26,779 bases of DNA from Candidatus Buchananbacteria bacterium RIFCSPLOWO2_02_FULL_46_11b (GTDB taxonomy: Bacteria > Patescibacteriota > Patescibacteriia > Buchananbacterales > UBA6539). This document shows positions 1 through 26,779 of the stretch, one piece after another. The notes below the pieces were generated by a model. The model had not been told where the DNA came from. It did not search any database and was given only the letters and a program-made list of their open reading frames with translations. The stretch spans positions 5,313 through 32,091 of the forward strand of contig MHIR01000023.1 in NCBI GenBank assembly GCA_001817615.1, written 5' to 3'. Made by a program: the position numbers and the translations under genes. How positions within the stretch are numbered: the stretch's first letter is position 1; every line of letters begins with the position of its first letter.

Positions 1-46
1 TACGCGCTTTCCAAGCGCGCGCACTAGACCACTATGCGACCTCTCC
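1..46 (-). tRNA. tRNA-Ser(GGA), 5' half; 3' part runs off the window start
   Basis: Reverse complement reads GGAGAGGTCGCATAGTGGTCTAGTGCGCGCGCTTGGAAAGCGCGTA: Ser-type 5' acceptor strand, D-loop GG, anticodon stem CGCGC/GCGCG and loop TTGGAAA (anticodon GGA). Confidence 0.9.
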
Positions 47-72
47 TTGATATATTAAAAATAAACGACGAA

Positions 73-487
73 CTATCCGTTTTTTAACTTTTTTTGTTCC
101 GGCAAAGCTTTAAAATTATTCGCGCTGACTATTTTCTTGCCGGTTTTTTGCTCTAATTCCAGCCGCGCGTTTTTGGCGATTCGGCCGCCTTTTTTATTGG
201 ATTAATCGCAAAATTGTTTCCACGTCAGCCGCGTCAATTTCTCTTAATTTTCCGTCTTCCGCTTCCATTTTCAACCGGTTACATTTTGTAACCGTTTCAC
301 TTCCTTCATTTTTTAAACGATTTTTCAATACTTTCCAATAATTTCTGGCTAATTGAAAATTCGTCTGGTTTGTTAAAACGGCTACGATATCCACCACGGA
401 AAAATACCATTTTTCTTCTTTCTCATCCCAAAAACGGCGGATTTTTTGTCCTTCAAAAATGGCTAATTTTTTGGATTCTTTTTCCAT
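73..487 (-). pseudogene. Bro-N/phage-antirepressor-like protein gene with internal deletion
   Basis: The 97-aa ORF (IFEGQKIRRFWDEKEEKWYFSVVDIV...LRLIQ) stops where this family normally continues. In another frame, 73-198 encodes KKGGRIAKNARLELEQKTGKKIVSANNF..., which resembles the C-terminus of the same family as I recall it. Confidence 0.7.
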
Positions 488-516
488 TATTTTATCCTTT
501 ATAATTCTTCTGATAA

Positions 517-659
517 AAAGAGGCGCCCCGATACCTTGCGGTATACGCGCTATTTGAAAAAATTTAATTTTATATAGAAGTAAGCCGTTAGGCGGTTCCG
601 TGAAATAAAGCCGGAATATTTGAAAGACTCTTTCGGGTTTGGCGCGGGGCGACCTCTCC
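517..659 (-). pseudogene. Degenerate tRNA-Ser(GGA)-derived structured element
   Basis: Starts with the same 11 nt as the tRNA (GGAGAGGTCGC) and shares its upstream sequence. Contains AGCGCGTA (identical to the tRNA anticodon 3' strand) followed by an ATACC-GCAA-GGTAT variable-arm-like hairpin. The 5' and 3' ends pair. Confidence 0.5.
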
Positions 660-678
660 GCGATATATTAAAAATAAA
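649..678. repeat. Direct repeat of 36-65 (tRNA 5' end plus 19 nt upstream)
   Basis: gcgacctctcc-gc-gatatattaaaaataaa versus gcgacctctcc-tt-gatatattaaaaataaa; 28/30 identical. Confidence 0.9.
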
Positions 679-686
679 AAAGATTT

Positions 687-722
687 CCTTGTAGAGACGC
701 AAAATCTTGCGTCTCTACAAGG
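687..722. repeat. REP-like palindrome (GTAG type)
   Basis: Perfect 16-bp inverted repeat ccttgtagagacgcaa / ttgcgtctctacaagg with a 4-nt loop. Confidence 0.8.
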
Positions 723-737
723 CTTTCCAAATAAACT

Positions 738-808
738 CGGCGAATTTTTTTCCTTCAAAAATAGCTAATTTTTTTGATGCTTTTTTCATTATTTTATCCT
801 TTAAAATT
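738..808 (-). pseudogene. 5' remnant duplicate of the Bro-N gene (RBS plus ~17 codons)
   Basis: Aligns to 435-506 and encodes MKKASKKLAIFEG versus MEKESKKLAIFEG. A 1-nt deletion follows, and the frame stops inside the REP palindrome. Confidence 0.75.
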
Positions 809-1439
809 AAATGCCCCCGCTTGCTTGGGGCACTTTCTCGGGCCCCTGATTGGCATAACGTTTAATAAAATCCGTGATTCTTTCAACGGGCAAAGCCTTG
901 CCATCCAGATTAAACGTATCAAGCCGTCCCCAGGCGGCAAGCGCTATATCTGTTTCGTTTGCTTCGCGCGGAGTAATAATGACTTTTGCCGCTCCGAATT
1001 GTTTCAGTTCTTCCTTTATTTCGTCCGCGAGGCGCGGGTGATATGCGATCCAGATATCGCCATGTTCAAGGTTGTGAATAATATTCTGATCGGGAATTGC
1101 TTCATCGCGAAATCCAGATCGGGCGGTTTGGCTGTAGTGCGGTCCCGAGGTTGGCGGGTTTGAGGTGTATTCCGGCAATCGGCTGCCGGCGGCGATATGG
1201 CTTGCCTCCATTACAGGAATAGCGCGGCTAAAATCTTCTTCTTTCGGCGCGGCGCTTTTTGCCAAAAGATAAATGCCGGACGCGGCGGCAGCTATTACGA
1301 GGACGGCCATCGCGTAATTTCTGAAGGCGCGCGCCGAACGCGCTTTTTTCCGCGCGCGGCGCTCGGCCTCTTTTTCCTGCCGGCGCCGTTCTTGCCGATC
1401 ATGTTTGCTTAACGGTTCGTTTGATATTTCGTTGTTCAT
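807..1439 (-). CDS. DUF3105-domain membrane-anchored protein
   Basis: Basic N-terminus, one TM helix, then the motifs YTSNPPTSGPHY, HNLEHG and IALAAWG typical of DUF3105. Confidence 0.85.
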   Translation of the reverse strand: MNNEISNEPLSKHDRQERRRQEKEAERRARKKARSARAFRNYAMAVLVIAAAASGIYLLAKSAAPKEEDFSRAIPVMEASHIAAGSRLPEYTSNPPTSGPHYSQTARSGFRDEAIPDQNIIHNLEHGDIWIAYHPRLADEIKEELKQFGAAKVIITPREANETDIALAAWGRLDTFNLDGKALPVERITDFIKRYANQGPEKVPQASGGI

Positions 1440-1481
1440 AATAAAAATTTAATTAATTTTACAGACAACCGGATAGTGAAG

Positions 1482-1550
1482 TTCGCCTCCAGAGGCGGGC
1501 AAGCGCCTTCGGCGCAGAACCCGCGAGACCCTTTCAGGCCTAACAGTTTT
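1482..1550 (-). pseudogene. tRNA-Ser-like 3' fragment with a palindromic insertion in the T-loop
   Basis: AAAACTGT-T-[16-nt hairpin]-C-GCGGGTTC-[32-nt insert]-GAA parallels the adjacent tRNA (AAAACTGT-T-[16 nt]-C-GTGGGTTCGAA). Confidence 0.4.
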
Positions 1551-1596
1551 TCCGCCGGGAGCGAACCCATCCCTGACGAATAAGACCTGCGGAAAA

Positions 1597-1683
1597 CGGA
1601 GAGGGTGGGATTCGAACCCACGGTGACATTGCTGCCACAACAGTTTTCAAGACTGTCCCGATCGACCACTCCGGCACCTCTCC
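1597..1683 (-). tRNA. tRNA-Ser(TGA), CCA not encoded
   Basis: GGAGAGG/CCTCTCC acceptor stem, anticodon loop CTTGAAA, long variable arm, GTGGG-TTCGAAT-CCCAC T-arm and discriminator G; 87 nt. Confidence 0.97.
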
Positions 1684-1761
1684 TTGATTACATAATAGCA
1701 GGCATTGCTAATTCCTGCCATATTATTAAACCAAATATGCTTAGAAAAGTCAACTTTAACC

Positions 1762-1791
1762 AAAAAAACGCGGCCTGGCGGCCGCGTTTTT
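1762..1791 (-). terminator. Intrinsic terminator after the DsbA-family gene
   Basis: CGCGGCC/GGCCGCG stem with a 4-nt loop followed by a T7 tract on the minus strand, 24 nt past the stop. Confidence 0.85.
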
Positions 1792-1814
1792 AAGGTTTTA
1801 TCGCAAGATATTTA

Positions 1815-2552
1815 TTATTCCAGCAACTCGTCAATAATAGTCTTAAAGGTTTCAATCGGATAAGCGCCTTTGACCAAAGTGTCATTGATAAACGTGCCCG
1901 GCGTGCCGGAAACGCCCGCGGCCTGGGCTTCGGCGGCCTGCTTGTTGATTTTATCCGCGTATTTGCCGGAATCCAAACAGCGGTTGAATTTTGCTTCATC
2001 CGCGCCGAGTTCTTTGGCGTAGGATTTCAGATTATCAACGGTTAGAGCCGACTGGTTGGCAAAAATCTTGTCATGCATTTCCCAAAACTTGCCCTGCTCC
2101 CCGGCGCATTCCGAAGCTTCAGCCGCTTTTAAAGCGTACTGGTGTATGCTGACCAAGGGCAAATTCCGCCAAACCACGCGAATCTTATCGCCGTAATCCT
2201 TCAAAAGCTGGGTGATGGTGGCTTCATGCCGCTGGCAATAAGGGCATTGAAAATCGGAAATCATAATCAAAGTGACTTCGGCGTTTTTGTGGCCGCGGAT
2301 ATAATCGCTGGCAGAAACCGGCGACAATTTCGCGACATCGCCGTTTACTTCCGGCGCCGGCGTTGGCGCTGGTTGAGCCGCGGCATTGGCATTGACGCTC
2401 GCGCCTAAAACTTTGCCTTGATCGCCGCCGGCCGTCAGGCCGCCGGTTAAGACAATGACTAAGCCAGCCAGGCAGACGATGGCAATACCCCAGGAAAAAC
2501 CAAGGGCTAAGCCCTGCTTGCCCGACAGGTCAAAAAATTTTCTGTCATCCAT
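1815..2552 (-). CDS. Membrane-anchored DsbA-family thiol:disulfide oxidoreductase
   Basis: N-terminal TM helix, SDFQCPYC active site, cis-Pro loop GVSGTP, AAEASECAGEQGKFWEMHD. Confidence 0.92.
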   Translation of the reverse strand: MDDRKFFDLSGKQGLALGFSWGIAIVCLAGLVIVLTGGLTAGGDQGKVLGASVNANAAAQPAPTPAPEVNGDVAKLSPVSASDYIRGHKNAEVTLIMISDFQCPYCQRHEATITQLLKDYGDKIRVVWRNLPLVSIHQYALKAAEASECAGEQGKFWEMHDKIFANQSALTVDNLKSYAKELGADEAKFNRCLDSGKYADKINKQAAEAQAAGVSGTPGTFINDTLVKGAYPIETFKTIIDELLE

Positions 2553-2630
2553 AAGTTTTGATTTTTAGTTACTTATTAATAATTTATAGTATTTTAGCAT
2601 TTTTTAAAGACAAAGGTCAATACCGGAGTA

Positions 2631-2758
2631 AAATTACAAATTCCAAGCACCAAATTCCAAACAAATCTCAAATTCAAAATGTAAAGCCTAGGGGTTTTGA
2701 ATTTTGGATTTTGGTGCTTGTAATTTGTTTGGAATTTGTAATTTTGAATTTGTAATTT
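2631..2758. repeat. Heptamer-based (AAATTAC/AAATTCC) inverted-repeat element between gatA and the DsbA gene
   Basis: A-rich left arm faces a T-rich right arm. Positions 2631-2666 are the exact reverse complement of 25400-25435. Confidence 0.85.
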
Positions 2759-2762
2759 CTTC

Positions 2763-4226
2763 TTATAGGATTGGTTTTCGTTTGTGCCAATCCGTCGCCT
2801 GTTCGTAATTGTGGGCGACGCGTAAAATCGTGGCTTCGTCGAAATGTTTGCCAATCAGCTGCAAACCGACCGGCATTTCAATCTGGCCGTCTTGGGGCAA
2901 AGCAAAACCGCAGGGCAAAGAAATGGCCGGCACGCCGGCGATATTGATCGGCCCGGTAAAAATATCGGCCAAATACATCTGCAAAGGATCTTCCATTTTT
3001 TCTCCCAGTTTGAAAGCCATGGTCGGCGCCGCTGGCGCGGCCAGGCAGTCAACTTTTTTAAAAACTTTTTCGTATTCCTGCTTGATTAAGGTCCTGACTT
3101 TGGCGGCTTTCAGGTAATACGCATCATAATAGCCGGCGGACAAAGTATAAGTACCCATCATAATACTGCGCTTGACCTCCTGGCCGAAACCGGTTTGGCG
3201 GGACTGTAGATAATTTTCCAAAAGATTTTCCGCCCGGGCCGAAAATCCAAACCGAACGCCGTCATAGCGGGCCAGATTGGCGCTGGCTTCGGATTTAACC
3301 AGAATATAATAAGTGGCAATAGCATATTTAGTCAAAGGCAGGCTTACATCAACGATTTTGGCGCCCAGCTCCGCCAATTTGGCAATTGCGGTCTTGATCG
3401 TCTTTTCCACTTCTTTGTCTATGCCGGCGACGAAGAACTCTTTGGGCACTCCGATTTTCAGGCCTTTGATGTCTTTTTTTAAATCAGCGGCATAATCGGG
3501 CACCGCCACCGGCGGCGTGGTTGAATCTTTGGGATCGGCGCCGGCAATCGCGTTTAAAACCAAAGCGGCGTCTTCCACGGTTTTGGTTATCGGGCCAATG
3601 GTATCAAAAGACGAAGCGTAAGACAAAACGCCAAAGCGCGAAACCCGGCCGTAAGTGACTTTCAGCCCGACTAGGCCGCAAAACGATGCCGGCTCGCGGA
3701 TGGAGCCGCCGGTATCCGTGCCTAAAGCATACAGGCATTGGTCGGCGGCCACGGCCGCGGCCGAGCCGCCGGAAGAACCGCCCGGCACCCGGCTTAAATC
3801 CCACGGATTTTTGGTCGGGAAAAAACCGGAATTTTCCGTGGAGGAGCCCATGGTAAATTCGTCCAAATTGACTTTGCCCAGCATTACGTAATTATTCGCT
3901 TCCAATTTTTCCACTGATGTGGCGGAAAACGGCGGCACATAGTTTTCTAAAATCTTGGAAGCGGCCGTGGTTTTGACGCCTTTGGTGCAAAAACAATCTT
4001 TAATCGCCGCCGGAACGCCGGCCAAGGGCCGGGAAAAATCGCCGGCCTGGTCCGCTTCTTTGGCTTGTTTTAAAGCCAGATCTTTGGTCAGGGTGATAAA
4101 TGATTTTATTTTATCATCGGTTTTTTCAATCTGTTCAAAACAAGCCTTGGTTATTTCAACCGAGGAAAATTCTTTTTTCTTCAAGCCGTCGCCGGCCTGT
4201 TTAATTGTCAGTTCGTTGAGTCTCAT
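2763..4226 (-). CDS. gatA: Glutamyl/aspartyl-tRNA amidotransferase subunit A
   Basis: Amidase signature GGSSGGSAAAVAA, GTDTGGSIR, RYDGVRFG, GQEVKRSIMMGTY. Confidence 0.98.
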   Translation of the reverse strand: MRLNELTIKQAGDGLKKKEFSSVEITKACFEQIEKTDDKIKSFITLTKDLALKQAKEADQAGDFSRPLAGVPAAIKDCFCTKGVKTTAASKILENYVPPFSATSVEKLEANNYVMLGKVNLDEFTMGSSTENSGFFPTKNPWDLSRVPGGSSGGSAAAVAADQCLYALGTDTGGSIREPASFCGLVGLKVTYGRVSRFGVLSYASSFDTIGPITKTVEDAALVLNAIAGADPKDSTTPPVAVPDYAADLKKDIKGLKIGVPKEFFVAGIDKEVEKTIKTAIAKLAELGAKIVDVSLPLTKYAIATYYILVKSEASANLARYDGVRFGFSARAENLLENYLQSRQTGFGQEVKRSIMMGTYTLSAGYYDAYYLKAAKVRTLIKQEYEKVFKKVDCLAAPAAPTMAFKLGEKMEDPLQMYLADIFTGPINIAGVPAISLPCGFALPQDGQIEMPVGLQLIGKHFDEATILRVAHNYEQATDWHKRKPIL

Positions 4227-4240
4227 CGTTTTACTTTAAT

Positions 4241-4323
4241 CATTAAAACATAAAAACACTGGAACATAAAAACAATCTATTTGAATTTTTGTTTTTATGT
4301 TTTAATGTTCTTGTGTTTTAATG
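4241..4323. repeat. Octamer-based inverted-repeat element between gatC and gatA
   Basis: Perfect 18-bp inverted repeat cattaaaacataaaaaca (4241-4258) / tgtttttatgttttaatg (4290-4307), plus extra partial units. Confidence 0.8.
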
Positions 4324-4357
4324 GGCAATCAGCTAAAAATTATAAAAATAAAAACTA

Positions 4358-4648
4358 CTAAAAGACCGACTTGGTCTTGACCAAATTATCCTCCCGCTCC
4401 GGCGCCAGCTTAAGCAATTCCTCGCGAACCTTTGGGCCAACCTGATTAATGGCATCATCGGCCATCACGTTTTCCAGGCCTGTTACCTGGGCCGTCGGCA
4501 AAACACCTTCGGTGTCCACTTCTTTCAGCTGTTCCACGTAATCTAAAATAGAAGAAAGCTGGCCGGCAAACTTCTCAATTTCTTCCGCCGTCAGGCCCAG
4601 CCGGGCCAAAAGGGCGATATGTTTTACTTCTTGCTTAGAAAGATTCAT
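4358..4648 (-). CDS. gatC: Amidotransferase subunit C
   Basis: 96 aa, EVKHIALLARL...QLSSILDYVEQLKEVDT; directly upstream of gatA. Confidence 0.95.
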   Translation of the reverse strand: MNLSKQEVKHIALLARLGLTAEEIEKFAGQLSSILDYVEQLKEVDTEGVLPTAQVTGLENVMADDAINQVGPKVREELLKLAPEREDNLVKTKSVF

Positions 4649-4688
4649 AATCGTTTTTTAACAAAATTTAGCTGGTTTTTACCTTTAT

Positions 4689-4717
4689 AGTATACAGATA
4701 ATTTTGGGGTTTGACAA
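4689..4717 (-). promoter_or_regulatory. Sigma70-type promoter for gatC-gatA
   Basis: TTGTCA-N17-TATACT on the minus strand, ~40 nt upstream of the gatC ATG. Confidence 0.75.
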
Positions 4718-4739
4718 GCCCGAGATAATATGATATTTT
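4711..4739 (+). promoter_or_regulatory. Divergent sigma70-type promoter facing the gatC-ligA intergenic element
   Basis: Perfect TTGACA (4711-4716), 17-nt spacer, weak -10 TATTTT preceded by TGn. The -35 overlaps the -35 of the gatC promoter. Confidence 0.45.
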
Positions 4740-4760
4740 TATTTTACCACTACCGAAGAC

Positions 4761-5337
4761 GGCAATGAGCTCCGGGCCGCGCGGGGCCTTCCACCTCTCC
4801 GCGGGAGGTTCAACTCCTCCGGCTTATTGCCTCTATAATCTAAATTTTTCCACCAAGGATTTAACAAGCCGGCTGATTGGCCGGTTATAGGTTTAAATCC
4901 TATCGGATCCGCCAAATCTTTGGTTGCGGCGGCCACGGGTAATAACTCCCGAGCCAAAATCCGCTTCACTTTTTCTTTCATGCCGCAACCAAATCTTTTG
5001 CTTTTCTTTGCCCCGGACGGTGGGACCGCAGTCCAACACCGGTATGTCTGCCTCCAACGGCGCTTTCAGGGGCTTTTTTCCCCCGGCCCCGCGCCAAACA
5101 GACGTCATTCCGGGGCAAAATTTTTTCTGCCCGGCATCTCTTTATGAAACCTTAACCAAAGCCATGGGAAGTCTCGCTGCCTTCGGCCCAGAAAGCGCTT
5201 TACCCCGAATAATTCCGTTCTTTAATTTATTTTTTGCCCCGGACGGCGCAATCCCCCAAGGCGCTGGCATGTCTGTCCCAAGCGGCGTTTCCAGGAGTTC
5301 CCCCCGACTCCGCGCCAACCAGACGTCATTCCGGGGC
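4761..5337 (+). ncRNA. Candidate structured ncRNA of unknown family
   Basis: Consecutive stem-loops at 4761-4831, 4856-4901, 4920-4992, 5007-5119 and 5236-5337. G-U pairs and a T-loop favour the plus strand; bounded by a promoter-like and a terminator-like sequence. Confidence 0.5.
5007..5337 (+). repeat. Two diverged copies of a ~105-113-nt structured motif (5007-5119 and 5233-5337)
   Basis: Both copies share TTTGCCCCGGACGG, GGYATGTCTG and CAGACGTCATTCCGGGGC; inner stems show compensatory changes. Confidence 0.9.
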
Positions 5338-5346
5338 TTAAAATTC

Positions 5347-5389
5347 AAAAAGGCGCGAACTGAAAATTCAGGACGCGCCTTCTTTTTTT
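5347..5389. terminator. Probable bidirectional intrinsic terminator
   Basis: AAGGCGCG/CGCGCCTT stem with a T7 tract on the plus side and an A5 tract on the other side; 10 nt past the ligA stop. Confidence 0.75.
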
Positions 5390-5398
5390 CGCGATCGG

Positions 5399-7551
<2,153 letters not shown>

Positions 7552-7553
7552 AC

Positions 7554-8501
7554 TTACTTCACGATAGGCTGCTCGGAAAAAACCACGAAGTCATACAGGC
7601 CGGAGAGCGGCGGCCGCATCGGCGTTTTGGCCCGGACCAATTGGGAGGAATTGCCAAAAATCGCTTTGGCGCCGATATCCAGCCGGCTGGGAATATCAAG
7701 CTTATTTTCTTCCGCCATCGGCTCCTCGGTTTTGTCATAAATGCTTATTTTAAAAATTCCAGGCAAAGGATCGGGAAAAACATTGTTGCTTAAGCGCAGG
7801 ACATAAGAGCAATTCGGATTAATCGGCAGGCAATCCAGACTGGACTTGTCGCAAATCGCCGTTCGATAGCCGCTTGACGAATAACCGCTTGATTCGTCGT
7901 AAATAATCGGCAGGAAGTTCCGGCTAATGGTCGGCCAGGACGGCGCCGGCAAAGAACAATCGGCCGTGCCGCCCAAAAGCCAGGTTAAATTATTCAGTTC
8001 CCCGTAAATTGTCGTGTTAACATTGGCCTGGCCAATCACCAAAAACGATTCAATTTGAGTTTGGGCTTCGCCGGTTTTATAGGGATTAAAAAGATCAATT
8101 TGAACCGATTCGCCGGCCGGCAAATTAACCGCGACTTCTTTTTCATTATTAACCGCAATATCCCAATCTCCTTTTGGCCAAAAAAGATTTCCCTGGCTTT
8201 TCGTAATGCAGCTAAGCCTCGGGCTGATAACCGAGCAAGAACCGTCCGCCTGGCAAAATGAGCCCGCGGCCATTGAGCCGCAATCCCAAACCGCTTCCAG
8301 GCGCCTGACCTGATGCAAAGCGCGCTCCAGGCCGGATTCGGCCAGATAAAAAGCCTGCATGGACTGGTCAATCAGCCGCGATTGCTGAATTTCGCGCAAA
8401 ATCAAAGCGCCGAAAATCGCCGAGGTGCTTAAAATCGCCGTGACGATCAGAATCACCAGAAGCAAGATTACGCCTGATTGTTTTTTGCTCCCTAAAGCCA
8501 T
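7554..8501 (-). CDS. PilX-like minor pilin / pilus assembly protein
   Basis: KKQSG|VILLLVILIV hydrophobic helix followed by QAFYLAESGLERAL (PilX N-terminal pattern); Cys-rich segments. Confidence 0.75.
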   Translation of the reverse strand: MALGSKKQSGVILLLVILIVTAILSTSAIFGALILREIQQSRLIDQSMQAFYLAESGLERALHQVRRLEAVWDCGSMAAGSFCQADGSCSVISPRLSCITKSQGNLFWPKGDWDIAVNNEKEVAVNLPAGESVQIDLFNPYKTGEAQTQIESFLVIGQANVNTTIYGELNNLTWLLGGTADCSLPAPSWPTISRNFLPIIYDESSGYSSSGYRTAICDKSSLDCLPINPNCSYVLRLSNNVFPDPLPGIFKISIYDKTEEPMAEENKLDIPSRLDIGAKAIFGNSSQLVRAKTPMRPPLSGLYDFVVFSEQPIVK

Positions 8502-8607
8502 AATTATCGGATAAATATTAGAAGTAAATTTAGAAGCTATTTGTTAATTTACTTATTATTTTATAACACCCGGCTTATTTATAAATTGAATCTTTAAATA
8601 GAAAAAA

Positions 8608-9342
8608 TCAACGTTTATAAACCCGGCTGGAAACCGTGGTTTGCAAATACAAAGTTTTTATTTCCTGGGCCCGGGCGGCCACGGATTGAAAACCCAGGAC
8701 AATCGTTGCCCGCGGCTGGAAATTAAACGGCCGGCAAAGATTTTGGCCTAAATCTTGATTTAATTCGCAATTATTAGACTGGCAGGAAGCGGCGCTATCG
8801 CATAAACAGTAGCCGGACAAATTGCTTGGATTGCGGTCGTCAATCGTGCAGCCCAGCGCCGCGCTTTGGCAGCCGACGACTTCGCCGGCCTGGTTGGTAT
8901 TGCACCTTTCTTCGGCAAAAGGATTGGTCGTCGGATTAATATAAAAATCAAACTTGGTCACGATTACTTGATTTTTTTCAGTCAAGGCAAAACGGCCGCC
9001 GCCTTCAGCCTGATAAATCACGCCATTTTCAAGCGAGTAGCGCAAATTATTGCCCGCCTGGTCAATTAAAGCCAGGCTGTTTACCGGCTGGCTAAGATCG
9101 CTGGCGCGGTCTTCATAATAGCCGTAATCAATTTCCGAAGTCCTGATTTTCTGGGCCATTGATTCCAGGACATAGCGCAGATTGGCCAAAACTTGCTGGC
9201 GGCTGCCGGTTTGGCGCTGGGCCTGCATGGCCAAAATAAAAACATTAAGCACGATCAGCGTCAAAACGGAAAATATCGCGATGACCACGACCATCTCCAT
9301 TAGAGTAAAACCAAAATTTTTCCCCTTTTTATTTCCAGGCAT
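8608..9342 (-). CDS. Minor pilin (PilW/GspJ-like) with a Cys-rich insert
   Basis: Class III signal G|FTLMEMVVVIAIF. Start reassigned to the ATG at 9342 (MPGNKKGKNF), overlapping the upstream stop. Confidence 0.8.
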   Translation of the reverse strand: MPGNKKGKNFGFTLMEMVVVIAIFSVLTLIVLNVFILAMQAQRQTGSRQQVLANLRYVLESMAQKIRTSEIDYGYYEDRASDLSQPVNSLALIDQAGNNLRYSLENGVIYQAEGGGRFALTEKNQVIVTKFDFYINPTTNPFAEERCNTNQAGEVVGCQSAALGCTIDDRNPSNLSGYCLCDSAASCQSNNCELNQDLGQNLCRPFNFQPRATIVLGFQSVAARAQEIKTLYLQTTVSSRVYKR

Positions 9343-9919
9343 ATAATAATTCTTCCAAAACGACTTGCCGCGTCCGCTTGTTTTCCGGCCAGCCAACCAC
9401 GGCGCCGGCTTTAAGGCCGATCTTTCTTTCATTGGCTTCGCGGTCGCAAGAATCTTTAATTGATTCGGCGCCGTCAGCCGCCAGGCAAATATCGCTTAAA
9501 TTTAAATGGCGCGAAAACAGAGCGGGCGGGCCGCTGTTTTTATCATGGCTGTAAATTTTTTTGCCGGCGGAAAAATAAAGCCGCTCGTCATATTCTTCGC
9601 CGGCAAAAATAAGCCGCCACTGATTAAGGGAAGCGTCAAAAAAAACAATCGCTTTGGCGCCGCCGTCAAGGCCAAAGTCCCAATCTTGCCCGGCCAAGGA
9701 ATTGGAATCGCGCAGATGGCGCACGACTTCAATTTCTTCCCGGGCCAGATTATTGGCCATAATTTGCAATTCGCTTTCTTTTTGGCCGGCGATATTGCTG
9801 AAAACTAAGGATAAAACCGCGGAAACCACGGCCAATAAAATGGCGATGGCCACGATGGTTTCCATTAAGCTTTGGCCCCGGGGAGATTTTTTAATTTTTT
9901 TCAGTCTAATAAAGGCCAT
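9329..9919 (-). CDS. Minor pilin (PilV/GspI-like)
   Basis: G|QSLMETIVAIAILL...ANNLAREEIEVVRHLRDSN. Start reassigned to the ATG at 9919, a 14-nt overlap with the upstream gene. Confidence 0.78.
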   Translation of the reverse strand: MAFIRLKKIKKSPRGQSLMETIVAIAILLAVVSAVLSLVFSNIAGQKESELQIMANNLAREEIEVVRHLRDSNSLAGQDWDFGLDGGAKAIVFFDASLNQWRLIFAGEEYDERLYFSAGKKIYSHDKNSGPPALFSRHLNLSDICLAADGAESIKDSCDREANERKIGLKAGAVVGWPENKRTRQVVLEELLYAWK

Positions 9920-10580
9920 AATTAACCGCGCCGGACAGCAGGGAGACATAAAAATATCCCCGCCGGCCGGATTTAACATGTTCAATCATCCCGCCGACAT
10001 ACTTAAATTGATTGCCCGCCCCGTCAGCCGCCGGTACGGCCATAATGCTGTTGGGCAAAGAAAAAATAATTTCCAAAGACGGACTGGGTTTTTCCGGAAT
10101 TCCAAGATTCTGCCAAGGACTTTGATCAAGCCCGAGGGGAAACGGCTTGTCCGCTTCCGGTTCAACCAGGCCAGATAAAGAAATAATTTTTATATTGCCG
10201 ATTTCTTGGGGATTATTGGGCAGGCTGGGTTTGGGTACAGCGGCGTAAGCGGGCAAAACCGCGAAAGATTCGTATGATTGGCGGCCTTTTATAAAACGGA
10301 TGCCATAGCCATCGGTTGTCGTGCCGGCCGGATAAACGGCGGGATCAACCAGCAACTGGCCGGCCAGGCTCTTGGTCCGAACCGAAGTGATGCCTTCAAC
10401 CAATTGCTTTAAATTAACGTCAATTTCCTGGCTTCTTTGGCCGGCCCGAAAATTCGGCAAAACCGCGAGCATGAGCAAAGTGATAATAAACAAAGACACC
10501 AAAGCCTCGGGCAAAGAGAAGCCTTGTTTTTGTTTTATTGCTTTATTGTTTTTTTGTTTTATTGTTTTTTTGAATAGCAT
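9906..10580 (-). CDS. Minor pilin (FimT/GspH-like)
   Basis: Basic leader then G|FSLPEALVSLFIITLL (Glu at +5). Confidence 0.78.
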   Translation of the reverse strand: MLFKKTIKQKNNKAIKQKQGFSLPEALVSLFIITLLMLAVLPNFRAGQRSQEIDVNLKQLVEGITSVRTKSLAGQLLVDPAVYPAGTTTDGYGIRFIKGRQSYESFAVLPAYAAVPKPSLPNNPQEIGNIKIISLSGLVEPEADKPFPLGLDQSPWQNLGIPEKPSPSLEIIFSLPNSIMAVPAADGAGNQFKYVGGMIEHVKSGRRGYFYVSLLSGAVNYGLY

Positions 10581-11329
10581 TAATAATAAGTTAAATTAAG
10601 ATACCAGGCCAAAATCGGCCGGCCGTAAATCAAAGCGATAAACGTCCCGGCGGCCAAAAACGGGCCGAAGGGAATTTCTGAAGACATCGCTTTCTTTTTC
10701 CGGGCCAGTAAAACCAGGCTGACGCCGGCGCCGATCAGATAGGCTAAAAACAGCGCCACCAATAAATATTGCCAGCCCAGCATCAGGCCCATCAGCGCGC
10801 CCAGGCGGATATCGCCGTCTCCCACCCAGCGGCCCCGGGAAATAAGGTACTGCGACCCGAAGAAGCCGGCGCCCAAAACCGCGGCCAAAATCAGATTCCA
10901 AAACCCCAATTTCAGATAAAGGCCGGCAAAAAACGCGAAAATCATGGCCGGCAGCGCAACTTCATCCGGAATCTGACGATACTTCAAATCATAAACAAAA
11001 ATCACCAGCAAAACCGCAGTCAAAATCGCGCTGGCCCAAAATCTGAAAGTCAGGCCGAAATGCCAATAAAGAAATAAAAAAATCAGGCCCGCGGACAATT
11101 CCACCAAGGGATGCTCCAAACTAATCGGCTTTCGGCATTGCCGGCAGCGTCCGCCGAGAAGAGCAAAGCTCAAAAGCGGGATATTGTCATGCCAGGCAAT
11201 CGGTTTTTTGCATTGAGGGCAAAAAGACCGGCCGAAAAGGAATGATTTTCCCAGTTTTAGCCGAAAAATCACGACATTCAAGAAGCTGCCGACGGCCAGG
11301 CCGAGGAGGAAGACGAGTGTAGCAAACAT
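10580..11329 (-). CDS. pilD: Prepilin peptidase (A24)
   Basis: VGSFLNVVIFRL, RSFCPQC...GRCRQC zinc motif, VYDLKY and GDGDIRL catalytic Asp motifs. The start could be 11329 or 11380. Confidence 0.95.
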   Translation of the reverse strand: MFATLVFLLGLAVGSFLNVVIFRLKLGKSFLFGRSFCPQCKKPIAWHDNIPLLSFALLGGRCRQCRKPISLEHPLVELSAGLIFLFLYWHFGLTFRFWASAILTAVLLVIFVYDLKYRQIPDEVALPAMIFAFFAGLYLKLGFWNLILAAVLGAGFFGSQYLISRGRWVGDGDIRLGALMGLMLGWQYLLVALFLAYLIGAGVSLVLLARKKKAMSSEIPFGPFLAAGTFIALIYGRPILAWYLNLTYY

Positions 11330-11336
11330 AGGTAGA

Positions 11337-11520
11337 GACAAGTGACAAGAAACAAGCGACAAGTTGCCATTATTTCGCATCACTATTATTATACCACAAA
11401 AATTAGTTTATAGCTACTTTTCTGACTCATTATTTTTATTCTAAAATTCCCCATTTTTAAACTTTCATAATATCACATGAGTAGCTTTAGTCCTTGTCTC
11501 TTGTCTCTTGTCGCTTGTTA
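11337..11520. repeat. GACAAGN heptamer arms flanking the DUF2723-pilD junction
   Basis: Four units at 11337-11364 and four complementary units at 11493-11520; 11351-11363 pairs perfectly with 11507-11519. Confidence 0.75.
11388..11398 (-). promoter_or_regulatory. Extended -10 promoter for pilD and the minor pilins
   Basis: TGTGGTATAAT on the minus strand. Confidence 0.65.
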
Positions 11521-11553
11521 TACTTACAAAGTAAAACTAAGGCAGGGCTCACC

Positions 11554-13500
11554 CTACTCCCCCAGCCATTCCCGGCGGTAATCCAAAAACCTCACGTACT
11601 CATGGCTGAAAGGCAGATTATCCAAAAGCACGGCTTTCGCCAAATATTTTTGCGATTCGGCCTTATGGCCGGCGGTCAGGTAATAAGCCGCCAGATTATA
11701 ATAATAATGGGCCGCCATTCCCTTGACCGGATATTCGCTTAATTCGTCAACTTCGGCCAAATTCCGAATGGCGGAAAAATCGCCCGGCAATTTCGCTTTT
11801 CTGGCTTCCGCCAGGCTCGGATAAATCCTGAAAACATAGCCGTTGGACAAGCCGAATAATTTCTTATCATTGCTTTTTCGGGTCACGGCGAAATTGGTGT
11901 AAATCGGCCGGTCTTTAATCACTTCATTAAGCAAATTGAATATTACCCGGTTTCTTTCGTCTAAGCTAAGTTTGATATAATCGGCCGGATAAACAAGCTG
12001 GACGTCTTTCCGGAAAAAATTATGGTCGGAAACCACGGCCACGTCCGGCCGGAAATTTTCCACCAGTTTCAGGTAAATCAGGGAAAAAAGCTCGGTATCG
12101 GCCTGCAAGCTCCCGTCAAAAGCAAAAAAATAAACGCCGTTTGGCTCCAAACCGGCCAATAAATTTTTCGTGTAATCGTAATTCAGCCAAAAATCGCTTA
12201 AATCATTGGCGCGGTAATTGGCAATGACAAAATCAACCGGCAGGGAAAGCAAAACCAGAATGAAAGCGATTTGCGCGGTTTTTAAAATCCGCGCCGAACG
12301 TTTGGCCAAAAACGCGGTTAAAAAACCATACAGATAATCAAGGATTACGGCCAGCCAAAAAGCGGCGATTAAAAACGCCGGCAGATAATAAACCCGGTAG
12401 GTATAGCTGATGCCGGCCCCAAAGCCGAATTTCCGCAGATAAATGATGCCCAGGCTGTTTAGTAAAAATACGCCCGCCGATAAAATAAAAACCGGTCGGT
12501 TGAGGCGCCAAAGATAAATCGCGCCGGCCAGAGCCAAAAAAAGCGCGGGCCAAAAAAATTGCAAAGCGATTTCCACGAAAAAATAAATCACCAGGCCGGT
12601 TTTATCATGCAGGCTGGCCCAGGGAGCGAAATCATGGTATTGGGCGCGGAGGATATGCGTCAGAACGTTTTGCCAGCCGTTAAGCGAAACCCAGACAAAT
12701 TCGGCCTTCTGCCAGGACCGAATCGGCAAAAAGCCGTAAACCGAAAGCCCGGCCAAAAAAAGCAAGAACATTTTTAAAATAATTTTCCAATTCCTGAAAA
12801 TTCTCCGGTCAATAAAACCGGGCAGGCTTAAAGGCAGAAATAAAAGCCAGGCGGTTAAATCCGATAATTTCTTCCAATTCTTCGGCGGCTTAAAGAAAAA
12901 TAATTCTTGGCCGGTTAAAATAACCGGCTGGTTCGGCAAATACCATAAAATATAAACGATAAAGACCGGCGCGAATAAGGCCAGCATCGTGTGATTGGTC
13001 AGGCCCAAACCGTAGAAAAGGGCAAACCAAAGCAAATAAGAATTTTTTTTGTTTTCTCGCCAGCCAAGCAGGATTAAAATCAAAAGCGCGGCAAAAAAAG
13101 AATTCAGGGTGTAGACTTCGGCCAAAACGCTCTGCGACCAAAATGTCGGGCTGAAAGCCAGAAGCAAAGAAGCGCAAAAGGCAACCAGCCGGCTTTTAAC
13201 CAGTTTCCGGGAAACGAAATAAAGCAAAACCGCGGTCAGAGCGCCGAAGACCGCGGACATTAAATTAATCCGCCAGGCAAGCGAACCCAGGGGAATGAAG
13301 GTAAAAAGCTTGGCCAAAATCACCCAGAGCGGATAACCCGAAGGATGAGCAATGCCCAAAGTGTAGGCCGCCGACACGTATTCGCCGCTGTCTTCCATGA
13401 CGATATTCGGCGCCAAAGTGAACAAATAAACCGCCATGACCAGAAAAAAAATCAAGGCGCCGGCCAGAAAATCGCGGTTTATTTCAAGAAATTTTTTCAT
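11554..13500 (-). CDS. DUF2723/TMEM260-like multi-pass GT-C glycosyltransferase
   Basis: EDSGEYVSAAYTLGIAHPSGYPLW, FWSQSVLAEVYTLN and GLGLTNH motifs; many TM segments. Confidence 0.85.
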   Translation of the reverse strand: MKKFLEINRDFLAGALIFFLVMAVYLFTLAPNIVMEDSGEYVSAAYTLGIAHPSGYPLWVILAKLFTFIPLGSLAWRINLMSAVFGALTAVLLYFVSRKLVKSRLVAFCASLLLAFSPTFWSQSVLAEVYTLNSFFAALLILILLGWRENKKNSYLLWFALFYGLGLTNHTMLALFAPVFIVYILWYLPNQPVILTGQELFFFKPPKNWKKLSDLTAWLLFLPLSLPGFIDRRIFRNWKIILKMFLLFLAGLSVYGFLPIRSWQKAEFVWVSLNGWQNVLTHILRAQYHDFAPWASLHDKTGLVIYFFVEIALQFFWPALFLALAGAIYLWRLNRPVFILSAGVFLLNSLGIIYLRKFGFGAGISYTYRVYYLPAFLIAAFWLAVILDYLYGFLTAFLAKRSARILKTAQIAFILVLLSLPVDFVIANYRANDLSDFWLNYDYTKNLLAGLEPNGVYFFAFDGSLQADTELFSLIYLKLVENFRPDVAVVSDHNFFRKDVQLVYPADYIKLSLDERNRVIFNLLNEVIKDRPIYTNFAVTRKSNDKKLFGLSNGYVFRIYPSLAEARKAKLPGDFSAIRNLAEVDELSEYPVKGMAAHYYYNLAAYYLTAGHKAESQKYLAKAVLLDNLPFSHEYVRFLDYRREWLGE

Positions 13501-13510
13501 AATTATTGCC

Positions 13511-14890
13511 TCAAATCTTGAGATCGCGCAAGCTTAAAACAATCAATAAAATCATGGCCAGGGAAATAAAATTGTAATAATTAACAAAGCCCCGGCGCAA
13601 AAAAAACAGCCCCAGCAAAAATAGGATTGAGGCGTGCAAAAAACCGGCTAGATCTTTTTTGCCCCGCCTTAAAACGACAAGCAGCAAACCGGCCGCCGAA
13701 AATAAAAGCCACTGATTAATCCCGGCCTGAAAAACAATCCGGCTTAAATTATTAACTGACAAAGAATGCAGGCCTTCTTTAAATTTAAGCTGATCAATGA
13801 CAATATCGTAATAAAAGTCAGCCGGCTGCCAAAAAACAAAAGGCAGGACAATCAGGCCAAAAACCGCCAAAGCAATCAGCCAGGGCTTGAATTTTATTCC
13901 CCTGACGGCCAGTAAAAAGGGGACAAAGGCAAAAGCGGTCTGTTTGCTGGCTAAAAAAATTCCGAAAACCGCGAAAGCCGGCTGGCTTAAGCCGGCTAAA
14001 AAAAGATAAACAAAAAGATAAAGATAAAAAGCTAAAAACTGATCGGTCCAGCTTTGCTCCAAAACAAAAAGGCCCAGGGGCAGGTATAAAACCAAAAGCG
14101 CGCCCAGCTCGCTTATAATTTTTTGTCCGGCATGTTTATTCTTTAATAAAAAATAAACGATAAAAGCGCAGCCAAAAATGGCAAAAATATAAGAAAATCT
14201 GACGTCGCCAAAAAATAATTTGAAAACGGCGCTGATGATAATCGCCGCCGGCAGATAAGTATAATTATCATTGGCGCAATCCTGCTCGCCGTAGAAAGCC
14301 TGGCATTGGGCCGGCGAATAAACATTATAATATACTTCGGTATAAGGATTTTGGCCTTGCCAGATTGAATCCGCCCCGCCCTGCAATAGATAAAAAACAT
14401 CAATGTTCGGCGCCGGCGAATAAAAAATAATCAGTAGCCGCAAAGCCAAAGCTAAAATCACCAAATAATAAAATTTAAATTTGCTTAAATGCGATAAAAC
14501 GGCGGAAAAAAAATTATTGCCCAGAAGCTTAAAATCAACAAAATAAAGCAAGAATAAAAATAAGGCGGCAAATTTCAGTAAAATTATATTATTATCGCCT
14601 TGGCGCGAGACTAAATAAATGCCCCCGTCAAAAAAATAAGACAGAATAAAGCCGGCAAGATTAGCGGCCAAAAGCAATTTAACCGGGTCGGCGCCGAACT
14701 TAAATTCCAGCCAGGGCTTTTTTAAAAGCGGCAAAAGCAAAACTAACCAGCCCAAAAATAAAAGCCAAAGCTGGGCCTGGTGGAAATACAAGCCTTGATT
14801 CAAACCATAGCCCAGCAAGATTAAAATATGGGCGGCGATAAGATAAGGCAGCTTGGAGAATGGTTGCGGCTGGTCTATGGCGGTTGACAT
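13511..14890 (-). CDS. GT87-like (GT-C fold) polytopic membrane glycosyltransferase
   Basis: PNIDVFY...GQNPY, YTYLP and ASKQ motifs in a highly hydrophobic 459-aa protein. Confidence 0.6.
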   Translation of the reverse strand: MSTAIDQPQPFSKLPYLIAAHILILLGYGLNQGLYFHQAQLWLLFLGWLVLLLPLLKKPWLEFKFGADPVKLLLAANLAGFILSYFFDGGIYLVSRQGDNNIILLKFAALFLFLLYFVDFKLLGNNFFSAVLSHLSKFKFYYLVILALALRLLIIFYSPAPNIDVFYLLQGGADSIWQGQNPYTEVYYNVYSPAQCQAFYGEQDCANDNYTYLPAAIIISAVFKLFFGDVRFSYIFAIFGCAFIVYFLLKNKHAGQKIISELGALLVLYLPLGLFVLEQSWTDQFLAFYLYLFVYLFLAGLSQPAFAVFGIFLASKQTAFAFVPFLLAVRGIKFKPWLIALAVFGLIVLPFVFWQPADFYYDIVIDQLKFKEGLHSLSVNNLSRIVFQAGINQWLLFSAAGLLLVVLRRGKKDLAGFLHASILFLLGLFFLRRGFVNYYNFISLAMILLIVLSLRDLKI

Positions 14891-14896
14891 ACTAGA

Positions 14897-17155
14897 TTAA
14901 TTCACGCGCGTTTTATGACTGATTTTATTTAAGCTAAACAGGCACAAAACTAAAAATAACGAAAAAATGCTTATCCATTTGCCGATAATATAAGCCAGGG
15001 GTTGGTAATAAAAAATTACCTCATGCTTGCCCGCCGGCGCTAAAATTGCCATATAAGCGTAATTGGCGCGCCAAATTTCGGCTTTTTGGCCGTCAATTTT
15101 TGCCTGCCAGCCGGGGTCGTAATTCTGGCTGAAAAATAAATAACCAATTTGGGAAAAATCGGCGGTCAAAGATATTTCTCCTGATTTTTTCTCTTTGATT
15201 GATATGGTTGAAGCCGGCACCGGCTCCCCCGCTTGATTAATTGAACCGGCATTTTTTTCCGCTAAAATTATCTGCTTGCTTGGATCAAAATTTTGATCAA
15301 ATAATAAGGTTAGCGCGTTTTCCTGGCTGGCGGCGGCCAGAGTTTCAAAAACGGCAAAAATTTGAGGTAAAACCAGCTTATTTTGATAAATCTTTAAGGG
15401 CGGCAAAAAATCGCGCTTAATTTCTTTGACTAACGGCAAATTGCCGTTAGTTAATTCGCGATAAGACAATAAATATTTGACGTTTTGCAGGCCAAAAATT
15501 TTTAAAGTTTGATCGTCAAGGCCCGCGTCTTTTTCGGCCACTTTATCAATCTTAGTTTTAGCCGCCAAAACTTCACCCAATCTCTGGGCTTCTCTAAATA
15601 ACATTCCCCCCTCAAGCGAGGCCCGGTCTTGGGCCGAGCTCAAGCCCCAAAATATGTTTAAATTGGGCGGAATCAATTCCCGGCCGGAAATAAAAAACGA
15701 CAGGTTATTCTGCCAGCCGCCCGCCAGCCGGTAAAGAGACTGCCAGGCCTCGGGCCAGCCAAGGCTGTAAATCCGAAAATCAGCTTTGTCTTTTTTCAAA
15801 AATTCGGCGCTCTCGGCCGGGGAAAAATAAGCCTGGTAATCCAAAACTCCAAAATACTTGAAACCGACCAAAAACAAATCAGCCGCCGCGATTAAAATTA
15901 AAACCAAAGGCAATAATAAATTTAAAAGCATCTTTGATTTCAGGTTTTGGAAGCGGCGGCTTAATTTTTGCCAAAGCAGATCAAAACCGAAACCCGCCAG
16001 AACCGTCAGGCAAACCAGGGCCAAAAGCAAAAAGCGCTGGGGAAAACGGAACATGGAAAAGCCGGGAATGATTTTCCAAAAAATGATAAAAAGCGGGCTG
16101 AAATCGCCAAAAATAAACAAAAAAGAGCCGAGGGCTAAAATTGCCAGCCGCTTGACGTTGTTATCCCGGGGAAACAAGCAAAAGATCGCCAAAAGCGCCG
16201 AAACTAAAGGCAAAAGGCCGAAGTAAATATTATTCTCCCAAAATATGCCAAAAACCCTTAAATTGGCGGGAAAAGTCCCGGTAGCCGGATTGCCTAAAAA
16301 ATAAGGGGAAATAAAATATCCCAGGCTGGCCGGCGCGTAAGGGTAAGCGATAATATTGGAATAATCCATGGCCTGGCCCCGGCCGGAAAAACCAGAAAAA
16401 GAAAAAGTCGGCAGGAGCTGGATGGCGGCCAGGCCGAAAAAAACCAGGCCGATTAAAATCCAGGGCAAAATAATTTTTTTGGCGATATTTTTTAAATCCG
16501 GAATTTCGGCCAATAAAATTTTCAGGCAAAAATAAACAAAACCGGAAACCAAAGAAACATAAAGAATCGGCGGAAAACCGGCAAAAAATTGAACCGTAAA
16601 AACCGCGGCCAAAGCTAAAAGCCAATTTAGCTTGTTTTTTGCCGTTGAAAAATATTTTTCAATTAAATAAAATAAAAGCGGCAGCCAGACGGCGGCATTG
16701 ATCAAATTAAGATGCTTTAAGCGAAAAATAAAAAAACCGGAAAAGCTGAAAGCGACGGCGGAAAACAGCGCCCCCAGGGGGCTGATTTTTAAAACCCGGG
16801 CGTAGAGATAAATAAAAAGTCCGGCCAAAAAAAAGTTCAGAAAAAAACTCAAGTTAACCGCCCAATTAAACGGCAAGAAAACAAACAATAAATTCGGGGG
16901 ATAAAAAACGCCGGCCTGGCCTTCGGCCAAAACCGGAAAACCATTGGCCAGCCGATCGGTCCATAACGGCATTTGGCCGGCTTTCAAAGACTCGGCCGCG
17001 ACCTGGCGCAGGGGCAAATCAAGCTCGGTCAAATCGCTGCCCGTAAAATCGCCGGCGTAAGGAATTTTTTGGCCGGTCAAATAAGGGATAAAAAATAAAG
17101 CCGCCAGACCGAAGAGGAAGATTACGGGAATTAGGTTCTTTAAAGCGGATTTCAT
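14897..17155 (-). CDS. YfhO-family membrane protein (GT-C type)
   Basis: PLWTDRLANGFPVLAEGQAGVFYP near the N-terminus and YDPGWQAKIDG...RANYAYMAI..PAGKHEVIFYYQP at the C-terminus. Confidence 0.85.
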   Translation of the reverse strand: MKSALKNLIPVIFLFGLAALFFIPYLTGQKIPYAGDFTGSDLTELDLPLRQVAAESLKAGQMPLWTDRLANGFPVLAEGQAGVFYPPNLLFVFLPFNWAVNLSFFLNFFLAGLFIYLYARVLKISPLGALFSAVAFSFSGFFIFRLKHLNLINAAVWLPLLFYLIEKYFSTAKNKLNWLLALAAVFTVQFFAGFPPILYVSLVSGFVYFCLKILLAEIPDLKNIAKKIILPWILIGLVFFGLAAIQLLPTFSFSGFSGRGQAMDYSNIIAYPYAPASLGYFISPYFLGNPATGTFPANLRVFGIFWENNIYFGLLPLVSALLAIFCLFPRDNNVKRLAILALGSFLFIFGDFSPLFIIFWKIIPGFSMFRFPQRFLLLALVCLTVLAGFGFDLLWQKLSRRFQNLKSKMLLNLLLPLVLILIAAADLFLVGFKYFGVLDYQAYFSPAESAEFLKKDKADFRIYSLGWPEAWQSLYRLAGGWQNNLSFFISGRELIPPNLNIFWGLSSAQDRASLEGGMLFREAQRLGEVLAAKTKIDKVAEKDAGLDDQTLKIFGLQNVKYLLSYRELTNGNLPLVKEIKRDFLPPLKIYQNKLVLPQIFAVFETLAAASQENALTLLFDQNFDPSKQIILAEKNAGSINQAGEPVPASTISIKEKKSGEISLTADFSQIGYLFFSQNYDPGWQAKIDGQKAEIWRANYAYMAILAPAGKHEVIFYYQPLAYIIGKWISIFSLFLVLCLFSLNKISHKTRVN

Positions 17156-17161
17156 GGCTGT

Positions 17162-17170
17162 ATTATAGCA
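17162..17170 (-). promoter_or_regulatory. Extended -10 promoter 6 nt before the YfhO ATG
   Basis: TGC-TATAAT-ACAGCC-ATG. Confidence 0.6.
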
Positions 17171-17340
17171 TTAAAAGCGCCGAATTCCAAATCAGAACTG
17201 CAAATTAATACGGCAAATTGAGATTCGTTTTTTAGAATAAAGGGAAAAATTACAAATTCAATCCCGTATTAAAAATGCGGCATTGAATTTATAATTTCCC
17301 CTATTAACATCAAAATACTATTATAACTTATAATAAAACT

Positions 17341-17379
17341 AAAAACAAAAACCCCGTCTCTATGAAGAAACGGGGTTTT
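17341..17379 (-). terminator. Intrinsic terminator of the major pilin gene
   Basis: ACCCCGT/ACGGGGT stem (extendable with G-U pairs) followed by TTTTGTTTTT, 24 nt after the stop. Confidence 0.8.
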
Positions 17380-17403
17380 AGGAAGCTTCCGCTATATGAA
17401 AAA

Positions 17404-17832
17404 TTACTGAAGTCCGTTTTGATCGGCCGTGTGAACGCCCAGGCCTAAGCCGCCAACTGGTCCTTCCAGGCTGAAAATCAAACTATAGGTCGTATTGTCG
17501 CCGACATAAGTATAGCTCTGGGCCGGCAGCGGATCAACCGGAATTAAGCCCATGTAAGCGTCGGCGCAGCCCGCCGAACTAAAGCCAATCGTGCCTAAAC
17601 ATTTAGTCGCGCTGGCGCCTAAAACGACCGCCGCCCCTTCCGAAGGATAAGCCGATTGATCGTTGAAATAAAGCTCCAGCGCGGTCTGAATCTGCTTGAC
17701 GTCGGCCACGCGCTTGGCATCCCGGGCTTTCAACCGCGCGGAATTCAAAGCGACGACCGCCAGGGTGGACAATAAGCCGATAATGGCGATTACCACCAAT
17801 AGTTCAATTAAGGTAAAACCTTTCTTTCTCAT
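17404..17832 (-). CDS. Type IV pilin, likely the major subunit
   Basis: MRKKG|FTLIELLVVIAIIGLL...ARDAKRVADVKQIQTALELY; strong SD AAGGAGGTGA (17837-17846); has its own promoter and terminator; one Cys pair. Confidence 0.9.
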   Translation of the reverse strand: MRKKGFTLIELLVVIAIIGLLSTLAVVALNSARLKARDAKRVADVKQIQTALELYFNDQSAYPSEGAAVVLGASATKCLGTIGFSSAGCADAYMGLIPVDPLPAQSYTYVGDNTTYSLIFSLEGPVGGLGLGVHTADQNGLQ

Positions 17833-18005
17833 GTTTTCACCTCCTTTCTTTACATCGCGAATTACGCCAATCCGCCCTCTGACTTCGCTTGAGGCGGCGC
17901 TAATCGCGCGAATAATATTCGCGCCTTATCAGCGGGCCGCGAAAGCGGCCAGAAGCGTTATTGGCGAGAAAATCAAATTATTTTAAGCGATTAACACTTA
18001 AAAGC

Positions 18006-18016
18006 ATTATACCACA
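18006..18016 (-). promoter_or_regulatory. Extended -10 promoter for the pilin
   Basis: TGTGGTATAAT on the minus strand, ~170 nt upstream of the ATG. Confidence 0.65.
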
Positions 18017-18117
18017 AAATCAAATAAAGAGAAATAAGCTTATTGGCCGCGGAATTTCCAGGCAAATCCTTATCAGCTGATAAAGGCCGGCCAGCGGCCG
18101 GCTATTTACGCGCTCCC

Positions 18118-19323
18118 CTACATGCCCAAAGCCAAACTGTACATCGGCAAAATTACCGCGGCAAACAAGACGCCAACCGCCACCCCCATGACCGCGATGA
18201 CCAAAGGTTCAATCAAAGTCACCAGATTTTGGACCATATTATTCACTTCCCGGTCGTAAAAACCCGACAATTTTTCCAGAATATCTTCCAGCCGGCCGGT
18301 TTTTTCTCCCAAATTCAGCATCTGGGAAACCATGACCGGCATCTCTTTGCTTTGCAAAAAAACAGTGGCAATAGAATTGCCCGCTTCCACTTCCGCCGCG
18401 GTTTTTAAAATCAAATCCCGAAACACCATATTGCCGACCACGTCGGCGGCGATATTCAAGCTTTTAGTTAAAGCGATCTGGCCGGCGATTAAAGTATGGA
18501 GACTGCGGGTAAAGCGCACTAAAATTATTTTTTGCGCCAAGGCGCCGAAAATCGGCGCTTTTAATTTGAAATTATCCCATTGCCGCCGGCCTGGCCCGGT
18601 TTTAATCAGCAGCCGAAAACCAATCCCCAGGCCGATTAAAGCCAAAAGCGCCAGCCACCAAAAATTGGCTAAAAATTCGCTGACCGCTATTAAAATTTTA
18701 GTGGCCAGGGGCAATTGAACGCCGCTTTCTTTAAGCGCGCCGGTCAGCTGGGGCACGACCGAAATCATCATAAACGCGCCGACCAGGCCAAGGCCGGCAA
18801 TGATAAAGCCCGGATAAATCATGGCGCCGCGGATGCGGGAAATCAAATCATAGTCTTTTTCCATTTGATCGGCCAAATATCCCAAGACTTCTTCCAATTT
18901 TCCCGAAGTTTCGCCGGAACGGATGATATTGATGAAAAAATCGGAAAAAACGCCCACGTGGCGGCCTAAAGCGGCCGAAAGCTTGGCGCCGCCGTCAACA
19001 TCATCGGCTACTTCCGAAATGATTGATTTTAAAGTCGTTGATTCGGTTTGATTGGTTAAAATCCGCAAACCCTGGACTAAAGGAACGTTGGCCGAAACAA
19101 TGACGGATAATTGCCGGCAGAAAAAAACCAGGTCTCTGGTCTTGACTCGGTTCAAAAAGTCCAAAGAACTCTCAAGAAAACTGATTTTTTCTTCCTTTAA
19201 AGAAAGGATGGTCAGGCCCTGATCCGAAAGCGTCTCGCCGGCCACTTCAAGCGAAGCGGCCTGAATCATGGCCTCAACAATCTGGTTATTTTTATCCGCG
19301 ACTTTGTAGCGAAAGTAAGGCAT
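18118..19323 (-). CDS. pilC: Type IV pilus inner-membrane platform protein (GspF family)
   Basis: Two GspF repeats (RSGETSGKLEEVL; GEKTGRLEDILEKLSGFY...LIEP). Start reassigned to the ATG at 19323 (MPYFRY). Confidence 0.95.
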   Translation of the reverse strand: MPYFRYKVADKNNQIVEAMIQAASLEVAGETLSDQGLTILSLKEEKISFLESSLDFLNRVKTRDLVFFCRQLSVIVSANVPLVQGLRILTNQTESTTLKSIISEVADDVDGGAKLSAALGRHVGVFSDFFINIIRSGETSGKLEEVLGYLADQMEKDYDLISRIRGAMIYPGFIIAGLGLVGAFMMISVVPQLTGALKESGVQLPLATKILIAVSEFLANFWWLALLALIGLGIGFRLLIKTGPGRRQWDNFKLKAPIFGALAQKIILVRFTRSLHTLIAGQIALTKSLNIAADVVGNMVFRDLILKTAAEVEAGNSIATVFLQSKEMPVMVSQMLNLGEKTGRLEDILEKLSGFYDREVNNMVQNLVTLIEPLVIAVMGVAVGVLFAAVILPMYSLALGM

Positions 19324-19325
19324 AG

Positions 19326-19413
19326 GAAAGAAACAAGAGACAAGAGATAAGAGACAAAGGATTCTCTTTTTCACTTAAGTAAGAGCGCAACCTAGAAAAC
19401 TTGCCGCTTGTCG
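19326..19413. repeat. GACAAGA heptamer element between the receiver gene and pilC
   Basis: aacaaga-gacaaga-gataaga-gacaaag (19332-19359) with a short complementary arm cttgccg-cttgtcg (19400-19413). Confidence 0.6.
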
Positions 19414-19419
19414 CTAAAG

Positions 19420-19794
19420 TTAAATCAAGTATTGCTTAATCTTCTTGACCACCTCTGACGGCATAAAATGGGCTTTGATCAGATAATCATTGGCGCCCAA
19501 ATCCAGGCCTTTTTTAACCTCGTCTTTTTGGCTTAAATTAGTCAAAAGAATCACCGGAATATTTTTTAATTCCTTGTCCGCTTTCATGGCTTTAAGAATT
19601 TCAAAGCCGTCTTTGCGCGGCAGGATAATATCCAGTAAAATCAAATCCGGCTTTTTTTCCTTGATCATTTTCAGGCCCTTTTCCCCGTCGCCGGCCAAAC
19701 TAATTTCATAGCCTTCCAATTTCAGCTTGGTGGCGTAAAGTTCGGCCAAGAATTCATCATCTTCCACGAGTAAAATTGATTTTTTATCCGCCAT
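19420..19794 (-). CDS. Single-domain response regulator (CheY-like receiver)
   Basis: ILLVEDD, PDLILLDIILP (phospho-Asp), VILLTN, DYLIKA; no output domain. Start at ATG 19794. Confidence 0.93.
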   Translation of the reverse strand: MADKKSILLVEDDEFLAELYATKLKLEGYEISLAGDGEKGLKMIKEKKPDLILLDIILPRKDGFEILKAMKADKELKNIPVILLTNLSQKDEVKKGLDLGANDYLIKAHFMPSEVVKKIKQYLI

Positions 19795-19826
19795 AGATTT
19801 GCAAATCAAGCGCTTTAATAATTTTT

Positions 19827-19884
19827 AATCAGGAATCAGGAATTATGAATACTTCGTGAAACATTCCTAATTCCTAATTCCTAA
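19827..19884. repeat. AGGAATC/ATTCCTA heptamer inverted-repeat element between pilB and the receiver gene
   Basis: aatcagg x2 plus a degenerate unit facing attccta x3. Confidence 0.7.
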
Positions 19885-19887
19885 CCG

Positions 19888-21618
19888 CTAAAGCTGGGCG
19901 ACCCGCAAGATTTCGTCAACTGTGGTTAGTCCCTGCAGGGCTTTCAAAAGGCAGTCCTGGGTCAAGCTGATGAATTGATCTTTTTCCAAAACTTTTTTAA
20001 TGGCCGCCGTGTTGCCGCCGGCATTGATAATTTCCCGAATTTCCGGGGTGACATTGATGATTTCGGCCACCGCCACCCGGCCCTGATAGCCCAAATTGCC
20101 GCAATGGGCGCAGCCCTCGCCTTTGTAAAAAACCGGTTTTTCAAAATTAATCCCGGCCAGATATTTCGGCGGGATTGAGGCCGCCATTTCTTTGACTCTT
20201 TTTAACATCGGCGCCGAAATCGCGGTTTCTTTTTTGCAGTCCGGACAAATTTTTCGCGCCAGCCGCTGGGCAATGACCATATTGATGACGGAAGAAAGCA
20301 AAAACGGTTCCGCCCCCAAGTCCACTAAGCGCGGCACGGCGCCGAGGGCGTCGTTGGTGTGCAGGGTGGAAAGAATCATGTGGCCGGACAAGCCGGCGTG
20401 AATCACCATTTCCGTGGTTTCCCGGTCGCGGATTTCGCCCAGCATGACGATGTTGGGATCCTGGCGCAAAATCGCCCGAAAGCCGGAAGCGAAATCGTAG
20501 CCGATATCCTGATTGATCTGCGACTGATTGACGCCGTCAATATAATATTCAATCGGGTCTTCCAGAGTAATAATATTCACGCCTTCGCGGTTAAGCATGG
20601 TCAAGATCGTATACAAAGTCGTGGTTTTGCCCGATCCCGTCGGCCCGGTCAGTAAAATCATGCCGTGCGGCCTGGTAATTGATTGCTTGATTAGTTCAAT
20701 ATAAACCGGATTAAAGCCCAGCTGCTCCAGCTGGGGCACTTGGGCGGTCGTATCCAAAATTCTCAATACCGTTTTTTCCCCTTCAAACAGCGGCAAGGTT
20801 GAGACGCGAAAATCAACCTGCCGGCCTTCAAAAGTAATCCGAATCCGGCCGTCTTGCGGCTTTCGGGTTTCGTCTAATTTTAAATTCGCTAAAACCTTGA
20901 TCCGGGCGGTAATCGCGGCATGGATATATTTGGGCAAAACCAAAGAAGTGCGCATAATGCCGTCAACCCGGTAGCGGATCTGGGTATCTTTTATGGTGGG
21001 TTCAATATGAATATCCGAGGCCCGGCCTTCAATCGCGTTTTTCATGATGACTAAAACGATTTTGGAAACCGGCGCGCTTTTAACCACTTCCTCCATCTGC
21101 CGGCTTTCCAGAGTTTGGCCTTCAACCGCCCCGGGCTGCTCTTCAAAACCCGCCAAGGCCTGCTCCACTTCCTCGCCCATGACCTGGTATTGGCGCAAAA
21201 TCGTTTTAAACCCGCTGGGCGCAATCAAAAAATATTTTACCTCCCAGCCGGCTTTTTGGGCTAAAAATTCTATGGCTTCCAGCGCCTTGAAATTCTGGGG
21301 ATCAACCAGGCCGATGCTAATCTCATGGCCGTTTTTTTCAAAGGGAATCATCAGGTAATTTTCCGCGACTGGCCGGGGAATCAAGTCTAAAACGGCCCGG
21401 GGAACCAGCCGGCCTTTTAAATCGGCAACCGGCATTTTTAAAAGTTTGCCTTTGATTGCCGTTAAACGATCTTCGGAAATCAAGCCCTGGCTGACAAGCC
21501 AATCCTCAATCGGCCCTTTGGCCGCCGCGGCGTCTTTGGCAATCGCCGCGGCCTTTTCTTTGGTTAAGGCGCCGTCGGCCACTAAGGCATTGATGAGTTT
21601 ATTTTGATTTTTATTCAT
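19888..21618 (-). CDS. pilB: Type IV pilus extension ATPase (GspE/PilB)
   Basis: ASDIHIEP, Walker A GPTGSGKTTT, TLEDPIEY, LRQDPNIVMLGEIRD, TLHTND and a tetracysteine motif; N-terminal MshEN/GSPII-like region. Confidence 0.95.
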   Translation of the reverse strand: MNKNQNKLINALVADGALTKEKAAAIAKDAAAAKGPIEDWLVSQGLISEDRLTAIKGKLLKMPVADLKGRLVPRAVLDLIPRPVAENYLMIPFEKNGHEISIGLVDPQNFKALEAIEFLAQKAGWEVKYFLIAPSGFKTILRQYQVMGEEVEQALAGFEEQPGAVEGQTLESRQMEEVVKSAPVSKIVLVIMKNAIEGRASDIHIEPTIKDTQIRYRVDGIMRTSLVLPKYIHAAITARIKVLANLKLDETRKPQDGRIRITFEGRQVDFRVSTLPLFEGEKTVLRILDTTAQVPQLEQLGFNPVYIELIKQSITRPHGMILLTGPTGSGKTTTLYTILTMLNREGVNIITLEDPIEYYIDGVNQSQINQDIGYDFASGFRAILRQDPNIVMLGEIRDRETTEMVIHAGLSGHMILSTLHTNDALGAVPRLVDLGAEPFLLSSVINMVIAQRLARKICPDCKKETAISAPMLKRVKEMAASIPPKYLAGINFEKPVFYKGEGCAHCGNLGYQGRVAVAEIINVTPEIREIINAGGNTAAIKKVLEKDQFISLTQDCLLKALQGLTTVDEILRVAQL

Positions 21619-21630
21619 GGAAAAATCTTA

Positions 21631-21660
21631 ACCCCGTTAGAAATTTATTTCTAACGGGGT
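21631..21660. repeat. REP-like palindrome upstream of pilB
   Basis: Perfect 14-bp inverted repeat accccgttagaaat / atttctaacggggt with a 2-nt centre. Confidence 0.8.
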
Positions 21661-21672
21661 AAATCTCTTGAA

Positions 21673-21984
21673 TTACGGGGTTAAACCGGGGAAAAAAGAA
21701 ACCGGTATAAACGGATTGCTCCGGCCGAGATTGCCCGGCGCCACCGGCAAATTCGGCGGCTGGCGCAATTTATCATAAGGATATTTCTTGGCAAAATCCA
21801 GATTAAATTCCGTTTTAATTTCGGGAATGTTTAAAACATTGACCGGCAAAGGACCGATCACCGCCGCCCATTTGGCGGCCAAAAAACTGCCGTAAAACAA
21901 ATAGCCAATCGCTAAAAAAATCACGGTTAAAACGGCAGTTAAAATAATTTTTTTCGGGCCACTGATTTTTTTTAAGACCAGCAT
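21673..21984 (-). CDS. Small single-TM protein in PilP position
   Basis: N-terminal TM helix and C-terminal GRSNPF motif; lies between pilO and pilB. Confidence 0.6.
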   Translation of the reverse strand: MLVLKKISGPKKIILTAVLTVIFLAIGYLFYGSFLAAKWAAVIGPLPVNVLNIPEIKTEFNLDFAKKYPYDKLRQPPNLPVAPGNLGRSNPFIPVSFFPGLTP

Positions 21985-21987
21985 ATT

Positions 21988-22608
21988 TTATTCAGGCAAG
22001 TAATAAGTAAGCAACGTCAGGCTGTATTTGGACGATTGCGGCGTAAAATAAACCGCTTCCACGTCAAAGAGCCGCAAATTCTGCTCCAAAGACGACAAAA
22101 ATGACTTTAAATTTTCATAGCCGGTCGTCTTGCCGCCCATTAAATTTACGCTAATTGATAATTTTTTGACGGCGCTTGAGGCCGGCTTTTTCTGTTCGGC
22201 CGCGGCCGCGGCCGCATCGGGCAACTCGCTGATAGTCAGGCCGGACAATAAAAAATTATTTTCCTCGGCCAAGCCCTGCAGTTGCGCAAACAGGCCGGAA
22301 AAATCCTTGCCGGCCGGCAATAAAATCTTTAATTTATTAATTTCCTGCTTATTGATTTTTTTATAGCCGGCGATTAAATCTTTGAGCGTCTTTTCGTAAT
22401 CCGCCCGCTTGGCCTCTTCTTTAAGCAAGGCTTCATAAACCCGCGAGCTGTTGGCTCTCACTTCCTGATATTTGGGCCATAAGAAAAAATAGCCGCCGCT
22501 GGCCAAAATAACCGCGATTAAAACGGCCGTTATTGTCAAATAAAACCGGCTGAACAAGACTTTAAGGTCAATTTTTTCTTTTGTTGGCTGGCTCAAGGGT
22601 TTAGCCAT
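21988..22608 (-). CDS. pilO: PilO-like pilus alignment protein
   Basis: TM helix, coiled coil, then a ferredoxin-like domain (YENLKSFLSSLEQNLRLFDV); follows pilM and pilN. Confidence 0.75.
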   Translation of the reverse strand: MAKPLSQPTKEKIDLKVLFSRFYLTITAVLIAVILASGGYFFLWPKYQEVRANSSRVYEALLKEEAKRADYEKTLKDLIAGYKKINKQEINKLKILLPAGKDFSGLFAQLQGLAEENNFLLSGLTISELPDAAAAAAEQKKPASSAVKKLSISVNLMGGKTTGYENLKSFLSSLEQNLRLFDVEAVYFTPQSSKYSLTLLTYYLPE

Positions 22609-22667
22609 AAAATTATTATTGCCGTTAGCTTTTATTCCGTGCTATTTAAAACAATTAATCAACGGCC

Positions 22668-23774
22668 TTATTTTAGAAAAACATCGGGCGCAAATTCCAA
22701 ATTAATGTTGAATTTTACGCCTTTGTAAACGCCTTTTTGGGCGTCAATATCGGCGGACGCCGAATCAATCCTGACGGTTTGAATGAAGTCTTTGGCTTGC
22801 TCAAAGGCTAAAAACTGCTTGGCTAAAGATTTATAGTCCTTGCCCACCGCGGAAATGACTAATTTGTCTTTGCCGGCCATGGAAAAATTCATATAATAAA
22901 CCTCGTCAATGGTGTATTTCTCCAAAAGACGGAAAAAATCAGTCCAATAGACATGCTTGGCCAATAAATCTTTAATCAGATTCAAGCGCTTCTGCAAATC
23001 CAAAGCTTCCTCTTTTTCTTTTTCCAAGCCGGCAATTTCCCGATCCAAAGAAGCGACTTGCTCTTTGGCCCGGCTGATATCGCCCTGAACGGTATTTTGA
23101 TAAATGACAATGCCGAAATAAACGCCGGCGACTAAAATAATGGCCGTCAGGCCGGCCAAGCCGCTGATGATAAATTTCCGCCCCAAACCCAAATCTCTCG
23201 TCCCGCCGAAAGCCTGGGCCAGCAAATTAACGCCAAAAACCGCTGGCCGGTCTTTTTTGCCTTTTTCCCCGTTTCTCCCGTTTTTAACCGGTTTAACCGG
23301 CAACGGGGCTTTTTTTTCAACGGCCGGCGGTCTGAAAGCGGGCGCCGCCGAAGCCGGCTTTTTCTCTTCTAAAAGCGATTTCAAGGCGTCTTCCAATTTT
23401 TCGCGGCCCTGATTATTCGGCGCGGCTAAAACCGGCGCGGCCGGCGGCTGGCCGCTGGCGCCAAAATTCCGGGCTTGATTGCCGTTGGCCGCCAGCGCTG
23501 GCTTGGGCGGCCAGGGAGACCGGCTGGGAGGCAAATTGGGTTTTGCCAGGGGCTTGGATTCCGGCTTGGGCCAGGGCGATTTTTTATCTGCCCCGAAGGC
23601 TGCGGGAGGTTTTTTATTTTGCCGGCCAAAAAACCGGCGGAAAAAAGAAGGTTTTTTCTCCTTTGGCGGCTGGGACATTTCAATTTTTACGACCCGGGGA
23701 ATCTTATGGACCGCGGCCATTTCCTTTTCCTCTTTGGCTCTTAATTCGCCGGGCAATAAATTTATTTCGGCCAT
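22668..23774 (-). CDS. PilN-like protein with a long Pro/Lys-rich N-terminal extension
   Basis: EINLLP at the N-terminus, TM at ~aa 200-222, coiled coil, then HVYWTDFFRLLEK and a PilN-like C-terminal domain. Confidence 0.7.
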   Translation of the reverse strand: MAEINLLPGELRAKEEKEMAAVHKIPRVVKIEMSQPPKEKKPSFFRRFFGRQNKKPPAAFGADKKSPWPKPESKPLAKPNLPPSRSPWPPKPALAANGNQARNFGASGQPPAAPVLAAPNNQGREKLEDALKSLLEEKKPASAAPAFRPPAVEKKAPLPVKPVKNGRNGEKGKKDRPAVFGVNLLAQAFGGTRDLGLGRKFIISGLAGLTAIILVAGVYFGIVIYQNTVQGDISRAKEQVASLDREIAGLEKEKEEALDLQKRLNLIKDLLAKHVYWTDFFRLLEKYTIDEVYYMNFSMAGKDKLVISAVGKDYKSLAKQFLAFEQAKDFIQTVRIDSASADIDAQKGVYKGVKFNINLEFAPDVFLK

Positions 23775-23775
23775 A

Positions 23776-23823
23776 GTTAGCTGTTAGCTGTTAGCTGTTA
23801 GCTGTTAGCTGTTAGCTGTTAGC
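23776..23823. repeat. Perfect tandem heptamer (GTTAGCT)x6.9
   Basis: 48 bp ending 1 nt before the pilN-like ATG; related ctataag units at 23891-23907 overlap the pilM stop. Confidence 0.95.
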
Positions 23824-23904
23824 GAATTTTGTCAGAATGTTTATTTATTTGCAAATTTATTTATTTTTAAAAAGGCTCAAATTTCTTCCACTATAAGCTA
23901 TAAG

Positions 23905-25053
23905 CTACTCAATGTCTCTCATGGCCAAGCCGATGGCCACGGCAAAGCGCGGGCCGACTTCGTCCAAAACCGGCTTCAATTCTTCGGGGTAAATCACTCT
24001 GGCCCAGGGATCGCCCAAAAATACCCGCACGCCCAAAAGGCCGGACAAATACTCGGGTAAATTCAAAAGCTGGGACGAACCGCCGGTCAGAATAATTTTT
24101 TCAATGCTTTTTTGGTCCTGATTTTTGTAAAAATCGCTGTATTTCAATTCATCAACAATCGGCGCCAAAGCCTGTTCAATCGTCTTAAACACTCCTCCCG
24201 GCCCGCCTTGGCCCTGGCTTAAGCCGACGTCGTATTTTAATTGTTCGGCTTTGGACAAGCTGACGTTCAGGCTTTTGGCAATCGCTTTCGTGATCGTCAG
24301 GCCGCCGACGTCAAGACTGCGGCTTAAAATCGGAATGCCGTTTACCACCACGGACAAATTAGAAACCACCGAACCGATATCCACGATAACCGCGGGCGAG
24401 CGGTCGTTGCCCACCAGCGAACGGATTAGGGCAAACGGCTCGGTGTCCAGGCTTAATAATTCCAGCCCGGCGGCCTTAAAAATCGCCATGTAGCGCTTGA
24501 CTAAGTCTTTAGCCGCGGCCGTCAATAAGATTTTTGAATGTTTTTTGCCGCTGCCGGATTCAATTTTTTGAAATTCTTTTCTGCCTAATTCATTGGTTTC
24601 GGCGCCGGCTTGGCTTTGGGTAAAAACGGATTTTTCTTCCGCTTGAAACTCCGGGCCGTCTTCCAAAAGCTTCCAGTCCAAAATCATTTCTTCCACGGGC
24701 AAAGGCACGATTTTTTTTGCTTCCCAGACCACGGCCGAGGGCAGATCTTTTTTAGGCATGGGCGGCAGGTTTAAAATTGAACTGAAAACCGAATAGGCGG
24801 GCAAAGAAGTAACCGCCTTATTGGCCGTGGTTTTGGCCTGGCGGCAGACATCTTTAATCAGCTTAGCGGCGGCTTCTTGATTTTCTTGCTTATTAATATC
24901 AGCCGTCTCGGCCAATTGATCCAAATCGCGGTCATAATAGCCGTAAGTCGCCAGTTTCGGCCGGCCCCCTTCGTTTTTCAATTCCACCACTTTGACGCTG
25001 TGGGAATCAAAATCCACGCCGAGATAGCTTTTTGTTTTTGAAAATAATGCCAT
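23905..25053 (-). CDS. pilM: Type IV pilus assembly protein PilM (actin-like)
   Basis: YLGVDFDSHSVKVVEL, EAKKIVP, LDTEPFALIRSL, VDIGS, ILTGGSS, AVAIGLAMR. Confidence 0.95.
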   Translation of the reverse strand: MALFSKTKSYLGVDFDSHSVKVVELKNEGGRPKLATYGYYDRDLDQLAETADINKQENQEAAAKLIKDVCRQAKTTANKAVTSLPAYSVFSSILNLPPMPKKDLPSAVVWEAKKIVPLPVEEMILDWKLLEDGPEFQAEEKSVFTQSQAGAETNELGRKEFQKIESGSGKKHSKILLTAAAKDLVKRYMAIFKAAGLELLSLDTEPFALIRSLVGNDRSPAVIVDIGSVVSNLSVVVNGIPILSRSLDVGGLTITKAIAKSLNVSLSKAEQLKYDVGLSQGQGGPGGVFKTIEQALAPIVDELKYSDFYKNQDQKSIEKIILTGGSSQLLNLPEYLSGLLGVRVFLGDPWARVIYPEELKPVLDEVGPRFAVAIGLAMRDIE

Positions 25054-25088
25054 ATAAAGAGTAATTTTGCGGGATTAACAACAGGCCT

Positions 25089-25480
25089 AAATTCCAAATT
25101 CAAAATTCCAAATCCCAAATAAATCAAAAATTCAAATATTAAAATCCAAAACCTTATTTTTCTTCTTTTTTGCTTTTTTTAAACATTAATTAAGCACCAA
25201 ATCACAAATCTCAAATTCCAAACCCGCCTGCCTCGCCATTAACTTGGATTATTTAATAAACTTTTTAATCCGGTTTTAATGGGTTTATCTATAAAAAATG
25301 TAAACGGCATGGCGGGCAGGCAAATTACAAGCACCAAATTACAAATTCAAAACGCGAAACTAAGTGTTTGGTCCGCCAGCTGGCGGATTGAATATTGTAA
25401 TTTGTTTGGAATTTGGTGCTTGGAATTTGTAATTTCCGCCGTAAGCGGGTTTGGAATTTGTAATTTGGTGCTTGTAATTT
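25089..25480. repeat. Nested AAATTCC/AAATTAC heptamer inverted-repeat complex upstream of pilM
   Basis: Perfect inverted repeats 25322-25348/25454-25480 (27 bp) and 25212-25227/25445-25460 (16 bp), with an internal 16-bp palindrome tccgccagctggcgga (25372-25387). Confidence 0.85.
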
Positions 25481-25560
25481 TTTCTTTATTGATTGTACTA
25501 GATTATTTATTTTACTAAAACACCATTAACCACTCAAACCCGCTTAAATCCCTTGCCTGT

Positions 25561-25571
25561 ATTATACCACA
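25561..25571 (-). promoter_or_regulatory. Extended -10 promoter for the pilM operon
   Basis: TGTGGTATAAT on the minus strand, just after the upstream stop. Confidence 0.6.
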
Positions 25572-25596
25572 CCCCGCCCCAAACCGCCAAATACCC

Positions 25597-26778
25597 CTAT
25601 GGGGCCAGACTGCCCGAACGCCAAATCGGCAAAGCTTTGGCAAAATCCGAAAGTCCGGGCGGGGTATTGGCCAAAAGCCGGCCGTCGTAAATCACCACTT
25701 CCGAACCCTGAATCGGGGTTTCATTGGGATTGAAATAAGTCCGGTCAAAATAGAACTTTTTTGCCATCATTAAGCCAAAAACCGTCAAGCGGCTGGAACA
25801 ATCTTCCGGGCCGCAGCCGGGGCCGCCCGGGCCGGCCAAAAGATCGGGCTGGCAGCAGGTGTAAATTTGGCCGCAGCCGAAAACTTCGTTTCTTTGGCTT
25901 TCCGTGTCCTTCTGGCACGCCGGCCGGTTCTGCGGGTTTCCCTCCTGGTCCGCCCTGTTGCCCAAAACAATGAAATTGCCGGCCAATTGACTGACGGCCG
26001 GCGCGATCTTTAAATCGCCCCGCACAATCCAGGCCACGGACGCTAAATTCTTAAAAGAAGGTTTTCCGCCAAAAATAGAATCGCCGTAAGTGATATCGCC
26101 GGTCAGGCCCAAATTGCCGTTAACGATAATGGTGCCGGCGCCGCTTTCATAATTCAAGCCGTTATTAAAAGCCAGGGGCCGGTCAATGATTAAATAATCG
26201 CCGCCATAATAATAAATCTTGTTTCCCAAAGCGCCATTTTGTTTTTCCAGCGCCGCCTGGAGAGAAACCGTATCCTCAAATTTTTCCACCATCGTGCCGT
26301 AGCGGTTGACGCAAGACGTTTTGCCGTTAAAATCGCAAATCAGGCCGTTAATATCCAGCCGGCCCAAAACATTGGAATAAAGGGTTTCGGCCGCGGGAAA
26401 ATTGACGGCAATGCCCGCTTCTTCCCAATTTTGCCCTTGAGCCGAGCAAAAATTGAAAATCGCGTCTTTTTCGGCGCTGCCGGCCAAAATCCGATAAGTC
26501 GCGTTGCAGATCGCCGCCGGCGCCGGCAGAGCGCCTTGAAGATACGAACGGGCGTAAATATCGCTGTATTTCGTCTGCAGCCAGGGGCCGAGATTGGCGA
26601 TTTCCGGATCAAAACGCAGCCAGCCAAGATAGTCATTCCAGGCCCAGCCCTTGAGTGTCAGGCGGGTTTCTTTATTGGCATCCTTGCCAAAAGAACTATT
26701 GCCTAAGCGCACCTGGTAATCAGACGCGCCGCAAACATCGTCATTCAGGCAATTTAAGGAAATCCAGCCGTCGTCGCC
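25597..26778 (-). CDS. Large exported Cys-containing protein, C-terminal part (5' end outside the window)
   Basis: The frame stays open to the window edge (...GDDGWISLNCLNDDVCGASDYQVRLG...). It contains GWAWNDYLGWL and GTIIVNGNL/WIVRGDLKI beta-rich repeats. Confidence 0.8.
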   Translation of the reverse strand, partial: GDDGWISLNCLNDDVCGASDYQVRLGNSSFGKDANKETRLTLKGWAWNDYLGWLRFDPEIANLGPWLQTKYSDIYARSYLQGALPAPAAICNATYRILAGSAEKDAIFNFCSAQGQNWEEAGIAVNFPAAETLYSNVLGRLDINGLICDFNGKTSCVNRYGTMVEKFEDTVSLQAALEKQNGALGNKIYYYGGDYLIIDRPLAFNNGLNYESGAGTIIVNGNLGLTGDITYGDSIFGGKPSFKNLASVAWIVRGDLKIAPAVSQLAGNFIVLGNRADQEGNPQNRPACQKDTESQRNEVFGCGQIYTCCQPDLLAGPGGPGCGPEDCSSRLTVFGLMMAKKFYFDRTYFNPNETPIQGSEVVIYDGRLLANTPPGLSDFAKALPIWRSGSLAP

Positions 26779-26779
26779 C

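Follow-up and report, generated by a model that had tools for sequence, protein, structure and literature searches.

The bacterial Y RNA YrlA contains an element resembling a D-arm together with a stem that binds Ro60, and it occurs alongside an rsr gene. The RtT repeats located behind tyrT of E. coli (Rfam RF00391) are tandem copies of the 3' part of a tRNA, which display a clear identity to the parent tRNA. T-loops are also found as tertiary-contact modules in RNase P RNA, in rRNA and in some riboswitches. Among the tRNA-like RNAs that are released from longer transcripts, mascRNA has an extended acceptor stem; RNase P and RNase Z cleave it, and a CCA is added (PMC8457004).

The element analysed here, designated e1, lies in the spacer between gatC and ligA, within a window of 26,779 nucleotides (the whole stretch of DNA under analysis) from an uncultured, small-genome bacterium whose assembly is ~89% complete. 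Its best reading is a tRNA-derived, non-decoding element that heads a species-specific noncoding transcript of ~640 nt. The features of the locus are as follows.

4358-4648, minus strand: gatC (Pfam GatC, E = 9e-22)
4689-4717, minus strand: divergent gatC promoter, TTGTCA, 17 nt, TATACT (consensus scan)
4711-4739, plus strand: promoter, TTGACA (4711-4716), 17-nt spacer with TG (4731-4732), TATTTT (4734-4739) (consensus scan)
4761-4831, plus strand: e1, tRNA-like element of 71 nt (sequence reading, minimum-free-energy fold, model scores)
4850-4855, plus strand: orphan CCACCA, identical to the end of the CCA-encoding tRNA genes of the genome (sequence)
4857-4914, plus strand: e2, second D-armless tRNA-like reading, weaker than that of e1 (sequence, fold energies)
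4911-5001, plus strand: long hairpin, its 20-nt arms 85% complementary, with a T-rich run behind it (inverted repeat I2, folds)
5010-5116, plus strand: three-way-junction motif, copy 1, ~107 nt, outer stem GCCCCGGA/UCCGGGGC (U.G pairs favour the plus strand)
5236-5337, plus strand: three-way-junction motif, copy 2 (inverted repeats, folds)
5347-5392, both strands: bidirectional terminator, a hairpin (5347-5384) flanked by a T run on either strand (inverted repeat I3)
5399-7426, minus strand: ligA, NAD-dependent DNA ligase gene, conserved far neighbour of the spacer (Pfam)

The sequence reading agrees with the preliminary description of e1 as a domain with a perfect T-arm, no D-arm and no CCA. 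The T-arm is composed of the strands GGAGG (4804-4808) and CCTCC (4816-4820) around the loop TTCAACT (4809-4815); as in tRNAs, a 5-bp stem with the pair G53-C61 closes a loop T54-T55-C56-R57-A58. Directly 5' of the T-stem, with a spacer of 0 nt, the 7-bp hairpin CGCGGGG/CTCCGCG that had been reported beside the T-arm is indeed present at 4780-4786 and 4797-4803, with one G.U pair and the 10-nt loop CCUUCCACCU. The closing stem (4761-4771/4821-4831) had also been recognised, with a length of 10 bp that has to be corrected to 11 bp (nine Watson-Crick and two G.U pairs). It directly continues the 3' strand of the T-stem, in the manner of positions 65 (T-stem) and 66 (acceptor) of a tRNA. An 8-nt connector (4772-4779) is found in place of the D-stem, and model alignments delete the D-arm. 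The 11-bp stem can be read as a 7-bp acceptor extended by a 4-bp leader-trailer helix. In this tRNA geometry, the leader GGCA is followed by the acceptor 4765-4771/4821-4827, which is stacked directly on the T-stem (4821 abuts 4820), by the discriminator U4828 and by the trailer GCC; the third acceptor pair is G4767.U4825. The CCA is replaced by T4828 and then GCC (4829-4831) after the 7-bp acceptor, or by TCT after the whole stem. In place of an anticodon arm, which would have a 5-bp stem and a 7-nt loop carrying U33, the favoured fold has the 7-bp stem with its 10-nt loop. Since the D-arm is lost and there is no usable 7-nt anticodon loop, e1 is unable to form the elbow of the L-shape or to decode.

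The 23 base pairs of the three helices are all intact, without any mismatch. The minimum-free-energy fold reproduces the structure (-33 kcal/mol, z = -2.1 against shuffles), and the three G.U pairs make this fold specific to the plus strand. The thermodynamic ensemble gives a near-certain closing stem and, in the interior, competing folds, with pair probabilities of ~0.3 for the hairpin and ~0.15 for the T-arm. The low value of the T-arm counts against a model in which e1 is processed.

The sequence GGTTCRANYCC occurs twice in the window (in a real tRNA-Ser and in e1), against 0.2 expected. A composite motif was defined as a T-arm with an abutting hairpin of at least 6 bp and an abutting closing stem of at least 9 bp. 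It was found in none of ten random genomes of 1.03 Mb, and in the real genome it recovers e1 and genuine tRNAs only. With ARAGORN, the relaxed mode of which had been proposed as a check, no tRNA or tmRNA was detected at e1 with the default, 80% and mitochondrial settings, and only junk at 60%; the options -mt and -mtd at default thresholds gave no D-armless tRNA of mitochondrial type there. The whole-genome scan with Rfam RF00005 (E <= 10) does not list e1. The Rfam model of tRNA-Sec (RF01852) gives 17.8 bits (E = 1.7), against a gathering score of 47 bits; a tRNA-Sec is characterized by this score, a 13-bp acceptor/T branch, a UCA anticodon and a long variable arm, and e1 has no UCA and a branch of 16 bp when the whole stem is counted. 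With a covariance model of the tRNAs found at the same place in relatives (model R2), e1 is aligned end to end, the D-arm being deleted, with 17.8 bits (E = 2e-4 for the region searched). The comparison of e1 with 82 tRNAs reveals no resemblance outside the T-arm, so that e1 is not a recognisable decayed copy of any of them; a recognisable copy would have spoken against the preliminary description. A 70-nt repeat located behind five tRNA genes of the genome is absent from both e1 and e2.

Beyond the spacer, ligA is conserved in 12 of the 15 related reference genomes for which the gatC locus was fetched, and in six of the metagenome loci. The spacer is ORF-poor and measures ~220-930 nt in most related loci (78 nt in one genome). 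Five reading frames across it have no Pfam match that would point to a hidden protein gene, and a search among 50,697 phage records gave no match indicating a phage origin. It displays 0-1 differences in 750 nt across ten independently assembled contigs from other samples, and thus is not an assembly artefact. The locus is also present in assembly GCA_001817465.1 (contig MHIK01000063.1) and in JGI and ENA samples. The ten other assemblies of the species are identical in the spacer, their few differences being clustered within one part of gatA; variation within the species is therefore uninformative on constraint.

The plus-strand promoter has 10 of the 12 consensus positions plus the TG extension, and transcription would start near 4746. 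Its -35 region is palindromic and common to the gatC promoter. Within the spacer, DNA-level matches in relatives are confined to the promoter stretch (BLAST, query positions 25-71), and the arrangement TTGACAAG...TGnTAnnnT is kept in 29 of 34 family-level loci. In 100 related genomes, BLAST detected no relative of the spacer beyond the promoter region and no sequence homologue of e1, which consequently has no covariation support. As to the preliminary expectation that homologues keep the T-loop consensus, it holds for the positional homologues; sequence homologues number zero in those 100 genomes.

These positional homologues are found in what we call the slot, located 100-350 nt away from the start of gatC, on the strand opposite to it and behind the conserved promoter. 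In relatives this gatC-divergent promoter serves tRNA genes that are in many cases odd or truncated, and tRNAs or tRNA-like elements occupy the slot in at least 15 related loci. The element e1 lies at +113-183 from gatC, against +115-189 for the tRNA of a same-genus genome, which is typed 'Trp' by ARAGORN; two relatives have a tRNA-Gly(UCC) there. The spacer T-arm motifs with G+C-containing stems are all on the strand of the promoter; the opposite strand has a few T-arm motifs, which are A+T-rich. What the slot contains changes from one genus to another. Its RNAs take the form of a full cloverleaf with an AGCCAU loop, of tRNAs with 50-60-nt inserts in the anticodon loop, or of an acceptor/T-arm minihelix (such as e1). 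Two further reduced elements keep the acceptor and the T-arm with a degenerate interior: L011:902-965(-), with 19.3 bits on model R2, and G010:C7:9408-9478, with 30.7 bits on the Rfam tRNA model. Leader-trailer helices of 4-15 bp are present in ~6 of the 17 CCA-less tRNA genes of the genome, against none of the 19 CCA-encoding genes, and e1 follows the habit of the CCA-less genes, with its 4-bp leader-trailer helix and no CCA. The label 'tRNA-like' is thus well chosen, since a tRNA ancestry is indicated by the T-arm and the helix geometry as well as by the genomic slot and the promoter. On the other hand, the head-to-head position with gatCAB, which had been taken as a possible functional link, requires no connection with the amidotransferase, since back-to-back promoters, normally with tRNA genes on the other side, are found family-wide.

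Downstream of e1, the orphan CCACCA may be, judging from its sequence, the remnant of another tRNA 3' end. The element e2 is composed of an acceptor (GGAUUU/GGAUCC), a 7-bp hairpin (4867-4886), a T-arm-like part AUAGG/UUUAAAU/CCUAU (4887-4903), the discriminator G4911 and an encoded CCA (4912-4914). Its tRNA-like fold (-18.7 kcal/mol) competes with an equally stable long hairpin (4856-4864/4893-4901, -18.4 kcal/mol), on model R2 its T-arm part alone scores (8.6 bits), and its weak BLAST matches fall in unrelated places. The terminator at 5347-5392 ends ligA on the minus strand and the putative noncoding transcript on the plus strand. The 647-nt stretch 4746-5392 of the plus strand is densely structured (fold z = -4.4); taken as a whole, the other strand of the spacer reaches the same score (z = -4.4). 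The second copy of the three-way-junction motif differs from the first by two pairs changed on both sides, with the pairing kept. From these changes and from the U.G pairs specific to the plus strand, the downstream RNA looks selected for structure. The covariance model of this tandem motif (R1) recovers the two copies in the genome and no others, and none in 100 related genomes.

Tentatively, and with slightly less than even confidence, we interpret e1 as the remodelled descendant of a tRNA gene in a conserved slot, acting as tRNA-style punctuation at the head of a noncoding RNA of ~640 nt. The promoter back-to-back with that of gatC would transcribe the plus strand from ~4746 to the terminator at 5347-5392. 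The element retains the part that is read by the tRNA maturation enzymes, namely a 7-bp acceptor on a 5-bp T-stem with a consensus T-loop, so that RNase P would cut on its 5' side and the tRNA 3'-end nuclease on its 3' side. The product would be a stable small RNA of ~64-71 nt, the 5' end of the downstream structured RNA would thereby be defined, and the cell might benefit. An uninterrupted extension of the acceptor helix, such as that of e1, can hinder RNase P (PMC8457004) and counts against this processing. The element would be either a processing or stability module or a plain relic, and the roles that had been suggested, a processing signal or a ligand of tRNA-binding proteins, would be compatible with the evidence. 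An extended form of this interpretation, which we consider unlikely, is that the gatC-divergent promoter drives, across the family, fast-evolving and non-decoding RNAs built on a tRNA chassis, the minihelix being the selected part. The minihelix would then serve for maturation, CCA addition or even charging (with the third-pair G.U of e1), and the variable interior and the downstream RNA would bear the lineage-specific function.

The plain relic, which we hold to be possible but doubtful, would be a dying tRNA gene whose D-arm was deleted and whose anticodon arm drifted, without function of its own; it may be transcribed, if at all, through the overlap of its promoter with that of gatC. With the many broken tRNA copies of the genome (at least eight sub-threshold fragments next to its real tRNA genes) and with e2 and the orphan CCACCA resembling further debris, this explanation fits nearly as well as our own. 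It also accounts for the turnover of the slot contents between genera and for the lack of conservation of e1 beyond the species, and the common -35 region could preserve the promoter passively. However, the extended -10 box of the plus strand is conserved family-wide although gatC has no need of it, and the divergence of e1 from 82 tRNAs outside the T-arm indicates that it is old enough to have diverged, yet all its helices have been kept perfect. Quite improbable is an origin outside tRNAs, in which a large structured RNA of a new type would begin with e1 as its first domain and use the T-loop as a tertiary-contact module. The dense structure of the whole of 4746-5392, the competing folds of the e1 interior and the T-arm as sole sequence similarity to tRNAs are in keeping with it. 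Against it stand the 0-nt junction between T-stem and closing helix, as in tRNA, the distance from the promoter, which is that of the relatives' tRNAs, and the leader-trailer habit shared with local tRNA genes; moreover, the absence of the downstream motif from 100 relatives leaves no conserved large RNA to which e1 could belong. A chance cluster of hairpins in G+C-rich noncoding DNA is hardly to be believed: even if the fold is only modestly better than the shuffles and the T-arm weak in the ensemble, the counts of the T-loop core and of the composite motif speak against it, and position, strand and promoter agree with the tRNA genes of relatives.

The comparison with tmRNA and bacterial Y RNAs made in the preliminary description did not stand. 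A tRNA mimic of this kind, or an RNA that serves GatCAB or other tRNA-binding proteins as ligand or decoy, is suggested by the consensus T-loop, by the adjoining gatCAB genes and by the third acceptor pair G.U, as in alanine-accepting RNAs; we judge it very improbable. No Rfam Y-RNA model matches at E <= 10, neither RF00023 nor ARAGORN (-m) gives a tmRNA at e1, and the TROVE gene (PF05731, Ro60/Rsr), the search for which had been proposed, is absent from the 89%-complete assembly. The spacer was also rejected as a divergent tmRNA: 18 of 19 related genomes have a tmRNA above the Rfam cut-off at other loci. Of the tmRNA features, e1 has the third-pair G.U alone, and no pseudoknots, no message-like domain with a tag reading frame, no A73 and no CCA. 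Neither tmRNA nor SmpB was found in the 89%-complete assembly. RNase P RNA was likewise rejected as an occupant of the spacer, 19 of 19 relatives having it elsewhere. GatCAB reads U1-A72 and the D-loop, but e1 has A1-U72 and no D-loop, and the conserved tRNA slot explains the adjacency. Finally, the chances are close to negligible that e1 is a working D-armless decoding tRNA, for instance Gly-UCC or Trp-CCA. A 4-bp register (4783-4786/4796-4799) does expose the 7-nt loop C-U-UCC-A-C, two relatives have tRNA-Gly(UCC) in the slot and no tRNA-Trp was found in the assembly. But this register costs ~10 kcal/mol (-22.5 against -33), ARAGORN finds nothing in standard, relaxed or mitochondrial mode, the genome has a normal tRNA-Gly(UCC) at another locus, and D-armless tRNAs have been described from mitochondria only (PMC7609411). 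As sole tRNA-Trp, e1 was rejected in view of the separate and normal tRNA-Trp of a same-genus genome, which sits in a Thr-Tyr-Thr-rpmG-Trp cluster; the search of the 89%-complete assembly recovered none of the Trp, Tyr and Thr(UGU) genes belonging to this cluster, and a pattern search for tRNA-Trp genes in relatives performed no better than the control.

If e1 is a relic, it represents a tidy case of tRNA-gene erosion under genome reduction, and it cautions against expecting a special function whenever a sequence beside translation genes resembles a T-arm. Should the minihelix be kept on purpose, bacteria would have their own version of the mascRNA principle, whereby the ends of noncoding RNAs are set by tRNA-maturation enzymes, and the slot would be a conserved expression site for rapidly changing RNAs on a tRNA scaffold, in a group whose RNA biology is almost unexplored.

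Among known systems, e1 shares with bacterial tRNA genes and pseudogenes a T-arm closed by G53/C61 with a TTCAANY loop, an acceptor stacked on the T-stem, its own sigma-70-type promoter, the tRNA slot of relatives and a leader-trailer helix. It differs from them by the lack of D-arm and variable region and by the 7-bp hairpin with a 10-nt loop that replaces the anticodon arm; it falls below every tRNA threshold, has no similarity outside the T-arm and displays perfect helices. Like the RtT repeats, which derive from parts of a tRNA and are transcribed behind tRNA genes or instead of them, it is a partial unit, but a single one, closed by its own 5' strand and without identifiable parent. YrlA is also a tRNA mimic that contains a T-arm and has a long closing stem, whereas e1 has no Rfam match and its genome no TROVE gene (89%-complete assembly). 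The tRNA-like domain of tmRNA likewise associates an acceptor and a T-arm without D-stem, with a T-loop of UUCAACU type and, in one reading, a third-pair G.U; in e1, a 10-nt loop closes the middle helix, which in tmRNA opens into pseudoknots and a tag frame. The D-armless mitochondrial tRNAs (nematode, mammalian mt-tRNA-Ser; PMC7609411) have the same succession of acceptor, short connector, longer middle helix and T-arm. They have a 7-nt anticodon loop and decode, whereas e1 is not recognised by the mitochondrial mode of ARAGORN and has a canonical T-loop whose C56 is without partner D-loop. As for mascRNA and menRNA (vertebrate MALAT1 and MEN-beta; PMC8457004), mascRNA is a eukaryotic cloverleaf with a D-arm at the 3' end of a lncRNA, and its processing has been demonstrated; e1 is bacterial, lies at a 5' end and has the anatomy of a substrate (acceptor/T minihelix, extended stem), its processing being a prediction. 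They have in common a non-decoding tRNA-like fold with an acceptor extended by leader and trailer, joined to a long structured noncoding RNA and proposed as a cutting site for tRNA-maturation enzymes.

The assembly (1.03 Mb, 45% G+C, 73 contigs, 89% complete) resembles in size and style that of an uncultured small-genome bacterium of the candidate-phyla type. The tRNA-like element (e1) lies in the spacer between gatC and ligA. Reading frames crossing this spacer have no match in Pfam, and ten contigs assembled independently from other samples differ in it at 0-1 positions. The features are the following:

4358-4648, minus strand: gatC, with gatA next to it
4649-5398: ORF-poor spacer of 750 nt that holds e1
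4711-4739, plus strand: sigma-70-type promoter with an extended -10 (TTGACA at 4711-4716, 17-nt spacer, TGaTATTTT ending at 4739)
4761-4771/4821-4831, plus strand: closing stem of e1, 11 pairs with two G.U, abutting the T-arm on its 3' side
4780-4786/4797-4803, plus strand: hairpin of e1, 7 bp with one G.U and a 10-nt loop, abutting the T-arm on its 5' side
4804-4820, plus strand: T-arm of e1, GGAGG/TTCAACT/CCTCC
4850-4855, plus strand: orphan CCACCA, the same ending as in the local CCA-encoding tRNA genes
4857-4914, plus strand: second candidate (e2), a weaker armless tRNA-like reading with a 6-bp acceptor, a 7-bp hairpin and a terminal encoded G-CCA
4911-5001: hairpin with 20-bp arms
5010-5116 and 5236-5337, plus strand: three-way-junction motif (about 107 nt), present as two tandem copies
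5347-5392: bidirectional terminator
5399-7426, minus strand: ligA, on the far side of the spacer

The three helices of e1 contain no mismatch, and the fold was assigned to the plus strand because its G.U pairs become A.C mismatches on the opposite strand. The perfect T-arm, the 7-bp hairpin and the absence of a D-stem and of CCA, all read from the sequence in the preliminary description, are retained here, while the closing stem, given there as 10 bp, has 11 pairs. The RNAfold minimum is exactly this fold (-33 kcal/mol, z = -2.1); in the ensemble the closing stem alone is firm, the pair probability being about 0.15 for the T-arm and about 0.3 for the hairpin. Chance does not account for e1. 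For the T-loop core GGTTCRANYCC, 0.2 occurrences are expected in the window and two were found, in a true tRNA-Ser and in e1. The composite of a T-arm with an abutting hairpin and an abutting long stem never arose in ten random genomes of 1 Mb; a scan of the real genome yields e1 and genuine tRNAs, and nothing else.

ARAGORN called no tRNA or tmRNA at e1, including at thresholds relaxed to 80% and in the mitochondrial (D-armless) mode. Nothing matches e1 at the Rfam gathering thresholds, and at E <= 10 the only match is tRNA-Sec (17.8 bits versus a 47-bit cut-off), with neither Y RNA nor tmRNA. The comparison with these two RNAs fails: no TROVE/Ro60 gene was found in the 89%-complete assembly, and the tmRNA of relatives lies at other loci (above the Rfam cut-off in 18 of the 19 family genomes searched, all 19 of which have RNase P RNA). 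The spacer as a tmRNA or RNase P RNA gene was rejected on the same ground, relatives holding both elsewhere, and for this reason the failure to find tmRNA, SmpB and RNase P RNA in the assembly is read as gaps. No tRNA-Trp, tRNA-Tyr, tRNA-Phe or tRNA-Thr(UGU/GGU) was detected there either; tRNA-Trp and tRNA-Thr are present in the same-genus genome, and a tRNA-Tyr was identified there by reading. All these absences are most likely assembly gaps.

The plus-strand promoter stands back-to-back with the gatC promoter, and the pair (4689-4739) has a palindromic -35 region in common, TTGACAA/TTGTCAA. The gatC neighbourhoods of 15 related reference genomes and 80 metagenome contigs were compared. In most loci gatC and ligA are separated by about 220-930 nt poor in ORFs (78 nt in one genome); 29 of 34 family-level loci retain the plus-strand promoter, in some cases with no tRNA found behind it (related gatC loci L009-L047). 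Relatives carry tRNA genes behind this promoter, in its orientation and about as far from gatC as e1 is (+115-189 in the same genus versus +113-183 for e1); they are of the types Thr(CGU), Thr(UGU), Thr(GGU), Gly(UCC), Ala(GGC) and Met(CAU). The tRNA in this slot scores 38.6 bits in the same-genus genome, where nearly all other tRNAs exceed 53 and a normal tRNA-Trp is present at another locus. Many slot tRNA genes of relatives are abnormal:

L019:1310-1388(-), L030:1751-1828(-), L010:1074-1150(-): tRNAs with an AGCCAU loop motif in place of a proper anticodon loop, without U33
L014:1889-2016(+), L034:2287-2415(-), L035:127-238(-), L047: genes with 35-60-nt anticodon-loop inserts
L011:902-965(-): reduced element, 19.3 bits with a covariance model of the slot tRNAs of relatives
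C7:9408-9478 of related genome G010: reduced element, 30.7 bits with Rfam tRNA, the lowest-scoring tRNA match of that genome

The AGCCAU tRNAs have acceptor helices lengthened by leader-trailer pairs and, by model search, CAU-anticodon tRNAs as closest normal relatives; two of the three are clear orthologues with T-stem covariation. The insert-bearing genes have normal acceptor, D- and T-arms, and in L014 a UUCG-capped hairpin replaces the anticodon arm. The two reduced elements resemble e1, with acceptor and T-arm intact and a degenerate interior. The slot model aligns with e1 from end to end, with the D-arm deleted (17.8 bits, E = 2e-4 for the region searched). The gatC slot, which is family-wide, is enriched for abnormal tRNA-like genes.

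Among 82 tRNAs (from the present genome, the same-genus genome and the slot), the T-arm is the sole similarity of e1 above shuffles (score 29 versus 20.1 +/- 2.5), and its 5' 43 nt remain at shuffle level. Consequently, e1 is not recognisable as a recently copied genomic tRNA, the alternative named in the preliminary description. Its loop holds CUUCCA, a string known from the anticodon loop of tRNA-Gly(UCC); this tRNA sits in the slot of two relatives and has a normal copy elsewhere in the genome; an alternative 4-bp register of the hairpin exposes the 7-nt loop CUUCCAC at a cost of about 10 kcal/mol. It is probable that e1 descends from a slot tRNA gene and is itself unable to decode.

Read as a tRNA, e1 has a leader GGCA, a 7-bp acceptor (4765-4771/4821-4827), the discriminator U4828 and a trailer GCC. 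Acceptor and T-stem then give the 7 + 5 stacked pairs of a tRNA, and leader and trailer add a helix of 4 bp. In about 6 of the 17 CCA-less tRNA genes of the assembly (C23:474-575, tRNA-Glu CUC and tRNA-Gln CUG on C34, C9:8304-8396) the acceptor helix is prolonged by 4-15 bp of pairing between leader and trailer; none of its 19 CCA-encoding genes has such an extension. The long stem is explained as such a composite helix. The third acceptor pair is G4767.U4825, without A73 or CCA; a G.U at this position confers alanine identity on tRNA-Ala and tmRNA, a likeness that we regard as a curiosity.

Downstream, the T-arm of e2 is rich in A and U (loop UUUAAAU), and e2 is ambiguous, since a plain long hairpin is equally stable (-18.4 versus -18.7 kcal/mol for the tRNA-like fold). 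The three-way-junction copies contain U.G pairs specific to the plus strand, and two pairs are changed on both sides between them; both bear C-rich apical loops. A covariance model of this motif recovered its two copies alone and nothing in 100 related genomes, and BLAST of the spacer matched only the promoter region in relatives and nothing in phages. Everything behind the plus-strand promoter is therefore species-specific.

Other tRNA oddities were observed. Sub-threshold tRNA fragments, at least eight or nine in the assembly, each adjoin a real tRNA gene of the same type (C53:6365-6432, C34:29477-29570, C45:11578-11642, C64:2104-2162, C64:2225-2276, C23:283-341, C67:2157-2226, C59:5357-5378, C8:1915-1971); one, beside tRNA-Ala, resembles a minihelix, is 55 nt long and has G3.U70 and ACCA. 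Such fragments are far fewer in the same-genus genome. Five different tRNA genes are followed by a 70-nt repeat (C45:11410-11541, C41:1419-1488, C23:325-393, C64:2061-2130, C53:6412-6478). It consists of two hairpins built on GTCCCGAC/GTCGGGAC, then a D-arm-like TCAGYTGGTYAGAGCG, and looks like an element targeting or duplicating tRNA genes at the D-arm. A small GIY-YIG-like frame (C67:2120-2590, minus strand) separates tRNA-Lys(UUU) from a partial second copy lacking the 5' acceptor strand. The initiator tRNA (C45:11187-11261), as in two of three relatives examined (L160, L162, L164), has the anticodon loop CCCAUAA (C33) and a T-loop UGCAACU or UGCAAAU, with G instead of U at position 55.

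The acceptor/T-arm minihelix is the part of a tRNA read by RNase P, 3' nucleases and the CCA-adding enzyme. On this basis, and because in vertebrates a tRNA-like element that does not decode and has a lengthened acceptor stem signals where a long noncoding RNA is cut (PMC8457004), e1 would most likely serve as tRNA-style punctuation and as a structured module at the 5' end of a roughly 640-nt transcript. A function is suggested by the three mismatch-free helices kept despite complete sequence divergence from any tRNA, by the conserved plus-strand extended -10 box, which is dispensable for gatC, by the repeated retention of the acceptor/T-arm minihelix alone in three genera, and by the structure-preserving changes in the downstream RNA. 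That e1 is a plain relic of a tRNA gene is only slightly less likely: conservation, covariation and polymorphism are all absent, broken tRNA copies abound in the genome, both e2 and the orphan CCACCA resemble debris, and the T-arm is weak in the ensemble.

The wider pattern of the slot, rather than e1 by itself, merits follow-up. Both tRNA-derived relics and tRNA-like processing elements are already known kinds. D-armless tRNAs have been described from mitochondria (PMC7609411). What is unusual is a promoter-equipped bacterial element reduced to a minihelix and one hairpin, in a family-wide slot.

Follow-up and report, generated by a model that had tools for sequence, protein, structure and literature searches.

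The gap between gatC and ligA in the window (the whole stretch of DNA analysed here, 26,779 nt) carries two GC-rich repeat copies on the + strand, and comparison with relatives showed that they represent a new orphan RNA motif of very narrow range. We hold with moderate confidence that the copies are paralogous, clade-restricted RNA domains of about 100-107 nt within a tRNA-type unit, which are probably released from a precursor and probably act in trans. All occurrences found come from a small set of closely related groundwater Patescibacteria, in which four species-level lineages were seen.

Patescibacteria (CPR) have tiny genomes and are not culturable alone, and almost nothing is known about their regulatory or structural small RNAs. 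The motif itself is a well-supported, narrowly distributed orphan, which is useful as a new seed alignment and is no surprise in kind. The locus appears to be a former tRNA transcription unit that now carries folded modules other than tRNAs, and these modules are under purifying selection, yet show fast turnover between close relatives. If the C-rich loops of the motif are a binding surface, they would give a first handle on post-transcriptional control in Patescibacteria.

A predicted non-coding unit between gatC and ligA

The flanking genes gatA, gatC and NAD-dependent ligA are all encoded on the - strand (Table 1). The 750-nt gap between gatC and ligA contains a promoter-like site, a minihelix, further hairpins, the two motif copies and a terminator, and this order of elements places the motif inside a separate predicted non-coding unit on the + strand, opposite to gatCAB and ligA. 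The same promoter boxes were conserved in the six loci L083-L088 and in the family loci, and the promoter region was the only part of the gap that could be aligned across the family or between genera. The two promoters stand back to back (4689-4739) and share one -35 region, TTTGACAAG, for the + strand unit and gatC.

Table 1 Features of the gatC-ligA gap and of the two motif copies in the window
Feature	Position	Strand	Remark
gatA	2763-4226	-	flanking gene
gatC	4358-4648	-	flanking gene
Divergent gatC promoter	4717-4689	-	-35 box overlaps that of the + strand promoter
Promoter-like site of the non-coding unit	4711-4739	+	TTGACA, 17-nt spacer, TG-extended TATTTT
tRNA-like minihelix	4761-4831	+	head of the unit; 9-bp acceptor-like stem, hairpin, T-arm GGAGG-UUCAACU-CCUCC
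Motif copy 1	5010-5116	+	107 nt
Copy 1 P1	5010-5017/5109-5116	+	MFE fold
Copy 1 P2	5018-5022/5037-5041	+	carries an extra mini-hairpin
Copy 1 P3	5044-5050/5100-5106	+	MFE fold
Copy 1 P4	5059-5063/5092-5096	+	MFE fold
Copy 1 P5	5069-5074/5085-5090	+	MFE fold
Inter-copy spacer	5117-5235	+	3' part 5161-5235 73% conserved in L085; ends as the T-rich leader of copy 2
Motif copy 2	5236-5337	+	102 nt
Copy 2 P1	5236-5243/5330-5337	+	MFE fold
Copy 2 P2	5244-5249/5261-5266	+	MFE fold
Copy 2 P3	5269-5275/5320-5326	+	MFE fold
Copy 2 P4	5284-5288/5312-5316	+	MFE fold
Copy 2 P5	5294-5299/5306-5311	+	MFE fold
Copy 2 C-rich loops	5250-5260, 5276-5283, 5300-5305	+	segment table
Two-way intrinsic terminator	5352-5389	both	hairpin GGCGCG...CGCGCC 5352-5379; T-run 5380-5389 on the + strand
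ligA	5399-7426	-	flanking gene, NAD-dependent

The minihelix at the head of the unit has a perfect T-arm, without a D arm or an anticodon arm. It gave a weak match to the tRNA-Sec model of Rfam (17.8 bits), and ARAGORN did not find a tRNA at its position. Throughout the GTDB family ligA and gatC remain neighbours, with gaps from 77 to about 940 nt, and in several relatives tRNA genes lie in the gap on the strand that does not encode gatC, equivalent to the + strand of the window. At the minihelix position itself, a tRNA or an odd tRNA was located in L086 (1293-1367, -), L087 (1342-1417, -) and L088 (1319-1395, -); the relatives had either tRNA-Leu(taa) or tRNAs with anticodon loops of 6 or 8 nt (called 'gc' and 'cgta' by ARAGORN). 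This series looks like the stepwise decay of a tRNA into a still-kept, non-decoding element at the head of the unit. With tRNA genes in the relatives and a tRNA-derived minihelix here, the non-coding unit can be traced, as far as its sequence tells, to a tRNA locus.

At the other end, the predicted terminator hairpin can end both the + strand unit and ligA, and on the - strand it is flanked by TTTTTGAATTTT after ligA. No ORF follows the unit on the + strand, where the terminator faces the 3' end of the convergent ligA. Between species, the terminator region (5340-5392) was 94.5% identical over 55 nt, versus about 50% beyond it.

Fold and covariation of the motif

Both copies lie where the initial annotation had placed them, and MFE folding of each copy on the + strand reproduced the stem architecture described there. 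Each copy forms a three-way junction, which consists of a terminal stem (P1), a side hairpin (P2) and a long arm (P3-P4-P5). P1 is an 8-bp stem, GCCCCGGA/UCCGGGGC, in both window copies, and P2 abuts it without a linker. The long arm begins with P3 (AUGUCUG/CAGACGU) and an asymmetric 8/3-nt loop, which are followed by P4 (GGCGY/GCGCC), a 5-nt bulge and P5 capped by a C-rich loop. Compared with dinucleotide shuffles, the folding z-scores of the two copies on the + strand were -3.5 and -2.6, while copy 2 on the - strand reached only -0.25. The duplicated unit comprises the motif and a T-rich leader, about 129 nt in all (4994-5122 versus 5219-5345), and its two instances are 74% identical. Beside a T-rich region elsewhere in the window there is another GC-rich folded stretch (517-659, -), and it has a 14-nt word (CCCCGCGCCAAACC-like) in common with motif copy 1 (E 1.3, probably chance).

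The pair-preserving changes between the two copies that had been pointed out from the sequence were all present, namely two double changes in P5 (GGGGCU/GGCCCC versus GGAGUU/GACUCC), U-A to C-G and G-C to G-U in P2, and C-G to U-G in P4. To extend the comparison, four full motif sequences were available from a narrow clade, namely the paralogous window copies 1 and 2, and the homologues in L085 and L086. Folded alone, each of the four gave the same architecture, with sense-strand z-scores from -2.6 to -6.2 that were better than those of the antisense strand. Segment-by-segment reading of the four sequences showed that 128 of the 128 stem pairs were standard, including 10 G-U pairs, and no A-C combination was seen. 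The 10 G-U pairs would be A-C mismatches on the other strand, which argues that the + strand is the one that acts as a folded RNA.

In an alignment fitted to the structure by the model, 100% of the cells paired, versus 36-50% (about 40%) when the partners were slid, and double substitutions were found at seven stem pairs. The observed covariation score was reached by none of 500 shuffles, a result that is to be read with the structure-fitted alignment in mind, and the covariation has little statistical power since only four sequences were compared and two of them are paralogous. RNAalifold on a plain, sequence-only MAFFT alignment recovered P1, P4 and P5 and missed P2 and P3. Identity between the window and L085 was 84% in the motif, 93% in the tRNA-like element and 94.5% in the terminator, and 41-62% in the linkers. 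Taken as a comparison of sequences, this indicates that the three-way junction, with a P1 of 8-9 bp abutting P2 and a long P3-P4-P5 arm, is kept by selection. The initial annotation had considered that covariation might vanish in a wider alignment; every pair is kept instead, and the covariation reaches the orthologues in other species.

The unpaired bases gave a different picture from the one first proposed for the junction. Its nucleotides had been called near-invariant, which holds between the two window paralogues but not between species: across the four sequences J2/3 reads GU, GC, G or AC, and J3/1 reads CAU, CAU and CAC and is absent in L086, where it is absorbed into the helices. The constant unpaired bases are those of the C-rich loops and not of the junction. 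Summed over the four sequences, the unpaired bases were 77 C, 39 A, 29 U and 11 G, and the unpaired segments are thus kept C-rich and G-poor. The P5 loop UUCCCCC and the internal loop YCCCAA are conserved, and the P2 loop contains CCCC(A)A, in the form of AAUCCCCC(AAG), UGCCCCAA or, in L083, UUUCCCCG. Each window copy has a hexamer of its own that is found in its P2 loop and again in its internal loop (UCCAAC for copy 1, CCCAAG for copy 2). We infer that the C-rich loops are probably a contact surface for a partner.

Distribution and history of the motif

In line with the first impression that no known family was recognisable, Rfam 15 gave no match to the motif, either at the gathering score or at E values up to 10, and the structured motif was nevertheless borne out as real. 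No description of it was found in the literature. BLAST and covariance-model searches detected only the two copies in the 1.03-Mb genome (assembly 89% complete). The covariance-model search proposed in the initial annotation was carried out with model R1, built from the two window sequences (copy 1 scored 128.6 bits), and model R2, built from the four sequences. It succeeded in so far as homologues were recovered in L085 and L086, but none turned up across the genome sets from family to phylum: R1 gave no further homologue in 19 family genomes and 150 class genomes, and R2 gave none in 30 order, 150 class and 150 phylum genomes. The motif was thus not found in about 340 other Patescibacteria genomes. 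With filters off, R2 found nothing in 26 other ligA/gatC loci except L086, which is part of the R2 seed alignment. An exact 18-mer scan gave no matches in viral contigs and 42 chance matches in species genomes, which were mostly from Bradyrhizobium and none of which fits the model. A metagenome scan with a strict pattern gave no matches, and with a loose pattern the matches listed (80 loci) were chance only, none of them fitting R2.

Within the species, both copies were present on 11 contigs and were identical except for a slightly lower copy-1 score on L077. Four DNA sequencing runs contained same-species fragments only, with one A>G difference at 5154.

Among named organisms, the nearest GatC relatives are Candidatus Buchananbacteria. 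Closer relatives were fetched via GatC and LigA homologues, and three further species (L083, L085 and L086) proved to have motif homologues between ligA and gatC, on the strand equivalent to the + strand of the window. L085 (GatC 86% identical) aligns over the whole gap and contains a single motif (91.8 bits), placed where copy 2 is in the window; this positional orthologue of copy 2 (L085:86-186, -) is 84% identical, and the copy-1 position holds only a diverged, decayed remnant. In L083 (GatC 89%), the contig ends 37 nt into a motif at the copy-1 position. A single, equally oriented motif is present in L086 (GatC 75%; L086:824-925, -; 50.3 bits, E 3e-9), and upstream of it lies a full-length tRNA with an abnormal anticodon loop. 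L084 (GatC 78%) and L087 (GatC 76%) have no motif; their promoter and terminator are kept around different bodies, and L084 has a hairpin similar to the window terminator.

With an orthologue of copy 1 in L083 and an orthologue of copy 2 in L085, the duplication would predate the split of the window species, L083 and L085; it appears to be old within the clade, and L085 seems to have lost copy 1 later. The tandem state is not a conserved device. Any tandem cooperativity is not conserved either, since one related species is single-copy and a second shows only one motif. The motif as a whole is dispensable, because close relatives with GatC identities of 76-78% do without it.

The unit bodies of L084 (1844-2500), L087 (970-1500) and L086 (486-1500), all on the - strand, are unrelated in sequence, GC-rich and dense in hairpins. 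C-runs are mostly unpaired in the unit bodies of the relatives; over all gaps of the relatives, runs of at least four numbered 71 for C versus 36 for G, which may merely reflect strand composition. To judge from these loci, the folded modules carried between promoter and terminator seem to be replaced rapidly by others. Outside the gap, L083 has a gene for a four-helix protein of the bAvd/23S-rRNA-intervening-sequence type between gatC and gatA (801-1169), versus only a short spacer there in the window.

Possible functions and comparison with known systems

The transcription, processing and RNA ends of the motif unit are deduced from what the locus encodes. The unit would be transcribed from the + strand promoter and end at the two-way terminator. 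Each module would probably be released from the precursor with P1 protecting it, by analogy with other stable RNAs that have paired ends. It would then probably act in trans via its C-rich loops (UUCCCCC in P5, CCCC(A)A in P2 and YCCCAA in the internal loop), whose partner would be either a protein or a stretch of G-rich RNA. A bolder version, to which we give only a small chance, takes the motif as the first member of a new class of RNAs in Patescibacteria that derive from decayed tRNA operons, act in trans as regulators or sponges and use their C-rich loops to capture a specific G-rich RNA or an RNA-binding protein; a new ligand-binding fold, as the alternative to such a class, is less likely.

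A general anti-Shine-Dalgarno role of the C-rich loops would seem unlikely, because G-runs are rare at the crude ribosome-binding sites: of the 1015 upstream regions delimited by crude start calls, 1.8% had GGGG and 2.8% had GGAGG. No G-rich targets at translation starts were identified by duplex ranking, which was dominated by stem bases included in the probes and relied on the same crude start calls.

The main rival to a trans-acting RNA is a structural module that works only in cis, within the tRNA-type transcript; it might, for instance, be a folded spacer that steers nucleases or keeps them out (by protecting the 3' end or defining processing sites), or one that aids termination beside the convergent ligA. 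We regard this as rather unlikely, though as a serious contender. It agrees with the place of the motif, which in the window and L085 immediately precedes the terminator, with the great variation of unit bodies between relatives and with the close relatives that lack the motif. However, not only the stems but also the loop sequences are conserved, in L086 the motif and the next terminator are separated by about 100 nt, the L084 terminator works with a different body, and two copies are retained in at least one lineage.

The initial annotation had likened the tandem pair to riboswitches or ribozymes with a ligand-binding or catalytic junction, and this comparison did not hold up: no + strand gene follows, the junction varies and the tandem is not conserved. 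In the riboswitch form, a metabolite-binding aptamer would control the downstream terminator and hence antisense read-through into ligA. The compactness of the three-way junction would suit this, as would the intrinsic terminator 12 nt downstream of it in the window and L085, and the P4 strand CGCGCC could, by its sequence, pair with the terminator 5' arm GGCGCG. But an aptamer has no downstream ORF to control on the + strand, the junction bases differ between species and the spacing to the terminator is different in L086, and with the tandem state not conserved and no Rfam riboswitch match even at E 10, we consider it improbable.

A repeat acting at the DNA level (REP, REPIN, MITE or an integron attC-like element) is very improbable, even though the copies are palindromic and GC-rich with AT-rich flanks. 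The initial annotation had named scattered copies with target-site duplications as the mark of such an element; the copies are not scattered, both of the two in the genome being at the motif locus, and there are no target-site duplications, the flanks not being direct repeats. Every one of the nine other P1-like word pairs falls within a long ORF and lacks the fold of the motif. In L085, copy 1 is missing through decay and not through clean excision, and the 10:0 excess of G-U over A-C marks one strand as functional. Nor do the viral contigs contain a match, and the 42 matches in species genomes are chance hits that misfit the model.

That the copies are self-cleaving ribozymes of a new or very divergent class, in tandem, is more doubtful still. 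The small, stable multi-helix fold and the tandem arrangement in the window would allow it, but no Rfam ribozyme model matched, no hammerhead, twister or similar core was seen (no CUGAUGA/GAAA or comparable), the junction is not conserved, and a retroelement or repeat context is absent.

We give hardly any credence to a very divergent housekeeping RNA (5S rRNA, SRP RNA or tRNA) or to small-protein-coding repeats: the motif is close in length to 5S and 4.5S RNA, its own assembly has no 5S, SRP, RNase P or 6S match and only tRNA-sized tmRNA-model matches below the family cut-off, and gene callers placed ORFs of 71-120 aa over the region, but canonical 5S (82-92 bits) and RNase P RNA are present in the family at other places in the genome, the 5S of 107-109 nt found elsewhere in 16 of the 19 family genomes has nothing in common with the motif, neither copy was matched by ARAGORN or the Rfam tRNA model, the SRP core GGAAGCAGC is lacking, the small ORFs overlapping the region have no Pfam match and frames that are not kept in L085, and the copies, which differ by indels of 1 and 4 nt, are 226 nt apart and thus out of frame. 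The 5S, SRP, RNase P, tmRNA and 6S identities of the motif were all rejected.

Regarding the housekeeping RNAs themselves, 5S and RNase P RNA were found normally in relatives, where 5S is often close to a contig end, so the gaps in the RNA set of the motif's own genome (89% complete) are probably assembly breaks and not biology. The small SRP model RF00169 had no match in that genome (G000) and five relatives with near-complete genomes (G002, G005, G008, G012 and G014), and the large SRP model RF01854 had none in that genome and four relatives; either the family has an SRP RNA that is too divergent for these models, or it may lack one.

Among known elements, REPs are 20-40 bp long and occur in high copy number (Di Nocera et al. 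2013, PMC3733652). The motif resembles REP/REPIN elements in being GC-rich, palindromic and placed between convergent transcription units next to a terminator, and it differs in its length of 102-107 nt, its two copies in one locus and its strand-specific G-U pairing. Like the orphan structured RNA motifs obtained by comparative genomics of intergenic regions (for example PMC2864571 and PMC1950547), it is defined by conserved structure and compensatory changes and is not in Rfam; compared with those motifs, its range is far narrower, and its four species-level lineages give too little depth for a statistical covariation test.

As for how a trans-acting RNA of this kind would work, the motif may operate like RsaE/RoxS-type sRNAs or loop-display sponge RNAs, by analogy and not as a family member. 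RsaE/RoxS (RF01820) are sRNAs of Firmicutes that base-pair through C-rich loops. The motif is likewise about 100 nt long, with stable GC-rich stems that display unpaired C-rich segments, and it would likewise be transcribed on its own and not from an mRNA leader. Unlike RsaE/RoxS, which consist of hairpins and a terminator, it has a terminal stem that closes a three-way junction; it also lies inside a tRNA-type unit of a Patescibacteria host and has no sequence or model match to RF01820 (E up to 10).

The 3'ETS-leuZ sponge of E. coli is a functional RNA carried in a tRNA precursor. The tRNA of the motif unit has, unlike in that case, decayed to a minihelix, and the motif is a large folded domain with covariation, versus a short linear spacer. 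In both, a non-tRNA module is carried in a tRNA-type unit, and the motif, like 3'ETS-leuZ, would be released by the tRNA-processing nucleases.
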